From positions 20,386-84,385 of the forward strand of contig JBAYHI010000005.1 in the NCBI GenBank assembly GCA_041666205.1: 64,000 nucleotides of DNA, in the 5' to 3' direction. Under the pieces are notes generated by a model. It was not told where the DNA came from. It saw only the letters and a list, made by a program, of their open reading frames with translations, and made no database searches. Each line of letters starts with the position of its first letter. The stretch's first letter is position 1. This stretch comes from Patescibacteria group bacterium. GTDB lineage: Bacteria > Patescibacteriota > Patescibacteriia > UBA9934. Both the position numbers and the translations under genes were made by a program. Below are positions 1 through 64,000 of the stretch, one piece after another.

Positions 1-550
1 GTATTTCTTTTTTACTTTTGACGGTAAGAATAGCTTGAGCTAATTCTAAAATTGCGTCACCCTCGTTCTTCCCAACCAGTTCCTTGATCATTCCTTCAAA
101 TTCATAACCAGTTTTTTGGAAATCTCGCATTAAATGAACCCACCTCTCATCTCGAATTTTTGCTGTAAGCGTCTTGATTTGTTCAGCCGGCAATGAATTA
201 ATAATTTGAAGAAAACGATCCACGACTTCCGGATTAAAATTTGCTTGAGATATCGAAACGGAGGCAATAATCTCTGTAACTTTTTGTGGATTCTTTTCTG
301 CCATTCGAGTCAAATACTCGAGCTCAGACATACGATACGAATATCGCATTGGGTCTTCTGCTTTATTTTTTATCTCATCCAAAAATCCTTCTTGCCAAAG
401 CCAGCCAAGCCAAGACTCATCTGCTAGTGAAAAGAAAAATCGTTTAGCGTCTTCATTCACCTGTAGACTTTGTGCGACAAAAACATCAGCGCAGTCAGTA
501 CCGGCTGCGAAAAATTCGCCTATTCTTTTATGTAATTCAAGCTGGCTCAT
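1..550 (-). CDS. hypothetical helical protein; start codon (ATG) at 550, C-terminus cut by the window edge; fourth gene of the MazG/DUF2075/CHAT operon
   Basis: Open frame on minus strand from ATG at 550 to window start (MSQLELHKRIGEFFAAG...). Start lies 1 nt after the CHAT gene stop (552-554), indicating tight coupling. No recognisable motif. Not in supplied ORF track because it has no stop inside the window. Confidence 0.45.
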   Translation of the reverse strand, partial: MSQLELHKRIGEFFAAGTDCADVFVAQSLQVNEDAKRFFFSLADESWLGWLWQEGFLDEIKNKAEDPMRYSYRMSELEYLTRMAEKNPQKVTEIIASVSISQANFNPEVVDRFLQIINSLPAEQIKTLTAKIRDERWVHLMRDFQKTGYEFEGMIKELVGKNEGDAILELAQAILTVKSKKEI

Positions 551-551
551 A

Positions 552-1601
552 TTAAGCATTCATAAATAAAATCGGAACGTAATCTTTATCCGCTTGAGGA
601 TTATCATAATACCTTCTCAGTGATTCCTTATAAACTTCTTCCAACCTTTCGAAGTCTTTTCCGGACACCAAAGATTCATAAAATAATTTAGCAAAGATAC
701 CTGCAGAATCTTCTCCGACTCCATATCTGTAACCAATCGCATATCGCGCAATCCCCTTGCTGACGATTTCAAAAGCCAAACTACTCTTATTCACGGCACC
801 TCCACCAGAATAGCAGGAGGAAACAAAAAACAACAAAAATTTTTTGCCTTGAAGAATGTGGATAATCTCCCAATCTTCCAAAATATCTACTTCATTATAT
901 TGATTAATGTCGGATGCCTCTAAACAAAAACCGCCCCCCTCGTCCCCATGCATCATGATGTGGACGATATTATAATCATCCCAGGCTAAAGCGCCGAATT
1001 TTTCTATCGTTGTGTGTTTCGATATCGATATGTTACTTATATGCAATTGTTTGGGAAGCGCCTCTAAAGCATATTTAACTATATCGATGATCTCAATGAT
1101 TATTTTATTTTTGAGATCTTTCAATTTTTCCGTTCGGCGTTCATTGGAATAGGAGGCTACTAATAATAAACTATTGCTGCTGGGCGGATCTAATCTCTCT
1201 CCTGTAACAACTTTTCTCAAAACAAAAATTCTTTTTGCGGATATCTTTTCCCATGGGAGCTCTAGAAAATCACTAAAACCTGACTCGATTATCAGTTCAC
1301 TGCCATCCCCGAAATCAGAGTCACTCAAAGATATTCGTTCAGCTACAAAACTTACAACGCTTTGAAGATTTGGTCCGAGATTTTTTTCAGTAATATTTTC
1401 ATTGCTCATTCCGTTGCCAGCCCCAGGATTGGTAAGCCGTACCCCCGCAGTTCTCTTTGCCTGAGCACAGCGTCCATCGAATTCAGAAAACAATATGGGA
1501 ACTGGATCGCCTTCGTTGCAACCCACAAATAAGTATTGCCCCACAGGCAATTGTTCCCCGTTGTTTTCTTTCATGTCTTTTAGTTCACAAAAAATCTTCA
1601 T
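552..1601 (-). CDS. CHAT-domain (caspase-like Cys/His) protease
   Basis: C-terminal ~220 aa show caspase/CHAT dyad context: ...VHIMMHGDEGGG (His) and ...FFVSSCYSGGG (Cys in SxCxSG). N-terminal ~130 aa are unrelated/unknown. AT-rich coding sequence. Confidence 0.7.
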   Translation of the reverse strand: MKIFCELKDMKENNGEQLPVGQYLFVGCNEGDPVPILFSEFDGRCAQAKRTAGVRLTNPGAGNGMSNENITEKNLGPNLQSVVSFVAERISLSDSDFGDGSELIIESGFSDFLELPWEKISAKRIFVLRKVVTGERLDPPSSNSLLLVASYSNERRTEKLKDLKNKIIIEIIDIVKYALEALPKQLHISNISISKHTTIEKFGALAWDDYNIVHIMMHGDEGGGFCLEASDINQYNEVDILEDWEIIHILQGKKFLLFFVSSCYSGGGAVNKSSLAFEIVSKGIARYAIGYRYGVGEDSAGIFAKLFYESLVSGKDFERLEEVYKESLRRYYDNPQADKDYVPILFMNA

Positions 1602-1646
1602 GAAATCTGAGTCGATAGCTTATTCACTTAAGTTTTCTTTAATTAA

Positions 1647-3548
1647 TTACGATATATCTTCCTCCCACGTCCCATTCGCATCAATACGACTTCTGAAAAA
1701 CTTTTCTGTTTCTTTATTCACAAAGTACACATAACAACCTTTCATCCCCCGCGTCAATAAGATTCGATAGGTGTTTTTCAACAGCTCGACAAATTGATCT
1801 TTTGATCTCCGAACAACCGTATCAAATGAATGTTCTGGTCGTGCAATCCAATTTTGCTTCTCAAAATCGTAAACCAAATCTTCACCGATAATGACACCAA
1901 CATAATCAAACTCAAATCCCTGAGCCGTATACACGCAACCAATTTGATTTACGCCTTGCGGATCGTGTGCCCATAATGATGCTTTTGGAATTCCGGCCAC
2001 CAATCTTCTTGAATCTGTCTTTGCATTCCACGGACGTTGATAATCTCCGATAACGACATCGTCGACTAACGCGCCCTCATTCGTCGCACTAGACCAAGGC
2101 CAGCAAAACCCTGCTGTCAAACGTGCCGTGTTTCCATGTTCAGCTTTTTCTTTTATGGCTTGTTCCAGAGCCTCCGGCGTGTCGAAAATTTTAAATTCAA
2201 AACCGTCATTTTGGTCCCAAATAGGATTTGCCGTACGTTTGATTCCCAACGTGTTATTGACCCAATTGATAAAGGCGTCCGAGCCATTGCATCGAAATTG
2301 CGCCTCAAGTTCATACTCTAAAACCTCACGGCCTTTTTCTTTTGCGTATTCACGAATGTAGGAAACCGACCCGATCTCATTTGGTCGCACGATTTGATTG
2401 TCGTCGATGAAAAATACGGCAAGTTTCGATGCATCTAATAATTCTTCAATTTGGAGTTTGTTTGAGGTTTTATCTTTCCGTGTAAATCGATTATTGCTCG
2501 TTTTTCGTATTCGATGTGCTTCATCACAAATTAGCACATCAATGTCGCCGGGACCGGCCGAAGCATAACTATTGAAATATTTGAATTGTACCGAGCCACG
2601 CGTTCCAATAATTTTTCTTAGTGTCTCGGTAAATGCTTTTGACCCCGTGGCGTAATGTGCATTTTTCCCCTCAGCTAATAGATCTGCCATTAAATTTAGT
2701 GCAATAACAGATTTCCCCGTGCCAGGACCACCGCGAACAATTAATATTTTACGTCCGTCGCTCGTATCAAGTCCTCGACGTGCTAACGCCATCACCTTAT
2801 CAAAAACGATACGCTGTTCATCGAGCAAAACATATTCTGATTTTCCTTTGATAACTGAAGAGATGTGATCGAGTAATTTCCGACTTGGTTTATATTTCCC
2901 ATTATCAATTTTACTCATGACCGATTCCCCGTTTCCGCGCTCCAAACCCTGCAATAAATATGCACAAAGTTCATCTACTTTTTCTGCTGTAAAAACTGGG
3001 TATTTATCGACGAGGTTGGAGAATTTTGGTGAGAACAACTCATCATTGCTCACCGGATTATAGTTGTGCAAATAACTACACGCTTCCAGACGTACCGGCT
3101 GTGGTCCTTCATAAAAAGTCGTGTGCGTATCTGCAAGATATTCTTTGTACCCGCCAACTTGCGCTGAAGGATGAAGAACCTCGCGCTTCGCACCACCTAC
3201 CCACGTTAAGACTTCATTTTCTCCGTCGGCTTGTTCGGTTTTCTCCCACTGCTTGAGCTCGATGATCATTGCCGTATCTTGAGCGTTTGTATCGACTCCG
3301 CAGATAATGCAATCAAGACGTTTTGACGTTAAAGGCAATTGATATTCCAAAAGGATACCGTGATCAATAAGATCTGCATGCTGAAAAACTTGAGACAATG
3401 CGCGCAACGAATTTCTCCAAGATGTAACCTCAGCTGGCGAAGGATAATAACGAAAATGTGAAAAAAATGCATCGCGAAGAAGATCAGCAATGCGATTTTG
3501 AATATTATCGAGGATAAATTCTTTCGAGGTACCTGAATAGAGTCGCAT
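1647..3548 (-). CDS. DUF2075-type protein: N-terminal PD-(D/E)xK nuclease-like domain fused to SF1 helicase-like P-loop ATPase (Schlafen/Nhi-like architecture)
   Basis: N-terminus has D...ELK nuclease motif (RLDCIICGVD...IIELKQW). Walker A GGPGTGKS, Walker B/DEAH box LICDEAHRI. C-terminal LLTRGMKGCYVYF motif typical of the DUF2075/UvrD_C_2-like tail. 633 aa. Confidence 0.7.
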   Translation of the reverse strand: MRLYSGTSKEFILDNIQNRIADLLRDAFFSHFRYYPSPAEVTSWRNSLRALSQVFQHADLIDHGILLEYQLPLTSKRLDCIICGVDTNAQDTAMIIELKQWEKTEQADGENEVLTWVGGAKREVLHPSAQVGGYKEYLADTHTTFYEGPQPVRLEACSYLHNYNPVSNDELFSPKFSNLVDKYPVFTAEKVDELCAYLLQGLERGNGESVMSKIDNGKYKPSRKLLDHISSVIKGKSEYVLLDEQRIVFDKVMALARRGLDTSDGRKILIVRGGPGTGKSVIALNLMADLLAEGKNAHYATGSKAFTETLRKIIGTRGSVQFKYFNSYASAGPGDIDVLICDEAHRIRKTSNNRFTRKDKTSNKLQIEELLDASKLAVFFIDDNQIVRPNEIGSVSYIREYAKEKGREVLEYELEAQFRCNGSDAFINWVNNTLGIKRTANPIWDQNDGFEFKIFDTPEALEQAIKEKAEHGNTARLTAGFCWPWSSATNEGALVDDVVIGDYQRPWNAKTDSRRLVAGIPKASLWAHDPQGVNQIGCVYTAQGFEFDYVGVIIGEDLVYDFEKQNWIARPEHSFDTVVRRSKDQFVELLKNTYRILLTRGMKGCYVYFVNKETEKFFRSRIDANGTWEEDIS

Positions 3549-3550
3549 AA

Positions 3551-3898
3551 CTAGAGTTTATTGTATTTCGTGTGTTTCCCTTTTGCTTTTTCGATCGGGT
3601 ATTTTTCTTCGTTTTTTTTCAATTTTTTCTCTACCGCTTTCAGAAGATCAATTTTCAAATCATGGCTCATTAATAAAACCCAATACAAAACATCCGCGAG
3701 CTCATCTGCGATATGTTCTTTATCGCTTTTCACATAATCCTCAATTTCTTTTGGATTTTTCCATTGGAAATGTTCCATCACTTCTCCCGCCTCCAAAACC
3801 AAAGAAATCGACAAATCTTTTGGGTTATGAAATTGCCTCCAGTCTCTTGCATCTCGAAATGCAATGATCTTTTTTGTGATCTTTTTTATGTCATCCAT
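3551..3898 (-). CDS. MazG-like nucleotide pyrophosphohydrolase (small all-alpha NTP-PPase)
   Basis: 115 aa; EAGEVMEHFQW (E-x-x-E metal site) and ELADVLYWVLLMSHDL motifs typical of MazG/HisE-superfamily NTP pyrophosphatases. Stop is 2 nt from the DUF2075 start. Confidence 0.7.
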   Translation of the reverse strand: MDDIKKITKKIIAFRDARDWRQFHNPKDLSISLVLEAGEVMEHFQWKNPKEIEDYVKSDKEHIADELADVLYWVLLMSHDLKIDLLKAVEKKLKKNEEKYPIEKAKGKHTKYNKL

Positions 3899-3992
3899 AC
3901 CGTCCCATTCTCCCCCCTTTTCCCTCTTTCTTCAATCCCTCCCCAAAATCAAAAATCCCCCGCCGGGGCGAGGGGAAAAAAACCAGAGGAAT

Positions 3993-4007
3993 ATGCAAAT
4001 TTTGCAT
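3993..4007. promoter_or_regulatory. perfect 15-bp palindrome atgcaaattttgcat with flanking TTGCATTTT direct repeats, ~95 nt upstream of the MazG operon start; candidate operator
   Basis: Seen directly in sequence; tgcaaa/tttgca arms; ttgcatttt recurs at 4002-4010 and 4023-4031. Confidence 0.3.
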
Positions 4008-4096
4008 TTTGCTTTCCACTTGCATTTTCAGATGTCCGATTTTTTCGTACACCTGACTCCCCCAAACATTTTTACCCTTTTCCCTCTTGTTCAAAG

Positions 4097-4110
4097 GGGT
4101 CGAATTCGAC
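4097..4110. promoter_or_regulatory. perfect 14-bp palindrome ggtcgaattcgacc in the MazG-operon/RAYT intergenic region
   Basis: Seen directly in sequence. Confidence 0.25.
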
Positions 4111-4139
4111 CAGTTTGAGGCGAGAGGGATTATTCAGTG

Positions 4140-4156
4140 CGTGACAATTTGTCACG
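4140..4156. promoter_or_regulatory. perfect 17-bp palindrome cgtgacaatttgtcacg (8-bp arms) 30 nt downstream of the RAYT stop; candidate operator or transposase-end hairpin
   Basis: Seen directly in sequence. Confidence 0.3.
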
Positions 4157-4186
4157 GTTTCATTTTTAGACCGGGTCGAGGAAAAA

Positions 4187-4753
4187 TTATTCCACAAACA
4201 ATTCATCTTCTTCCCATTTTCGTGGGTTCTCCATAATATAGGTGCGGATATTGCTGAGGGATTTCTCATCACGAACAATGTGTTCATAATAATTCCGTTG
4301 CCAAACCGCGCCACCGGTATTCCCTCGAATAACATTCGCGCGTTTTGTGACCGCGGATTTGAATCCGGCAACAAACGATCCAATCGATTGCGATTTGGGA
4401 CCAGATCGATGTCCTGTAGGGGCGACCGGCCGGTCGCCCCTACGAAAACAAATATCGTCCGTACGAAAAACATCATTTCCACGGTTGATAACCGTAATCA
4501 CATGGATATGATTTGGCATAATCACCAAAGAATCCAATTCGATTTCGGATCGAATTTCGAGGGTCTTCAATAATTCATCATGAACAATATTCCCAAATTG
4601 ATTTAGACGAATAATTCCATGTTCAATTGCACCAAACAAACATTCACGATCCTTTGTGCAAATCGTGAGAAAATATGCGCCATCCTCAGAATAATCGTAT
4701 CCTTGCAGACGAATGGAACGACGGTGCAATCGTGGAAATTTATTAATCGGCAT
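4187..4753 (-). CDS. IS200/IS605-like Y1 (HUH) transposase, REP-associated tyrosine transposase (RAYT)-like
   Basis: HUH motif in VIMPNHIHVITV; C-terminal AVWQRNYYEHIVRDEKSLSNIRTYIMENPRKW with catalytic-Tyr context typical of this family; 188 aa. A REP-like GTAG palindrome is embedded in-frame (see repeat 4416-4443). Confidence 0.7.
   Translation of the reverse strand: MPINKFPRLHRRSIRLQGYDYSEDGAYFLTICTKDRECLFGAIEHGIIRLNQFGNIVHDELLKTLEIRSEIELDSLVIMPNHIHVITVINRGNDVFRTDDICFRRGDRPVAPTGHRSGPKSQSIGSFVAGFKSAVTKRANVIRGNTGGAVWQRNYYEHIVRDEKSLSNIRTYIMENPRKWEEDELFVE
4416..4443. repeat. REP-like palindrome gtaggggcgaccggccggtcgcccctac (GTAG-ended) lying inside the RAYT coding sequence
   Basis: Perfect 28-bp inverted repeat; same GTAGGGGC...GCCCCTAC design as hairpins at 5649, 5699, 5983 and 53537. 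Confidence 0.6.
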
Positions 4754-4772
4754 TTGGCAAAGGATCTATTCC

Positions 4773-5126
4773 TTACTCGTAAATCGGCGGGGACCAAGCC
4801 AACCAGATTATAAGATCTGTAATCAATAGCAATCCAACCAACGCCAGATCCCAAAATCCCACCCATTTTTTCTCTGCAATCTCTGGAAAGAATTTTCCAA
4901 AATAGATGTAGTACAAAATCCGTCGAATGAGTTGCGCGCCAAGAAGGACGCCAACGATTCTTGGAATAGCCGTGAGTGGATAATATCCCCAAAAAATAAA
5001 TCCAACGTCACGCCACGTGAATAAAAGAATAAAAACCGTGGGAACCAAAATGCACACAAAGTAAAGCACGCGCAAAAGGCGATACCATACGATTTCTTTT
5101 GCACGTAAAAGTGTTTTTGTTTGCAT
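4773..5126 (-). CDS. hypothetical small membrane protein (3 predicted TM segments)
   Basis: Hydrophobic stretches ILVPTVFILLF / VGVLLGAQLI / LALVGLLLITDLIIWLAW; no identifiable motif; chosen over overlapping alternative frames. Confidence 0.4.
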   Translation of the reverse strand: MQTKTLLRAKEIVWYRLLRVLYFVCILVPTVFILLFTWRDVGFIFWGYYPLTAIPRIVGVLLGAQLIRRILYYIYFGKFFPEIAEKKWVGFWDLALVGLLLITDLIIWLAWSPPIYE

Positions 5127-5142
5127 ACTCCTCCATGAAAAA

Positions 5143-5589
5143 TTATTTCTTCAGCAATTCCTCAATCATCTTTTTCACGCGTCCCCCATCGACCTGCCCG
5201 CGTAGCTGTTCCATTGATGCTTTCATGGCTTTGCCCATATCAGCCAAATCGCTCACACCAAGTTCGGCAAGAAGTGCTTCAATTTTTGTTTTTAATTCTT
5301 CATCACTCATTTCCGGTGGCAAGTAGGCCTTAAGAATCGCAATTTCTTTTTGCGTTTGCGCAATCAAATCTTCACGCGCAGCTTTTGTGAAATCCCCGAG
5401 TGCATCTTCGAGTTTTTTCAAATCGCTCTTAATGACCGTCATTGCATCGGCGTCTTCGAGTTCTTTTTTGACCTCAATGGCTTTATTTTTGAGAGACGAG
5501 AACGTAACACGCAAGATATTTAAGGTCTCCATGTCGTGGTTACGCATGGCGTTTTTGATGTCTTCTTGGATTTGTTGATAGAGATTCAT
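5143..5589 (-). CDS. GatB/YqeY domain protein
   Basis: MNLYQQIQEDIKNAMRNHDMETLNILRVTFSSLKNKAIE...EMSDEELKTKIEALLAELGV matches the YqeY/GatB C-terminal domain. Start placed at MNLYQQ. Confidence 0.7.
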   Translation of the reverse strand: MNLYQQIQEDIKNAMRNHDMETLNILRVTFSSLKNKAIEVKKELEDADAMTVIKSDLKKLEDALGDFTKAAREDLIAQTQKEIAILKAYLPPEMSDEELKTKIEALLAELGVSDLADMGKAMKASMEQLRGQVDGGRVKKMIEELLKK

Positions 5590-5648
5590 ATGAAGACAGA
5601 TTAGCATGGATTTTGGGATAAATCCATGGATTCTGTCTTATAGAATTT

Positions 5649-5668
5649 ACAGGGGCCTGTCAGCCCCT
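5649..5668. repeat. REP-like hairpin acaggggcctgtcagcccct
   Basis: Inverted repeat aggggc/gcccct; member of the GGGGC...GCCCC hairpin family. Confidence 0.5.
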
Positions 5669-5698
5669 TTTCTTGTTATCTCCACTTTCTTTGGATTC

Positions 5699-5717
5699 GT
5701 AGGGGCATCCTGCCCCT
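5699..5717. repeat. REP-like hairpin GTAGGGGCATCCTGCCCCT (5' GTAG)
   Basis: Inverted repeat with GTAG tetranucleotide as in canonical REP/RAYT substrates. Confidence 0.5.
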
Positions 5718-5727
5718 TGAACCCTGG

Positions 5728-5973
5728 CCCCTCTTTTCTTTGCTGGACCCAAAGAAAAGAGGGGGGAAAAGAAAGGGTCTGTTTTCTTGTAGCCCATCCC
5801 AGCCTTCGCGCTTGGCTGGCCCGGAAAAACGTATGAAGAACCAAACCACCCAGGGCAGGAACGTTTTTCCGGTCGGGCAGTGTTCTGATTGCACCGCCGC
5901 CTCGAGGTTGGTAAAGAGGAATCCGGCAAGTTTCTTTCTCTCCACTTTCTTTGCCGGAACAAAGAAAGTGGAG
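5728..5973. repeat. composite repeat element copy 1: hairpin cccctcttttctttg...caaagaaaagagggg, 87-bp core (5792-5878) identical to 53622-53708, shared aaagaggaatccggc box, terminal hairpin ctccactttctttgccggaacaaagaaagtggag
   Basis: Direct comparison with 53562-53975: core 87/87 identical; flanking hairpins conserved in design; copy 2 carries an extra ~170-bp insert. Confidence 0.65.
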
Positions 5974-5982
5974 AAAATAGGT

Positions 5983-6002
5983 TAGGGGCTGGAAGCCCCT
6001 AC
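5983..6002. repeat. REP-like hairpin taggggctggaagcccctac (GTAG on minus strand)
   Basis: Inverted repeat aggggc/gcccct ending in ...ctac. Confidence 0.5.
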
Positions 6003-6030
6003 AAAAAAGAACAGTCTTTCGACTGTTCTT
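6003..6030 (-). terminator. intrinsic terminator downstream of rpsU (hairpin aagaacagtc-gaaag-actgttctt + T-run on minus strand)
   Basis: Perfect 9-bp stem followed by tttttgt on the minus strand. Confidence 0.5.
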
Positions 6031-6038
6031 TTCTTGTT

Positions 6039-6290
6039 TTAGTTCTGTTGTTTCTTGCGGAAATCTTCTTCTTTAAGCTTTCCGGTACGGATCAAGTATT
6101 CACGCTTCTCGCCCATTTCCAATCGACGCAATGCGTTTTTGCGACGCTTATTGCGATTTGGGGTGCGGGTGAAGAATCGTCCTGCGCGAACATCGAGCGT
6201 TTTACCGCTCTGTTGCACGCGACGGGTAAAGCGACGGAACATCGCTTCAAAACTCTCGCCCTTTTTTCGTTTGATTTCAATGTCTGACAT
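6039..6290 (-). CDS. rpsU: 30S ribosomal protein bS21
   Basis: MSDIEIKRKKGESFEAMFRRFTRRVQQSG...NKRRKNALRRL; typical S21 length and basic C-terminus. Confidence 0.85.
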   Translation of the reverse strand: MSDIEIKRKKGESFEAMFRRFTRRVQQSGKTLDVRAGRFFTRTPNRNKRRKNALRRLEMGEKREYLIRTGKLKEEDFRKKQQN

Positions 6291-6335
6291 GTTGTTTTCC
6301 TACTTTTCTAGTGGCACGAGTGTATCAAAATCCCT

Positions 6336-7676
6336 TTATGCTGTCAACGCCTTCTCGTCCTTCATGCGGCGGCCAACGAGCTCCACCACACGATCGGAGT
6401 CCACAATCTCTTGTGCACCCGATTCCATATCACGAATAATAATAGTGCCGTCGAGCACTTCTTTTTGCCCCAAAATAAGGGCAATCTTTGCATTGTGCTT
6501 ATTGGCAAGATCAAGCTGGGCTTTGAGAGAACCTTTGCCAAACGCTTCGGCAACTGGCACACCCCCCTGGCGGAAACGCTCAAAAATGAGCATGCCTTTG
6601 CGACGTGCAGCTTCACCGAGCTGGCAGAAGAATACTTCTACCTTGCGATTATGTGGCACAGGAGCATTTGCTTCTTTCATGGCCGCAATCACGCGTTCGA
6701 TTCCAACTGCTGCACCCATCGCACCCGTTCCTTCGCGTCCACCCATTTGTGGAATCAAATCATCGTAGCGCCCGCCACCTGCAAGTGAACTTTGTGCGCG
6801 CTCTGGATTATCTGTGACCTGAACGATTTCAAAAACGGTTTTTCCGTAGTAATCAAGACCTCGCACCATGAACGGATCGAGCTCATAGCGCACATCCACC
6901 TCATCAAGATATTCAATCACCTTCATGAAATGCTGTTTTGAATCATCGTCGAGCCAATCCACAATTTGTGGCGCGTTTTTCTTGAGTTCTTCCATGCCCT
7001 CTTCTTTTGAATCCAATAGTCGGAGTGGATTTTTCGCCAAACGCTTCTTATCGGTTTCAGATAATTGACGACGATGTGCTTTAAAATAATTCACAAGCTC
7101 CATGATGTATTCTCGTCGACTTGCTGGTGTGCCAATGGAATTAAGTTTCACCACCACTTCAATACCGAGCTCTTTCATGAGCTGAGCGCACATAAGGATG
7201 ACTTGCGCGTCGATAATTGGTTCCTGAGACCCAAGCACTTCAACACCCCACTGCCAGAACTGACGATATCGCCCAGCTTGTGGACGATCATAGCGAAACA
7301 TCGGCTCGGCATACCAAAGCTTTACGGGCTGTGGCAAATTGAGCATGCCATGCTCGGCATAGGCGCGCGCAACTTGCGCAGTAGCTTCTGGACGGAGGGA
7401 AACGCGATCACCGCTTTGATCAACGAAGGTAAACATTTCTTTTTCCACAATGTCGGTTCCTTTCCCAACCGCACGCTCAAAGAGCGATGTTTTTTCCAAG
7501 AGTGGCAATCGAATGCGACCAAAACTATAATCATCGGAAATTTTTCGAGCCGTATCCATCACCTTGTCCCAATACGCTTGCTCTTCTGGCAAAACATCAC
7601 GGAATCCTCGCAACGTATGAGGTTGGTTGGCCGCTCCTTTTGCCTTTCCCTCCGCTTCTGCTGGTGTTGCAATCAT
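6336..7676 (-). CDS. hisS: histidine--tRNA ligase
   Basis: Class II aaRS motifs; HisRS signatures ...LRGFRDVLPEEQ..., RLPLLE, FERAVG, RPEATAQVARAY, and C-terminal anticodon-binding domain; 446 aa. Confidence 0.9.
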   Translation of the reverse strand: MIATPAEAEGKAKGAANQPHTLRGFRDVLPEEQAYWDKVMDTARKISDDYSFGRIRLPLLEKTSLFERAVGKGTDIVEKEMFTFVDQSGDRVSLRPEATAQVARAYAEHGMLNLPQPVKLWYAEPMFRYDRPQAGRYRQFWQWGVEVLGSQEPIIDAQVILMCAQLMKELGIEVVVKLNSIGTPASRREYIMELVNYFKAHRRQLSETDKKRLAKNPLRLLDSKEEGMEELKKNAPQIVDWLDDDSKQHFMKVIEYLDEVDVRYELDPFMVRGLDYYGKTVFEIVQVTDNPERAQSSLAGGGRYDDLIPQMGGREGTGAMGAAVGIERVIAAMKEANAPVPHNRKVEVFFCQLGEAARRKGMLIFERFRQGGVPVAEAFGKGSLKAQLDLANKHNAKIALILGQKEVLDGTIIIRDMESGAQEIVDSDRVVELVGRRMKDEKALTA

Positions 7677-7692
7677 AGATCGTTATTTGAAA

Positions 7693-8322
7693 TTATTGAT
7701 TTGAATACTCCGGAGACTGAATCGCTCCCATACGGTTGAACGGAAGTCCACGCACCCATGCACGACCCACAATCACCTTACTCGTAATAGGACCAAAGGA
7801 TCGAGAGTCCAAACTTTCATCGCGATTATCGCCCAGCACATAATATTCATCTTCCCCTAATACGACGCTTTCACGTCCATGGGTGTATTCGCTGATATAT
7901 TCTTCGGTGAGCGTAAAACCGTTTGGATGTTCCGCATTCTTGATGGTAATGGTGCCATCGGCAATCTCAACCGTCTCTCCAGGAAGGCCAATCACACGCT
8001 TGATATAAAACTGCGACGGACTGGTTGGCGGAGCAAAGACGACCACCTCCCCGCGATCAATGGCGCGCAAGCGATACGAGAGTTCGTCGATGATGAGATA
8101 CTCGTCGTTGTAAAAATTCGGCTCCATGGATGCGCCCAAGACCACAAATGGCTTTACCACAAAGTAACGAATTGGAATGATGATGGCCGCGGCAATCACA
8201 AGGATTTGCAAGACCTCAACCCCAAAGAGCACAATTGAGCCAAGCGTGGCTCCAAATACACGAAAGATCATGCGATCTTCCCCTTGTGGAGCATCACTTG
8301 TTTCTTTTTTAAAGAATGACAT
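7693..8322 (-). CDS. lepB: signal peptidase I
   Basis: S26 boxes GASMEPNF, YIKRVIGLPGETVEI, VLGDNRDESLDSRSFGPI. Start placed at MSFFKKE (8322) because the longer ORF would overlap the tRNA-Val gene. Confidence 0.8.
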   Translation of the reverse strand: MSFFKKETSDAPQGEDRMIFRVFGATLGSIVLFGVEVLQILVIAAAIIIPIRYFVVKPFVVLGASMEPNFYNDEYLIIDELSYRLRAIDRGEVVVFAPPTSPSQFYIKRVIGLPGETVEIADGTITIKNAEHPNGFTLTEEYISEYTHGRESVVLGEDEYYVLGDNRDESLDSRSFGPITSKVIVGRAWVRGLPFNRMGAIQSPEYSNQ

Positions 8323-8411
8323 GTGAGTTTGTTTAAAGTGCGAGCATAATACCATAAAAAAATCGCCTGTGCAATAGCAAAAAATGGCCGAAGTTAGAGA
8401 AATCCACTCCC

Positions 8412-8440
8412 TTGCCATCCGTCCATTGGTTTGATAGAGT
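8412..8440 (+). promoter_or_regulatory. sigma70-like promoter for tRNA-Val: TTGCCA-N17-TAGAGT
   Basis: -35 8412-8417, 17-nt spacer, -10 8435-8440, ~14 nt before tRNA 5' end. Confidence 0.4.
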
Positions 8441-8454
8441 AGGGATTGCAATTT

Positions 8455-8531
8455 GGACGTGTAGCTCAGCTGGTTAGAGCGCTGTCCTCACACGACAGAG
8501 GTCAGAGGTCCGAGTCCTCTCACGTCCACCA
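8455..8531 (+). tRNA. tRNA-Val (anticodon CAC), CCA encoded
   Basis: ggacgtg acceptor / D-arm gctcagctggttagagc / anticodon stem-loop ctgtc-ctCACac-gacag / T-arm ggtccgagtcc / cacgtcc-a-cca. Confidence 0.85.
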
Positions 8532-8683
8532 CCCTTCGCTCCTTCGGAGCTACGGGTGGCAGGCCATCCTTGTTCAACGAACGACGGATGACAGGCCATC
8601 CTGCCACACTCGGAATCGGCGAAGGGTGCCCTTCCGAAGCTCTGTTCATACAGAGCGAAGGAGGGCGCGAACTCGACGCAACT

Positions 8684-8929
8684 ATGTTTTTTGTGTACAT
8701 CATCCAAAGTATCAATTTTTCTGATAAACGATACACGGGTTTTACTGAATGTATCGAATCAAGGATTGATGAACATAATCGTGGCAAATCGCCACACACA
8801 AAAAAATTCAAACCATGGAAACTAATCTACTATTCAGCGTTTGCAGAAAAAAAGAAAGCATTAGACTTCGAAAAATATTTAAAGTCTGCATCAGGATCTG
8901 CATTCAGAAATAAAAGACTGCTCTCATAA
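8684..8929 (+). CDS. small GIY-YIG nuclease superfamily protein (YhbQ/UPF0213-like)
   Basis: MFFVYIIQS...KRYTGFTE fits the GIY...YIG-type motif pair, followed by R..EH and KPWKLIYYSAFAEKKKALDFEKYLKS. The supplied longer ORF (8570) includes a structured, probably non-coding leader, so start set at ATG 8684. Confidence 0.6.
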   Translation: MFFVYIIQSINFSDKRYTGFTECIESRIDEHNRGKSPHTKKFKPWKLIYYSAFAEKKKALDFEKYLKSASGSAFRNKRLLS

Positions 8930-8960
8930 TCCTCCCTGTTTTTAAAATTTATTTCCGCAT

Positions 8961-10484
8961 ATGGAAAAAATAACGATCGACCTGCATTCCAAATTTTTCC
9001 AACTTTTTTCCTTGTGCGGATTATCTCTCGCCCTTGGATTCCTTTTTGACTACCTCATCTACGATCATGCATTTGGCATTAATGTGCCAATTTTTATTTT
9101 TATTGCAATCACATTCGGGATCCTGCTCGCGCTCAGTTATCGTGTAGCGATTCCAAAACTTGCATACCTGTTTTTTGCGATCGGCCTAGGATTTGCGTTT
9201 CTCCTGTTTTTCCGAGCCAATGCACTTCTCTCATTTTGCAATTTCTGCGCCATGGGATTTTTCCTATTGCTTGGTGTTATTCAACTCACGGAAAAATTCA
9301 TTCATAAATTCCTTGCATTTGATTATTGGAAAACGCTCGCCCTCCCCCTGTTCTTTGTGCCTCCATTTTTAAAAACACTCCAAGATCTCATCACAATTCG
9401 ACATTCCGATACAAAACGCGATACAGCCATCCAAATCATTCGCGGAACAATTGTCGCCCTTGTAATCGTTGCAGTCCTTCTGGCGCTCTTTGCATCAGCG
9501 GATTTGGTGGTGCAGGACTTTTTCACACGCCTATTTTCAAACGAATTAGATGCAGAGCAAATCGCGGAATTTCTGGTGCGCACCTTCTTCGTCACCTTTA
9601 TTGCTGGAGCATTTCTTGGCCTCTATGCGTACGCCTTCCGTCATCCACGCGTGCATGCACCCACGAGTGACGCCACACCTGTGAAGTTCATTAAATCCAT
9701 TGAACTTGGGATTATTCTTATTGCCACGAACCTCATCTTCATTACGTTCCTCACCATTCAAGCCACAAACTTATTTGGCGGACACAATGCGCTCGATCGA
9801 CTAGGAATCACGTATGCAGAATATGCGCAACGCGGATTCTTTGAACTGATCGTGGCCGCACTCTTGGTGGCGCTCGTCTTGTGGATTGCCGATAAATATT
9901 CTGCGAAAAATACCGTGAACGAAAAAACGTCATTTCTCTTTTTGAGCAGCCTACTCCTCGTGCAAACAATTGTGCTCATGGCCTCGGCGTTCTATCGACT
10001 CGCCCTGTACGAAGGCGCCTACGGCTACACCACGCTCCGACTCTTCAGTCACGCGTTTATTATTTGGATTGCGCTTGCGCTCGTGTATTTCCTCGTGAAA
10101 ATTTGGTTCGCAAAAAAAGAAGAGCATTTCGCGCTTGCCACATTTGGAACCGGCGTCGTGCTTTTGCTTGCGCTCAACGCGCTCAATCCTGATGCCTTTA
10201 TGGCAACGCAGCATTTGCAACGCGCCGCTGGCACCGAAACATTTGATGCACCATTTTTATCACAACTCTCTGCCGATGCTGTTCCGGTGCTTTACGAGGC
10301 GATGCGGGCAAATACCGACGCGCGATTACCCGAGGTACTAGCCGATTGGAAAGGAGAGCGCTTTGATTATTCTGGAGAAAAAGGACCAGCGACGCTTCGC
10401 AGTCAGTACGTTGGTTGGCAGGCGTATCATTTTGCACGAACCCATGCGCTCGACGTGCTTGCGGACGTGAACGTCCAAAGATAA
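8961..10484 (+). CDS. polytopic membrane protein, DUF4173-like, function unknown
   Basis: 507 aa with ~12 hydrophobic segments; no catalytic motif recognised. Confidence 0.55.
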   Translation: MEKITIDLHSKFFQLFSLCGLSLALGFLFDYLIYDHAFGINVPIFIFIAITFGILLALSYRVAIPKLAYLFFAIGLGFAFLLFFRANALLSFCNFCAMGFFLLLGVIQLTEKFIHKFLAFDYWKTLALPLFFVPPFLKTLQDLITIRHSDTKRDTAIQIIRGTIVALVIVAVLLALFASADLVVQDFFTRLFSNELDAEQIAEFLVRTFFVTFIAGAFLGLYAYAFRHPRVHAPTSDATPVKFIKSIELGIILIATNLIFITFLTIQATNLFGGHNALDRLGITYAEYAQRGFFELIVAALLVALVLWIADKYSAKNTVNEKTSFLFLSSLLLVQTIVLMASAFYRLALYEGAYGYTTLRLFSHAFIIWIALALVYFLVKIWFAKKEEHFALATFGTGVVLLLALNALNPDAFMATQHLQRAAGTETFDAPFLSQLSADAVPVLYEAMRANTDARLPEVLADWKGERFDYSGEKGPATLRSQYVGWQAYHFARTHALDVLADVNVQR

Positions 10485-10487
10485 TTC

Positions 10488-11978
10488 GTGTATAATAACG
10501 TTGGTATGAAAGAGGAAGTCTCGGTTGATTTTTTGAAGAAAAAATATCAACTGGCCCCGGATCGTCAAAAAGAACAGAAGCGCAAAAAAACCTTCAAATG
10601 GATTGCGGGATTTTTCGTATTTGCGGCGCTTGCGGGGATTGGCGCCTCGTATAGTATTTCTGCAACTAGTAATACAACAAACGATCTTTCCGGACTCTCG
10701 ATTTTTTCAACGGTTCGCGGGCTCATGACCGCGCAAGATAAAGCGCTCTCCGGGGAAACAAGCGATCGCATTAATGTGCTCCTCATGGGCATTGGCGGCG
10801 CAGGGCACGACGGGCCAGAGCTCACCGACACGCTGATCTTTGCCAGCTTCCAACCCTCAACAGGTGAAATTGGCATGCTGTCGATTCCGCGCGATTTAGT
10901 GGTTTCGATTCCGGAGTACGGCTATCGCAAAATCAATGCAGCCAATGCATACGGCGAACTCAATGAGGCCGGCAGTGGTCCACAAGTGGCATCCGATATT
11001 GTGAGCGACATCCTTGGGCAAGAAATCAATTATTACGTGAAAGTAGATTTTGATGCATTTGCAGAACTCATCGATGCCGTTGGCGGCGTTGACGTCTACG
11101 TGGAACGCAGTTTCACTGACTCGACCTACCCCACCGAAGATGATTTGGTTCAAACCATTTCTTTCTCGCAAGGATGGGCCCATATGGACGGCGCCACGGC
11201 ATTGCAATTTGCGCGTTCGCGCCACGGCAATAATGGCGAAGGTACGGATTTCGCGCGCGCGGAGCGTCAGCAAAAAATCATTGTAGCCATGGAAAAACAA
11301 ATCCTCTCCCCTTCCATTCTCTTGAATCCTGGCAAACTTTCAAAGCTCGTAAATCTTTTTCAAGCAAACGTCACCACCAATTTGACCGTATGGGAAATCA
11401 TGCGCCTGTCGGGATATGCGAGCAATATTCAAATGGATAAGATTCGCATGACCGTTCTCGACGACAGTGCAGAGAGTCCACTGTATTCCTCCACCATCAA
11501 CGGGTCGTATGTGCTTTTGCCAAAACAAGACGATTGGGGCGAGGTGCAGGCCATTGCGCAAAATATTTTCGACCCATCACGCATTGCAGCCGAAGCAGAA
11601 ACAGCAACCACCATGGACCCCGTGAGTATCGAAATCCAAAACGGCACGGCGCTTTCCGGACTTGCATTCGAAACGTCCCAGCGATTGGCTGGCACTGGGT
11701 TTGATGTGGTAAAAATTGGCAATGCTGCATCGCGGGATTATTCCAAAACGATTATTTACGATCTGACGCAAGGCACCCATTCCGCCGCGCTTGCGGAATT
11801 GCAACAATTTTTCGGAGCCGATGTAAAGATGTCGGCATCGGGTTGGATTTTTTCTAGTGAAGTTGTGCCACGAGAGCTTACCGTGGCAACGCCGGGAGAA
11901 TCCATTTCCACAAGCGATACGCAAATTGATTTCTTAGTGATTCTTGGCGCGAATGCGGAAAATTTAGTCTTAAAATAA
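10488..11978 (+). CDS. LytR-CpsA-Psr (LCP) family cell-envelope phosphotransferase with C-terminal LytR_C domain
   Basis: N-terminal TM anchor; LCP core INVLLMGIGGAGHDGPELTDTLIFASF...LSIPRDL...YYVKVDFDAFAELIDAVGGVDVYV. Confidence 0.8.
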   Translation: MYNNVGMKEEVSVDFLKKKYQLAPDRQKEQKRKKTFKWIAGFFVFAALAGIGASYSISATSNTTNDLSGLSIFSTVRGLMTAQDKALSGETSDRINVLLMGIGGAGHDGPELTDTLIFASFQPSTGEIGMLSIPRDLVVSIPEYGYRKINAANAYGELNEAGSGPQVASDIVSDILGQEINYYVKVDFDAFAELIDAVGGVDVYVERSFTDSTYPTEDDLVQTISFSQGWAHMDGATALQFARSRHGNNGEGTDFARAERQQKIIVAMEKQILSPSILLNPGKLSKLVNLFQANVTTNLTVWEIMRLSGYASNIQMDKIRMTVLDDSAESPLYSSTINGSYVLLPKQDDWGEVQAIAQNIFDPSRIAAEAETATTMDPVSIEIQNGTALSGLAFETSQRLAGTGFDVVKIGNAASRDYSKTIIYDLTQGTHSAALAELQQFFGADVKMSASGWIFSSEVVPRELTVATPGESISTSDTQIDFLVILGANAENLVLK

Positions 11979-11979
11979 T

Positions 11980-13356
11980 ATGGCACGAACCTCCTCTCTT
12001 CCTGTTGTCGCGATTGTTGGCCGAACCAATGTGGGGAAATCCACTATTTTTAATCGACTCTTGCAGGAACAAAAATCTCTCGTCTCGAGTATGCCGGGCA
12101 CAACCCGCGATCGCTTTGAAGGCAATGTGCTGTGGCGCGGTCATTTTGTGCGGATCGTTGATACCGGTGGATTTGGCACCAAGCCCGTCGATGATTTAGA
12201 AAAAGCCATGTTTGAACAAGCGCGCCAAGCCATTCGCGAAGCCGATGCGCTCGTTTTTGTGACCGATGCGCAAGTGGGCCCGCAAGATGAAGATAAACTC
12301 ATTGCCCAAGAACTCATTCAAACAAAAAAGCCAATCATCTTTATTGCCAATAAAGCCGATAATGCCACCATTCGTGGCACGCTCGAAGACGCAGCGTGGC
12401 ACCGATTCCCGTTTGGTCTCCCGCTTGGAATTTGCGCCAATCAAAACAGTGGCTTGGGCGATTTGCTCGACCGCGTGTACGAAGAGCTTGAGCGTATTGG
12501 GAAGCAACCAGCCGATGTGCAAGACGTCATCACCACACGTGTTGCCGTCATTGGTCGACCAAATGTAGGAAAATCCACGCTCCTCAATTCCCTCTTGGGA
12601 GAAAAGCGATTTATCACGTCCGCCACCGCCCATACCACACGAGAACCAAACGACACCGATATTACGGTCAATGAAAAAGTGTATACGCTTATTGATACCG
12701 CTGGCATTCGCCGAAGCAATCGCGTTGCGCAGAAAAAAGTGGCGCTTGAAAACTTGGGCGTTGAAAAAACAATCGACGCCATGAAGCGCGCGCATGTTGT
12801 GCTATTTGTGATCGATATTTCCGAAGAAGTGAATGCGCAAGATAAGCACTTGGCCGGAGAACTCACCAAGGCCGGCGTAAGCGTCATCATGATCGCAAAT
12901 AAATGGGATCTCATTCCCGACAAAGATCCAGAAACAATCAATGCGTTTGAAACCTACCTGCGTGCGCACTTCCCTATGCTTTCTTATGCGCCGATTGTCT
13001 TTACCTCTGCCATGACCGGGCAACGCGTGCCCCATCTGTTTGAGGTGATTGATTTGGTCTTCAAGAGTCGATTCACGCAACTTTCAAAAGCGGAGTGTAA
13101 AGAATTTATCGGTCGCGCGATTTTGCGTCATCAACCAAGTCGTGGACGTGGAGTGCAGCATCCAAAAATTACCTCCTTTGAAGAAACAAGCCTGAATCCT
13201 CCAACCTTCACATTGCATATTCGCCAGTCTCGCGAAGATGCACTCAACCCATCCTACCTTCATTTCCTTAGCAATCTTTTGCGCGATCAATATGAGTTTC
13301 AAGGGACTCCAATCCGTATTGAAGTGGCTGCCCGCAAGAAACACCACACCACCTAA
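11980..13356 (+). CDS. der: ribosome-biogenesis GTPase Der (EngA), tandem GTPase domains
   Basis: Two G-domains: VAIVGRTNVGKSTIFNRL...DTGG and VAVIGRPNVGKSTLLNSL...DTAG; C-terminal KH-like domain. Confidence 0.9.
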   Translation: MARTSSLPVVAIVGRTNVGKSTIFNRLLQEQKSLVSSMPGTTRDRFEGNVLWRGHFVRIVDTGGFGTKPVDDLEKAMFEQARQAIREADALVFVTDAQVGPQDEDKLIAQELIQTKKPIIFIANKADNATIRGTLEDAAWHRFPFGLPLGICANQNSGLGDLLDRVYEELERIGKQPADVQDVITTRVAVIGRPNVGKSTLLNSLLGEKRFITSATAHTTREPNDTDITVNEKVYTLIDTAGIRRSNRVAQKKVALENLGVEKTIDAMKRAHVVLFVIDISEEVNAQDKHLAGELTKAGVSVIMIANKWDLIPDKDPETINAFETYLRAHFPMLSYAPIVFTSAMTGQRVPHLFEVIDLVFKSRFTQLSKAECKEFIGRAILRHQPSRGRGVQHPKITSFEETSLNPPTFTLHIRQSREDALNPSYLHFLSNLLRDQYEFQGTPIRIEVAARKKHHTT

Positions 13357-13924
13357 TTCGATTCTCATTGTCGGATTGGGAAACCCAGGGGGAGAATATA
13401 AAACCACTCGCCATAATATTGGATTTGAGCTCATCGACGCGATGTCGGAAAACCTCTCGCTCACATGGAAACAGCAAGCACGCTTTTCTAGCCTGATTGC
13501 CGAAGGATCCATCGACGGAAAAAAAATCATTCTCCTCAAGCCCCAGACGTTCATGAATGAGTCCGGCATTGCCGTGGCGCGCGTGGCGCATCAATTCAAA
13601 ATTCCTTCCACGCAGATCTGGGTGATTTCCGACGACGCCACCCTGCCATTTGGCATGATGCGCATTCGCACCGGAGGGTCTGCCGGCGGACACAATGGCC
13701 TCAAATCCATCATTGCACACCTCAAGACCGAAACATTCGGTCGTGTGCGTATGGGTGTGGGAACTCCCCCCGCACAGATGCCTTTAGATCGCTTTGTGCT
13801 TTCACGCCTCACCGCAAACGAACAACACGAACTCGCAGAAATGAAAAACGCCGTGGTGCAAGAACTCACGGAGTCCATTGCGCGCGGAGCGCTTTTAGTT
13901 GACACACGCAGTCTTCTTGGCTAA
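13292..13924 (+). CDS. pth: peptidyl-tRNA hydrolase (start uncertain; overlaps der 3' end)
   Basis: ILIVGLGNPGGEYKTTRHNIGF...HNGLKSI...RVRMGVG. The only in-frame ATGs (13238, 13292) are upstream of the der stop (13356), implying a 65-119 nt overlap or a non-canonical start near 13355. Confidence 0.75.
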   Translation: MSFKGLQSVLKWLPARNTTPPNSILIVGLGNPGGEYKTTRHNIGFELIDAMSENLSLTWKQQARFSSLIAEGSIDGKKIILLKPQTFMNESGIAVARVAHQFKIPSTQIWVISDDATLPFGMMRIRTGGSAGGHNGLKSIIAHLKTETFGRVRMGVGTPPAQMPLDRFVLSRLTANEQHELAEMKNAVVQELTESIARGALLVDTRSLLG

Positions 13925-13933
13925 AACAACGCC

Positions 13934-15013
13934 ATGCGAAACGATCTTCCCTATTGGTTGGCCTTGCGCGCCTATGAGAAATTCGGACCCCGCTCATTTG
14001 AGCGGCTTCTTTTGAAATTTGAAACCATGGAAGAAGCATTCCACGCCTCGCGCGAAGCGCTTCTTGACGCAGATCTCACCACCCTCGCCGTGGATAGTTT
14101 TTTACACTTGCGCGAGGACATCCATCCAGAGGCACTCGTGGCGGATTTGGAGCGTCACCACCTAACAGCGATTACAAAATGCGATGAGGAATATCCCGCA
14201 CTTCTGGGAACAATCTACGATCCGCCACCCGTTTTGTTTATTGCAGGCACGCTTCCTCCCGCAGAAATTGCTCATGTTGCCATTGTGGGGTCGCGCAAAG
14301 CCAGTCCATATGGCCTGCGTATTGCCGCGCAAATGAGCGAAGAGCTTGCAGAAGCCGGGTGCGTGATTGTGAGCGGGCTTGCCTACGGAATAGATGAAGC
14401 GGCCCATAGCGCCACCCTCAAAACAAAAGGCTTAACCGTAGCCGTGCTTGCGTGCGGACACAATCAACTCATTGGCCGCGCGCGCTATTTAGCACAAAAA
14501 ATTGTCGAGGCAGGAGGCGCTGTGATTTCAGAATTCCCCTTGCATACGCCAGCACATTCCTTTCACTTCCCCATTCGCAATCGCATCATTTCAGGCATGT
14601 CGCAAGGCACGCTCATTGTGGAGGCAACCAACGATTCTGGTTCGCTCATTACCGCGCGCAGTGCACTCGAACAAGGTCGCGATGTTTTTGCGATCCCCGG
14701 CAATATCGATTCCCCAACATCTGTTGGCACCAATGGACTCCTCAAGGTTGGCGCCTACCCGACCACCAGCAGCCAAGACATTCTGGACGTACTTCGCATT
14801 GAAAAACGCCCGGACGCCACGCGCGCTCCAATCACTCCCGATTCCGCCGATGAAGCAGCTATTCTTCCCTTCCTCTCCCAAACTCCAGTTCACATCGATG
14901 ACCTCGTGCATGCAAGTGCGCTTGGCATTGCAACGGTTGCGAGTACGCTCACGCTTATGGAAATCAAAGGCCGAGTGCGTCATGTGGGTGGGATGTTTTA
15001 TATTTTAGTATAA
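13934..15013 (+). CDS. dprA: DNA-processing protein DprA (Smf)
   Basis: Rossmann-like DprA core GSRKASPYGLRIAAQMSEELAEAGCVIVSGLAYGIDEAAH...IPGNIDSPTSVGTNGLLK. Confidence 0.85.
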   Translation: MRNDLPYWLALRAYEKFGPRSFERLLLKFETMEEAFHASREALLDADLTTLAVDSFLHLREDIHPEALVADLERHHLTAITKCDEEYPALLGTIYDPPPVLFIAGTLPPAEIAHVAIVGSRKASPYGLRIAAQMSEELAEAGCVIVSGLAYGIDEAAHSATLKTKGLTVAVLACGHNQLIGRARYLAQKIVEAGGAVISEFPLHTPAHSFHFPIRNRIISGMSQGTLIVEATNDSGSLITARSALEQGRDVFAIPGNIDSPTSVGTNGLLKVGAYPTTSSQDILDVLRIEKRPDATRAPITPDSADEAAILPFLSQTPVHIDDLVHASALGIATVASTLTLMEIKGRVRHVGGMFYILV

Positions 15014-15023
15014 TGGGAACGCT

Positions 15024-16307
15024 ATGTTTTCGGAGTTTCAACCTACCTACGATGAATTTCTCTCCCTCACCAATCTCTCCACCCAACCGATGATTCCCGG
15101 TGGCGCAGGAGATGGCGGGCGATCTATTAAGCGTACCGCGGAATTTTTAAATTATCTTGGCAATCCGGAAAAAAAGATGCGCTTCATTCACATTGCCGGC
15201 ACGAGCGGGAAAGGCACGGTTGCATTTCTCATTCACCAAATGCTGCGCAAAGATCGCCAAACCGTTGGCACCTATATTTCCCCGCACACCACGTCGTATT
15301 TGGAACGCTTCCAAGTGAACGACAAATTAATTGACCCATATGTGCTCGCGCAGTGCATGAAGGATTTGGCCACTGCCTATGAGCGGTATCTTCCAAATCG
15401 TGAACCGCTGACATTTTTTGAGCTCTCCACGTGCTTGGCACTTTACGCGTTTGCAGAACTCAAACTCACCTGGTGCATTTTGGAATCCGGCTGCGGAGGA
15501 CGCTATGATTCCACCAACGTTATTCCCGCGCCCGATATTGCCATCATCACCAACATCGACAAAGACCACATGGAACTCCTCGGGAATTCTCTTGCATCGA
15601 TTGCATCCCATAAAGCCGGAATCATGAAAGCCAAAAGCACGGTCTTTTGCGGAGAAACACGCCCAGCCCTGAAAAAAATCTTCACGCAAGAAGCGATTAA
15701 AAAATCCTGCGCGCTCTTTTTTGTGCCGCCACCGCTTGAACTAAAAATTCAACCGCAATTTGGCTTTCATATGCAACACAATGCAGCACTTGCAGAACGG
15801 GCCGGCAATGAACTCGATCTTTCTCCGCAAAGTATTTCCGCCGTCCTTTCGGATTTCCGCACTCTCCCCTGCCGGTTTGAAATGCTCTCAGAAGATCCGC
15901 TCCTCATTATTGACGGCGCGCATAATCCGGCAAAAATTCACGCCACCGTGGAACGATTGCGTGTGCTTGGGAAACCCATTCATCTCATTTTTGGATGTGG
16001 CGCCAATAAAGATGCATCGCTCATGCTAAAAGAACTCTCAAAAATCACCACCTCCATCACGACCACCCGCTACCGCACCACCTATAAAAAGGCATCGAAT
16101 CCCCTCGATCTTCAAAAATTCGTGCCAACGGCGCAGCGTGGGGGCGCGTATTTGCGCTATGAAGATGCCTGGGAGGCTGTAAAAAATCGCGCGAAAAAAA
16201 CCGATGTGATTGTGATCACAGGCTCTTTGTATTTGGCTGGTGAAATGCGCGGACTTTGGGTCCCCGAGCAAGAGATCCTAGAAAATCAATCCAGCTTTCC
16301 TCTTTGA
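15024..16307 (+). CDS. folC: Mur-ligase family folylpolyglutamate synthase/dihydrofolate synthase
   Basis: IHIAGTSGKGTVAF P-loop, ISPHTTSYLERF, C-terminal Mur ligase domain; 427 aa. Confidence 0.75.
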   Translation: MFSEFQPTYDEFLSLTNLSTQPMIPGGAGDGGRSIKRTAEFLNYLGNPEKKMRFIHIAGTSGKGTVAFLIHQMLRKDRQTVGTYISPHTTSYLERFQVNDKLIDPYVLAQCMKDLATAYERYLPNREPLTFFELSTCLALYAFAELKLTWCILESGCGGRYDSTNVIPAPDIAIITNIDKDHMELLGNSLASIASHKAGIMKAKSTVFCGETRPALKKIFTQEAIKKSCALFFVPPPLELKIQPQFGFHMQHNAALAERAGNELDLSPQSISAVLSDFRTLPCRFEMLSEDPLLIIDGAHNPAKIHATVERLRVLGKPIHLIFGCGANKDASLMLKELSKITTSITTTRYRTTYKKASNPLDLQKFVPTAQRGGAYLRYEDAWEAVKNRAKKTDVIVITGSLYLAGEMRGLWVPEQEILENQSSFPL

Positions 16308-16343
16308 CAAACATTCCAATAACCCGCATCATGGCAGGAATCT

Positions 16344-18629
16344 ATGACACGACTACTCATTGTTGAGTCTCCAACAAAAGCGAAAACGATTACAAAAATT
16401 TTAGGGCCTGCCTATAAGGTTGTTTCCTCCTTCGGGCATATCCGCGATTTGCCGGAACGCAAAATGGGCGTGGATTTCAAAAACGGATTCAAGCCAGAAT
16501 ACGTGGTGCCAACGGATAAAAAAGAAAAAGTAGCAACGCTCAAAGCCGCAGCAGAACATGCCACCGAAATCTACCTCGCAACCGACGCCGACCGCGAAGG
16601 AGAAGCGATTGCCTGGCATATTGCGGAAATTTTGCATTTGAAGCCCGAAGAGATTCACCGTATTGCCTTCCACGAAATCACCAAACACGCTATTGAAGAA
16701 GCTCTGAAGCATCCGGGGAAACTCGAGATGGATTTAGTGGATGCTCAGCAAACAAGGCGCGTGCTTGATCGCATTGTGGGCTATGAGCTCTCGCCGTTTT
16801 TGTGGAAAAAGATTCGTCGCGGACTATCTGCTGGGCGTGTGCAGTCCGTTGCCGTACGTTTAATTGTGGAACGCGAACGAGAACGTTTGGCATTCAATCA
16901 AGAAGAATACTGGTCGATCGATGGCATGTTCTCAAAAGAAGGAAAAGAATTTGACGCGCACCTCGTCGAGCATGCTGGCAAAAAAATCGATAAACTGGAT
17001 ATCAAAGATGCTGCCACGGCCAATGCCATTGTGGAAAAACTCAAGGCCTCTTCGTTTGCAGTGAAAAGCGTTGAAATGAAGGAGATGCAAAAAAAGCCAC
17101 CAACGCCACTTACCACCTCGAGCCTTCAGCAAGAATCCAACCATCGATTGCACTACACGGCAAAGCAAACCATGATGCTTGCGCAAAAACTCTATGAAAC
17201 CGGTCGCATCACCTATATGCGAACCGACTCCTTGAATTTGGCCGAAAAATTCTTGGGCGAAGCGCAGGCCTTCCTTTCGAGCGCGTATGGCCCGACGTAT
17301 GCAAAAGGAGCTGTTGCCTACAAAACAAAATCCAAAGGCGCGCAAGAAGCCCACGAAGCCATTCGCCCAACCGATGCGAGCGCAACACCAGAGAGCTTAA
17401 AAGGCGAGCTCGAAGCCGATCAGTGGAAACTCTATGATTTGGTGTGGCGACGCACGCTTGCAAGCCAAATGCCATCTGCTATTTTGGAAAAAATCACGGT
17501 TGATATGGCCGGGGGCGACGGAGTGATGCGCGCCAATGGGTCGAGCATCAAGTTTGATGGATTCATGAAAATCTATCGTGGTGCCAAGGAAACATTCCTT
17601 CCGCTCATGAAAAAAGGCGATGACGTTGAGGTCAAGGAAATTATTCCAAATCAACATTTCACCGAACCACCAGCTCGCTATTCTGATGCAACGCTCGTTA
17701 AAACCCTGGAAGAATTCGAAATCGGTCGCCCATCCACCTATGCGCCGACCATTTCAACGATTATTGATCGCGGATATATTGAACGCGACGAACATCAAAA
17801 ACTCTACCCAACCGATACAGCCATGACTGTAACGGATTTGCTCGTGAAACATTTCCCCGACATTGTGGACATGGACTTCACGGCCAATATGGAAAAAACT
17901 CTCGACAAAATCGCCGAAGGAAAAGAAGAAAGTGCACCAGCGCTTGAGAAATTCTATACGCCGTTCCACAAAAATTTGCTTGAAAAAACAAAAGAAGTTA
18001 CGCATGAAGAAGTGATGCCGACCAAAGAGTTGGGTGTGGATCCAAAAACCGGCCTCACGATTTTCTTGCGTACAGGACGGTTTGGCCCGTATTTGCAACT
18101 TGGCGAATGGAGCGAGGAAGATCGCAAAGCAAAACTCAATAAACCAAAAAGTGTTTCGATTCCAAAAACCATTTCACCTGAAGCAGTCACCCTCGATCAA
18201 GCCACCGCGCTCTTGAGCCTGCCACGCGAGGTTGGCGTCTATGAAGGCAAACCCATCACCGTGCAATATGGGCCGTATGGGGCATACTTAAAATCCGCCA
18301 AAATCAACGCAACCTTGCCAGAGCCATTTGACCCGCTTACGATTTCAAACGAAGATGCAGAACGCATTTTTGCCGAAGCCGCAAAACTCAAAAAAGCCGG
18401 TGGATCTGGTTCGATTATCAAATCATTTGAGAAAAACGAAAAAACCGGCAAAGAAATCACCGTGAAAACCGGTAAGTTCGGGCCCTATGTGACGGACGGG
18501 AAAATCAATGCATCCGTGCCTGCAGGAACTGATCCCGCAACCATTACCGAAGAGGAAGCTTTAACGCTAATCAAAGAGAAAAAACCGTTCAGAAAATTCA
18601 AAAAGAGCACCAAGAAAACCGAGGAATAG
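16344..18629 (+). CDS. topA: DNA topoisomerase I
   Basis: TOPRIM N-terminus MTRLLIVESPTKAKTITKILG...VVSSFGHIRDLP; active-site Tyr region; C-terminal repeats; 761 aa. Confidence 0.9.
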   Translation: MTRLLIVESPTKAKTITKILGPAYKVVSSFGHIRDLPERKMGVDFKNGFKPEYVVPTDKKEKVATLKAAAEHATEIYLATDADREGEAIAWHIAEILHLKPEEIHRIAFHEITKHAIEEALKHPGKLEMDLVDAQQTRRVLDRIVGYELSPFLWKKIRRGLSAGRVQSVAVRLIVERERERLAFNQEEYWSIDGMFSKEGKEFDAHLVEHAGKKIDKLDIKDAATANAIVEKLKASSFAVKSVEMKEMQKKPPTPLTTSSLQQESNHRLHYTAKQTMMLAQKLYETGRITYMRTDSLNLAEKFLGEAQAFLSSAYGPTYAKGAVAYKTKSKGAQEAHEAIRPTDASATPESLKGELEADQWKLYDLVWRRTLASQMPSAILEKITVDMAGGDGVMRANGSSIKFDGFMKIYRGAKETFLPLMKKGDDVEVKEIIPNQHFTEPPARYSDATLVKTLEEFEIGRPSTYAPTISTIIDRGYIERDEHQKLYPTDTAMTVTDLLVKHFPDIVDMDFTANMEKTLDKIAEGKEESAPALEKFYTPFHKNLLEKTKEVTHEEVMPTKELGVDPKTGLTIFLRTGRFGPYLQLGEWSEEDRKAKLNKPKSVSIPKTISPEAVTLDQATALLSLPREVGVYEGKPITVQYGPYGAYLKSAKINATLPEPFDPLTISNEDAERIFAEAAKLKKAGGSGSIIKSFEKNEKTGKEITVKTGKFGPYVTDGKINASVPAGTDPATITEEEALTLIKEKKPFRKFKKSTKKTEE

Positions 18630-18632
18630 GGC

Positions 18633-20162
18633 TTGATTTTTCCGATTTGGCGGGGTACGCTCATACGTATGACCATCGCTCCACGCGTTCATACGGATTT
18701 TTCGATCCTCCAGAGCAAACTGAAACCTGAACGTTATACCCAAGACGAAATCAGTCTTATTGAGCGTGCCTATAAATTTGCGGAAAAAGCCCATGAGGGC
18801 CAAATGCGAAATACCGGAAATACCTACTTCTCGCATGTCTTTGCAACTGCCATCACGTTGGCGGAAATGCAGCTTCCCCACGAAGTCATTATTGCCGGAC
18901 TCTTGCACGACGTCATTGAAGACGCCAATGTGCCAGCAGAAACCCTTGCCGCGGAATTCGGGGAAGACGTTGCCGACATGGTGAGCGCAGTCACAAAGCT
19001 CGGGCACCTCAAATATCGCGGACTCGATCGCTACGTGGAAAATCTGCGTAAAATGTTTATTTCCATGGCAAAAGACGTGCGCGTAATTTTCATTAAATTC
19101 GCCGACCGTCTGCACAATATGGAAACGCTCTATGTGGTCCCTGAGCATAAGCGCAAACGCATTGCCAAAGAAGTGATGGAAATTTACGCGCCCATTGCCA
19201 ATCGGTTGGGCATGGGTGAATTTCGCGGGCAATTTGAAGATTATAGCTTCAAATATTTGGAGCCAAAAGAATATAATTGGACCAAACATTTGCTCGAACA
19301 ACGCGTAAAGAAATTCGGACCTTCCATGAATAAGGCCATGAAAGATGTGGAGGCAGAACTCTTGGTGCATAAAATTACGCCCGTCAATATTCACGGACGA
19401 ATTAAATATTGCTATAGCCTCTACAATAAGCTTCAAAAATACGGAAACGATATCTCCAAAGTCTACGATATCGTGGCACTCCGCATTATTGTCGATGATG
19501 TTTCGGATTGTTATGCAGCCCTCGGGGTTTTGCACAGTCTCTATCGCCCACTCCCCGGACGCATCAAAGACTACATTGCTCAACCAAAACCCAATGGCTA
19601 TAAATCGCTTCACACCTGCGTCTTCTCTGACGACGGCGCGATTTTGGAGTTTCAAATTCGTACGCAAGAAATGCATGAAGAAGCCGAATACGGTATTGCC
19701 GCGCATTGGCGCTATAAAGAAACCGGAAATAGCGAACGTGAACGTCGCGTAAAGTGGATGGAAGAATTAGCCGAGATTCAAAAAGAGTTGAAGCAAACGG
19801 ATTTCATGCAACGCCTCGATGAAATGAAACTCGACATGTTTCAAGACCGCATTTTCGTGTTCACGCCAAATGGCGATGTGTTTGATCTTCCAAGCGGGTC
19901 CACACCGATTGATTTTGCATACATGATCCACACCGACATCGGCGATAAGGCCGTGAGCGCAAAAATCAATCACGAAATCGCAAACCTGAATTCCGAATTG
20001 CGATCTGGGGATATGTGCGAAATCACAACCGATCCACACCGCAAAGGACCAAATGCGGATTGGCTGAAATTTGTAAAAACCCAACATGCGCGCGAAAAAA
20101 TTCGCGATGCAGTAAAACGCAATAAAACCTCCCTCATGAGCCGACTCATGAAGCGCGGCTAA
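18633..20162 (+). CDS. rel: bifunctional (p)ppGpp synthetase/hydrolase of RelA/SpoT family, short form (HD + synthetase + TGS, no ACT domain)
   Basis: HD domain HEGQMRNTGNTYFSHV...LLHDVIED; synthetase RIKYCYSLYNKLQKYG...DIVALRIIV; TGS IFVFTPNGDVFDLPSGSTPIDFAY. Ends after TGS at 509 aa. Confidence 0.8.
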   Translation: MIFPIWRGTLIRMTIAPRVHTDFSILQSKLKPERYTQDEISLIERAYKFAEKAHEGQMRNTGNTYFSHVFATAITLAEMQLPHEVIIAGLLHDVIEDANVPAETLAAEFGEDVADMVSAVTKLGHLKYRGLDRYVENLRKMFISMAKDVRVIFIKFADRLHNMETLYVVPEHKRKRIAKEVMEIYAPIANRLGMGEFRGQFEDYSFKYLEPKEYNWTKHLLEQRVKKFGPSMNKAMKDVEAELLVHKITPVNIHGRIKYCYSLYNKLQKYGNDISKVYDIVALRIIVDDVSDCYAALGVLHSLYRPLPGRIKDYIAQPKPNGYKSLHTCVFSDDGAILEFQIRTQEMHEEAEYGIAAHWRYKETGNSERERRVKWMEELAEIQKELKQTDFMQRLDEMKLDMFQDRIFVFTPNGDVFDLPSGSTPIDFAYMIHTDIGDKAVSAKINHEIANLNSELRSGDMCEITTDPHRKGPNADWLKFVKTQHAREKIRDAVKRNKTSLMSRLMKRG

Positions 20163-21016
20163 GCGGTCAGCCGATTCATGAGGGTTTTGAATTCTTCTTT
20201 GGAATAAAAGTGGATGGAGATTTTTCCTGACGTCCCCTGCATACTGATTTCAACTTTGGTCCCCAAGGCTTCCCGCAATGCCGCTTCGAGCCCGGCGATA
20301 TTTGGATCTTCCACGCGTCGGCGTGGATTATTTGTTTGGGTTTTTACTTCTGCAGAACGAACCGTCACCCCGCCGCTCAAGATTTGTTCAAATAGGGCTT
20401 GGCGACGCGTGGGATCGGTTTCTGAAAGGAGGGTTCGCGCATGACTACGAGAAATCTTTTTCTGCACGAGTGCTTCAAGGATATGTGGCTCGAGTTCGAG
20501 CAAACGAATCGTATTGGTAATGGCTGGACGACTCTTGCCCATTTTTTGTGCAATCTCGTCGTGCGTTAAGGAAAATAAATCAATGAGCGATTGATAAGCG
20601 CGCGCTTCTTCCACCGCATCCAAATCTTGACGTTGGATGTTTTCAATCAGCGCAAGCTCAAGTTTTTGTTGATCGGTTGCATTACGCACAATCACGGGCA
20701 CGGTTGGCGATGCAATGCTTTTTGCCGCACGCAATCGACGTTCCCCAGCAATCAGCTCATAGGTGCCATCTGCGCGCTGCGACACCACAAGCGGCTGTAG
20801 AATGCCGTGCTCTTTAATAGACGCAGCTAAATCAGCCAATTCCTCAGGGAGGAAGGTACGTCGTGGCTGATGAGGATTTTCGACAATTGCATCAGGGGAG
20901 ATTTCCAGAATTGCTTGCTGAACGGTTTGCGAAGCTTCTGTTCCTGGTTCTGGAGCGATTTTTTGCGGGATGAGCGCGCCCAGGCCTCGGCCCAATCCTC
21001 CTTGTGTTTTCATCAT
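20159..21016 (-). CDS. parB: chromosome partitioning protein ParB/Spo0J
   Basis: GLGRGLGALI box, ParB N-terminal ...LQPLVVSQRADGTYELIAGERRLRAAK, HTH. Confidence 0.85.
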   Translation of the reverse strand: MMKTQGGLGRGLGALIPQKIAPEPGTEASQTVQQAILEISPDAIVENPHQPRRTFLPEELADLAASIKEHGILQPLVVSQRADGTYELIAGERRLRAAKSIASPTVPVIVRNATDQQKLELALIENIQRQDLDAVEEARAYQSLIDLFSLTHDEIAQKMGKSRPAITNTIRLLELEPHILEALVQKKISRSHARTLLSETDPTRRQALFEQILSGGVTVRSAEVKTQTNNPRRRVEDPNIAGLEAALREALGTKVEISMQGTSGKISIHFYSKEEFKTLMNRLTA

Positions 21017-21786
21017 ACGTTTTTCTGGTCTTCACGCGTTAAGAACTCGCGAGCCAATCGCTCGTATGCTCTGCACGCTTTTGATAATGGATCGTAATGT
21101 AAAATCGATTTTCCATAGCTTGGTGCTTCAGCCAAGCGGATACTTCGTGGAATCACCGAGCGGAAAATCTTCCCGGGAAAATAGCGATACAATTCTTCAA
21201 GAACTTGATTTGAAAGTTTTGTGCGCGCGTCAAACATGGTAATAACCGCTCCCATGATTTCAAGCTCGGGCTTAATGGATTGTTTCACCATCTCGATGGT
21301 TTGCATGAGCTGCCCTAAGCCCTCAAGCGCAAAATATTCTGCTTGCACTGGGATCAAAATGCTGTCGGCTGCAACGAGTCCATTGATGGTGAGGAGCCCA
21401 AGTGAAGGTGGATTATCGATGAGAATGTAGTCGTAATTATTGCGAACCTCCAAAAGTGCGGTATAGAGTTTGCGTTCACGGCTGAGTTCGTTTACAAGTT
21501 CAACCGAAGCACCGGCAAGGTTTGGATTACCAGGCAAAATGTGAAGGCGCTCATGGTCGGATTGCACAACGAGATCGCGAGCAGCTCGCAACCCCGACAT
21601 CGCCTCATAGGTTCCTTTAGAATTCATGACATCAATCCCCAATCCGCTTGAGGCATTCCCTTGCGGATCCAAATCAACCAAAAGCACGTGTTTTCCAAGA
21701 TGCGCCAAATATGCCGCCAAATTGACGGCCGTTGTGGTTTTCCCCACCCCACCCTTTTGATTCACGATCGAGACAATATGTGCCAT
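21013..21786 (-). CDS. parA: chromosome partitioning ATPase ParA/Soj
   Basis: Deviant Walker A VNQKGGVGKTTTAVNLAAYLA, DLDPQGN. Start set at MAHIVSIV. Confidence 0.85.
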   Translation of the reverse strand: MAHIVSIVNQKGGVGKTTTAVNLAAYLAHLGKHVLLVDLDPQGNASSGLGIDVMNSKGTYEAMSGLRAARDLVVQSDHERLHILPGNPNLAGASVELVNELSRERKLYTALLEVRNNYDYILIDNPPSLGLLTINGLVAADSILIPVQAEYFALEGLGQLMQTIEMVKQSIKPELEIMGAVITMFDARTKLSNQVLEELYRYFPGKIFRSVIPRSIRLAEAPSYGKSILHYDPLSKACRAYERLAREFLTREDQKNV

Positions 21787-21865
21787 ACGGAATGCATGCA
21801 GTATATCAGATGAGCGCCTTGAACCCAAAGAAGTTTTCAACAAAAAAGCGCCTCGCCGTTAAGTT

Positions 21866-22135
21866 TTATAGGCATTGGTAACCCAGTCGCTTCAATTCAT
21901 TCTTATTCTGTTTCTTGAACTCCCTGTGGCCTCCGCCACTTTTCAAATAGACTTCTCGAGCTTTTGCGTCCTGTCCATTGCAATAGCACTCATAATAGAT
22001 GAGCTGTAATGGTCTCCGGTGTTTTGTAGAAATCACCCTCCCTTTTTGATGCTCGTCGATACGCCGTTTCAAATCCTCAGAAAACCCAATATATAGTTTG
22101 TGATCGGCGCAAAATAAGACGTAAACATAAAACAT
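21866..22135 (-). CDS. small GIY-YIG nuclease superfamily protein (YhbQ/UPF0213-like), second copy
   Basis: MFYVYVLFCADHKLYIGFSEDLKRRIDEHQKG... GIY/YIG-type motifs; 89 aa; paralogous in design to 8684-8929. Confidence 0.6.
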   Translation of the reverse strand: MFYVYVLFCADHKLYIGFSEDLKRRIDEHQKGRVISTKHRRPLQLIYYECYCNGQDAKAREVYLKSGGGHREFKKQNKNELKRLGYQCL

Positions 22136-22234
22136 ATTGAAATCATCCTACCGTATAGCGACGTCTGACGTCGCCAATGCATGTAGATAACCAATGGACA
22201 GTCTATTCTAATGTCCCGTCAGACGGGACTAGCC

Positions 22235-22265
22235 CTGTCTATACAAAAACCCACCGATGTTTTAT
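22235..22265 (-). terminator. intrinsic terminator after initiator tRNA (hairpin ccccatcgat-aaaac-atcggtggg + TTTTT on minus strand)
   Basis: 9-bp stem with one G.U pair followed by T5. Confidence 0.45.
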
Positions 22266-22313
22266 CGATGGGGTTTTGTGGCTCCCTGAACGGGTGTGGC
22301 CCGTTCGACGGGC

Positions 22314-22390
<77 letters not shown>

Positions 22391-22430
22391 GGCACACAAT
22401 ACGAAAAATTAGCACTTCTGTCAAGGTAAG

Positions 22431-23681
22431 CTATTCAAATCGAAGTGCCTCGATTGGATCAAGCCGTGCAGCTCGACGTGCGGGATAGAGGCCAAAAACG
22501 ATTCCAACCGTTGTGGAAACAAGCACTCCAAGCACCATTGCGTCGAGTGGCACTGCCGCGCTCCATCCATCTACGAATTTACCGACAATATATCCAATAA
22601 GCAATGAAAATCCAACGCCCGAGATAATCCCGATAATCCCGCCAAACATGGTGAGAAGCACAGATTCGAGCAAAAATTGCTGCAAAATTTCTTTATAGGT
22701 GGCACCAATTGCTTTGCGAAGTCCAATCTCTTTCGTGCGTTCCGTAACGGATACAAGCATGATATTCATGATGCCGATGCCACCAACCACAAGAGAAATC
22801 GCGGCAATCGAAGCAAGTAAAATCGTGAGCACTCCCCCAACAATGCCTACAATGGCAACCGCATCACTTTGCGAAGAAACCGCAAAATCGTCAAGCGCCG
22901 GGTCAGCGGTTGGATTATCAATATTGTGACTGTCGCGCATCACCCACTGAGCCTCTTCTTTCGTGATATCAATATCGCCTGACGCTTTGGCTGCAATATA
23001 GGTCACATTGTCGAGACCCAAAATGTCTCGTTGCGCGGTGGTGATTGGAACAACAATTTGTTCATCTTGATTTTGAAAAAATCGCGTACCAAGTTCTGGG
23101 AATACTCCAATTACTTTCAGGCTGACTTTTTTGAGTTTAACGGTCTGACCAATGGGGTCTTGGTCTCCGAATAAATCCTCGGCAACGGTTTTTCCAAGCA
23201 CAACCACTTTGGCATACGACTGAATATCTGTTTGGTCCAAAAAGCGACCTGAAGCAATTTCCGCTGGGAATACTTCCAAATAATCCTCATTCACTCCAAC
23301 CACCTGCACAAATTTGCTCGTTTCCTCGCGTGTAATTGGCGTGGACGATTGAATCACACCTGTGACTGCAGAAAAATATCCGGACTTATTGAGAGCATCG
23401 ATGTCGTCGAGCGTTAGCGTTTGCTCAATATACGGGCTTGGAGGCCCAGACATGGGATCGCCCGAACTTGCCTCAACGAATACCAAATCCGATCCGAGGT
23501 TTGCCACTTGATTCAAAATGAGTCCTTCAGACGATCGGCCAATGGAGAGCATCATCATGACCGCGGCAATCCCAATCACGATCCCTAAAATCGTCAAAAT
23601 CGAGCGCGAACGATTGCGCATGAGCGAGGTAACCGAGGTTTTCAGAAGATCGGAAAGAATCATATTATTTATAGTATCCAC
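22431..23681 (-). CDS. ABC transporter permease, MacB/FtsX-like
   Basis: N-terminal TM + large periplasmic MacB_PCD-like domain + C-terminal FtsX 3-TM bundle (…GIMNIMLVSVTERTKEIGLRKAIGA…). Confidence 0.8.
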   Translation of the reverse strand: MDTINNMILSDLLKTSVTSLMRNRSRSILTILGIVIGIAAVMMMLSIGRSSEGLILNQVANLGSDLVFVEASSGDPMSGPPSPYIEQTLTLDDIDALNKSGYFSAVTGVIQSSTPITREETSKFVQVVGVNEDYLEVFPAEIASGRFLDQTDIQSYAKVVVLGKTVAEDLFGDQDPIGQTVKLKKVSLKVIGVFPELGTRFFQNQDEQIVVPITTAQRDILGLDNVTYIAAKASGDIDITKEEAQWVMRDSHNIDNPTADPALDDFAVSSQSDAVAIVGIVGGVLTILLASIAAISLVVGGIGIMNIMLVSVTERTKEIGLRKAIGATYKEILQQFLLESVLLTMFGGIIGIISGVGFSLLIGYIVGKFVDGWSAAVPLDAMVLGVLVSTTVGIVFGLYPARRAARLDPIEALRFE

Positions 23682-24384
23682 CCGTGCGTTTTACATGGTC
23701 ACGGCTGTCGGATTCAATTTTGCCATCACGGATGCGCACAATGCGATCCGCGAATTCCGCGGCTTCAAGTTCGTGAGTAACCATCACAATGGTGGTTCCA
23801 AATTTCTCGTGCAAATCCTGGAAAATCCCAAGAACAGCTTCCCCTGATTTCGTATCGAGGTTTCCAGTTGGCTCATCGGCGAAAATAACCGACGGCTTAT
23901 TCACGAGAGCGCGAGCAATGGCAACGCGTTGTTTTTCTCCGCCAGAAATAGTGTTGGATAAATAATGTGCTCGATGATCGATCCCAACTGAGCGGAGTGC
24001 TTCCATGGCTCGTTCTTCTCGTTCCGCGGGCGGAATCTTCGCATACATCATTGGAAGCATCACGTTCTCAATCACCGTGGATTTTGCGAGCAGGTTGAAT
24101 GCTTGAAACACAAACCCCACCTCGCGTGATCGCTCACCTGCCAATTCATCGTCGGTCATCTTTTGAACGTCTTTCCCATTGAATAGGTAGACTCCGTCTG
24201 TAATGCGATCCAAAAAGCCCAAAATATGCATGAGCGTGGATTTTCCCGATCCAGATGGTCCCATGAGCGCAATGAATTCGCCTTTTTCAACCGAAAGATC
24301 AATCCCGCGAAGGACTGGTGTTTCCACCTCACCAGATTTATACGTTTTGGTGAGATTTTTCAGAGTGAACAAGGGCTCTGCCAT
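23665..24384 (-). CDS. ABC transporter ATP-binding protein (MacB/LolD-type)
   Basis: Walker A GPSGSGKST, signature LSGGEKQRVAIARAL, Walker B VIFADEPTGNLD. Start set at MAEPLFTLKNL. Confidence 0.85.
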   Translation of the reverse strand: MAEPLFTLKNLTKTYKSGEVETPVLRGIDLSVEKGEFIALMGPSGSGKSTLMHILGFLDRITDGVYLFNGKDVQKMTDDELAGERSREVGFVFQAFNLLAKSTVIENVMLPMMYAKIPPAEREERAMEALRSVGIDHRAHYLSNTISGGEKQRVAIARALVNKPSVIFADEPTGNLDTKSGEAVLGIFQDLHEKFGTTIVMVTHELEAAEFADRIVRIRDGKIESDSRDHVKRTGGYYK

Positions 24385-24385
24385 A

Positions 24386-26227
24386 TTATTTTTTCGTGGA
24401 GAGAATAATCGTCTCGCCTTCGGAAAGTCCGGACAAGATCTCAATGAGCCCGCCGTCTGCGCGAAGGCCAGTTGTCACGTCCACTTCTTTATACGAATCC
24501 CCTTCTGGAACACGCACGTATTTTGTTTTATCTGCACGCTCGAGGACGGCGCGTTGAGGGATATTCAGTACCCCGTTGTATTCTTCGGTCACGATTGTGA
24601 CGTCCGCGGAAAGGCCTGAACGCAAATCAAGACTATTCGCATCGTCGCCAAGCACAACGGTTACTTCATAATACACAACGCTCTCGAGATTTTTTTCAGA
24701 ATCTGAAATTTCGCTCACTGTCCCACCCACAACCGTACCACTGCCAAATGCATCAAAGGTAATGGACGCTAAATCGCCAACCGATACTTTTGTAATATCG
24801 GATTCTGAAATATCGACGACGATTTTAAAGCGATCTGTGGCTGATTGCAGTTCAACCGCTTTTGTACCAGCCATGATCTGCTCACCAATATCCCCAGAAA
24901 GATACGTGATTTTTCCGGTGATTGGGGCAATGATTTGCGATTTTTGGAGTCTTGCAAGCGAAGCGTCTACATCGGCTTGAGCACGATCGATATCTGCGTA
25001 GTATGGTTCCAGATCAACAAATCGTGGCTGTGCTTTCACTTGATTATAGGAGGCGGTCGCTGAGGCTAAATCTGCCTCACGAAGCGCTACAATCGCCTTG
25101 GCAGACGCCACACGCGTTTCTGCATCAAGTTGCGCGTTGAGATAGGCTTGTTCTGCTAAAAGCACGGCATATTCTGACGTATGTTCATTTGTTTGCGCTG
25201 CAAAATCGGCATTCACATACGCTTGTTTCTGACCAGCATATGCATTTGACGATGCCTCGAACGAATTACGAGCTGCATCGATGGACGCTTTAAGATTTGC
25301 AAGATCGGTTAAAGAAAAACCTGCGGCTTCGAGCGTTGTCGCGTCCAGTGCTTGTCGGGTATACAAAAGCGTCAATTCCACTTCTTGGAGCAAGGATTCA
25401 AACGCGGGTTCAAGCGCCTCGATGGTCTCGATGGAATCCGTTGCACTGAGTGCGTAGATTGAATCCTCGATCGCGTCGCGTCCGTCACGCGCCTCCACGA
25501 AGGACTCATTTGCGTTCTGAAGGGCCTGATCATCCATATTGGACAGAATCCCCTCAAACGCATCGTTTACGGTGGTGCTTTCAATACCAAGAATTGCGTC
25601 CGCTGAAGTCAATGCGGACCGAATCGCAGTCATGGCTGTTTTCATGGAGGTCACCAAGTTTTCGCGTGCGTTTACAAGTGCTGTATCTGTGGTAGACCCA
25701 GAATCCAGAGCATTCTGTCGTGCTTGATTGAGACGAATCGATGCATCGTCAAGCGCCGCGGACGTTGTAAGAATCGTGTTTGAATAATCCACCTTTGCCG
25801 ATGTAAGCGCCGCATTTGAGGAATTCACTTGCGCGAGCGATACGGCAAGCGCTTCGTTTGAGACTCCCGCAAGTTTTAGATTGAGCTGTGCGGTTGCAGC
25901 TCGCATGGCTTGCTCTGCACGGCGATAATCTGCTTCCAAATCCGGTGCTTTTAGCGCGGCAAGCAGTGTTCCTTGCGCCACAATATCGCCTTCTTCAACG
26001 TAGAACGTCTTCAATAGACCGCTTGATTCAAAAGAGAGGCTGAGGTTTTCCACGGATTGCAAACTTCCAGATGCCTCAACGGTTTGGACCAAATAACCGC
26101 GTTCAACGCGATCGGTTGTATAGGCCTCTGTTTTGCCGCCACTAAAGGCGAAAATTGACCCAATGATGAGCAGAATTCCGGCCACAGAGCCGATGAGAAT
26201 CCACTGCTTTTTTGTTGGCTTTTTCAT
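24386..26227 (-). CDS. HlyD/MacA-family periplasmic adaptor with very long coiled-coil
   Basis: N-terminal TM anchor, biotinyl/lipoyl-like hairpin (…FYVEEGDIVAQGTLLAALK…), ~350-aa Ala/Gln-rich coiled coil, C-terminal beta-barrel; same operon as ABC ATPase and permease. Confidence 0.75.
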   Translation of the reverse strand: MKKPTKKQWILIGSVAGILLIIGSIFAFSGGKTEAYTTDRVERGYLVQTVEASGSLQSVENLSLSFESSGLLKTFYVEEGDIVAQGTLLAALKAPDLEADYRRAEQAMRAATAQLNLKLAGVSNEALAVSLAQVNSSNAALTSAKVDYSNTILTTSAALDDASIRLNQARQNALDSGSTTDTALVNARENLVTSMKTAMTAIRSALTSADAILGIESTTVNDAFEGILSNMDDQALQNANESFVEARDGRDAIEDSIYALSATDSIETIEALEPAFESLLQEVELTLLYTRQALDATTLEAAGFSLTDLANLKASIDAARNSFEASSNAYAGQKQAYVNADFAAQTNEHTSEYAVLLAEQAYLNAQLDAETRVASAKAIVALREADLASATASYNQVKAQPRFVDLEPYYADIDRAQADVDASLARLQKSQIIAPITGKITYLSGDIGEQIMAGTKAVELQSATDRFKIVVDISESDITKVSVGDLASITFDAFGSGTVVGGTVSEISDSEKNLESVVYYEVTVVLGDDANSLDLRSGLSADVTIVTEEYNGVLNIPQRAVLERADKTKYVRVPEGDSYKEVDVTTGLRADGGLIEILSGLSEGETIILSTKK

Positions 26228-26342
26228 AATGAATACGAGATTTATTCAAGTTCTTTACCCTAGCGTAAATTGAGTATTCTGGCAAGACTATTTTGTGTTC
26301 AAGCTCAAATCGTCATTTTCATCGAAATGATTAAAAACTTTA

Positions 26343-26371
26343 TTGACGAAAACCTCACTTTTTGATATTCT
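26343..26371 (+). promoter_or_regulatory. sigma70-like promoter for the tRNA-Leu/tRNA-Met pair: TTGACG-N17-TATTCT
   Basis: -35 26343-26348, -10 26366-26371, ~18 nt upstream of tRNA-Leu. Confidence 0.4.
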
Positions 26372-26389
26372 CTTGGCCACATACCGCAC

Positions 26390-26476
26390 GCCGCGGTGGC
26401 GGAACTGGTATACGCGACGGACTCAAAATCCGTTGTCTGCAAAGGCTTGAGGGTTCGAGTCCCTCCCGCGGCACCA
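26390..26476 (+). tRNA. tRNA-Leu (anticodon CAA), long variable arm, CCA encoded
   Basis: gccgcgg...anticodon loop ctCAAaa...variable arm tctgcaaaggcttgag...T-arm gagggttcgagtccctc...ccgcggc-a-cca. Confidence 0.85.
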
Positions 26477-26487
26477 TCAAAAAACAT

Positions 26488-26564
26488 GGCTGGGTAGCTC
26501 AATTGGCTAGAGCGTGGGACTCATAAGCCCAAGGTTGTGGGTTCGATCCCCACCCCAGCTACCA
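26488..26564 (+). tRNA. tRNA with CAU anticodon (elongator Met or Ile2-lysidine), CCA encoded
   Basis: ggctggg...D-arm gctcaattggctagagc...anticodon loop ctCATaa...T-arm gtgggttcgatccccac...cccagct-a-cca; G1.U72 wobble; not initiator-like. Confidence 0.75.
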
Positions 26565-26635
26565 AAAAATCTTCTGTAAAAGGAGATTTTTTGTTTGCTA
26601 AGTCCGTTGTTTATGCTATAATCTTGCACGGTAAC

Positions 26636-27103
26636 GCTATGACGCTTACGACCCATACAGCCATAGGAGCGGTCATTGGATTTCACATTGGAAACCCTAT
26701 TTTGGGTTTTTTGATTGGATTTTGCTTCCACTTCTTAATGGACATTATCCCTCATGGCGACAGTAAAATATCTGATTCATATCGCATTCTCAAAAAGAAA
26801 CGCTGGCCCGTTGCCTATGCAACCGTTGATGGCGTGATTGCGCTCTATTTAATGCTCTTCATCCTGGGATTCAAGAGTCACTTTGATCAAACAATTGTCA
26901 CCGCATCCATTATTGGAAGCGTGCTCCCTGATCTCATCATTGGCCTCTACGAGCTCACAAAGAGTCGTTACCTCAAATGGTTTTTCAAACTTCACTTCTG
27001 GGTCCACGACATCCTTATTAAAAAATTCGGTGACATTGATCTTCCCTACGCTCTGGCGTATCAGGCAGTAATCATCATTGCAATTCTCCAAACGATCAAT
27101 TAA
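26636..27103 (+). CDS. hypothetical membrane protein, possibly YdjM/DUF457-like membrane-bound hydrolase
   Basis: MTLTTHTAIGAVIGFHIGNPILG... four hydrophobic segments with conserved His/Asp (HFLMDIIPHGD). Supplied longer ORF overlaps the tRNA, so start moved to 26636. Confidence 0.4.
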   Translation, partial: AMTLTTHTAIGAVIGFHIGNPILGFLIGFCFHFLMDIIPHGDSKISDSYRILKKKRWPVAYATVDGVIALYLMLFILGFKSHFDQTIVTASIIGSVLPDLIIGLYELTKSRYLKWFFKLHFWVHDILIKKFGDIDLPYALAYQAVIIIAILQTIN

Positions 27104-27143
27104 AAATAGACCCTCGCGGGTCTATTTTTTGTTTGCAGATTAA

Positions 27144-28121
27144 TTAGTTTGTCGGCCATGAGAATGTTTTGAATGCCCAGGAAATTAACCCCTTTGATTC
27201 AAGTACACGCGTATCTTTAGAATCCGAGCCCATCACGACCACGTAAATCTTGTGGTCATTCTTTGCGACTGCGGTTGCAAGCACATACCCCGCTTGTGGC
27301 AAATACCCGGTTTTCCCTGCGCGAACCGAAAAAGGATCTTCATTTACAAAACTCGTCAGGAGCTCATTGGTATTTTCAATGTCAACAGAATACCCGCTGG
27401 CCTGACGGACCGTTATCTTGGCAGTCTGCATCGCCTCAACAATTTCTGGTTCTTGCTCGGCAGCACGAAGCAGCGCCACTAAATCGTACGCTGTGGACGT
27501 ATTGCCTGCGTCAATTCCGCTTGGATCAACAAAAACAGAATTACTCATGCCGAGTTCTTTGGCTTTTGAATTCATGCGAATCACAAATGCTTCGTTTGAA
27601 AGCCCGGAGAGTCGCACCAGGGACTCCATTGCAGAATTATCCGATCCAATAAGACCTGCCTGCAATAGATCGTGGAGGACAATCGGGTCTTCAAATCTCA
27701 AATAAATGCGTCCGCCTTCTATCAAATCCGCATCCGTGAGCGTGACAGAAGCATTCAAATCAGGATTGGTTTCCAAAAATACTAAGGCGGTCATGAGTTT
27801 GGTCACGCTTCCAATCGATCGAATCGCGTATGGATGCTTGGCAACCATTATCATCCCACTATCCGCATCCTCAATAAGAACACTACGGGCCGTGGTGACA
27901 ACCCCAAACGATCCTGGATCGGTTTTTACCGGATAATTCACCATACTGCGCATTCCAGCGCGTGGAAGCGACGCTTGTTCATTTTCAAATTCAACGTAAG
28001 AAATCTTTGATGCTTCTTCCCCACCAACACCAGCGCGGTATTCCAATGCCGACAAATCGGTTGGTAGAAGCTGCCACAATCCTGCGGCCATAATAAATGA
28101 ACCCAATGCTTTCAAAATCAT
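27144..28121 (-). CDS. D-alanyl-D-alanine carboxypeptidase (serine-type, peptidase S11/PBP5-like)
   Basis: SxxK SIGSVTK, SxN SGSDN, KTG GKTGY; signal peptide. Confidence 0.8.
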   Translation of the reverse strand: MILKALGSFIMAAGLWQLLPTDLSALEYRAGVGGEEASKISYVEFENEQASLPRAGMRSMVNYPVKTDPGSFGVVTTARSVLIEDADSGMIMVAKHPYAIRSIGSVTKLMTALVFLETNPDLNASVTLTDADLIEGGRIYLRFEDPIVLHDLLQAGLIGSDNSAMESLVRLSGLSNEAFVIRMNSKAKELGMSNSVFVDPSGIDAGNTSTAYDLVALLRAAEQEPEIVEAMQTAKITVRQASGYSVDIENTNELLTSFVNEDPFSVRAGKTGYLPQAGYVLATAVAKNDHKIYVVVMGSDSKDTRVLESKGLISWAFKTFSWPTN

Positions 28122-28672
28122 ACGTCTTTTTGGAAGGCCGCTTCGAGCATTTCATTAATTTTTGCGTGTTTATGCAAAGATTCGTAATCTGGGAGCTCCG
28201 CAACAGAATGAATTCCCAAATGACGAAGCATCTCCGTTGACACCGTAAAATACGACTCAATTTTTCCTTCTTCCTCACGTTCGACAATGAGACCGCGCAT
28301 GAGCAAATTACGAATGATGAGTGAGCAATTCACGCCACGAATGTATTCGACTTCGTTTTTAGTAACCGGACCGCGATACGCAATAATCGTGAGCGTTTCG
28401 AGTTGTGGGCGCGTGAGTTCTGAAGCGGTTTCCTCTTTTGTCATCGATGAGATGACTTCTGCAAACGCAGGATTGGTTCCCAGTTCAACCGCACCTTCCC
28501 CAACAATCACGTGAATTCCGCTTGTTGGAACATTGCGATAATGCACAAGCTCCTCAATTGCCTCACGTGCCTCGAGTTCTTTAATCCCAAGAATACCGGC
28601 GAGTTTATGAAAAGAAACCGGCCGAGCCGATAAAAGAAGAAGCGCTTCGATTTTTGCCGCAATCTCGCTCAT
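28118..28672 (-). CDS. scpB: segregation and condensation protein B
   Basis: Tandem winged-helix ScpB pattern MSEIAAKIEALLLLSARPVSFHKLAGILG...LETLTIIAYRGPVTKNEVEYIRG. Confidence 0.85.
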   Translation of the reverse strand: MSEIAAKIEALLLLSARPVSFHKLAGILGIKELEAREAIEELVHYRNVPTSGIHVIVGEGAVELGTNPAFAEVISSMTKEETASELTRPQLETLTIIAYRGPVTKNEVEYIRGVNCSLIIRNLLMRGLIVEREEEGKIESYFTVSTEMLRHLGIHSVAELPDYESLHKHAKINEMLEAAFQKDV

Positions 28673-29370
28673 AGACGAACAATTTCGATGTCATTATCGC
28701 CTGTTTGACTTGCTTTGACAATACGCCGACGCATGAGTTCGAGTAGGGCCATGAAGCTCACCACCACCTCTGCTCTACTTTTCGCGCCGGCCATGACGTC
28801 GCGAAATCCCATTTTTGCACGCGAAGCGATTGCGCTCGTCATTTCACGCAAGCGTTCTTCAACACTTTTCACTCGCTCCATGGAGACTTCCCGAAGCGCA
28901 AAAAATGGTTGAAGACGTTTTAGAATCCAGGTGAACGCTTCGTGGATACTATTTGTGTTCACGTTCTGCGACGCGGAAAATTGAACTTCTTGCGTTGACT
29001 TCACAATGCGTGAGAATGGCTGACGGAACGAATGCAAGGGGCCAGAGTAAACCGCAGCCAACCGATCCGCAGCATCTGCGAATAACCGATAAACTCGGAG
29101 TTGTTCTTCGAGTGAAACCGCGTCTTCTTCTGCCTCGGCTTCAAGATACGGCAAAAGCGCTCGACTCTTAAGATAAATTAGGCGCGAGGCGATCAAAAGA
29201 AAGTCAGCAAGCTCGTCGGACGGGATTTCGTGGCTATTTAAATAGTCCAAATAGGCCTCTGTAATGCTTGCAAGCGCCACTTCCGTAATCTCTAGCTTTT
29301 TCTGCTCCAAGAGCTCTAAAAGAAGGCCCAGAGGCCCGGAGAATGCGCTTTGCTCAACGGTAAACGCCAT
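28669..29370 (-). CDS. scpA: segregation and condensation protein A
   Basis: GPLGLLLELLEQKKLEITEVALASITEAYLDYL; kleisin family; overlaps scpB by 4 nt. Confidence 0.8.
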   Translation of the reverse strand: MAFTVEQSAFSGPLGLLLELLEQKKLEITEVALASITEAYLDYLNSHEIPSDELADFLLIASRLIYLKSRALLPYLEAEAEEDAVSLEEQLRVYRLFADAADRLAAVYSGPLHSFRQPFSRIVKSTQEVQFSASQNVNTNSIHEAFTWILKRLQPFFALREVSMERVKSVEERLREMTSAIASRAKMGFRDVMAGAKSRAEVVVSFMALLELMRRRIVKASQTGDNDIEIVRL

Positions 29371-29405
29371 ACCGCCCTATTTTAGCACAATTGCAGGATT
29401 TACCA

Positions 29406-29434
29406 TTGACGAAAAGGCATTTTTGGGGTAAATT
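29406..29434 (+). promoter_or_regulatory. promoter TTGACG-N17-TAAATT for small membrane protein gene 1
   Basis: -35 29406-29411, -10 29429-29434; GGAGGA RBS at 29447-29452. Confidence 0.45.
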
Positions 29435-29455
29435 ATCGCGTCCCTTGGAGGAAGC

Positions 29456-29698
29456 TTGAGACGGAATCGCGTACACTTCACCGAATGGATCCGGGAGATT
29501 CTTTTCATCCCGGCCGTAATCCTCATCGTCCTCATTCCAGGAGTCGGACTCATGATCTTCACAGCACTCGTCGACGCGCTCGTTCAGGTGGCGCCCATCC
29601 TCTGGTGGGTCAGCGTCGCAACGCTCGCGGTGCTCATCGAGACACGCCTCATGCGCCAGAGGCGGGCCGAGCTCATCCGCCAGGTCGCGGAGAAGTAA
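29456..29698 (+). CDS. small membrane protein 1 (80 aa, 2 TM), GC-rich, TTG start
   Basis: MRRNRVHFTEWIREILFIPAVILIVLIPGVGLMIFTALVDALVQVAPILWWVSVATLAVLIETRLMRQRRAELIRQVAEK; own promoter, RBS and terminator. Confidence 0.45.
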   Translation: MRRNRVHFTEWIREILFIPAVILIVLIPGVGLMIFTALVDALVQVAPILWWVSVATLAVLIETRLMRQRRAELIRQVAEK

Positions 29699-29723
29699 CC
29701 CCCGCCACCCGCGCCCCTCCGAT

Positions 29724-29756
29724 CCCCCGGCCACGCCGTGGGGGTCGCTTCTTTTT
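29724..29756 (+). terminator. intrinsic terminator module T1: cccccggccacgccgtggggg hairpin + tcgcttcttttta
   Basis: GC stem then T-run; near-identical copy at 30057-30090. Confidence 0.5.
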
Positions 29757-29762
29757 ATACGG

Positions 29763-29791
29763 TTGACAAGACGCCTGCGGAACCGCAAAAT
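29763..29791 (+). promoter_or_regulatory. promoter TTGACA-N17-CAAAAT for small protein gene 2 (duplicated module)
   Basis: -35 29763-29768; GGAGG at 29813-29817, 5 nt before ATG 29823; the same TTGACAAGACG.C.GC.GAACCGCAAAAT box recurs at 30097-30125. Confidence 0.45.
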
Positions 29792-29822
29792 ATCAGCGCC
29801 TACAATGCTCGCGGAGGCCACC

Positions 29823-30035
29823 ATGGAATATTCCTGCCCGGCAGTTCCCGATTGTTTCGAAGACGACGAAGACACGGACGAAATTGAACGTGAAGAACAG
29901 CAGGAACACGAGCAGATTCTGCGACTCATGAGGGGCATCGTCCTCGTGCTGTTCGGTGTCTCTGGCGTCATCTTCCTCTTCTCGTTCCTCCTCATCGTTT
30001 TTGGCATCTCCCTCATCGTCATGGCGATCACGTGA
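29823..30035 (+). CDS. small protein 2 (70 aa): highly acidic N-terminus + single C-terminal TM
   Basis: MEYSCPAVPDCFEDDEDTDEIEREEQQEHEQILRLMRGIVLVLFGVSGVIFLFSFLLIVFGISLIVMAIT; start chosen by RBS rather than the TTG inside the -35 box. Confidence 0.45.
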   Translation: MEYSCPAVPDCFEDDEDTDEIEREEQQEHEQILRLMRGIVLVLFGVSGVIFLFSFLLIVFGISLIVMAIT

Positions 30036-30056
30036 TGACGAGCTGTCACCTCTCGA

Positions 30057-30090
30057 TCCCCCCGGCCACGCCGTGGGGGTCGCTTCATAT
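30057..30090 (+). terminator. terminator module T2 (ccccccggccacgccgtggggg + tcgcttcatatttgg), paralogue of T1
   Basis: Same hairpin as 29724-29745 with one extra C; weaker T-run. Confidence 0.4.
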
Positions 30091-30096
30091 TTGGCG

Positions 30097-30125
30097 ATTG
30101 ACAAGACGTCCGCAGAACCGCAAAA
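30097..30125 (+). promoter_or_regulatory. promoter TTGACA-N17-CAAAAT for small protein gene 3
   Basis: -35 30097-30102; GGAGG at 30136-30140, 5 nt before ATG 30146. Confidence 0.45.
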
Positions 30126-30145
30126 TGAGCGAACTGGAGGTTTCC

Positions 30146-30403
30146 ATGTCCATCAGCAAAGTGTGGTTGCGGCTCGTCCGCCCCGTTCTCTGCATCCCTG
30201 CCGGCATCATCGCACTGTTCCTCTTCGGAGTGATGTTCACCCGTACGGTCGATGCCTTCACCGCGGCCGAGTCTTTCCTCGACCACTACTCGGTCTTGTT
30301 CGAATTCTGCGCCCCGACGCTCTTGTTCTTCGTCGCAGGAAGCACAGCTCTTTTCCTTGCATTCGAAAACAAACCAGACGCGTCGAAGAACGCGCCCTCG
30401 TGA
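30146..30403 (+). CDS. small membrane protein 3 (85 aa, 2 TM)
   Basis: MSISKVWLRLVRPVLCIPAGIIALFLFGVMFTRTVDAFTAAESFLDHYSVLFEFCAPTLLFFVAGSTALFLAFENKPDASKNAPS. Confidence 0.45.
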   Translation: MSISKVWLRLVRPVLCIPAGIIALFLFGVMFTRTVDAFTAAESFLDHYSVLFEFCAPTLLFFVAGSTALFLAFENKPDASKNAPS

Positions 30404-30440
30404 CCCCGCTCCGCGCTCGCGTGGCGGGGTCAACGCATAT

Positions 30441-30499
30441 AAAAATCCGCCCTCTGAAGCTCACATTGAGCGCAGGAGGGCGGATTTTATTTTATTTTT
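30441..30499. terminator. bidirectional intrinsic terminator between small-protein cassette (+) and aspS (-)
   Basis: aaaaat-ccgccctc...gagggcgg-attttattttattttt; the T-run overlaps the last aspS codons. Confidence 0.55.
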
Positions 30500-31895
30500 C
30501 CAATTTGATATGTGCCTCTCGGAGTGCCGTATCTGGCAGTGGACTTGGAGCACCCATCATGTGGTCGCGCGCAACGCCATCTTTTGCAAATGGAATCACC
30601 TCGCGGATATTTGGCTCGTTTTGCAAGAGCGCAATCAAACGATCCATGCCGAGCGCCAATCCCCCGTGTGGAGGCGCACCAAATTCAAATGCACGAAGCA
30701 TGTGGCCAAATTGTTGTTCAATCATCTCCGGGCTCGTTTCCATAATCTCGAGGACTGCTCGAAGCGCTTCTGGCTTATGGTTTCGAATGCTTCCACCACC
30801 GATTTCAAATCCATTAAGAACAATATCGTATTGTGCAGCCTGGATTGACCCGACATCTTCTTTCTTCATGAGCTTATCCATATCAGCTGGCTTTGGAGCC
30901 GAGAATGGATTATGTGTGAAGGTCCAACGGCTCCCATCTTTTTCAAACATCGGGAAATCCACAACCCAAAGGAACGCTAATTCGTTTGGATCTTCTTTAT
31001 TGACGCGCAAATCTGGTTTGTCAGAGCCATATTTTTCCATCACCTCTTTATACGTGAGGCGTGGGAATGGCTTATTCTGAATATGCTTTTCCGGGTAGAG
31101 TTTTTCAACAATCTCGATAAGCAACGCCTCAACCGTTGAAATGACATCTTCTTCCTCAACAAAACTCATTTCCAAATCGAGTTGGGTAAATTCCGGCTGA
31201 CGGTCGCCACGCTGATCTTCATCGCGGAAGCAACGCGCAACTTGGAAGTAACGCTCAATCCCCGCAACCATAAGAAGTTGCTTGAATTGCTGTGGCGCTT
31301 GTGGAAGCACGTAAAATTGCCCTTCATGCAAACGCGATGGAATAATAAATTCGCGCGCACCTTCTGGAGTGCCCTTGGTAAGAATTGGAGTTTCTACTTC
31401 ACAAAAACTCTTTGATAAAAGATGTGTTCGCATGCTTTGCAAAACCGCATTGCGCATCCACACGTTTTTTGCCATGCGCTCGCTTCGCAAGTCGAGGTAA
31501 CGATATTTCAATCGCGTTTCCTCGTTGATAGGCATGGTGTCTTTATCGAGTTCAAATGGCGGTGTTTTTGCTTCGTTGTGAACCAAAATTTTCTTGGCCA
31601 AAAGTTCAACCGTGCCTGTGGCAAGCTTCTCATTGATTTGCTTGGCACTTCGGGCCTGTACAACCCCTTCAATTTCCACCACCCATTCCGGACGAATGGA
31701 TTGCGCAATTGCCGTCATTTCCTCGCCCAATTCGGCTGGAACACAAACGATTTGAAGCAAGGCGTCCTTATCGCGAAGATCAAAAAAGATGACTTTTCCC
31801 ATATCGCGACGGGCATGAATCCAGCCAGCCACGGTGACGGTTTCGCCAACCAAAGGGACAGTTTCGGTCGTAAAAATTCGTTTCATAATTGTCAT
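30492..31895 (-). CDS. aspS: aspartate--tRNA ligase (short, 467 aa; possibly non-discriminating type)
   Basis: N-terminal OB anticodon-binding domain (GETVTVAGWIHARRDMGKVIFFDLRD), class II motifs (FRDEDQRGDRQPEFTQLDLE, GGGSIR). Confidence 0.9.
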   Translation of the reverse strand: MTIMKRIFTTETVPLVGETVTVAGWIHARRDMGKVIFFDLRDKDALLQIVCVPAELGEEMTAIAQSIRPEWVVEIEGVVQARSAKQINEKLATGTVELLAKKILVHNEAKTPPFELDKDTMPINEETRLKYRYLDLRSERMAKNVWMRNAVLQSMRTHLLSKSFCEVETPILTKGTPEGAREFIIPSRLHEGQFYVLPQAPQQFKQLLMVAGIERYFQVARCFRDEDQRGDRQPEFTQLDLEMSFVEEEDVISTVEALLIEIVEKLYPEKHIQNKPFPRLTYKEVMEKYGSDKPDLRVNKEDPNELAFLWVVDFPMFEKDGSRWTFTHNPFSAPKPADMDKLMKKEDVGSIQAAQYDIVLNGFEIGGGSIRNHKPEALRAVLEIMETSPEMIEQQFGHMLRAFEFGAPPHGGLALGMDRLIALLQNEPNIREVIPFAKDGVARDHMMGAPSPLPDTALREAHIKLEK

Positions 31896-31907
31896 TATGG
31901 ACTTAGT

Positions 31908-32717
31908 CTACAAGGATTTGTTGCGAGAATCAAGCCATTCACTTGCCAAGAGTCCTTTCCAGAATGGCGTATCAATATAGGTGGGAATGTGGTGGAGCAC
32001 AAGATCGTGAATCATCAAGGACGATTCCTGCACAGTTTCCTTATCGCCACGATATTCCAAAATTTCTTGCCAAGACGCACGTTTCAGGAATCGCAAAAAC
32101 TCCAACGTTTCCCTACGAATCTCACGTGCAGCAAACCAATCTTGCGAATCGCTTGATTCACAATCCCCACACACCAACCCACCTCGAGCGCTATGCCAGC
32201 GATATCGCCTATCCCCAACATCTTTGCGACACGATAAACACGTGTCTAGCTCAACCTCGTATCCTAAACGCGAAAGTAATCGAAGCACAAACCCGGCCAA
32301 AAGCATGGTGCTTTGTGCAGATGTAAGTGGGGTGTCGTCATTCAGAAATGCCAACCAATCAATGAAAAATTGATACAGCGCCGGGTCATCTAGTCCTTCA
32401 CGCGTATACAGATCCAAAAGAATTCCCGAGGTTGAGGCAAGAATACGGCGCTCCAATTGATGATCAAGAGCAGAGAAGACATGTTTGCGCTCAACCGATA
32501 TCACGGTTGTTGACCGCCTGCCTCGCACAATTTCCAAATCCACCACGGCAAACGGTTCCAAGTGTGGAGCAAGTTTTGCCAAGACTTTTTGCGCGCCTCG
32601 GCCGGTAAATTCGATCTTACCAAAAACGGGCGTCAATGCCCGGTACCAGCGATCCGCTTCACGCATGGGGTGAAGCGCAATCACAATTGCTTCTGTTTTT
32701 TGCGTAGACCAACTCAC
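31908..32717 (-). CDS. recO: DNA repair protein RecO
   Basis: N-terminal OB fold, C-terminal zinc ribbon CLSCRKDV...CGDCE; 269 aa. Confidence 0.75.
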   Translation of the reverse strand: MSWSTQKTEAIVIALHPMREADRWYRALTPVFGKIEFTGRGAQKVLAKLAPHLEPFAVVDLEIVRGRRSTTVISVERKHVFSALDHQLERRILASTSGILLDLYTREGLDDPALYQFFIDWLAFLNDDTPLTSAQSTMLLAGFVLRLLSRLGYEVELDTCLSCRKDVGDRRYRWHSARGGLVCGDCESSDSQDWFAAREIRRETLEFLRFLKRASWQEILEYRGDKETVQESSLMIHDLVLHHIPTYIDTPFWKGLLASEWLDSRNKSL

Positions 32718-32720
32718 AGT

Positions 32721-33104
32721 CTACATCTCGCTAAAATACGATTGCAAAATAAGCATTGCGGCAAGCGCATCTTCGGGAGCGTCCGCGCCATATTCATGTT
32801 GCAGACGTCGACTTTCTGCTGACGTATAGCGCTCATCGCAGGTGCGAACGTCGTATCCAGATTTTTTCAATTCGTCGATAAACGCTTCGGTGAGTTTTTG
32901 CTGTTTTTCCCCGTGAAACTCCCCTGCCGAGAGTGGCAACCCCACAACCAAAACATCGACGCCATCGTCTTTCACAATCGACGCAATCTTTTTTTCCGCG
33001 CCTTCACGAGGAATCACCTCAAGCGGACTTGCGATTTTCGTTTCATCATCGCCAAGGGAAAGTCCAATTTTTTTGAGTCCAAAATCAACTCCTAAATATC
33101 GCAT
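32721..33104 (-). CDS. ruvX: Holliday-junction resolvase-like YqgF/RuvX
   Basis: MRYLGVDFGLKKIGLSLGDDETKIASPLEVI...VDVLVVGLPLS. Confidence 0.85.
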   Translation of the reverse strand: MRYLGVDFGLKKIGLSLGDDETKIASPLEVIPREGAEKKIASIVKDDGVDVLVVGLPLSAGEFHGEKQQKLTEAFIDELKKSGYDVRTCDERYTSAESRRLQHEYGADAPEDALAAMLILQSYFSEM

Positions 33105-33105
33105 A

Positions 33106-33558
33106 TTATTCTACGGCTTCAGGAATCGCCACAAACGACGGTCGAATGACTTCCCCATTAACCATTACGGGCAAGTCCTCTTCCATCACAAACTGCTGAT
33201 CGCCGTTATCCGCATGAAGGAGGGCGACATATTTGTAGCCTGAAGACATGGGCGTATCCAAAGAGATGATGACATTTTGGTGCTCGCCTGTTTCCAAATA
33301 CCCCGATGTCCCAATCACCGCTGCGGGAGCATCCGACATGGTTTCGTGAATTGTCACAAATCCAGGCGCCACGAGCGTGGTGGAAAACGTTACCAAATCC
33401 GTTTGATTTTGATCCACAATTGTGATCGATCCCCCGCCAACATCCACCGGATGATATGCAAGCTCATCGTCTGCTACAGGCGCAAACTGAAAAAAACAAT
33501 ATAAGCCCCCTAAAACGAGGAGCATGACCGCAATCCAAATCAAATCAATTTTTCTCAT
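33106..33558 (-). CDS. hypothetical membrane-anchored/secreted protein
   Basis: N-terminal TM anchor, then beta-rich region; no motif recognised. Confidence 0.45.
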   Translation of the reverse strand: MRKIDLIWIAVMLLVLGGLYCFFQFAPVADDELAYHPVDVGGGSITIVDQNQTDLVTFSTTLVAPGFVTIHETMSDAPAAVIGTSGYLETGEHQNVIISLDTPMSSGYKYVALLHADNGDQQFVMEEDLPVMVNGEVIRPSFVAIPEAVE

Positions 33559-34337
33559 AATGCGAGTTTTGGTTCTGGAGTTAAGATTTCAAACCCGTCA
33601 TCGGTCACTGCGACCGTCACTTCAAAATGTGCAGCATCTGACCCATCGGCGGTTTCAATGGTCCATCCATCTTCCCCAGTTGCAATATCATCGCCTCCGG
33701 TTGTGAGCATGGGTTCAATTGCCAGGCACATTCCTTTTTGCATGAGGAGTTTTGGCGTGCGACGTGTACGATAATTTGGAATATTGGGTTCTTCGTGAAC
33801 CCCATGCCCAACGCCGTGACCAACCAATGCGCGGACAATCCCGAATGTATTGGTATCAACCGAATCTTCTACCGCAGCACCGATATCGGTAATGGCATTG
33901 CCCGGACGCACAGCCTCAAGCCCCGCAAACATCGACTCGCGCGTCGCGCGCACAAGCGCCAAACGTTCTTTTGTAACCGAGCCAATGGGCTTCGTAGCAG
34001 CCATATCGGTTGCCAAGCCTTTGTACCAACACCCGATGTCGAATCCAACAATATCGCCTTCTTGAAGCAAGATATCGCGCGTGCCAATGCCGTGCACGAT
34101 TTCTTGATTGCGTGAAATGCAAAGCGTTGCAGGATAGGGCGTGCTATCGCCCCCATCGTGATACCCACGAAATGACGGCGTGCCTCCACCCTCTTCAATA
34201 ATGCGCGTAGCAAGTTCGTCGAGCGTGCGCATGCTGACTCCCGGTTTTGCCGCGTCGAGCGCCGCTTGAAGTGCACGCGACAACAAGGCCCCACCTTGGC
34301 GCATGATTTCAATTTCGGCATCGGTCTTGATAAGTGC
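33555..34337 (-). CDS. map: methionine aminopeptidase type I
   Basis: Pita-bread fold metal ligands: ...GDIVGFDIGCWYKGLATDMA..., HGVGHGVHEEP, LAIEPMLT, C-terminal EVTVAVTDDGFEILT. Start set at MALIKTD. Confidence 0.85.
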   Translation of the reverse strand, partial: ALIKTDAEIEIMRQGGALLSRALQAALDAAKPGVSMRTLDELATRIIEEGGGTPSFRGYHDGGDSTPYPATLCISRNQEIVHGIGTRDILLQEGDIVGFDIGCWYKGLATDMAATKPIGSVTKERLALVRATRESMFAGLEAVRPGNAITDIGAAVEDSVDTNTFGIVRALVGHGVGHGVHEEPNIPNYRTRRTPKLLMQKGMCLAIEPMLTTGGDDIATGEDGWTIETADGSDAAHFEVTVAVTDDGFEILTPEPKLAL

Positions 34338-34341
34338 CATA

Positions 34342-34893
34342 TTAAATTTGAAGGGCGGCAGCAATACGCTGTTCTACCTCATCCATCGTGCCCATCCCAT
34401 CAATGCGATGCACAATCCCGCGCTCTGCGTACTTTTCGATCATCGGCTTTGTGCTCGTTTCGTAAATGCTCAATCGTTTTTTGATAATTTCTTCCGAATC
34501 GTCCGCACGTGCTTCAATGGCAGCTCGTTTGAGAAGACGCGTCATGGATTCTTCGTATGGCACATCAATCACCACAATGGCGGTTGGCTGATCAAACGTA
34601 TCGTACGCGTCAAACTGGGATTGATTTCGAGGATACCCATCAAGAATATAGCCATTGCTCGCATCAGGCTGCTCCAAACGGCGCTTGAGTGTAGCGAGCG
34701 CCACCATATCGGAGACCAATTCCCCACGACCGGTAATAATGGCGTCGATTTCTTTTCCAAGCTCGGAACCCGTTGCAATTTCATCGCGAAGCAAAGCGCC
34801 CATCGAAAGCGCCGGTATTCCTAATTTTGCGCTCAAACGCGTGGCTTGAGTGCCTTTTCCGCTTCCCTGTGGACCAAGAATGAGTATTTTATG
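34342..34893 (-). CDS. adk: adenylate kinase
   Basis: MHKILILGPQGSGKGTQATRLSAKLGIP; LID and NMP-binding regions; 183 aa. Confidence 0.9.
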   Translation of the reverse strand, partial: HKILILGPQGSGKGTQATRLSAKLGIPALSMGALLRDEIATGSELGKEIDAIITGRGELVSDMVALATLKRRLEQPDASNGYILDGYPRNQSQFDAYDTFDQPTAIVVIDVPYEESMTRLLKRAAIEARADDSEEIIKKRLSIYETSTKPMIEKYAERGIVHRIDGMGTMDEVEQRIAAALQI

Positions 34894-34996
34894 CATAGAT
34901 TTTGTGTTTCGAGCGTACCGCGAAATTGTGTGTTTGGCAAGATAACCTCTCAAAATCAAACACCGGCCCTTACGAGCCGGCGTTTTCTATTAAATC

Positions 34997-36271
34997 TTAG
35001 GAAATCTCGTACTTGCGCATAGTCACCTGCGACTCGATTTGCTTCAACATATCAATCACAACCGATACCACGATGATGACAGAAGAACCACCAACAATAA
35101 GGTTTTGCGTGCCCGTCATTTGTTGAGCAATCATTGGTAAGATTGCAACCGTTGAAAGGAAAATGGCACCAAGGAGCAAGACACGATTCTTTACCCAATT
35201 GAGATACGTTGAGGTTTGAATACCTGGACGAATGCCAGGAATAAAGCCACCCTGTTTTTGCAAGTTCTCCGCAATGTTTTCCGGCTTGTAAATAACCGAT
35301 GCGTAGAAGAACGTGAATGCAAACACCAAGATGAAATAGGCAGCCGCGTAGAACAACTGATTATTGAAAAGCTGAATAGTGAATGTGGCTGCCTGTTGCA
35401 ACAATTCTGTTCGTGCATTTTGGAAGTATTGTGCAATGAGTGGTGGGAATACAATAATGGCAACCGCAAAGATGATTGGAATCATGCCACCCATGTTCAA
35501 GCGCATTGGGAGAGAGGATGTCACCTTCTGGCCTGCTCCACCTCGCACGCCTCGTGCATATTGCACGGGAATATTGCGCTGTGCTTCGTTCATAATCACA
35601 ACCGCAACCACGGTGACGAGTGCCAAGATCACGAAAATGATCATATTAAGAAGAGCATCTGGCGTATAGGTTGCCACGGCATTTTGGACAAACTGAGGGA
35701 GCCCAGCAATCACACCTGCCAAAATAATGACCGATGTTCCATTCCCCACATGTCGTTCCGAAATAAGCTCCCCAAGCCACAATAGGAATACCGTTCCCGC
35801 CGTCATGGCCGTGAGCGCAATAAACATCGTGAGTGGAGACAAATCAAACGATCCAGCAAGACCCAATCCCTTTTGCGCGAAAATGGCAATAATGCCGTAT
35901 CCTTGCAAGTAAGAAAGTGGAATGGTTGCGAGTCGTGTCCAGCGATTGATTTTTTGTCGTCCTTGCTCTTCTTTTTGCATCTCTTCGATTTGTGGGAAGA
36001 TCATGCCAAGAAGCTGGAAAATAATGGAAGACGTGATGTATGGCCCAAGCCCCATGGCAACAATCGAGAAATTCTCCAAGCTACTTCCGGAGAACATATT
36101 CAAGAGTCCCAAGAATTGATTGGAGTTCAACAAATCGCCAATACCGGATGGATCAATGCCCGGAACCGTAATGTGGGCCGCGATACGAAAAATTGTAATG
36201 CTAAGAAGAATCAAGAGTAAGCTTTCACGCAACTCTTTAATCTTCCAGATGCGTCGCAGGTATTCCCACAT
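34997..36271 (-). CDS. secY: preprotein translocase subunit SecY
   Basis: 10-TM SecY pattern; LNMFSGSSLENFSIVAMGLGPYITSSII; position after rplO. Confidence 0.9.
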   Translation of the reverse strand: MWEYLRRIWKIKELRESLLLILLSITIFRIAAHITVPGIDPSGIGDLLNSNQFLGLLNMFSGSSLENFSIVAMGLGPYITSSIIFQLLGMIFPQIEEMQKEEQGRQKINRWTRLATIPLSYLQGYGIIAIFAQKGLGLAGSFDLSPLTMFIALTAMTAGTVFLLWLGELISERHVGNGTSVIILAGVIAGLPQFVQNAVATYTPDALLNMIIFVILALVTVVAVVIMNEAQRNIPVQYARGVRGGAGQKVTSSLPMRLNMGGMIPIIFAVAIIVFPPLIAQYFQNARTELLQQAATFTIQLFNNQLFYAAAYFILVFAFTFFYASVIYKPENIAENLQKQGGFIPGIRPGIQTSTYLNWVKNRVLLLGAIFLSTVAILPMIAQQMTGTQNLIVGGSSVIIVVSVVIDMLKQIESQVTMRKYEIS

Positions 36272-36283
36272 AGGAAAAAATTG

Positions 36284-36724
36284 TTAAGCGATCACGTTGC
36301 CACCGGCCTTGCTGATTTTTTCAGCGGCGGTTTTTGAAATAAGACATCCCTGAACAACAAGATTAATCGTAAGTTCCCCGTCTCCCAAAATTTTTACTCC
36401 GTGTGCAATCGATTCAACTGCGCCTTTTTCAAGCAGTGTTTTTGGATTTACGGTATTTCCGGCTTTGAAGTGTTTTTGAAGATCAGAAACATTGACCGTT
36501 GCTGGTTTTGCTCGCAACGATTTGAATCCGCGTACCTTTGGTGTTGCCAAAAGCATTTTGCGCATGCCCAAACGCTTGAGTCCGCCAACGCCAGAACGAG
36601 ATTTCTGACCTTTTTGTCCGCGACCAGCGGTTGTGCCTTTGCCGGATCCATGTCCACGGCCAACGCGCATTTTCTTTTTTGCGCGACCTTTGGACGCTGT
36701 AAGTTCATTGAGAGAAATTGTCAT
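36284..36724 (-). CDS. rplO: 50S ribosomal protein uL15
   Basis: RVGRGHGSGKGTTAGRGQKGQKSRSG. Confidence 0.9.
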   Translation of the reverse strand: MTISLNELTASKGRAKKKMRVGRGHGSGKGTTAGRGQKGQKSRSGVGGLKRLGMRKMLLATPKVRGFKSLRAKPATVNVSDLQKHFKAGNTVNPKTLLEKGAVESIAHGVKILGDGELTINLVVQGCLISKTAAEKISKAGGNVIA

Positions 36725-36733
36725 ACAAGAATA

Positions 36734-37378
36734 TTAGGCGACGGTTTCTTCCGCAACCGCAACAGATGCTTTTGCAATGGCCTTTGGAGCAGCGATGCGA
36801 GGTTTCAAAGACTTGAGGGCCAAAAAGGTTGCGCGCGCATTGTTGATTTTATTGTTTGATCCTTTGATCTTTGAGACCGCATTTGGCACCCCCGCCAATT
36901 CTAGCACGGTGCGTACCGCACCTCCACATTTGAGTCCAGTACCCAGTGGTGCTGGTTTCAAAATAATTTCTGCGGCACCAAATTTTGATGCAATATTGTG
37001 TGGGATGGTTTCTTTGGCAATTGGTACAACGATCAAATGCTTTTTCGCCTGACGGAAGGCTTTTTCAACAGCTGCCGCAACGTCTCCCCCCTTGGCAATC
37101 CCCATTCCAACCTGACCTTTGCGATCGCCAATGATAAGACAGGCACGAAAACGCATGCGTTTTCCACCTTTGGTAACGCGTGTTACGCGAGCCAAATCAA
37201 GAATCTTTTGCTCAAATTCACGAGGTTCACGCTTTTCGCCTCCACGACGATTATCACGTCGGCGATTGTCGCCACCGCGATTTCCCCCGCGATCTTGGCC
37301 TGCGCGATCTCCGTTTCGTCCGCCGCGGTCAGATCCTGGGCGTTTTGCTGGAGTGAATGTTGGTTTGATATCCGTCAT
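36734..37378 (-). CDS. rpsE: 30S ribosomal protein uS5 with RG-rich N-terminal extension
   Basis: KGGKRMRFRACLIIGDRKGQVGMGIAKGGDVAAAVEKAF; ~60-aa Arg/Gly/Asp-rich N-terminal tail. Confidence 0.9.
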   Translation of the reverse strand: MTDIKPTFTPAKRPGSDRGGRNGDRAGQDRGGNRGGDNRRRDNRRGGEKREPREFEQKILDLARVTRVTKGGKRMRFRACLIIGDRKGQVGMGIAKGGDVAAAVEKAFRQAKKHLIVVPIAKETIPHNIASKFGAAEIILKPAPLGTGLKCGGAVRTVLELAGVPNAVSKIKGSNNKINNARATFLALKSLKPRIAAPKAIAKASVAVAEETVA

Positions 37379-37380
37379 AC

Positions 37381-37737
37381 TTAGAATTGAAGACCAGATG
37401 CACGCGCGCCTTCGGCGAGCGCTTTTACTGCACCGGCATATTGATAAGAGCCTCGATCAAAGACAACGGCGTTGACGCCGGCTGCAATGGCGCGCTTCCC
37501 GAGTTCTTCTCCGATTTGACGTGCGATCTCAACAGGTTTGCCTTTGAGTTTCAATTGCATGTCAGATGCGGAGACGATGGTCTTGCCGGTTTCATCGTTA
37601 ATGAGTTGAGCTGAAATATGGCGAACCGAGCGGAAAACAGAAAGACGTGGGCGCAGAGATGTGCCTTCAATCTTGGCGCGCGTGCGATTTGCACGTCGGG
37701 TCATTTTGGCTCGTTTTTCTTTCATGGCGTCTTTCAT
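37381..37737 (-). CDS. rplR: 50S ribosomal protein uL18
   Basis: RLSVFRSVRHISAQLINDETGKTIVSAS. Confidence 0.9.
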   Translation of the reverse strand: MKDAMKEKRAKMTRRANRTRAKIEGTSLRPRLSVFRSVRHISAQLINDETGKTIVSASDMQLKLKGKPVEIARQIGEELGKRAIAAGVNAVVFDRGSYQYAGAVKALAEGARASGLQF

Positions 37738-37738
37738 A

Positions 37739-38290
37739 CTATTCGCTCTTAGCCGCTTTTCCTACCTTGCGGCGAATCACCTCATCGGTGTATTTAAATC
37801 CTTTGCCTTTATATGGCTCTGGTTTCTTGAGACTACGAATTTCCGCAGCTACATAGCCAACGGTCTCGCGATTCATCCCAGTGATTTTCATGACATTCCC
37901 CTCAATGGTCACCGTAATTCCTTCTGGAACTGGATACAAAATATCATGAGAAAACCCAAGGTTCAATTTGATATTTTTCCCAGCAAGTGCCATGCGGTAA
38001 CCAACTCCATTGAGTTCAAGGGATTTTTGCCATCCTTCGTTCACCCCAATCACCATATTGGCAAGGTGTGCACGCGTGGTTCCCCAAATCACGGAATCCA
38101 TGATTGGATCCGCTGCGGTTACTTTAAGCACGCGGCTCCCGTCTTCTTGCGTCACTTCTTCAGCTGAAATTACCGCTGGCAACGTACGCACAAGCGATCC
38201 TTTTGGTCCCTTCACCGTGATCTCTTTTCCATCCAAGGAAATCGAGACCGCGCTTGGGAGTGTAATCAATTTTTTTCCAATGCGTGACAT
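37739..38290 (-). CDS. rplF: 50S ribosomal protein uL6
   Basis: MSRIGKKLITLPSAVSISLDGKEITVKGPKG; start trimmed from ORF track. Confidence 0.9.
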   Translation of the reverse strand: MSRIGKKLITLPSAVSISLDGKEITVKGPKGSLVRTLPAVISAEEVTQEDGSRVLKVTAADPIMDSVIWGTTRAHLANMVIGVNEGWQKSLELNGVGYRMALAGKNIKLNLGFSHDILYPVPEGITVTIEGNVMKITGMNRETVGYVAAEIRSLKKPEPYKGKGFKYTDEVIRRKVGKAAKSE

Positions 38291-38294
38291 ATGC

Positions 38295-38690
38295 TTAGAA
38301 TACTTCGCAAATAATCTCTCCACCCAAACGCTGTTTTTTCGCGTCCACATTTGTCATGAGTCCGTTTGGTGTTGAAAGAATCGCTCGGCCCATGCCATAG
38401 CAGACTTGATAAATCTCGTCTGACTTCACATAGACGCGACGACTTGGTTTGGAAACACGTTTAATTCCGCGAATGATGGACGCACGCTTTTCATCGTACT
38501 TCAAATGAATGCGCATCATCGGACGATCGCCCTCTTGATATTGTTCAACTCGTCCTACAAATCCCTCTTGTTCGAGGATTTTTGCAATCCCATATTTCAT
38601 CTTCGACAGAGGAATAATAACCTCATGTCCATGAACCATGGATGCATTGCGAATGCGGGAGAGCATGTCTGAAATTGGATCTGTCATCAT
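38295..38690 (-). CDS. rpsH: 30S ribosomal protein uS8
   Basis: MMTDPISDMLSRIRNASMVHGHEV. Confidence 0.9.
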   Translation of the reverse strand: MMTDPISDMLSRIRNASMVHGHEVIIPLSKMKYGIAKILEQEGFVGRVEQYQEGDRPMMRIHLKYDEKRASIIRGIKRVSKPSRRVYVKSDEIYQVCYGMGRAILSTPNGLMTNVDAKKQRLGGEIICEVF

Positions 38691-38691
38691 A

Positions 38692-38877
38692 CTACCAACT
38701 TGCTTTTTTAATACCCGGAATAAGTCCTTTATTCGCGAGTTCACGGAAACAAATACGGCACAAGCCGAAATCACGCATATACGCGCGCTGACGCCCGCAT
38801 TTCCAGCAGCGATTCACGCGACGCGTCATATACTTTTGCGTCTTTTTGGTCTTTGCAATTTGATTTTCTGTAGCCAT
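38692..38877 (-). CDS. rpsZ: 30S ribosomal protein uS14, zinc-binding type Z
   Basis: 61 aa, [23 protein letters not shown]. Confidence 0.9.
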
Positions 38878-38879
38878 AC

Positions 38880-39416
38880 TTATTTCTTAAATGGAAATCC
38901 CAGCGCCTGGAACAAAGCCATTCCTTCTTTCTGATTTGTTGCTGTCGTGGTAATCGTGACCTGCAATCCATGCAATGCCTCGATTTCGTCGGAAGAAATT
39001 TCTGGAAACGCGGTGTGTTCTTTGAATCCTACATTGAAATTTCCATAGGAATCCACCGTGGTTGTCGTAATACCTCGGAAGTCACGAATACGTGGAAATG
39101 TGACATTCACGAGTTTCTCAATGAAGTCCCATGCACGCTCGCCTCGCAAGGTGACCATGGCACCAACCACCATATTCTCACGGACTTTGAATCCAGCGAT
39201 GGATTTTCGTGCACGCGTAAGAACCGGCTTCTGGCCCGTGATACGGCGGAGCGTGTTTTCAATCACTTCCATGGCTTTTGGATCTTTCTTGCTGCTCAAA
39301 CGCGCATTGATCGTCACCTTCTTCACGCGTGGCACTTCCAAATCATTGGAAAGACCAAGCGAAGCTTTGAGCGCCGCACGGATTTCTTTATTGTATTTTT
39401 CTTTCAACGTATTCAT
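38880..39416 (-). CDS. rplE: 50S ribosomal protein uL5
   Basis: [21 protein letters not shown]...[32 protein letters not shown]. Confidence 0.9.
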
Positions 39417-39425
39417 ACAGTGAAA

Positions 39426-39743
39426 TTAAGCAAGATCCTCAATGCCGCGTTTTGATTTGAGCACGCGAACTTTTGTCTTTTTTCCGGCAGCTTCGATCGT
39501 TTTATACCCCACGCGACCGTTTCCTTGTTTTCCAACAACGGAAACATTCGATACGTGAATTGGCGCATTGAATTCCACACGCTGACCAGGTTGAGTGCCA
39601 CGCTTGCGCAAATGCTTTGTGGATTTATTCACCCCTTCAACAACAACCGTGCCCAACTCTGGGAATACCTGAACAACCTTCCCGGTTTTGCCGCGATCTT
39701 TTCCTGTGAGGACTCGAACCATGTCTCCGCTTTTGATTTTCAT
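39426..39743 (-). CDS. rplX: 50S ribosomal protein uL24
   Basis: MKIKSGDMVRVLTGKDRGKTGKVVQV (KOW motif); start trimmed. Confidence 0.9.
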   Translation of the reverse strand: MKIKSGDMVRVLTGKDRGKTGKVVQVFPELGTVVVEGVNKSTKHLRKRGTQPGQRVEFNAPIHVSNVSVVGKQGNGRVGYKTIEAAGKKTKVRVLKSKRGIEDLA

Positions 39744-39747
39744 ATGA

Positions 39748-40119
39748 TTAGAGTACTTCTGGGGCCAAGGAAATAATTTTTGTGAACCCCTCGGCACGCA
39801 ATTCTCGGGCAACCGGCCCAAAGATACGTGTGCCTTTTGGTTCTTTTGAATCCTTATCGATAATCACAGCCGCGTTTTCATCGAAACGAATGTAGGAGCC
39901 GTTTGCGCGACGTGTTTCTTTTTTGGTGCGGACAATGACCGCATGCACCACATCGCTCTTTTTGACTGCACAATGTGGCGTTGCTTCTTTCACAACTGCG
40001 GTAATAACGTCCCCAATGCGTCCATAATGTTTTTGAAACCCACCGTGTAAGCGAACAAGCTGAAGCTTTTTGGCTCCGGTATTATCCGCGACGGCAAGCA
40101 TGGATCGATGTTGCAACAT
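39748..40119 (-). CDS. rplN: 50S ribosomal protein uL14
   Basis: [24 protein letters not shown]. Confidence 0.9.
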
Positions 40120-40120
40120 A

Positions 40121-40375
40121 TTAGACTTTGATACTTACAAGTTGCCAACGCTTCTCTTTTGAAAGCGGGCGCATTTCTTCAATCACGACCACATCTCCAA
40201 CCGATGCTTTTTCTTCTGGATCATGCACTTTGTACTTTGTGCTGACCGCAAAGCGTTTGAGATATTTTGCGTGCAATACCGTGCGATCAACGCGAACAAC
40301 AATCGTCTTTTGCATTTTATCGGAGACGACGATGCCTTCGAGCTGACGGCGGCCTTTTTGTGTTTGTTCTGTCAT
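40121..40375 (-). CDS. rpsQ: 30S ribosomal protein uS17
   Basis: [31 protein letters not shown]. Confidence 0.9.
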
Positions 40376-40378
40376 ATC

Positions 40379-40579
40379 CTATTTTACTTCTTCGCGAATC
40401 GCTTGCGCGAGACGGGTTCGCATTTGTGCGATCCCTTGCTTAATGGTTCGAATTTCTCGTACATTGCGAACTTGATTCACCGAGGTTTTCATGCGCAATC
40501 CAAACAGTTGCGCTCGTGATTCCGCAAGCATTTTTTCGAGTTCACCCGACTTCTTTGATTGTAAATCTTTATATTCCAT
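40379..40579 (-). CDS. rpmC: 50S ribosomal protein uL29
   Basis: MEYKDLQSKKSGELEKMLAESRAQLFGLRM. Confidence 0.85.
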   Translation of the reverse strand: MEYKDLQSKKSGELEKMLAESRAQLFGLRMKTSVNQVRNVREIRTIKQGIAQMRTRLAQAIREEVK

Positions 40580-40580
40580 A

Positions 40581-40994
40581 CTAGTCGCGTGTCACGAACT
40601 TTGTATTAACCGGGAGTTTATGTGCAGCCAAGCGCAAGGCTTCGCGTGCCTCCGCTTCTGTCACGCCATCCATTTCAAACAAGACGGTTCCAGGTTTCAC
40701 AGGCGTCATAAAGTAATCCACGCCACCTTTTCCTTTTCCCATTGGAACTTCTGCTCCATGGTTTGTAACTGGATGATCTGGGAAAATACGCACCCAAATT
40801 TTGCCACCGCGCTTTACGTAGTGCGTAACTGCGCGACGTGCAGCCTCGATTTGACGCGCCGTCACCCATGCCTCTGAGGTGGCTTTGAGTCCGTATTGTC
40901 CAAAATCGACAAGCGTTTTTTGTGTCGCAATGCGATCGCCGCTTGAACGGCGCTTCATTGCTTTACGGAATTTCATTTTTTTCGGCATCAACAT
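40581..40994 (-). CDS. rplP: 50S ribosomal protein uL16
   Basis: MLMPKKMKFRKAMKRRSSGDRIATQKT... Confidence 0.9.
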   Translation of the reverse strand: MLMPKKMKFRKAMKRRSSGDRIATQKTLVDFGQYGLKATSEAWVTARQIEAARRAVTHYVKRGGKIWVRIFPDHPVTNHGAEVPMGKGKGGVDYFMTPVKPGTVLFEMDGVTEAEAREALRLAAHKLPVNTKFVTRD

Positions 40995-41003
40995 ATTCCC
41001 TGA

Positions 41004-41693
41004 TTATGACACGTTGCGGCGCACAGGCTTTTCGAGTACCTGTTTTTCCGCGGTTTCAAAAACTTCTCCTTTATAAATCCACACCTTTACCCCAATGGTT
41101 CCCCAAATCGTATGTGCAGTCACGCGTGCGAAATCAATATCGGCACGAAGATTGTGGAGTGGAATACTTCCTTCTGAACGTGCTTCGCGACGTGCAATTT
41201 CTGATCCATTCAAACGACCACCAACCATGACGCGTACCCCTTTGGCACCGGATTTCATAACGCGTTCCACCGCCATTTTAAGCGATCGACGGAATGGCAT
41301 ACGCTTTTCGATTTCGCTCGCGATTTGCTGACCAACGATGCGAGCAGAAAGCGATGGATGCGCAACTTCCGAAACGTTCACCGTGAGCGCAATGCGCTTG
41401 CCACGGAAGAACTTTTTCTGAATTTTCTTTGTGAGTTCTTCGATTCCAGCGCCAGCTCGGCCAATAATAAACCCTGGTTTGCCGGAATAAATCGTCACGG
41501 AAATTTTATTGGAATTGCGATCAATCATGATGGAATCCACGCTTGCCTCCTTGAGTTCTTTCATGAGATATTCACGAATGCGAACATCATCTCGAAGAAA
41601 CCCAACGAAATTTTTTCGTGAGGCGAACCATTTCGAATCCCAACGATAAATCGTTGAAAGTCGGAAGACTTTTGGATGAATCTTTGTTCCCAT
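41004..41693 (-). CDS. rpsC: 30S ribosomal protein uS3
   Basis: MGTKIHPKVFRLSTIYRWDSKWFA; KH domain. Confidence 0.9.
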   Translation of the reverse strand: MGTKIHPKVFRLSTIYRWDSKWFASRKNFVGFLRDDVRIREYLMKELKEASVDSIMIDRNSNKISVTIYSGKPGFIIGRAGAGIEELTKKIQKKFFRGKRIALTVNVSEVAHPSLSARIVGQQIASEIEKRMPFRRSLKMAVERVMKSGAKGVRVMVGGRLNGSEIARREARSEGSIPLHNLRADIDFARVTAHTIWGTIGVKVWIYKGEVFETAEKQVLEKPVRRNVS

Positions 41694-41694
41694 A

Positions 41695-42108
41695 TTAGTT
41701 CTTCACTTCTTTAACCGCACGAGCGTTGCGAGCGCGTGGTGTTTTTGAAATTGTGGCGTCTGGCATCTTGGCGGATTCCATCTCGTCGAGCACCAAGGTG
41801 ATGTGCGACATACGCTTTCGAATTGGCGTTGCGCTTCCATGTGCCTTTGGCGTCATGCGATGAATTTTTGGCCCTTCGTTTACGAATGCCTTGGCAATTT
41901 TCATCTTAATCGGATCCAACTGATAATTATGCACCGCATTGGCTTTGGCAGATCGAAGGAGTTTCAATACAACCTTTGCGGCATCTTTATTGCTGAACAA
42001 AAGTTGATGTTCTGCATCGGTGACAGAACGACCTCGCACCAAATCAACAACCAACCGAGTTTTTCGGGGGGCGATGCGAATAAATTTTGCACTCACGGTA
42101 ATCGTCAT
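41695..42108 (-). CDS. rplV: 50S ribosomal protein uL22
   Basis: ISAKFIRIAPRKTRLVVDLVRGRSV. Confidence 0.9.
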   Translation of the reverse strand: MTITVSAKFIRIAPRKTRLVVDLVRGRSVTDAEHQLLFSNKDAAKVVLKLLRSAKANAVHNYQLDPIKMKIAKAFVNEGPKIHRMTPKAHGSATPIRKRMSHITLVLDEMESAKMPDATISKTPRARNARAVKEVKN

Positions 42109-42111
42109 ACA

Positions 42112-42441
42112 TTATTTTTTTACAGGAGCGGCAGGTGCGCCAGCAACAGGAGCTCCTGGTTTTCCGGCTTCCACAACTTCCGAAACCTTTCCGCCATGGC
42201 GGAAGAATTTACGTGTTGGAGAAAATTCCCCAAGTTTGTGGCCAACCATATTTTCCTCAATGCGAACCTGAATGAAGTTGCGCCCATTGTGTACGGCAAA
42301 TGTGAATCCAACCATTTGAGGTGCAATCGTCGAAGAACGTGCCCAGGTTTTAATGACCGTTTTGTCGCCAATGCGAAGCTTGCCCACTTTTTCCATGAGC
42401 TTTGCGTCGATGAATGGCCCTTTTTTCAAACTACGTGTCAT
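42112..42441 (-). CDS. rpsS: 30S ribosomal protein uS19 with Ala/Pro-rich C-terminal tail
   Basis: [19 protein letters not shown]...; C-terminal [17 protein letters not shown] extension. Confidence 0.9.
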
Positions 42442-42443
42442 AT

Positions 42444-43277
42444 TTATTTTTGGTAACGACGGCGAATAATCAAGAGGTCGGTTGGACCTGCCTTGCGTGT
42501 ACGAACACCAAGCGCATGTTTTCCTTGTGCCGTCTTTGGATACTTCAAACCAATGGAGTTCTTTCCTTCACCACCGCCGTGTGGGTGATCACATGGGTTC
42601 ATAACTTTTCCACGAACGGTTGGTCGAATGCTACGCATACGTGTGCGTCCAGCCTTTCCCCAACGAACAAGTCGCCAATCTGGATTTGAAACAGAACCAA
42701 CAGTTGCCATGCAGGAAGCAAGCACCATGCGCATTTCACCTGACGGCAAACGCACCGTGGCATATTCCCCTTCAATGGCCAATAGCATTGCACTGGTACC
42801 AGCACCTCGAACAATTTGTCCGCCTTTGCCAGGCTGCAATTCGATATTATAAATTGTTGCCCCTTCTGGAATATAGGCGAGTGGGAAACGTGATCCTGGA
42901 ATTGGATCGCCTTTTTCCTTGGAAGAAATAACACTCATGCCAACCGAAAGACCCTGTGGCGCGAGGATGTAGCGCTTTTCGCCATCGCGATACGTAACAA
43001 GCGCAATACGCGCACCACGATTTGGATCGTATTCAATGGTTGAAATCGTGCCTGGAATTTCAAACTTATCCTGTTTCCAGTCAATAACGCGGATGTGACG
43101 CTTCACGCCACCGCCACGATGTCGCACCGTAATTTTTCCGGTTAGACAACGGCCAGCCTGTTCTTTTTGGCTTACCAAAAGTGGACGGTACGGCGTATTG
43201 GTCGTGACGTCCGAAAAAGACTGAACGCTTGAATTGCGTCGTCCGGCGGAAGTTGGTTTGTAGATTTTAATTCCCAT
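42444..43277 (-). CDS. rplB: 50S ribosomal protein uL2
   Basis: [17 protein letters not shown]...[10 protein letters not shown]. Confidence 0.9.
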
Positions 43278-43282
43278 ACAGT

Positions 43283-43774
43283 CTATACCCCTTCAAAAAT
43301 ATCAATGTGCGTTCCTTTTGGAACAGCAATGTAAGCTTTCTTGCGATTTGACTGTTTCCCCTCAGAGCGACCGAATCGAATGTGCTTTCCACGAATATTC
43401 ACCAAGTTTACGCGAATTGGCATCACATGGTAAAGCTCCTTGAACGCCTGCTTGATGGCAATGCGATTTGCATTGACTGCAACATCAAAGACCAATACAT
43501 TCTCGTCGGCCATATGAGCGCTTTTTTCTGAAACGACCGGACGAAGAAGTGTTTTTGTGACTTTTTCTGAAAGCATGGTATATGCCGGCTTCTTTTCTGG
43601 AGCCGCTTCTTTCTTTGTTGCTTTCTTGGTAGTTTTCTTTTCCGCTACGGGTGTTTTTACATCCGAAGTCTCCGCAGGGTTTTCTGCGTCGGCTTGCACC
43701 TTATTCTGAGCTGTTACAATGCTCTTTTTTTCTGGTGCTTCTTTTTCTTTTTGAAATCGTGAAAGAATACCCAT
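43283..43774 (-). CDS. rplW: 50S ribosomal protein uL23 with ~70-aa Lys/Glu/Ala-rich N-terminal extension
   Basis: C-terminal ~95 aa (...KTLLRPVVSEKSAHMADENVLVFDVAVNANRIAIKQAFKELY...) is uL23; N-terminus is low-complexity. Start set at 43774 to abut rplD. Confidence 0.8.
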   Translation of the reverse strand: MGILSRFQKEKEAPEKKSIVTAQNKVQADAENPAETSDVKTPVAEKKTTKKATKKEAAPEKKPAYTMLSEKVTKTLLRPVVSEKSAHMADENVLVFDVAVNANRIAIKQAFKELYHVMPIRVNLVNIRGKHIRFGRSEGKQSNRKKAYIAVPKGTHIDIFEGV

Positions 43775-43775
43775 A

Positions 43776-44408
43776 TTAGCGTTGGTAACAGTTAACAAGC
43801 AATCCGATGGCCGCCTTTGAGGCGATCACGTATTGGTATTTCACCAAATCGCGAACGTTCAAACTTCCAGCGCACATCGTGCATGTTTTTGGAATATTTT
43901 TTGACGCACGCACAACTGCAACATCTTTTGGTGTGGTCAAAATAAGTGTTGATTTCCCCTGACCTGGAAGAGATTTACGCAAGGCAATCATTTGCTTTGT
44001 TTTTGCGTCTCCAGCAGTGAATTCTTCTACCGCAAGGAATTGATCTGCGGCAAGACGATCAGACAAAACCATTGCGAGCGCTTTTCGTTTTGCAACTTTG
44101 TTCATTTTTTTGCCAAAAACACGCTTCGTGGTTGGACCAAATGTTACACCACCACCGATCCAAATTGGAGATCGGGAAGAGCCGTGACGAGCACGACCTG
44201 TTCCTTTCTGTTTCCATGGCTTTTTTCCACCACCACTCACTTCGCTGCGATCAAGTGTGCTCGCCAAGCGAATGCGGCTGTTTTCATCTTGTGCAACAAT
44301 GGCCTCATGCACGAGTTCTTTATTCATGGACACGGCAAACAAAGAATCCGGTACTTCTACCGTTCCTGTTTTTTGCCCGTCTTTACTGTAAAGCGTTACA
44401 TTTGCCAT
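43776..44408 (-). CDS. rplD: 50S ribosomal protein uL4
   Basis: MANVTLYSKDGQKTGTVEVPDSLFAV...SEVSGGGKKPWKQKGTGRARHGS. Confidence 0.9.
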   Translation of the reverse strand: MANVTLYSKDGQKTGTVEVPDSLFAVSMNKELVHEAIVAQDENSRIRLASTLDRSEVSGGGKKPWKQKGTGRARHGSSRSPIWIGGGVTFGPTTKRVFGKKMNKVAKRKALAMVLSDRLAADQFLAVEEFTAGDAKTKQMIALRKSLPGQGKSTLILTTPKDVAVVRASKNIPKTCTMCAGSLNVRDLVKYQYVIASKAAIGLLVNCYQR

Positions 44409-45019
44409 ACATTTCCTTTAGTTGAAACAATCGTAATGAAAGACCCTGGAGCTCCTGGAATTGCGCCTTTCACTGCGATCGTATTGTTCTTTGAGTCAAT
44501 TTCCACCACTTCCAAATTCTTGACCGTAACGCGATCTCCTCCCATACGGCCACCCATACGCATCCCTTTAAAGACACGCTGGTTTCCGCCCGATCCAATA
44601 GAACCGGAATGACGTTCTTGGTCTTTGTGACCGTGGCTTGATGGATGCCCGTGGAATCGGTGACGTTTCACAACACCCTGAGTTCCACGACCTTTTGTGG
44701 TTCCAACGACATTGATCTTTTCCCCGATCGTAAACGAAGCAACATTAATTTCTTGGCCTCGCTCAACAACATCCCCTTCTGAAACTGGGAATTCACGTAC
44801 GAGCGCAAACATCCCAAGATCGCCCCAATCCTCTCGTTGTGGCTTTGCAATGTTTTTCTTTGATCCGTAGCCAACACTCATGGTTTTTTGACCATTTTCA
44901 TTGGTACGAATTGCGGTCACGATACAAGGACCTGCTTCCACAAGGGTAACAGGAACAATGCTTCCGTCTTCACGGAATAACTGCGTCATGACTTTCTTTC
45001 TCCCTAAGAGGACTTTCAT
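44396..45019 (-). CDS. rplC: 50S ribosomal protein uL3
   Basis: MKVLLGRKKVMTQLFREDGSIVPVTLVEAGPC; start trimmed from ORF track. Confidence 0.9.
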   Translation of the reverse strand: MKVLLGRKKVMTQLFREDGSIVPVTLVEAGPCIVTAIRTNENGQKTMSVGYGSKKNIAKPQREDWGDLGMFALVREFPVSEGDVVERGQEINVASFTIGEKINVVGTTKGRGTQGVVKRHRFHGHPSSHGHKDQERHSGSIGSGGNQRVFKGMRMGGRMGGDRVTVKNLEVVEIDSKNNTIAVKGAIPGAPGSFITIVSTKGNVWQM

Positions 45020-45230
45020 ACTGCGAAGTTCATTAGGCTCTGGTATAAAAAACCAGAAGTTGTGATGCGTGTTTTGACCACACATAACAGCTTCTAGCCC
45101 TGAAAAAACAAGAGCCGATTGATTCAGGTTTTGCGATTGTGAAACTCTCCTTTATAAATCCTTTTCCCCGAAGCACGAGAAGGTTTTCCGCAATGGATCT
45201 CTCTTCTTGGTTCGTACGAAATGGTGATTG

Positions 45231-45285
45231 AAGCTTGCAGGCTTCCGGCAGATGAGTTTTGTCATCTCTCGGCAGCCTGCAAGAG
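45231..45285 (-). promoter_or_regulatory. long imperfect stem-loop (~22 bp arms) in the 270-nt rpsJ-rplC intercistronic spacer
   Basis: gcttgcaggcttccggcagatga-gttttg-tcatctctcggcagcctgcaag; the two arms are reverse complements with 2-3 mismatches. Confidence 0.35.
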
Positions 45286-45289
45286 GCTA

Positions 45290-45622
45290 CTACATTTTAA
45301 TCTCGACGTCTACCCCCGCTGGAAGGTTGAGGGTCATGAGAGCATCAACCGTGGCTGGAGTGAAATCCACGATGTCTACAAGACGCTTGTGAATGCGCAT
45401 CTCATATTGATCGCGAGATTTTTTGTGAATGAAGGTCGAACGGTTCACAGTATAGCGTCGGCGTTCCGTTGGAAGTGGAACCGGACCTAAAACACGTGCA
45501 CCGCTTCGTTCTGCGGTTTTGATAATCGTTTCCGCAGCTGCGTCGATGATCTTGTGATCATAGGCGCGAATCTTGATGCGAATTCGCTGTTTGGCTTCCT
45601 CCGTTTGTTTCGTCTGTGCCAT
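45290..45622 (-). CDS. rpsJ: 30S ribosomal protein uS10
   Basis: [52 protein letters not shown]. Confidence 0.9.
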
Positions 45623-45687
45623 AGATAAGGTACGTTCTTTCATGAAGAAGAGAGGAAAGACGGGATGTCTTCCCTCTCTTTTCAAAT

Positions 45688-46872
45688 TTACTCAAGAATT
45701 TGTGTTACAACACCAGCGCCAACGGTTCGGCCACCCTCGCGGATCGCAAAACGCATTTTCTCTTCCATAGCAACTGGTTGAATAAGCTCGATGGTGACGG
45801 AGTGCATGGTGTCGCCTGGCATAACCATTTCGGCACCTTCTCCAAGATCGATAAGTTCACCGGTTACGTCGGTTGTACGAACGTAGAACTGTGGCTTATA
45901 GCCCTTGAAAAATGGTTTATGACGTCCGCCTTCCTCTTTTGTGAGGGCGTACAATTCGCCAACGAATTTCTTATGTGGCTTCACGGATTTTGGTGCGGAC
46001 AAAACCATGCCGCGCATGACATCTTCTTTCTTGATTCCGCGGAGCAAGACACCGGCGTTATCGCCAGCCATGCCTTCGTTCAAGGTTTTGTTGAACATTT
46101 CGATTCCTGTAACAACGGACTGTTGTGTGTCGCGAAGACCGACAATTTCAACTGCATCGTTCACATGAACCTGTCCTCGCTCAATACGACCAGTTACCAC
46201 CGTGCCTCGTCCTTCAATGGAGAAGACGTCTTCGATTGGCATGAGGAATGGTTTGTCGATTTCGCGGGCTGGAAGTGGGATGTATTCATCGAGTGTTTTT
46301 ACGAGCTCGACAATAGACTTCTGAGCTTCGGCATCGCCTTCCACAGCTTTCAAGGCTGAACCACGAATAATTGGCGTGGTGTCGCCTGGGTAATGATATT
46401 GCTTAAGCAAATCGCGGATTTCCTCTTCAACGAGGTCAATAAGTTCTGGATCATCAACCATGTCAACTTTGTTGAGGTAAACAACAATTGTTGGCACGCC
46501 AACTTGATAGGCCAAAAGAATGTGCTCACGTGTTTGTGGCATTGGACCGTCAGCTGCTGAAACGACCAAAATTGCACCATCCATTTGAGCAGCGCCCGTG
46601 ATCATGTTCTTCACATAATCGGCGTGTCCTGGACAGTCAACGTGCGCATAGTGACGTGTCTCGGATTCGTACTCAACGTGTGAGGTTGAGATGGTAATCC
46701 CACGCTCGCGCTCTTCTGGTGAGTTATCGATCTGATCGTAGGCTTTTTTCTGACTTGCTGGTGAAAAAAGCGTTGAGAGCGCTGCCGTAAGCGTCGTCTT
46801 ACCGTGGTCAACGTGACCAATGGTTCCGACGTTCACATGTGGCTTTGCTCGGTTGAAGTTTTCTGCTGCCAT
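45688..46872 (-). CDS. tuf: elongation factor Tu
   Basis: [29 protein letters not shown]; 394 aa. Confidence 0.95.
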
Positions 46873-46929
46873 AAAAAAATGTGAATTGTGGCTTGAATTG
46901 CCTTTTTTATTTAGTTTTGAGGTGCGACG

Positions 46930-46958
46930 AGTATAACAAATGCCTCTAAATAATGCAA
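46930..46958 (-). promoter_or_regulatory. sigma70-like promoter TTGCAT-N17-TATACT dedicated to tuf
   Basis: On minus strand: -35 complement of 46953-46958, -10 complement of 46930-46935; ~55-nt leader to tuf ATG. Confidence 0.5.
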
Positions 46959-47024
46959 GTCCTTGAATCTATGAGGATTTTTGTAGATAATCTCAATCGA
47001 TTCTTGGCGAATAATAGCGAGTTT

Positions 47025-47381
47025 CTAGGATTCAATTGGCTCGAGATAAAACTGCTCTTCCGAAAGTGGTAAATCGCCATTTTCTTGGTTTTTTTGCTCT
47101 TTTACATCGGGCACAATTTTTTCCGGTTCCAATACGATTTTTTCTGACGCAGGTTCAACGCGCGTTTCCAAAAAATCCTCTGGGATTTCCTCAAGCGGAA
47201 TATCCTCGAGCGGGAGCTCTTCCCCATCCCAACATTCGCATGGGTGATCCAGGATGAGTTCCTCGTATAGATCGATCCCCAGGAGGACCATGGGCTCGTG
47301 ACCCTCGGGATCGGTCACAATGAGAGGTGCTCCGGTTTTTCGCGCAAGCGCCATAAGGCGCGCAAGTTGTTCTGAATTCAT
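47025..47381 (-). CDS. Phd/YefM-antitoxin-like N-terminal domain protein with long acidic Glu/Pro-rich tail (orphan; no toxin partner adjacent)
   Basis: N-terminus SEQLARLMALARKTGAPLIVTDPEGHEPMVLLGIDLYEELI parallels YefM (...[26 protein letters not shown]); C-terminal 70 aa ~40% D/E/P. Own weak promoter (TTGACC-N17-AAGATA at 47389-47417). Confidence 0.45.
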   Translation of the reverse strand: MNSEQLARLMALARKTGAPLIVTDPEGHEPMVLLGIDLYEELILDHPCECWDGEELPLEDIPLEEIPEDFLETRVEPASEKIVLEPEKIVPDVKEQKNQENGDLPLSEEQFYLEPIES

Positions 47382-47423
47382 ACCCGGCTATCTTATCCTA
47401 TTCATCGGCAAGGTCAAGATATA

Positions 47424-47462
47424 AAAAAGACCCGCCACAAGGGCGAGTCTTTTCGTTTTTTG
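47424..47462 (-). terminator. intrinsic terminator after fusA (hairpin gactcgccc-ttgt-gggcgggtc + T6 on minus strand)
   Basis: Seen directly; decouples fusA from downstream tuf. Confidence 0.55.
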
Positions 47463-47466
47463 ATTT

Positions 47467-49557
47467 TTACTTTGCGTTGCGCTTTTCAACAATTGCTTGC
47501 GCGACGTTATTTGGCACTTCGCTATACTTATCAAATTGCATGGTATAGCTAGCGCGTCCTTGGGAAACAGATCGCACGGTTGTGGAGTAGCCAAACATTT
47601 CAGCAAGTGGCACGAGTGCGCGAACCGTTTTCACATTTCCGCGATCGCCCATTTCTTGGATTTGAGCACGCTTGGAGTTCAAATCCCCAACGATTGCGCC
47701 CATAAAATCTTCTGGTGTCACAACTTCAACGCTCATGATTGGCTCCAACAGAACTGGCTTTGCTGCTTTTGCCGCAGTTTGGAATGCCATGGATCCAGCC
47801 ATCTTAAAGGCGGATTCGTTTGAGTCAACTTCGTGGTAAGAACCATCAAATACCGTGACAAGAATTTTGATCATTGGGTACCCAGCAACCACACCACGAT
47901 CCATCGCTTCGCGTGCGCCTTTTTCAATTGGCGAAATATATTCTCGAGGAATACACCCACCTTTTGTTGCGTCAACGAATTCGAAGTTCTTTGCTTCTGG
48001 ATTTTCGTTTGGTTCAACTTTGAGCCAGCAGTGACCGTACTGACCACGACCACCGGATTGTTTGATGTACTTTCCTTCGCCTTCGGCAGCCGTGCGAATG
48101 GTTTCGCGGTAGCTAACTTGTGGGCGGCCAACGTTGACTTCCACGCCGTATTCTCGTTTCAAACGGTCAACGATAATTTCCAAGTGAAGTTCTCCCATAC
48201 CCGACACGATCGTTTGAAGGGTTTCTTCATCGGTGTGTACTTTGAAGGTTGGATCTTCTTCCGCGAGTTTTTGCAACGCGATTGCCAATTTTTCTTGATC
48301 GGCTTTTGTAAGAGGCTCAAGCGCAAGCGAGATAACCGGTTCTGGGAAGATGATGGATTCAAGCACAATTGGATGATCTGGATCACAAAGCGTGTGACCA
48401 GTGAATGTTCCTTTGAGACCGACGGCCGCGGCAATATCGCCAGCGTAAACTTCCGTTACATCTTCGCGGTGATTTGCGTGCAAGCGAACGATGCGTGAAA
48501 TGCGTTCCTTATTTCCGGTGGAGGCATTCAACACATAGGTTCCAGCTTTGAGAACGCCGGAGTACACACGGAAGAAGGCAAGCTTTCCAACGAATGGATC
48601 GGCTGCGATTTTGAATGCAAGGGCGGCAAATGGGGCTTCATCGGATGCTGTTCGTTCAATCGGTTTTTGTTCTGCATCATCTGGATCAAACCCAACCATT
48701 GGTGGCACATCGGTTGGTGCTGGAAGATAATCCACAACTGCATCAAGCAAAAGCTGGACGCCTTTGTTCTTGAGAGCGGATCCGCAAAGAATTGGGAAAA
48801 TGTCAGAGTGAATCACGGCCTTGCGAAGCACGGGCTTCAATTCTTCTGTGGTGATTTCTTGACCGGCCAAATATTTATTCATGAGGCCTTCATCGTTTTC
48901 AACAATGGCCTCTACAAGTTGTGCGCGATATTCTTTTGCTTTTTCAACGTACTCAGCTGGAATATCAATTTCTTCAATGTTTTTTCCCAAATCGTCGCTA
49001 TACATGAACGCACGCATTTTCATGAGGTCCACAAGACCAATGAATCCATCTTCAACGCCAATAGGAAGCTGCAATGGGAATGCTTTCTTTGTGAGACGGG
49101 TGTGGATGGAGGCAACGTCTTTATAGAAATCCGCTCCCGTACGATCGAGTTTATTGATAAAACAAATTCGCGGTACATGATATTTGTCCGCCTGACGCCA
49201 TACGGTTTCAGATTGTGGCTCTACACCTGCAACGCCGTCGAAAACCGTAACGCCGCCATCGAGTACGCGAAGTGATCGTTCGACTTCAACCGTGAAGTCT
49301 ACGTGCCCTGGAGTATCAATGAGGTTAATGCGATGATCTTTCCAAAAACAGGTTGTGGCAGCCGCGGTAATGGTGATTCCGCGCTCTTGCTCCTGCTCCA
49401 TCCAGTCCATTTCGGCAGCACCTTCGTGCACTTCCCCGATTTTATGTTTCTTTCCGGTGTAGAAAAGCACACGCTCGGAACACGTTGTTTTTCCAGCGTC
49501 AATATGGGCAATAATCCCAATATTGCGAGTTCGCTCAAGTGGATACTCACGGGGCAT
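47467..49557 (-). CDS. fusA: elongation factor G
   Basis: [23 protein letters not shown], five-domain EF-G length (696 aa). Confidence 0.95.
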
Positions 49558-49577
49558 AAAAAAGTTGGTAAAAGAGT

Positions 49578-50048
49578 TTAGTGACGAGCAAAGTGAGCAA
49601 AGGCACGGTTGGCTTCTGCCATGCGCTGAACATCAGCGCGCTTTTTAACAGCTTCTCCTTCATTGTTTGCAGCGGCCATGATTTCTGCAGCAAGGCGCTC
49701 TGCCATTGGTTTTCCTTTTTTGGCACGAGCTGCGGCAAGAATCCAGCGATATGCCAATGCATAGCGACGATCCCCGCGAACTGGCACTGGAACTTGATAG
49801 TTTGCACCACCAACGCGACGGGATTTTACTTCAACAGCTGGGATCGTATTTCGGAGTGCTGTTTCAAAAACCTCGTTTGGTTTCTGCTTGGTTTCTTTCT
49901 CAATGATATCAAATGCAGAATAAACCACGTATTCAGCAACGGTCTTTTTTCCGCTGAACATAACGTAGTTGATAAGTTTTGTGACGAGCACGCTTCCGTA
50001 TTTATAATCGGCTGGCAATTCTCGTTTTTGCGATTGTTTTCCACGCAT
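49578..50048 (-). CDS. rpsG: 30S ribosomal protein uS7
   Basis: [30 protein letters not shown]... Confidence 0.9.
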
Positions 50049-50121
50049 AGGGCAGGTGTTATGCTCCGTTGTCTTCCCACCGTGGCGGTGGTACTCGGAG
50101 CTGAATTATTTTAGTTGAAAT

Positions 50122-50541
50122 CTATTTCTTTGGACGCTTGACTCCGTATACAGAACGGCTGCGATGACGACCTTCCACACCGGAAGTATCATATCGACCG
50201 CGAACAATGTGATAGCGCACACCAGGAAGGTCTTTTACGCGACCGCCACGAATCATGACGATAGAGTGTTCCTGCAAGTTATGCCCTTCCCCTGGGATGT
50301 AGGCGTTAACTTCAGCGCCGTTTGAAAGTCGCACACGCGCAATCTTTCGGAGAGCGGAGTTTGGTTTCTTTGGCGTCATGGTTGTAACACGCGTACAAAC
50401 GCCACGTCGAAATGGAGCACCGGCAGAAAGCTCGGTCTTTTTTCGGTGAAGCGTATCAAGGGTGAACTGCATGGCCGGAGATTTGGACTTTTTCTTCTGG
50501 CTTGTGCGTCCTTTTCGAATCAATTGTTGGATTGTTGGCAT
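50122..50541 (-). CDS. rpsL: 30S ribosomal protein uS12
   Basis: [12 protein letters not shown]...KKPNSALRK...; start trimmed to MPTIQQL. Confidence 0.9.
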
Positions 50542-50557
50542 AAAAAATTGTGGCGCA

Positions 50558-50586
50558 ACTGTATCACGCCCAAGAAAACCGGTCAA
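50558..50586 (-). promoter_or_regulatory. candidate promoter TTGACC-N17-TACAGT for rpsL-rpsG-fusA
   Basis: Minus strand -35 (complement 50581-50586) and -10 (complement 50558-50563); short leader. Confidence 0.3.
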
Positions 50587-50598
50587 GTTGGCAATATC

Positions 50599-51273
50599 CT
50601 AGAACAGCATCCCTAAAAGATTGGTGCAGGAAACGCCCATGAGCGCATTGCATGTTGCATAGGCCGGGGCGCTTACAAAGAAGAAAACATCGAAATTTGA
50701 AATGAGGGATAAAATCACAAGGACCAAAAGCACCTGTGGCCCATAGGTGGCGATGGCGATGCGAAGTCTTGCATGCTCGGGTTTGACGAGGAGCGCGTCG
50801 ATAATTTTTGATCCATCCAAGGGGGCAATCGGGATGATATTGAAAAATACCAAGAACAAATTGATAACGATGAGAAGCACTAAAAATGCTGGCAAGAGCG
50901 AGGTAAGACTCACCACGCCCGTAAGAATGAGCGCACGGAATGCAATCGCGGCGAGCGTTGCCATGATGATATTTGCCGCAGGACCCGCGAGTGCGATAAT
51001 CACAGAATCCCAGCGAGGATTTTTCAAATTGTATGGATTGAATGGAACCGGCTTTGCCCAACCAAACCCCAGCAGCAATAATGGAAGCAACCCAAATAAA
51101 TCCACGTGAGCCAGAGGATTGAGCGTAAGTCGGCCCATGGATTCTGCGGTGTGATCGCCCAAACGCATGGCCATATACGCGTGCGCAAATTCATGCACCG
51201 TCATGGCAATGATAATTGCAAACACCCAGACCAATGCGAGGATTGGCGTTGACAAGAGAAGGTTCAAAAACAT
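50599..51273 (-). CDS. site-2 protease family (peptidase M50) membrane metalloprotease
   Basis: HEFAHAYMA (HExxH) in TM helix, second motif LNPLAHVD...; 224 aa, multi-TM. Confidence 0.75.
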   Translation of the reverse strand: MFLNLLLSTPILALVWVFAIIIAMTVHEFAHAYMAMRLGDHTAESMGRLTLNPLAHVDLFGLLPLLLLGFGWAKPVPFNPYNLKNPRWDSVIIALAGPAANIIMATLAAIAFRALILTGVVSLTSLLPAFLVLLIVINLFLVFFNIIPIAPLDGSKIIDALLVKPEHARLRIAIATYGPQVLLVLVILSLISNFDVFFFVSAPAYATCNALMGVSCTNLLGMLF

Positions 51274-51275
51274 AG

Positions 51276-52571
51276 TTATTCGGTTTCAATTTGCGCACCA
51301 ATGCTCGCGAGTTTTCCGTACAAATCTTCGTATCCGCGTTCCAAGTGTTCGACGCCATCGATTTCTGACGTCCCGTCTGCTGCGAGCGCTGCAGCCACGT
51401 AGGCCAGTCCTGCACGAATGTCAGGAACGGTCATAGAGGATGCTTTGAGTGGCGTTGGACCTTTGATGACTGCAGAATGCTTATAGTTTTGATCTTTGAA
51501 TCGACACGGAAGTTCCCCAAGACAATTGGTGAAGAGCGTGATGTCTGCACCCATTTTTACGAGCGCTTCGGTGTAAGCGAACCGATCTTGCATAACGGTT
51601 TCGTGCACAACGGACGTGCCCTCGGCTTGTGTCATCACAACCACGAATGGCTGTTGCCAGTCCGTGGAAAATCCCGGATACGTATCGGTTTCAAGTTGAA
51701 TGCCGCGATAGTGCTCGCCGCCTTTGAATAGAATTCCGTCGGGTTGCGCTTCCCATTCCCCACCGATCATACGCACCGCATTGAGGAAGGTAATCATGTC
51801 GCGGTGGCTTGCGCCCTCGCAGAAAATTTCTCCGCGCGTGGCGAGTGCGAGACACGCAAACGACGCAACCTCAAGTCGATCTGGCAAAATGAAATGCTCG
51901 CACCCGTGCAATTTTTCCACGCCAATGATTTCAATTTCTCGGCCAGCGCCGGTTTCAATAATGGCACCCATCTTTTGGAGCATCATGATGAGCTCGGTGA
52001 TTTCCGGCTCAATCGCGGCATTCTTTAAGACCGTGCGACCTTCGGCAAGGACGCTAGCAAACAAAACGGTTTCCGTGGCGCCAACGGAAGGATATGGAAG
52101 CTCAATCGAGACGCCTTTCAATCGCCCATCAACAGACAAATGATACCCATCTTTTTCTTCTGAAACGACTGCACCCATCTTTTGCAATGCTTCCAAATGA
52201 AAATCTACGGGACGCGGACCAATCTTGTCGCCACCGACTTTAATAACGACCGCCTCGTGCATGCGATGCAAAAGGGGCGCTGCAAGCAAAATCGACAACC
52301 GATTTTTTCGGGTAAGTGCCAAAGTAGACGTTTGCGAAATCGTTGGCGTTGTTGCGGTAAGCGTATGATCGGCAAGCGCGGTTTTTCCGCCAACGAGCTC
52401 CACGAGTTCACGCGCAATATCGGTTTCCTGCTGAAGCGGGACGTTTTGAAGCGTCACTTCCCCATCCGTGAGGAGCGAGGCAATAATCATTTTAGACGCC
52501 GCATTTTTTGCGCCACTGATTTTTACACGACCCTTCAGCGGTTTTCCGCCAGTGATTCGAAGTTTTTGCAT
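51276..52571 (-). CDS. murA: UDP-N-acetylglucosamine 1-carboxyvinyltransferase
   Basis: MQKLRITGGKPLKGRVKISGAKNAASKMIIASLL...; EPT fold, active-site Cys region; 431 aa. Confidence 0.9.
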   Translation of the reverse strand: MQKLRITGGKPLKGRVKISGAKNAASKMIIASLLTDGEVTLQNVPLQQETDIARELVELVGGKTALADHTLTATTPTISQTSTLALTRKNRLSILLAAPLLHRMHEAVVIKVGGDKIGPRPVDFHLEALQKMGAVVSEEKDGYHLSVDGRLKGVSIELPYPSVGATETVLFASVLAEGRTVLKNAAIEPEITELIMMLQKMGAIIETGAGREIEIIGVEKLHGCEHFILPDRLEVASFACLALATRGEIFCEGASHRDMITFLNAVRMIGGEWEAQPDGILFKGGEHYRGIQLETDTYPGFSTDWQQPFVVVMTQAEGTSVVHETVMQDRFAYTEALVKMGADITLFTNCLGELPCRFKDQNYKHSAVIKGPTPLKASSMTVPDIRAGLAYVAAALAADGTSEIDGVEHLERGYEDLYGKLASIGAQIETE

Positions 52572-52644
52572 AAGATTTGGCTATTGAGCCATAACATTCA
52601 TGGTGCCACAGAACCCAAAAGCACTCAAGTGAGCGATGCACAAA

Positions 52645-52674
52645 CAAAAAATTGCCTTACAGCAATTTTTTTGG
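52645..52674. terminator. bidirectional intrinsic terminator aaaaaattgc-cttaca-gcaatttttttgg
   Basis: 6-bp stem flanked by A6 and T7. Confidence 0.45.
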
Positions 52675-52943
52675 CGCCTCACGACGGAAGTTCGTAAGAT
52701 TGGTCCTCTGCCACATGTGGGCATCGCGTTATCTTTGCGTGCGTCCAAGCCAAGGCCCGGATGTCGCTAAAGGATAATCGCAGCAAGACCGCTGAATCCC
52801 CGCACTCAAGCCTTGAAGGCTTGAAGCTAGACTGCGCAATTTCGCAGTGATCGGTCGGATTCTTTCAAACAGTGAATAGCCAATTACGCGCTTCCGTCTG
52901 AAGCACATTTATTATCCCGCGAAAGACCCATGGGCGCAATCAC

Positions 52944-52967
52944 AAAAAAATCGGGATAAGCCCGATT
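52944..52967 (-). terminator. intrinsic terminator after ndk (atcgggc-ttat-cccgat + T7 on minus strand)
   Basis: Seen directly. Confidence 0.55.
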
Positions 52968-53009
52968 TCTTCACAGGATGCACACAATTTTTGCACAGGC
53001 TAAATTCTC

Positions 53010-53477
53010 CTAGATTCCTTCTCCGATATGGAATCGATCTGTGAGTTTCTCGTAGGCGTAGATTTCATTTTCCTTGAAAAATCGTGCGATTTCTACAGTG
53101 GCGGATTCAGCCGAATCAGATGCATGGACCATATTTGAAGGCACATTCATCGAAAGATCAGCGCGAATCGTGCCAGCATCAGCCTCGCGAGGATTTGTAG
53201 CGCCAACGATTTTACGAACTTCCGAGATAACGTCCAGGCCCTCAAGTACCATCGCAACCACAGGCGTTTGCATCATATAGCGCTTCAAATCGCCAAAAAA
53301 TGGCTTTGCGCTAAGGTGGCCGTAGTGCTCATTGAGCGTTGCTTCGTCCAAAAGCATGAACTTCATGCCAACGGTCTTTAATCCTTTTCGCTCAAAGCGG
53401 GAAATAATCTCGCCGACAAGCTCCCGTTGCAAAGCATCGGGTTTCAAAAGGACGAGGGTACGCTGTATTTCTGCCAT
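53010..53477 (-). CDS. ndk: nucleoside diphosphate kinase
   Basis: MAEIQRTLVLLKPDALQRELVGEIISRFERKGLK...NMVHASDSAESA (active-site His). Confidence 0.9.
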   Translation of the reverse strand: MAEIQRTLVLLKPDALQRELVGEIISRFERKGLKTVGMKFMLLDEATLNEHYGHLSAKPFFGDLKRYMMQTPVVAMVLEGLDVISEVRKIVGATNPREADAGTIRADLSMNVPSNMVHASDSAESATVEIARFFKENEIYAYEKLTDRFHIGEGI

Positions 53478-53536
53478 AAAATTTTATTATTGGCTGGAAT
53501 ACTAGCAGATTTTATTTGGTTCGTCAAAAATTGTTT

Positions 53537-53556
53537 ACAGGGCTTTCAGCCCCTGT
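53537..53556. repeat. REP-like hairpin acagggctttcagcccctgt
   Basis: Same GGGGC...GCCCC design as the 5649/5699/5983 hairpins. Confidence 0.45.
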
Positions 53557-53561
53557 GTTGT

Positions 53562-53975
53562 CCTCCACTTTTCTTTGCTGGCCCAAAGAAAAGTGGAGAG
53601 AAAAGAAATGGCCTGCTTACGGCCCATCCCAGCCTTCGCGCTTGGCTGGCCCGGAAAAACGTATGAAGAACCAAACCACCCAGGGCAGGAACGTTTTTCC
53701 GGTCGGGCCTTGTTCGATAGCCTGTTTTTATTTGAATCGCCGGCTCGAGCATTGTCAAAGAGGAATCCGGCGTTCGGACAGGAATTGCACGGCCACCTCC
53801 GGCACATCCAAAGTTGTACGGGCATGGCGCGCCATGCCCGTACGCGGGATCCATTGCCGGAGACTGGCCGTGCCCTGGCCGACGACGGATAAGACAACAT
53901 GCCTCTTTGACAAGCGCAGACCCGGCAGCCAGTTTCTTTCCCTCCACTTTCTTTGCTGGTCCAAAGAAAGTGGAG
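53562..53975. repeat. composite repeat element copy 2 (hairpin - 87-bp core 53622-53708 - aaagaggaatccggc - ~170-bp insert incl. 28-bp perfect palindrome 53816-53843 - hairpin ctccactttctttgctggtccaaagaaagtggag)
   Basis: 87/87 identity of core with 5792-5878; terminal hairpins conserved; insert unique to this copy. Confidence 0.65.
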
Positions 53976-53985
53976 ATAACAGGAA

Positions 53986-54843
53986 TCAAAACTCAAAACT
54001 CGCTACCTCGATTTTCTTCCCGTCTGACAAAAGCCGAATATCTCCCAACTGATCGGTACGCAAAATCTCTGCGCCAACCGACTGCAGACGGTCCACAATC
54101 GTCGGGCTTGGATGCCCGTAGTCATTCTCCCCAACCGAAATAACTGCGTACTCGGGTTTCACCATTTCCAAAAACGTGCTCGACGATGAACTAAGACTCC
54201 CATGATGCCCGACTTTGAGCACATCAACGTCAACGAGACCTGATGTCATTTGCGCTTCTTCTTCAATCCCCGCGTCGCCTGTAAAAAGAACCTCGACATC
54301 TCCGTCTTTCAGCAACAGCACAAGCGAACTGTCATTTTCGTCGTCCACATTTTCTACAAAATCCAACAATGGCCACAAAATACAAAGCGATCGATTCTCA
54401 CCCAACTCCAAACAATCTGGTGCGGACGCAATTTCATCATTCGTTTTCCCCATAAACTCTTTTCCAAGTTCCGTGCTGTACGTCGCATTCGGTCGCCAAA
54501 CTTCCCCAAACGAATACCGATCTGCCACCGCATTTAGTCCAACCAAATGATCGGCATGATCGTGTGAGGAAATCATATACTCAATATTGCGATCCCAAAA
54601 CGGCATCACAGCGGAAAGTTTCTCAATCACCTGCTGACTGGGCCCGCCGTCGATCAGAATTTGTGTAGATCCACTTTGAATGAGCGCAGAGTCTCCCTGC
54701 CCCACATCGAAAAACCACACGGCTAATTTTTCATCGCTAAAAATCGTCGGCGACGCAATCGATTGCACCGCCACGGTCACCAAACAAAACGCAACAAGAC
54801 CTACAAATGAGAAAAAAGCTTTTTTCGTTTTACGATAAGCCAT
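53986..54843 (-). CDS. ComEC/Rec2-type metallo-beta-lactamase domain protein (C-terminal module of ComEC encoded separately)
   Basis: MBL motifs ISSHDHADH, GDAG, HHGS; start set at MAYRKTKKAFF (TM anchor); overlaps upstream ComEC membrane ORF by 43 nt in another frame. Confidence 0.65.
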   Translation of the reverse strand: MAYRKTKKAFFSFVGLVAFCLVTVAVQSIASPTIFSDEKLAVWFFDVGQGDSALIQSGSTQILIDGGPSQQVIEKLSAVMPFWDRNIEYMISSHDHADHLVGLNAVADRYSFGEVWRPNATYSTELGKEFMGKTNDEIASAPDCLELGENRSLCILWPLLDFVENVDDENDSSLVLLLKDGDVEVLFTGDAGIEEEAQMTSGLVDVDVLKVGHHGSLSSSSSTFLEMVKPEYAVISVGENDYGHPSPTIVDRLQSVGAEILRTDQLGDIRLLSDGKKIEVASFEF

Positions 54844-56276
54844 ACCGCACATGCTACCGCACTGGTGAGAAGATATGCCAGCCAATCCGGAATAGAAAAC
54901 GATCCAAATGGAACTTCTGAAATCGATCGAATCACAAAAAGGACAGATGAGAGGAGCGCGGTTGCCGGTCCGCTTACAAAAATCGCCAAAGGAAGTGACG
55001 CGATCGACACAACCAAGACAAGTGCACCAAGGCCCATGATATATGGGAGCCAGGGCAAAATGAGGAGGTTCACAATAGGGGCGACAATTGAAAGTGTACC
55101 GAATCGAAAAAGCAAAACTGGAAGACACGCAACCGTTGCTGCAAGCGTTGCCGCAAGCGAAGTTTGCAAACTCAACGTCTTTGGAACAAACGACAATTTC
55201 GATTGAATGTACGGGACAAAATAAATAAGTCCGAGCGTTGCGGCCATAGAAAGTTCAAACCCGATGTCGTCGCGCAAAGCTCGAGGATGCATCAAAAGCA
55301 AAATTGTTGGCGTGAGCAAAAGCACATTTTTCATGGTCGACCGTCGACCTATCTGTTGAGATAACAAAACGAGGAAGCCCATCACGCTCGCGCGCACAAT
55401 CGCAGCTTCGGCTCCACACAAAATTGCGTACACCACGATCGCAACGGAAACGAGGAAGAACGCCTGCTGACGCTTCAAGCCAGCCCACACCAAGAATCCA
55501 AGCACGATGAATGTGACGAGTGCGACGTTGTAGCCAGACGCTGCAACAATATGTGACGTTCCAGTTTGCTGGAATCGCAAATTCCATGCATCGGAAAAAT
55601 TTGTTTCGCCAATGAGAAGTCCTGCCATGAGCGACCCTTGTGGCTCGCCAAAAATTTGCTGAATACGGCTGAGCAATTGCGATTTCATTTTGTACAAAAT
55701 CTCAAGCACGGGATTGCCAGCGCCTCGTTCCAAAACAAGCGGAGAAGAATAAACAAAACACGTTGCGAAAATATTTTTATTGGCAAGATAGCGATCGTAG
55801 GCAAACTCCTCAATCGGCTCGGGCGCAGTTGGCGTGCAACGAAAAGAAATACGGTCGCCGTATGCAAACTCCGGATAGAGTGGGGCGAATGCGAGGAGTT
55901 TGTCTTGTGTTTCTTCCCCGTCGATTTGGAGATGCGAGAGCGTGAGATGCCCTGATTTTTCCGATGCGCCTACATCGATCACAACACCTTCGACGTGAGA
56001 TTCCCTACCGATCGCGGACGTTACGGAGTTCTCCCCCGGAAACGTTCCCGCGTAAATTAGCACGCCACACAAACACCCGAGAACAATAAAACCCCAAACC
56101 CGCCACACAAGACGCCAATGCAATTGCATCGCAATCGCTGAGGCGACGATGAACACAATGCTAAGTTCAAGCATCCAGAGTTGCGGGAGAAAAAACAAAA
56201 AAGAGGCTATGGCAATACCTGCCAAAAAACCTCCGCAGACACTCTGCAATATTACGGATGGCGATGGCGCGGACAT
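54801..56276 (-). CDS. comEC: ComEC/Rec2 competence membrane channel domain protein (DUF4131 + Competence domains), lacking its own MBL domain
   Basis: Polytopic membrane protein; OB-like region (HVEGVVIDVG...) followed by Competence-domain TM core (...TGTSHIVAASGYNVALV...). Start may be 56174-56276; overlaps ugd 3' end. Confidence 0.65.
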   Translation of the reverse strand: MSAPSPSVILQSVCGGFLAGIAIASFLFFLPQLWMLELSIVFIVASAIAMQLHWRLVWRVWGFIVLGCLCGVLIYAGTFPGENSVTSAIGRESHVEGVVIDVGASEKSGHLTLSHLQIDGEETQDKLLAFAPLYPEFAYGDRISFRCTPTAPEPIEEFAYDRYLANKNIFATCFVYSSPLVLERGAGNPVLEILYKMKSQLLSRIQQIFGEPQGSLMAGLLIGETNFSDAWNLRFQQTGTSHIVAASGYNVALVTFIVLGFLVWAGLKRQQAFFLVSVAIVVYAILCGAEAAIVRASVMGFLVLLSQQIGRRSTMKNVLLLTPTILLLMHPRALRDDIGFELSMAATLGLIYFVPYIQSKLSFVPKTLSLQTSLAATLAATVACLPVLLFRFGTLSIVAPIVNLLILPWLPYIMGLGALVLVVSIASLPLAIFVSGPATALLSSVLFVIRSISEVPFGSFSIPDWLAYLLTSAVACAVWLIVKRKKLFSHL

Positions 56277-57553
56277 AGCCCCATGCCGTGCACCTCAAAT
56301 CCCATGGACTCGAGTTTTTCACGTGGTAGGAAATTTTTCCCGTCAAAAATAATCGGTGAGGCAAGTTGCGCTTTCGCGTCGTCCCAATGTGCGTCGGCAA
56401 ATGCGTCCCATTCGGTGAGGACCAAAAGCGCATCAGCAGCCGGAAGCGTTTCACTCGCCGACGAAACAAATCGCACTGAATCGCCGAGTTCGAGTTTTGC
56501 ATTCTCCATCGCTGCGGGATCATAGACGACTATGTCCGCGCCACCCGCGACGAGTTCGCCAATAATGCGAAGCGCCGGCGATTGGCGGACGTCGTCGGTA
56601 TTTTTATTGAAGGCCAACCCCCACACGGCAAGTTTTTTTCCGCGCACATCTCCAAGGCACGCCACGATCTTTTTTACAAATCGTTTAGGTTGATCGTTGT
56701 TCACCGCAATAATTGGCGCAATGAGGCGCTCCACGTATCCAAATTCTTTTGCCGTGTGCGAAAGCGCCTGCACATCTTTTGGAAAACACGATCCGCCAAA
56801 CCCAGCACCTGCGCGCAAAAACTTGGCACCTATACGCCCGTCGCTCGCGAGCACGGCTTCGATGTCTTGCACATCCGCGCCGAAAAGGTCGCATAAATTT
56901 GCGATTTCATTCATGAAAGAGAGGCGAAGTGCCAGCATGGAATTGGCCGCATATTTGCTCATCTCTGCACTCTCGGGCGACATCACAAAGATTTGAGAGT
57001 GAAGCGGTTCGTAGAGAGCGCGAAGTTTTTGCGCATCCTCAGATCGTTCAACGCCGATCACAATTCGCTCTGGCTTCATGAAATCGCCGACCGCCAGACC
57101 TTCACGCAAAAATTCCGGATTTGACGCAACCGCAACATCATCGCGTCCGATCCAAGATTTGATTTTTTTCTGCGTCCCCGGTGGCACCGTGCTCTTGGTA
57201 ACAACAAGCGTTGCACCCTGAAGTGCTGCACCGACCGATCGCGACGCGGATTCGATATAGGAAAGATTCGCTTTCCCCTCTTCATCGGACGGCGTTCCCA
57301 CTGCGAGGAAAATAATATCCGGAGTTTCCTTCAAAACTTCCTCGAGTGAGACTGAAAAGCTTAAACACTTTTTCTCTTGTGCGTCACGAACGAGCTCTGT
57401 AAGTCCTGGTTCGTAAAAAGGAATTTCTCCATGCTCTAGTTTCTGAATTTTTTCCGCGTTAATGTCAACGCATGTCACCTGGTGGCCCATGGACGCCAAA
57501 CATGCCCCCTGCACTAATCCCACGTAACCAGTTCCTAGAACGACAATTTTCAT
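56252..57553 (-). CDS. ugd: UDP-glucose/GDP-mannose dehydrogenase family protein (UDP-glucose 6-dehydrogenase-like)
   Basis: MKIVVLGTGYVGLVQGACLASMGHQVTCVD (NAD Rossmann), catalytic GGSCFPKD, C-terminal UDP-binding domain. Confidence 0.85.
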   Translation of the reverse strand: MKIVVLGTGYVGLVQGACLASMGHQVTCVDINAEKIQKLEHGEIPFYEPGLTELVRDAQEKKCLSFSVSLEEVLKETPDIIFLAVGTPSDEEGKANLSYIESASRSVGAALQGATLVVTKSTVPPGTQKKIKSWIGRDDVAVASNPEFLREGLAVGDFMKPERIVIGVERSEDAQKLRALYEPLHSQIFVMSPESAEMSKYAANSMLALRLSFMNEIANLCDLFGADVQDIEAVLASDGRIGAKFLRAGAGFGGSCFPKDVQALSHTAKEFGYVERLIAPIIAVNNDQPKRFVKKIVACLGDVRGKKLAVWGLAFNKNTDDVRQSPALRIIGELVAGGADIVVYDPAAMENAKLELGDSVRFVSSASETLPAADALLVLTEWDAFADAHWDDAKAQLASPIIFDGKNFLPREKLESMGFEVHGMGLCPRHRHP

Positions 57554-57555
57554 AA

Positions 57556-60084
57556 TCAGACAACGAAATTCACAAGACGATTCTTAACATAAATCGTCTT
57601 CTTTACGCCAGTTTCAATATATTTTACAACAACTTCTTTTGCCTTCTCAACAATCACAGATTCTTCTGCGTCTGATGCAACCGAAACAGTTCCGCGCAAC
57701 TTGCCATTGACTTGAATTGCGATCTGAAGCTCTTCATCTTTTGCTAATTCCGCATCCCAAGATGGCCATGACTTCTTCTCAAGAATTTCTTCACCACCAA
57801 TACGTTCATACAATTCATTAGCAAGATGAGGAGCAAAAGGGCACATAACAAGAAGGAATTTTTCTAATTGACTAAATGAAATTAAACGAATTGAACCGTC
57901 CGGAGCGTCAGGAGTGATACAAATTTCCATCAGTTCATTCACGCATTTCATAAGCGCAGCTACTCCGGTATTAAAATGCATGGACTCAATGTCTTCCGTA
58001 ACCTTTTTAACAGTCTTTTCAATTATTGGTAATTCCATCTCTGGAGTTTCCTTAGCTTTTAACTCAATCCATGCGTCGACATATCGAACAACCTTTTCCA
58101 AGAATCGTCGCACACCAATCACGCCATTTTCGCTCCATGGCACAGGCTCGGCAAATGGGCCCATGAACATTTCGTACACTCGCACGGTGTCAGCCCCAAA
58201 CTCAACAACGAGCTTATCGGGGTTCACAACATTGCCTTTTGACTTGGACATTTTTGACCCGTCTTCTGCAAGCACCAAGCCATGGCTTGTGCGCTTTTGA
58301 TAGGGTTCCGATGTGGGCACAAATCCACGGTCGTGCAAAAACTTATTCCAAAATCGCGAATACAAAAGGTGGAGCGTGGTATGTTCCATTCCGCCATTGT
58401 ACAGATCGACCGGCATCCAATAATCGAGTTTTGTTTTATCAGCAAACGCCTCGTCATTTTTTGGATCGATGTAGCGCAAAAAGTACCAGCTCGATCCTGC
58501 CCAGTTTGGCATGGTATCTGTCTCGCGTTTTGCATCGCCTCCGCATTGTGGACACGTGGTATTCACCCAATCGGTGATTGTTGCCAGTGGCGACTCCCCA
58601 TTTTCTGTTGGCTCGTAATGCTCAACATCGGGAAGCACAACCGGCAAGTCTGTTTCAGGAATCGCAACCCAACCGCACTTAGCACAATGCACGAGTGGAA
58701 TTGGCTCGCCCCAATAGCGCTGACGCGAAAATACCCAATCGCGCAATTTGAAATGCGTTACGGCTTTGCCAATTTTTTTCTCTTCGAGCCAAACGATCAT
58801 TTTCTTTTTTGCTTCTTCGGTTGTGAGCCCATCGAATTCGCCAGAATTCATCATCTGACCCGATTCTTTTGTATAGGCAAAATAAATTTGTTCACCTTTT
58901 CGAATTTTTTCAAAATCCATCTGCATTGCCTGTTTATCGCTTATGCCATCAAGGTGAGCAAATTCTGGAAGATAATAATCTTCGTCATAATTCTCCCCAC
59001 AATCGATAACAAATCTAATCGGGAGTCCCTTTTTCTGTGCGAACTGACAATCTCGAGTATCGTGCGCTGGCACAGCCATAATCGCGCCGGTGCCATAGCC
59101 CATCATCACGTAATCTGCGATGTAGATTGGCATCTTTTCGCCACTGCCAGGATTCACTGCATATGAGCCGGTGAAGACTCCGGTTTTTTCTTTTGTAACG
59201 TCGCCTCGTTCAATATCAGTTTTTGCAGCAGCTTTTTCAATGTAGTGCACAACTTCGTGATGACGATCACGCGCTGAGAGTTTTGGCACAAGCGGATGTT
59301 CAGGAGCGAGCACCATAAACGTGGCGCCAAAAAGCGTATCAGGTCGCGTTGTGAACACGTTAATTTTGTCGTCGATTCCGTCGACCGCAAATTCAATTTC
59401 AGCCCCTTCGCTTTTTCCAATCCAATCTTCTTGTTGCTTTTTGATTTTCTCGAGGTAATTCAAATCCTTGAGATCTTCGAGCAAGCGATCTGCATATTTT
59501 GTGATCGCAATCATCCACTGTTCTTTTTCGCGCTTCTCAACTGGATTTCCGCAACGCTCACACATGCCACCAACAACTTCTTCGTTTGCCAAACCGATTT
59601 TGCAACTTGGACACCAATTGATTGGCATCTTTTTCTTATACGCCAAACCCGCTTTCCAGAATTCCAAAAACATCCATTGCGTCCATTTGTAATATGCTGG
59701 ATCCGTTGTATTGATTTCGCGTGACCAATCAAAACTCAAGCCAAGCGCTTGGAGCTGACGCTTAAACGTGCCGACATTTTCTCGCGTCACATCTTGCGGT
59801 TTCCGACCGGTTTTGATGGCATAATTTTCCGTGGGAAGTCCAAAGGCATCCCAACCAATTGGGTACAGCACGTTTTTGCCTTCCATGCGCTTTTTTCGCG
59901 CCACAATATCGAGTGCTGTATAACTGCGCGGATGGCCAACGTGGAGTCCAGCACCCGATGGATACGGGAATTCCACAAGGCAATAAAATTTTTCTTTTTG
60001 CGAAAAATCTTCAGCGCGGAACGTTTGCTCGCGTTCCCAACGCGCTTGCCATTTATGATCAATGGATTTGTGATCGTATTGCAT
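57556..60084 (-). CDS. leuS: leucine--tRNA ligase
   Basis: HIGH (PYPSGAGLHVGHP), KMSKS, CP1 editing domain; 843 aa from MQYDHKSIDHKWQ. Confidence 0.95.
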   Translation of the reverse strand: MQYDHKSIDHKWQARWEREQTFRAEDFSQKEKFYCLVEFPYPSGAGLHVGHPRSYTALDIVARKKRMEGKNVLYPIGWDAFGLPTENYAIKTGRKPQDVTRENVGTFKRQLQALGLSFDWSREINTTDPAYYKWTQWMFLEFWKAGLAYKKKMPINWCPSCKIGLANEEVVGGMCERCGNPVEKREKEQWMIAITKYADRLLEDLKDLNYLEKIKKQQEDWIGKSEGAEIEFAVDGIDDKINVFTTRPDTLFGATFMVLAPEHPLVPKLSARDRHHEVVHYIEKAAAKTDIERGDVTKEKTGVFTGSYAVNPGSGEKMPIYIADYVMMGYGTGAIMAVPAHDTRDCQFAQKKGLPIRFVIDCGENYDEDYYLPEFAHLDGISDKQAMQMDFEKIRKGEQIYFAYTKESGQMMNSGEFDGLTTEEAKKKMIVWLEEKKIGKAVTHFKLRDWVFSRQRYWGEPIPLVHCAKCGWVAIPETDLPVVLPDVEHYEPTENGESPLATITDWVNTTCPQCGGDAKRETDTMPNWAGSSWYFLRYIDPKNDEAFADKTKLDYWMPVDLYNGGMEHTTLHLLYSRFWNKFLHDRGFVPTSEPYQKRTSHGLVLAEDGSKMSKSKGNVVNPDKLVVEFGADTVRVYEMFMGPFAEPVPWSENGVIGVRRFLEKVVRYVDAWIELKAKETPEMELPIIEKTVKKVTEDIESMHFNTGVAALMKCVNELMEICITPDAPDGSIRLISFSQLEKFLLVMCPFAPHLANELYERIGGEEILEKKSWPSWDAELAKDEELQIAIQVNGKLRGTVSVASDAEESVIVEKAKEVVVKYIETGVKKTIYVKNRLVNFVV

Positions 60085-60160
60085 AACGCACGTATCGTAG
60101 CGAAAAAATCGATTATTCGCAATTTCTCCTGAATGCAAGAACTCCCCGAACCGACCGCAG

Positions 60161-61012
60161 TCAGTTCAGGGAGTTGAGATGAGACGCCAAGTGCTTACGC
60201 CAGCCCACGAGGTCGATGGCGACCACCGACACGTCATCGTAGGGACGCTCTCGGAGGATACGGGTCCAGAACTCGCTCGCGCGTTCCTGGAATGACTTGT
60301 GTTGACCTGCGAGGAGTCGCAGTTCCGCGCCGAGTGACGGCCCGAGTGCGTACCTCACGCCATCGGACATGAGGATCAGCACCGTCGCTTCCTCTGGCCA
60401 GGCGGTCTGCCACACGGTCTCGGGATCAGCTTGCAAAGCATCCCCGTAGACGAAGTCCCCGAATGCCCGACTGAGTTGAATCGGGGGCAGCCTCATCGTC
60501 CAGGGCGGATGGAAGTAGTGCGTCTTCGGGCGATCAGGATCTGCGCGAACTTGCCAGCCCGACGACTGGAGCCTCGCACGCTCACCTGCATTGTTGGTTC
60601 CGTGCGCCGGCGTCATGGGCTGTGGTTCGCTCATGTCTGGACGCAGCAGATACGCTTCCGTATCCCCAACCGTCGCAACGCAGACAAACTCTCCCGTGAG
60701 AATCGTCCACGCCGCCGTTGTGCCCCCATAGCAGCGCGAGATCTTCAGGAACCCGCAAAGTTCCTGATCGATCCGCTGTGCAATCGCTCGCATTTTCTCA
60801 GGATCGGGGTCCTCCAGGACTTCCGGGAGAAGTCCGTGGCACAATCGCGCCGCGGTTTCGTTCGCGACAAACTCTCCCTTGTCACCGTGCCCGTCGAGGA
60901 CTTCACCGAAGATGTATTCCTCGGTTGCCTCAACGCGAGTGACGTCTTCCGAGACACAACATCCCGGACGTCCACCCTTACGCTCACCTTGAAAAAACAA
61001 TTCGCCGTTCAT
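60161..61012 (-). CDS. PP2C-family Ser/Thr protein phosphatase, GC-rich (~60%)
   Basis: PP2C motifs VLDGHGDKGEFVA, GGTTAA, GDTEAY, SRAFGD, ILMSDGV; strong RBS GAGGAGG; composition clearly above flanks. Confidence 0.75.
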   Translation of the reverse strand: MNGELFFQGERKGGRPGCCVSEDVTRVEATEEYIFGEVLDGHGDKGEFVANETAARLCHGLLPEVLEDPDPEKMRAIAQRIDQELCGFLKISRCYGGTTAAWTILTGEFVCVATVGDTEAYLLRPDMSEPQPMTPAHGTNNAGERARLQSSGWQVRADPDRPKTHYFHPPWTMRLPPIQLSRAFGDFVYGDALQADPETVWQTAWPEEATVLILMSDGVRYALGPSLGAELRLLAGQHKSFQERASEFWTRILRERPYDDVSVVAIDLVGWRKHLASHLNSLN

Positions 61013-61078
61013 GATTCCTCCTCGATTTCGTGAACCGCGCAGGATAACAAAAAATCACCTCTTCGTCAATGCGCTGTC

Positions 61079-61156
61079 CGTCATCCTGACCCCGCTGAGC
61101 GGGGGAAAGATCCCAAGAACCCATCGAGAGATTCTTCGCTAACGCTCAGAATGACG
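61079..61156. promoter_or_regulatory. 78-bp element with 11-bp terminal inverted repeats (cgtcatcctga ... tcagaatgacg) enclosing hairpin ccccgctgagcgggg, upstream of the PP2C gene
   Basis: Seen directly in sequence; one mismatch between arms. Confidence 0.3.
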
Positions 61157-61190
61157 AAAGGAGAGAAGGAGGATGCAACGTCCACAACGA

Positions 61191-61230
61191 AAAAAGACGA
61201 AGCAATCCACACGAGTAGATTGCTTCGTCG
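61191..61230 (-). terminator. intrinsic terminator after rhodanese-like gene (12-bp perfect stem gacgaagcaatc/gattgcttcgtc + T6 on minus strand)
   Basis: Seen directly. Confidence 0.55.
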
Positions 61231-61263
61231 GCAAATTACCTCCTCGCAATGACAGAACAAAAA

Positions 61264-61599
61264 TTATGATTCAACGCCACTTTCCGTGGGATACCCGGCA
61301 TTTCGCCAGGCCATGAGGCCCCCAACGATGTGGCCAACCTTGGTGTACCCCGCTGCTTCGAGGATTTCCCCAGCCTTGCTTCCCTTCCCCAATTCGTCGA
61401 ATTCTCCAGTGACCACCGTTGGTAAATCCTTATCTTTGAGAAGCGCCGGATACTCTGCTTGAAATCCATCCATCGGAATATTGATGGCGCCTGGAATGTG
61501 ATTGTGCTGATACAAACGCGCTTCTTGTAAATCCACAATCACCATGGGAGATTCTTTCTCCATTTCGCTTTTGAGTTTTTCCGGGGTGATGTCCATCAT
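61264..61599 (-). CDS. rhodanese-like domain protein lacking the catalytic cysteine
   Basis: Rhodanese fold pattern (...VIVDLQEARLYQHNHIPGAINIP...VVTGEFDELGKGSKAGEILEAAGY...); no Cys anywhere in the 111-aa protein, so the CxxGxR loop is replaced by TGEFDE. Confidence 0.65.
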   Translation of the reverse strand: MMDITPEKLKSEMEKESPMVIVDLQEARLYQHNHIPGAINIPMDGFQAEYPALLKDKDLPTVVTGEFDELGKGSKAGEILEAAGYTKVGHIVGGLMAWRNAGYPTESGVES

Positions 61600-61615
61600 A
61601 TGGACTCATGATAAC

Positions 61616-62821
61616 TTATTTTTTTGCTGCGTCCAATCGCTCCAGTGCAAGAATGAATGCTGCACGGCGAAGATCCACGCTATACTTCTCTTTGCGTGCC
61701 CAAACTTCGTTTGCGCTCTCGATCATAATTTTCTCAAGCTTCTCCCCAACTTCCGCTTCCGTCCACGTTGCACTGGTCATGTTTTGCTCCCACTCAAAGT
61801 AACTCACGGTAACGCCACCAGCGTTCACCAAAATGTCTGGCACAACCGGAATATTTTTCTGTACAAATACGTCGTCGGCCTCTGGCGTGGTTGGACCATT
61901 GGCAATTTCGAATACAACTTTTGCTTTGATGTTGCCTACATTCGCTGCCGTGAATTGATTTTCAAGCGCAGCTGGAACGAGCATATCGCACTCGAGTTCA
62001 AGAAGCGCTTCGTTGGTGATATTTGAGGCTCCTGGAAAATCCTGTACCCCGCCGGCCGTATCTTTGTGACTCTCAAGTGCGGCAATATCGAGGCCATCCG
62101 CATTAAAAATCCCGCCGCGAGAATCAGACACAGCAACAACCTTATATCCTTTCTTGTGCATGATCACGGCAAAAATTCTGCCAGCATTTCCAAATCCTTG
62201 CACAACAACTGTTTGTGGCCCGCCACCTGGGAACAAACGATCCTTGAGGGTTTCGAAAACCTGGAACGCGCCGTCAGCTGTTGCAGTTCCTCGCCCCAAA
62301 CTTCCCCCGTTTGCAATCGTTTTTCCCGTCACGACTGCTGGATGTCCAAACTCTGAAGCCACCCAGTCCATTTCTTGTGGCGTGGTATTTACGTCTGGCG
62401 CTGGCACGTCGATCTCTGGCCCGATCACGCCTTTCAAGGCTTTGGTCCAACCGCGTGTAAGACGCTCGAGTTCGCCCTCGGATAATTCTTTTGGATTCAC
62501 CGTGACGCCACCTTTTCCACCACCCATCGGAATTCCCACAACCGCTGTTTTCATGGTCATCCATGTTGCGAGCGCTTTCACTTCGTTGATATCAACGTTT
62601 TGGTGATAGCGAATTCCGCCCTTGAATGGTCCGCGCCAATTATTGTGCTGAATGCGATAGCCCTCAAACATGCGAAGCGTACCGTCGTCCATGGTGACCG
62701 GAATATTCACGCGAACTTCTCGCATGGTGTAGTGCAAACGTTCCAAGAACTCCCCCGTCATTTTTGCTGATTCTGCTGCCCGGTCGATTTGACGCAAGGC
62801 GTTTTCAAATGCATTTGCCAT
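61616..62821 (-). CDS. gdhA: glutamate dehydrogenase (Glu/Leu/Phe/Val dehydrogenase family)
   Basis: GPFKGGIRYHQNVDINEVKALATWMTMKTAVVGIPMGGGKGGV (catalytic Lys box), Rossmann GFGNAG. Confidence 0.9.
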   Translation of the reverse strand: MANAFENALRQIDRAAESAKMTGEFLERLHYTMREVRVNIPVTMDDGTLRMFEGYRIQHNNWRGPFKGGIRYHQNVDINEVKALATWMTMKTAVVGIPMGGGKGGVTVNPKELSEGELERLTRGWTKALKGVIGPEIDVPAPDVNTTPQEMDWVASEFGHPAVVTGKTIANGGSLGRGTATADGAFQVFETLKDRLFPGGGPQTVVVQGFGNAGRIFAVIMHKKGYKVVAVSDSRGGIFNADGLDIAALESHKDTAGGVQDFPGASNITNEALLELECDMLVPAALENQFTAANVGNIKAKVVFEIANGPTTPEADDVFVQKNIPVVPDILVNAGGVTVSYFEWEQNMTSATWTEAEVGEKLEKIMIESANEVWARKEKYSVDLRRAAFILALERLDAAKK

Positions 62822-62829
62822 AAGAATGA

Positions 62830-63753
62830 TTAATCATTTTTTGCTAAAAATCTCTCGCAATCAATCGCTGCCATACACCCAGTACCCGATGCCGTGATAG
62901 CTTGTCGATAGCTGTGATCTGTCACATCGCCACAGGCAAAAATTCCTGGCACCGATGTTTCCATACTCCCACATTGGTGAACAATGTACCCCACTGCATC
63001 GAGCTCAATTTTCCCCGCAAATAATTCTGTATTTGGTTTATGGCCAATTGCCACAAAACATCCTTGCGCATCGACCACGGTTTCTTCTTGCGTTTGCGAA
63101 TTCGTAAGAACAACGCGCTCAAGCGTTTGTGTGCCTTGGAATTCTTTTACTTGTGAATTCCAAATGAAAGAGATCTTTTCGTTTTTTTCAGCACGCTCAA
63201 TCATCGGCTTTGAAGCCGAGAGCACATCTTTGCGTACAACGATCGTAACTTTACTTGCATAGCGCGTGAGATACGTTGCCTCTTCGAGTGCAGCATCTCC
63301 CCCACCAACCACAACCACATGTTTATCGCGGAAGAAAAATCCGTCGCACGTGGCGCACGCGGAAATCCCGCGACCCTTGAGTTCGTTTTCTCCTGGAACC
63401 CCAAGCCAACGCGCTGAAGCGCCCGTTGCAATGATGATCGAATGTGTTTGATACGTCGTGCTCGCAGTCTTCACAGTGAATGGACGCGACGTGACATCAA
63501 CTTCCGTGACACGATCTGCCACAATTTCTGTGCCGTATTTTTTTGCCTGGCGTTCCATATTCTGCATAAGCGCTGCACCCAAAATCCCGTCGTCTTCGCC
63601 TGGCCAATTTTCGACGGTCGTGGTTGTAATGAGTTGCCCACCGGGTTCACCGCCGGCAATGAGGAGTGGAGAAAGTTGCGCGCGGCCCGTATAAATCCCT
63701 GCCGTATAGCCAGCAGGTCCCGAGCCAATGATGATAACGTTTTTGATGTCCAT
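62830..63753 (-). CDS. trxB: thioredoxin-disulfide reductase
   Basis: IIGSGPAGYTAGIY (FAD), redox CATCDG, NADPH site VVGGGDAALEEA. Confidence 0.9.
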   Translation of the reverse strand: MDIKNVIIIGSGPAGYTAGIYTGRAQLSPLLIAGGEPGGQLITTTTVENWPGEDDGILGAALMQNMERQAKKYGTEIVADRVTEVDVTSRPFTVKTASTTYQTHSIIIATGASARWLGVPGENELKGRGISACATCDGFFFRDKHVVVVGGGDAALEEATYLTRYASKVTIVVRKDVLSASKPMIERAEKNEKISFIWNSQVKEFQGTQTLERVVLTNSQTQEETVVDAQGCFVAIGHKPNTELFAGKIELDAVGYIVHQCGSMETSVPGIFACGDVTDHSYRQAITASGTGCMAAIDCERFLAKND

Positions 63754-63795
63754 ATATTTCTCACGATACTCGCCTCCCCGCCGAGTCGCAATGTG

Positions 63796-64000
63796 CTAGA
63801 GAAGTTTTGTAATTTTATCTTTCAAGGCTTCTTTGCTCATTGAGCCTGAAAATTGCTCAAGCACTTGTCCGCCTTTAAAAATCAAGAATGTTGGAATCGA
63901 CAAAATATTGAATTGACGCGCTAAATCGGGTTGCTCGTCTACGTTCACTTTCCCAAAAACCGCCTCGCTCATTTCCGCTTCAAGTTCCTCCACAAGCGGA
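63796..64000 (-). CDS. trxA: thioredoxin, C-terminal part (N-terminus incl. CGPC lies beyond window end)
   Basis: ...VNVDEQPDLARQFNILSIPTFLIFKGGQVLEQFSGSMSKEALKDKITKLL; frame is open to the window edge. Confidence 0.75.
   Translation of the reverse strand, partial: PLVEELEAEMSEAVFGKVNVDEQPDLARQFNILSIPTFLIFKGGQVLEQFSGSMSKEALKDKITKLL

Follow-up and report, generated by a model that had tools for sequence, protein, structure and literature searches.

What occupies the intergenic gap at 53537–53985 of the window (the whole 64,000-nucleotide stretch of contig JBAYHI010000005.1 analysed here): a gene for a structured RNA, a mobile element, or old spacer DNA with a function for the host? The source is a small, uncultured, Uhrbacteria-related bacterium, of whose genome approximately 119 kb was read. 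The region, referred to as w2, probably belongs to a dispersed DNA repeat that is non-coding and lineage-specific, a MITE/REPIN/BIME-like mosaic of palindromic modules that works as DNA and not as a gene for a dedicated RNA, and that is plausibly mobilised by a RAYT-type transposase. The repeat family is new, while its kind, that of REP/BIME- or MITE-like repeats, is familiar. A 28-mer of the invariant core gave no match in a scan of the genome contigs of GTDB species representatives, and a BLAST search with w2 against plasmids and phages matched nothing; among viral contigs, the stem pattern of core hairpin B gave five unrelated coding matches, and the box of the long hairpin described below gave none.

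The w2 element (nhmmer profile match 53531–53994, E=2e-153) fills the intergenic stretch from the ndk promoter to the stop codon of a ComEC-like MBL-fold gene, both genes lying on the minus strand, and consists, from left to right, of the modules R, H1, core, LH, and H2. R (53537–53556; ACAGGGC-tttca-GCCCCTGT) is the REP-like hairpin with a GTAG/TAG tag that the earlier note had described upstream of the element. H1 (53563–53598) is a terminal hairpin with 15-bp perfect arms and a 6-nt loop, for which compensatory variants exist in other copies, and its left arm also serves as the diverged left terminal inverted repeat of w2. The core (53622–53715; 94 nt) forms a three-way junction, in which an outer stem (GCCC/GGGC) encloses hairpin A (CCAGCC/GGCTGG) and hairpin B (CCGGAAAAACGT/ACGTTTTTCCGG); it is 98% identical to the core of the first copy, w1 (5792–5885), including an uninterrupted identical run of 87 nt (53622–53708). 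The box AAAGAGGAATCCGGC follows at 53757–53771 in w2 and at 5913–5927 in w1. At the right end, H2 with its tail (53942–53985; hairpin 53942–53975, 14-bp arms) carries the right terminal inverted repeat (CAAAGAAAGTGGAGATAACAGGAA, 53962–53985), which touches the stop codon of the upstream gene. The claim that w2 repeats the architecture of the first copy, with terminal hairpins, an identical 87-nt core, and the box, is thus borne out at or near the positions first given. The segment 53560–53985 is predicted to fold with z = -10, each strand alike. Gene calling produces spurious ORFs from such elements, for instance a 178-aa "gene" across w2, and a coding origin was rejected, as the ORFs that cross the element do not keep one frame from copy to copy and gave no match in Pfam.

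Between the core and H2 lies a single long imperfect hairpin, LH (53739–53926), and it is here that an extra insert of about 170 bp had been proposed. An extra segment is indeed present relative to the short copies w1 and L019a, but the alignment of copies places it at 53772–53930 with a length of about 156–159 bp, bounded by a CCGGC direct repeat (53767–53771 and 53922–53926), and it constitutes the distal part and the 3′ arm of LH. Because the 5′ arm, which runs up to 53771, is common to all copies that extend that far, the short copies such as w1 are deletion derivatives with one junction in common (CCGGCAAGTTTC in both w1 and L019a). Likewise, since the segment completes LH, and the complete hairpin is found in three copies besides w2, sister species included, the short form is the derived one, and w2 is a near-complete form of the repeat. 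A simple deletion between the CCGGC repeats was considered and rejected, as it does not exactly reproduce the junction of the short form (expected AGCCAG, observed AAG). The sequence ccggagactggcc...gacgg (53858–53889), read previously as a dyad in its own right, is actually part of the 3′ arm of LH and pairs with 53768–53806. The one part that has the look of a nested addition is the 28-bp palindrome.

This palindrome (GTACGGGCATGGCGCGCCATGCCCGTAC, 53816–53843) is perfect, has no loop, and sits at the apex of LH in w2; it is present as the earlier note described it, and 100 shuffles yielded no match. It is absent from copies L005 and L019b, and in the sister species the LH apex bears an imperfect hairpin (GTACGGGCAGAC-ccaagc-GTCTGCCC) in its place. 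Zero-loop perfect palindromes of exactly 28 bp occur in five instances in the ~119 kb read, with four different inner sequences, against about 5e-4 expected by chance, and four of the five are tagged GTAG at their ends, the LH-apex palindrome of w2 being the one tagged GTAC. Besides the LH apex, they are found flanking w0 (two instances) and inside a RAYT-like ORF (one instance; GTAGGGGCGACCGGCCGGTCGCCCCTAC, 4416–4443), where the palindrome lies in frame, has the length and end-tag of its LH-apex counterpart, and is flanked by sequences similar to the R hairpins of w1. Other palindromic repeats are also nested in or adjoin copies of the element. The LH-apex palindrome is probably a REP-type unit, GTAG/GTAC-tagged, seated in the apex of LH.

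The ~119 kb contain six copies, all intergenic (w0, w1, w2, L005, L019a, and L019b), and two further intergenic copies are present in a sister species; the searches for them included an nhmmer profile. According to the earlier note, element boundaries that do not recur elsewhere would refute its reading, and the boundaries do recur, in four further copies of this genome and two of the sister species. Module content differs from copy to copy: the short form w1 (5696–5985), which separates the minus-strand genes rpsU and yqeY, has R, H1, core, the 5′ arm of LH, and H2; L019a also has no LH 3′ arm; L019b comprises only LH and H2; and w0 comprises only R, H1, and core. Hairpins related to R (RGGGGC-N5-GCCCCY; 17–23 bp long) are present only where element copies are, none having been seen apart from composite copies in the ~119 kb, and their tag is a full GTAG in two of seven, ATAG in three, and neither in the remaining two. 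Most copies have a single R, and only w1 is bracketed by an inverted pair of GTAG-tagged R hairpins (left, GTAGGGGC-atcct-GCCCC, 5696–5717; right, AGGGGC-tggaa-GCCCCTAC, ~5983–6005) with a spacer of 266 bp. Orientation relative to the flanking genes and to GC skew varies among the copies of this one genome. Several copies stand after terminators, and Logan assemblies end inside the terminal hairpins of the element.

The same sites were also compared with the sister species. There, the sites that correspond to L019a and L019b contain no element, pilD overlapping ligA at one and a spacer of 47 bp separating dsbA from rimK at the other. At the two sites occupied in both species (rpsU–yqeY and comEC–ndk), the flanking genes are collinear, but the entire unit is inverted in both cases. 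The sister copies have a core of the same three-way-junction architecture with a different sequence, and paralogues inside one genome are closer to each other than orthologues are. In ~52 kb from four more distant relatives, no element was found, and at the rpsU site, two of these four show a plain terminator and nothing more. A DNA-level, dynamic element is indicated by the differing truncations, the empty and inverted orthologous sites, the varied orientation, the almost pure Watson–Crick pairing, and the lack of an internal promoter or an Rfam match. The earlier suggestion of a BIME-like mosaic that accretes hairpin modules, here taken to include their loss, fits the differing subsets of modules, the nested palindromes, and the empty or inverted sites, while the structured RNA that had been offered beside it is disfavoured and retains a small share of the probability.

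A candidate for the mobilising enzyme is the 188-aa product of the RAYT-like Y1 (HUH) transposase ORF at 4187–4753 on the minus strand, approximately 0.9 kb from w1 with two genes between. The ORF matches NF047646 (REP_Tyr_transpos) with E=3.6e-18 and 65.9 bits, below the NCBIfam equivalog cutoff of 80 bits, and Pfam Y1_Tnp with 27.1 bits, over the 23-bit cutoff. Its sole PDB match is a weak one to TnpA_REP (4ER8; E=0.0037), whose alignment spans the HUH region and the C-terminal WQxxxxEH...Y(I/M)xxNP region. The ORF is interrupted in frame by the palindrome and has no classical flanking REPs. A conceivable course of events is that the hairpins form in single-stranded DNA and serve as substrates of a RAYT-type HUH tyrosine transposase, such as the one encoded near w1, whose action on the hairpins would lead to the gain, loss, nesting, and flipping of intergenic units. 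The complementarity of the arms would be kept either because only foldable copies propagate or through templated repair within the palindrome. Side effects on the host are possible, for example, if the elements place hairpins at the 3′ ends of neighbouring transcripts. An IS200/IS605 element with a right-end scaffold of the omega-RNA/TnpB type was rejected, as the left flank has no conserved tetra- or pentanucleotide, neither TnpB nor IscB was seen, and neither HEARO nor any other Rfam family matched.

Several observations count against this mosaic, RAYT-driven reading. The analysis saw no transposition event, no excised circle, and no polymorphism within a population. No target-site duplication could be recognised at the copy ends or when filled sites were compared with empty ones, and no conserved target sequence was found at the ends; direct repeats do occur around w0 (~40 bp) and in L007 (~33 bp), but these are something other than target-site duplications. 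The full GTAG tag is restricted to two of the seven R hairpins, and the palindrome of the LH apex carries GTAC. For a REP family, the number of copies seems small, and all R hairpins seen belong to composite copies, none standing dispersed by itself. The RAYT-like ORF scores below its equivalog cutoff, a palindrome interrupts it in frame, and classical flanking REPs are missing. The three-way junction of the core is kept across species although its sequence has been replaced, which purely selfish DNA would not need and which might hint at a role as RNA or in protein binding. Finally, the occupation of the same two sites in both species, in inverted orientation at both, is not accounted for in detail by this model.

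The alternative that survives best, although we regard it as unlikely, is that of a conventional MITE, a non-autonomous deletion derivative of a DDE-type IS that is mobilised in trans through its ~24-bp terminal inverted repeats, with the REP-like hairpins and the RAYT-like ORF as bystanders. Such repeats (TTCTTGTTATCTCCACTTTCTTTG/CAAAGAAAGTGGAGATAACAAGAA) do exist: the left one of w1 (5670–5693) corresponds to the right-end consensus in reverse complement, its partner being at 5960–5983, the same pair recurs in L005 (8110–8133 and 8608–8631), and a diverged version is seen in w2. The size of 200–520 bp, the non-coding, multi-copy, and intergenic character, the presence or absence of copies between the two species, and the breakage of Logan assemblies within the terminal hairpins would all suit a MITE. 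However, a target-site duplication is recognisable at no copy, the gene tables of the ~119 kb read list neither a parent IS nor a DDE transposase, and L019a, L019b, and w0 have no inverted repeat at their left end. Moreover, the internal hairpins are kept by compensatory change, for which a cut-and-paste MITE has no need.

It is the same compensatory changes that lend some credit to a small structured non-coding RNA family, with the three-way junction as its core, LH as a variable domain, and the DNA repeats as its genes, a reading that we nevertheless hold to be very doubtful. Across LH and H2, nine pairs are changed on both sides, a number reached in 0 of 500 shuffles, with slid controls giving 0–2; within the core, compensatory changes are found in hairpin A of L019a and in hairpin B of w0, and within and between species they affect hairpins A, B, H1, H2, and LH, keeping the hairpins intact. 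The predicted folds are very stable (z ~ -10), and the sister core retains its architecture though its sequence is replaced. Such covariation supports a conserved secondary structure, as in a structured RNA, but DNA palindromes are expected to give the same result, and the pairing is almost purely Watson–Crick (2 G-U in 222 cells) with both strands folding equally, as expected of DNA palindromes and not of an RNA read from one strand. At gathering thresholds, Rfam recognises four tRNAs in the window and nothing else, and at a permissive E-value, the best matches of w1 and w2 are chance-level miRNA or sRNA models, so no family is found at any useful score. No promoter-like site lies inside w1 or w2, and no terminator belongs to the element. 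Some copies run with the transcription of their neighbours and others against it, and orthologous copies are inverted. The sister species has no element at two of the orthologous sites, and the modules occur independently, L019b being without the core and w0 without LH and H2. Two more specific candidates were rejected: a retron msr–msd, suggested by the long hairpin, as no reverse transcriptase is nearby and copies without the hairpin exist; and a self-cleaving ribozyme, suggested by the three-way junction, as there is no Rfam match and no hammerhead core motif on reading the sequence.

Least probable of all is ancestral, non-mobile intergenic DNA with a host function (as terminator or insulator, stabiliser of mRNA 3′ ends, or protein-binding site) whose paralogues are homogenised by gene conversion, a view that would explain the shared occupation of the rpsU–yqeY and comEC–ndk sites, the concerted-evolution pattern of paralogues more alike than orthologues, and the position of H2 next to a stop codon and of several copies after terminators, but that is at odds with the inversion at both shared sites, the two other sites that are empty in the sister species, the plain terminator at the rpsU site of more distant relatives, and the truncations that differ from copy to copy.

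Returning to the palindromic mosaic mobilised by a RAYT-type enzyme, a bolder version of it can be formulated, which we consider improbable. Patescibacteria might possess an active RAYT/REP-type single-stranded DNA system that builds GTAG palindromes of exactly 28 bp and varied inner sequence (for example, by "perfecting" the imperfect GTAC hairpin of the sister species), inserts them into hairpin apices, and excises and re-inserts or flips a large structured cargo, the core and LH, at preferred intergenic sites. If true, this would add a new mode to REPIN-like mobility, one in which the passenger is conserved, structured, and perhaps functional itself. Bacteria of the candidate phyla radiation have very small, compact genomes, and full-text literature searches found no paper on REP/RAYT-type repeats in Patescibacteria or this radiation; the present family shows that dynamic mosaics of palindromic repeats, and a RAYT-like gene with them, occur even in genomes as compact as these. 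Six copies, with empty, filled, and inverted orthologous sites, offer a compact case of mosaic growth, shrinkage, and flipping, and a practical effect of the elements is that they break short-read assemblies and yield spurious ORF calls.

Among known systems, modular MITE-like repeats include pneumococcal BOX (boxA-boxB(n)-boxC), enterobacterial ERIC/IRU with internal insertions, and the Correia elements of Neisseria, which make TA duplications. The Patescibacteria repeat resembles them in being non-coding, 100–500 bp long, and intergenic, in having stable hairpin folds and, in some copies, terminal inverted repeats, in an internal module that separates long from short variants, and in its possible effects on neighbouring transcripts. 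In contrast to them, it has no sequence relationship to these families and nests GTAG palindromes, and, unlike the Correia elements, it displays no target-site duplication. BIMEs and REP clusters of Enterobacteria and Neisseria are likewise intergenic mosaics of short palindromic units and other conserved motifs, with module content varying by copy, frequent location after gene 3′ ends, and a RAYT-type gene (here RAYT-like) in the genome; however, the 94-nt three-way-junction core and the ~190-nt LH have no BIME counterpart, and the present repeat is apparently low-copy, belongs to another phylum, and shares no sequence similarity.

REPINs, in which two inverted REPs form a doublet that RAYTs mobilise (Bertels & Rainey 2011, PMC3116915), find a parallel in the inverted GTAG-tagged hairpins that bracket w1, the folding of the whole unit into hairpins, the maintained complementarity of the arms, and the nearby RAYT-like gene. 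REPIN spacers measure tens of bp, whereas that of w1 is ~266 bp long and highly structured. Moreover, a single R hairpin is usual among the copies, GTAG is frequently degenerate, and the repeats do not flank the RAYT gene. The 28-bp palindromes come closest to the GTAG REP super-family (Di Nocera et al. 2013, PMC3733652), as they start with GTAG and end with CTAC (with one GTAC/GTAC) and are GC-rich stem-loops, mostly extragenic, one lying in a gene and one within a larger palindrome. Unlike members of that super-family, they are perfect, zero-loop, and all exactly 28 bp long, with four inner sequences in five instances, and their tag bases pair, whereas the GTAG tag of REPs is defined in that paper as not base-paired. 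The nesting itself has a precedent there, as REPs inserted inside larger palindromes, in Anabaena variabilis and Thermomicrobium roseum, REP clusters carrying flanking DNA, and mosaic intergenic regions have all been described (PMC3733652).

The intergenic space at 53478-53985, which separates ndk (53010-53477, minus strand) from an MBL-fold ComEC-like gene ending at 53986 (minus strand), houses w2 (53537-53985), a copy of a dispersed, hairpin-rich repeat referred to here as the mosaic element. The earlier note had described an upstream REP-like hairpin, two terminal hairpins, a 28-bp perfect palindrome, and an 87-bp core and a box shared with copy w1, and each of these was recovered. The REP-like hairpin R lies at 53537-53556, the terminal hairpins H1 (53563-53598) and H2 (53942-53975) have perfect 15- and 14-bp arms, and the palindrome, GTACGGGCATGGCGCGCCATGCCCGTAC, occupies 53816-53843. 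The 94-nt core of w2 is 98% identical to 5792-5885 and includes 87 identical nt, and the box AAAGAGGAATCCGGC is found in both copies. The fold of 53560-53985 is ~10 standard deviations better than that of shuffled sequence, equally so on both strands, and Rfam holds no family for w1 or w2. The element is real, beyond chance. The ENA gene caller predicts a spurious 178-aa ORF across w2 (L001:2426-2962).

The window belongs to ENA contig ERZ27249449:k141_1431597 (288 kb), from an uncultured Patescibacteria bacterium whose nearest named relatives are Candidatus Uhrbacteria. A 22-mer search with the core gave matches in two JGI contigs; since one of the two loci from these contigs (L006) matches another contig from that ENA sample at 100% identity over 13.3 kb, the JGI copies are treated as the same genome. 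This genome therefore has at least six copies in the ~119 kb covered: w0 (L023:14541-14753, 2.9 kb left of the window and reached by extending 10 kb past it; R, H1, and core), w1 (5696-5985, short form), w2 (full form), L005 (L005:8204-8640, full, without the apical palindrome), L019a (L019:9683-9977, short form), and L019b (L019:15249-15469, the long hairpin and H2 only). Two more occur in the sister species (GCA_041661425.1 and JGI 3300037810; ~75% DNA identity over aligned, mostly coding flanks), at L007:11863-12346 and L020:10856-11341. In four more distant relatives, and in the unrelated loci compared, an nhmmer profile gave no match; the rpsU site in two of the relatives has a plain terminator only, and plasmid, phage, and viral collections gave no match either. 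The sister metagenome JGI 3300037810 also contains a 3.3-kb contig (L024) 100% identical to window 221-3521, so that the two related species appear to co-occur in one sample. Short-read assemblies of this species and its sister are interrupted within or directly beside the element's terminal hairpins (Logan SRR6484324, L002:1-47 and L004:1852-1904; SRR18595301, end of L021).

Alignment of the copies yields a shared module order from R to H2. The REP-like hairpin R, of the form (G/A)TAGGGGC-N5-GCCCCT, is followed by H1, of the form CnCnCTTTTCTTTG-N6-8-CAAAGAAAAGnGnG, and by a purine-rich strand able to pair with the pyrimidine-rich strand preceding H2. Next come the core, a three-way junction composed of an outer stem (GCCC/GGGC), hairpin A, and hairpin B; a linker; the imperfect long hairpin LH of ~190 nt (53739-53926); and H2 with the tail ATAACAAGAA. 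The 24-nt left end TTCTTGTTATCTCCACTTTCTTTG in w1 and L005 is an inverted repeat of the right end.

The extra insert of ~170 bp claimed for w2 measures ~156-159 bp (53772-53930) and is part of LH: its 3' half is complementary to 53739-53771, and the two together form the hairpin. The segment, bordered by CCGGC at 53767-53771 and 53922-53926, is missing from w1 and L019a. As the upstream arm 53739-53771 is common to every copy reaching that far, L005, L019b, and L020 of the sister species have a full LH, and w1 and L019a have the same junction, CCGGCAAGTTTC, it is the long form that is complete, and the short form, at two different loci, is a derived deletion variant. The apex of LH is ACCAGG in L005 and L019b where w2 has the 28-bp palindrome, and in the sister copy it is an imperfect hairpin, GTACGGGCAGAC-ccaagc-GTCTGCCC, whose first nine bases are the same as those of the w2 palindrome.

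All zero-loop perfect palindromes of at least 20 bp in this genome's DNA examined are exactly 28 bp long, starting with GTAG or GTAC and ending with CTAC or GTAC, with varying inner sequences (five instances vs ~5e-4 expected by chance). Besides that of w2, they comprise GTAGGGGCGACCGGCCGGTCGCCCCTAC (4416-4443), GTAGGGAACAATAATTATTGTTCCCTAC (L019:18300-18327, GTAG...CTAC), and two instances of GTAGAGACGCGATTAATCGCGTCTCTAC (L023:14448-14475 and 14764-14791, 2.6-3.2 kb left of the window start), which flank w0 as a ~40-bp direct repeat of palindrome plus ~12 bp of flank each. GTAGGGGCGACCGGCCGGTCGCCCCTAC lies in frame in a RAYT-like ORF (4187-4753, minus strand) that matches the NCBIfam REP-associated tyrosine transposase (E=3.6e-18, under the equivalog cutoff), Pfam Y1_Tnp above its cutoff, and, weakly, E. 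coli TnpA_REP (4ER8) in the HUH region and a C-terminal WQxxxxEH...Y(I/M)xxNP region. This palindrome encodes ...RGDRPVAPTG..., divides the NCBIfam match into two stretches, and looks like a REP unit lodged in a gene for the type of enzyme believed to mobilise REPs; its flanks resemble both R hairpins of w1, which form an inverted GTAG-tagged pair on either side of that copy. Published work describes GTAG-tagged REPs that insert into larger palindromes, cluster together with flanking DNA, and are linked to RAYTs (PMC3733652). From proximity, the shared GTAG-palindrome theme, and this published precedent, we infer that the RAYT-like enzyme would mobilise the element through single-stranded hairpins. 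Several features expected of REPs and REPINs are only partly present in the element. A rival reading, a conventional MITE belonging to an IS that was not seen, would account for some of the data and runs counter to other data.

The hairpins themselves are clearly maintained. In LH and H2, 97.3% of cells pair, and both sides have changed in nine pairs, a number reached by 0/500 shuffles and compared with 0-2 in slid controls. Hairpin A of L019a has changed from CCAGCC/GGCTGG to CTGGCC/GGCCAG, hairpin B of w0 from G-C to A-T, H1 and H2 covary between species, and in the sister species the core retains its three-way junction despite a largely different sequence. The earlier note had left open a BIME-like mosaic or a structured RNA family, and the latter, now only a rival, explains some of the observations while conflicting with others. 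G-U pairs are rare (2 in 222 cells; 3.6% and 5.8% of minimum-free-energy pairs on the plus and minus strands vs ~9% in the window's tRNAs), predicted stability is the same on both strands, and w1 and w2 contain no promoter-like site, the ndk promoter lying outside. Modules occur separately in some copies, and copies within one genome differ in how they are oriented with respect to flanking genes and GC skew. DNA palindromes fit these properties better than RNA does.

In the sister genome, the site orthologous to L019a is empty, with pilD overlapping ligA, and the L019b counterpart consists of a 47-bp spacer with a terminator alone. The rpsU-yqeY and comEC-ndk sites are occupied in both species, and at both the whole R-to-H2 unit is inverted between collinear flanking genes, with BLAST aligning the element +/+ where genes align +/-. 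Within-genome paralogues are much closer than between-species orthologues, a likeness that indicates either recent spread or gene conversion. Non-mobile DNA with a host function, homogenised by conversion, would cover a portion of the data and is at odds with other portions.

Other repeats occur in the same DNA. CGTC-tagged hairpins (...cgtcattgcgagg...gacgaagcaatc, cgtcatcctgagcga...), a family unrelated to the mosaic element, lie at 61214-61254, L005:8143-8181 and 10724-10761, L023 ~14505-14540 (a variant), and L007:11720-12200 (several). They are frequently inside or beside element copies, being nested in or adjoining w0, L005, and L007; L007 also has a P28b-like unit, as well as a block bordered by a direct duplication of ~33 bp. 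The rpsU (6003-6038) and typA (L005:8083-8118) terminators share one 36-nt module, AAAAAAGAACAGTC-N4-GACTGTTCTTTTCTTGTT, at 92% identity; as each directly adjoins an element copy, the terminator could be a repeated module in its own right. A 68-nt direct repeat (29724-29791 and 30059-30126, 87% identical), consisting of the GC-rich hairpin CCCCCGGCCACGCCGTGGGGG and then TTGACA-containing sequence, precedes two successive small ORFs at a local GC of 0.53-0.55 vs ~0.47. Leucyl-tRNA synthetase has 991 aa in the sister species (L020:4307-7282) vs 842 aa in its orthologue (L025:13670-16198, window ~57.6-60.1 kb), with alpha/beta-hydrolase Pfam matches between tRNA-synt_1 matches that the window orthologue lacks; the longer form may reflect an inserted domain or a fused gene call.

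We found no description of repeats of this kind in the literature on Patescibacteria. Three features are noteworthy: the GTAG palindromes, fixed at 28 bp but differing in inner sequence; the three-way junction, conserved as a passenger; and the inverted state of the element at both orthologous sites that the two species share. The evidence best supports a mosaic palindromic repeat that is specific to this lineage and acts at the DNA level, w2 being a near-complete copy; the repeat forms a new family within a known kind, similar to BIMEs, REPINs, and MITEs.
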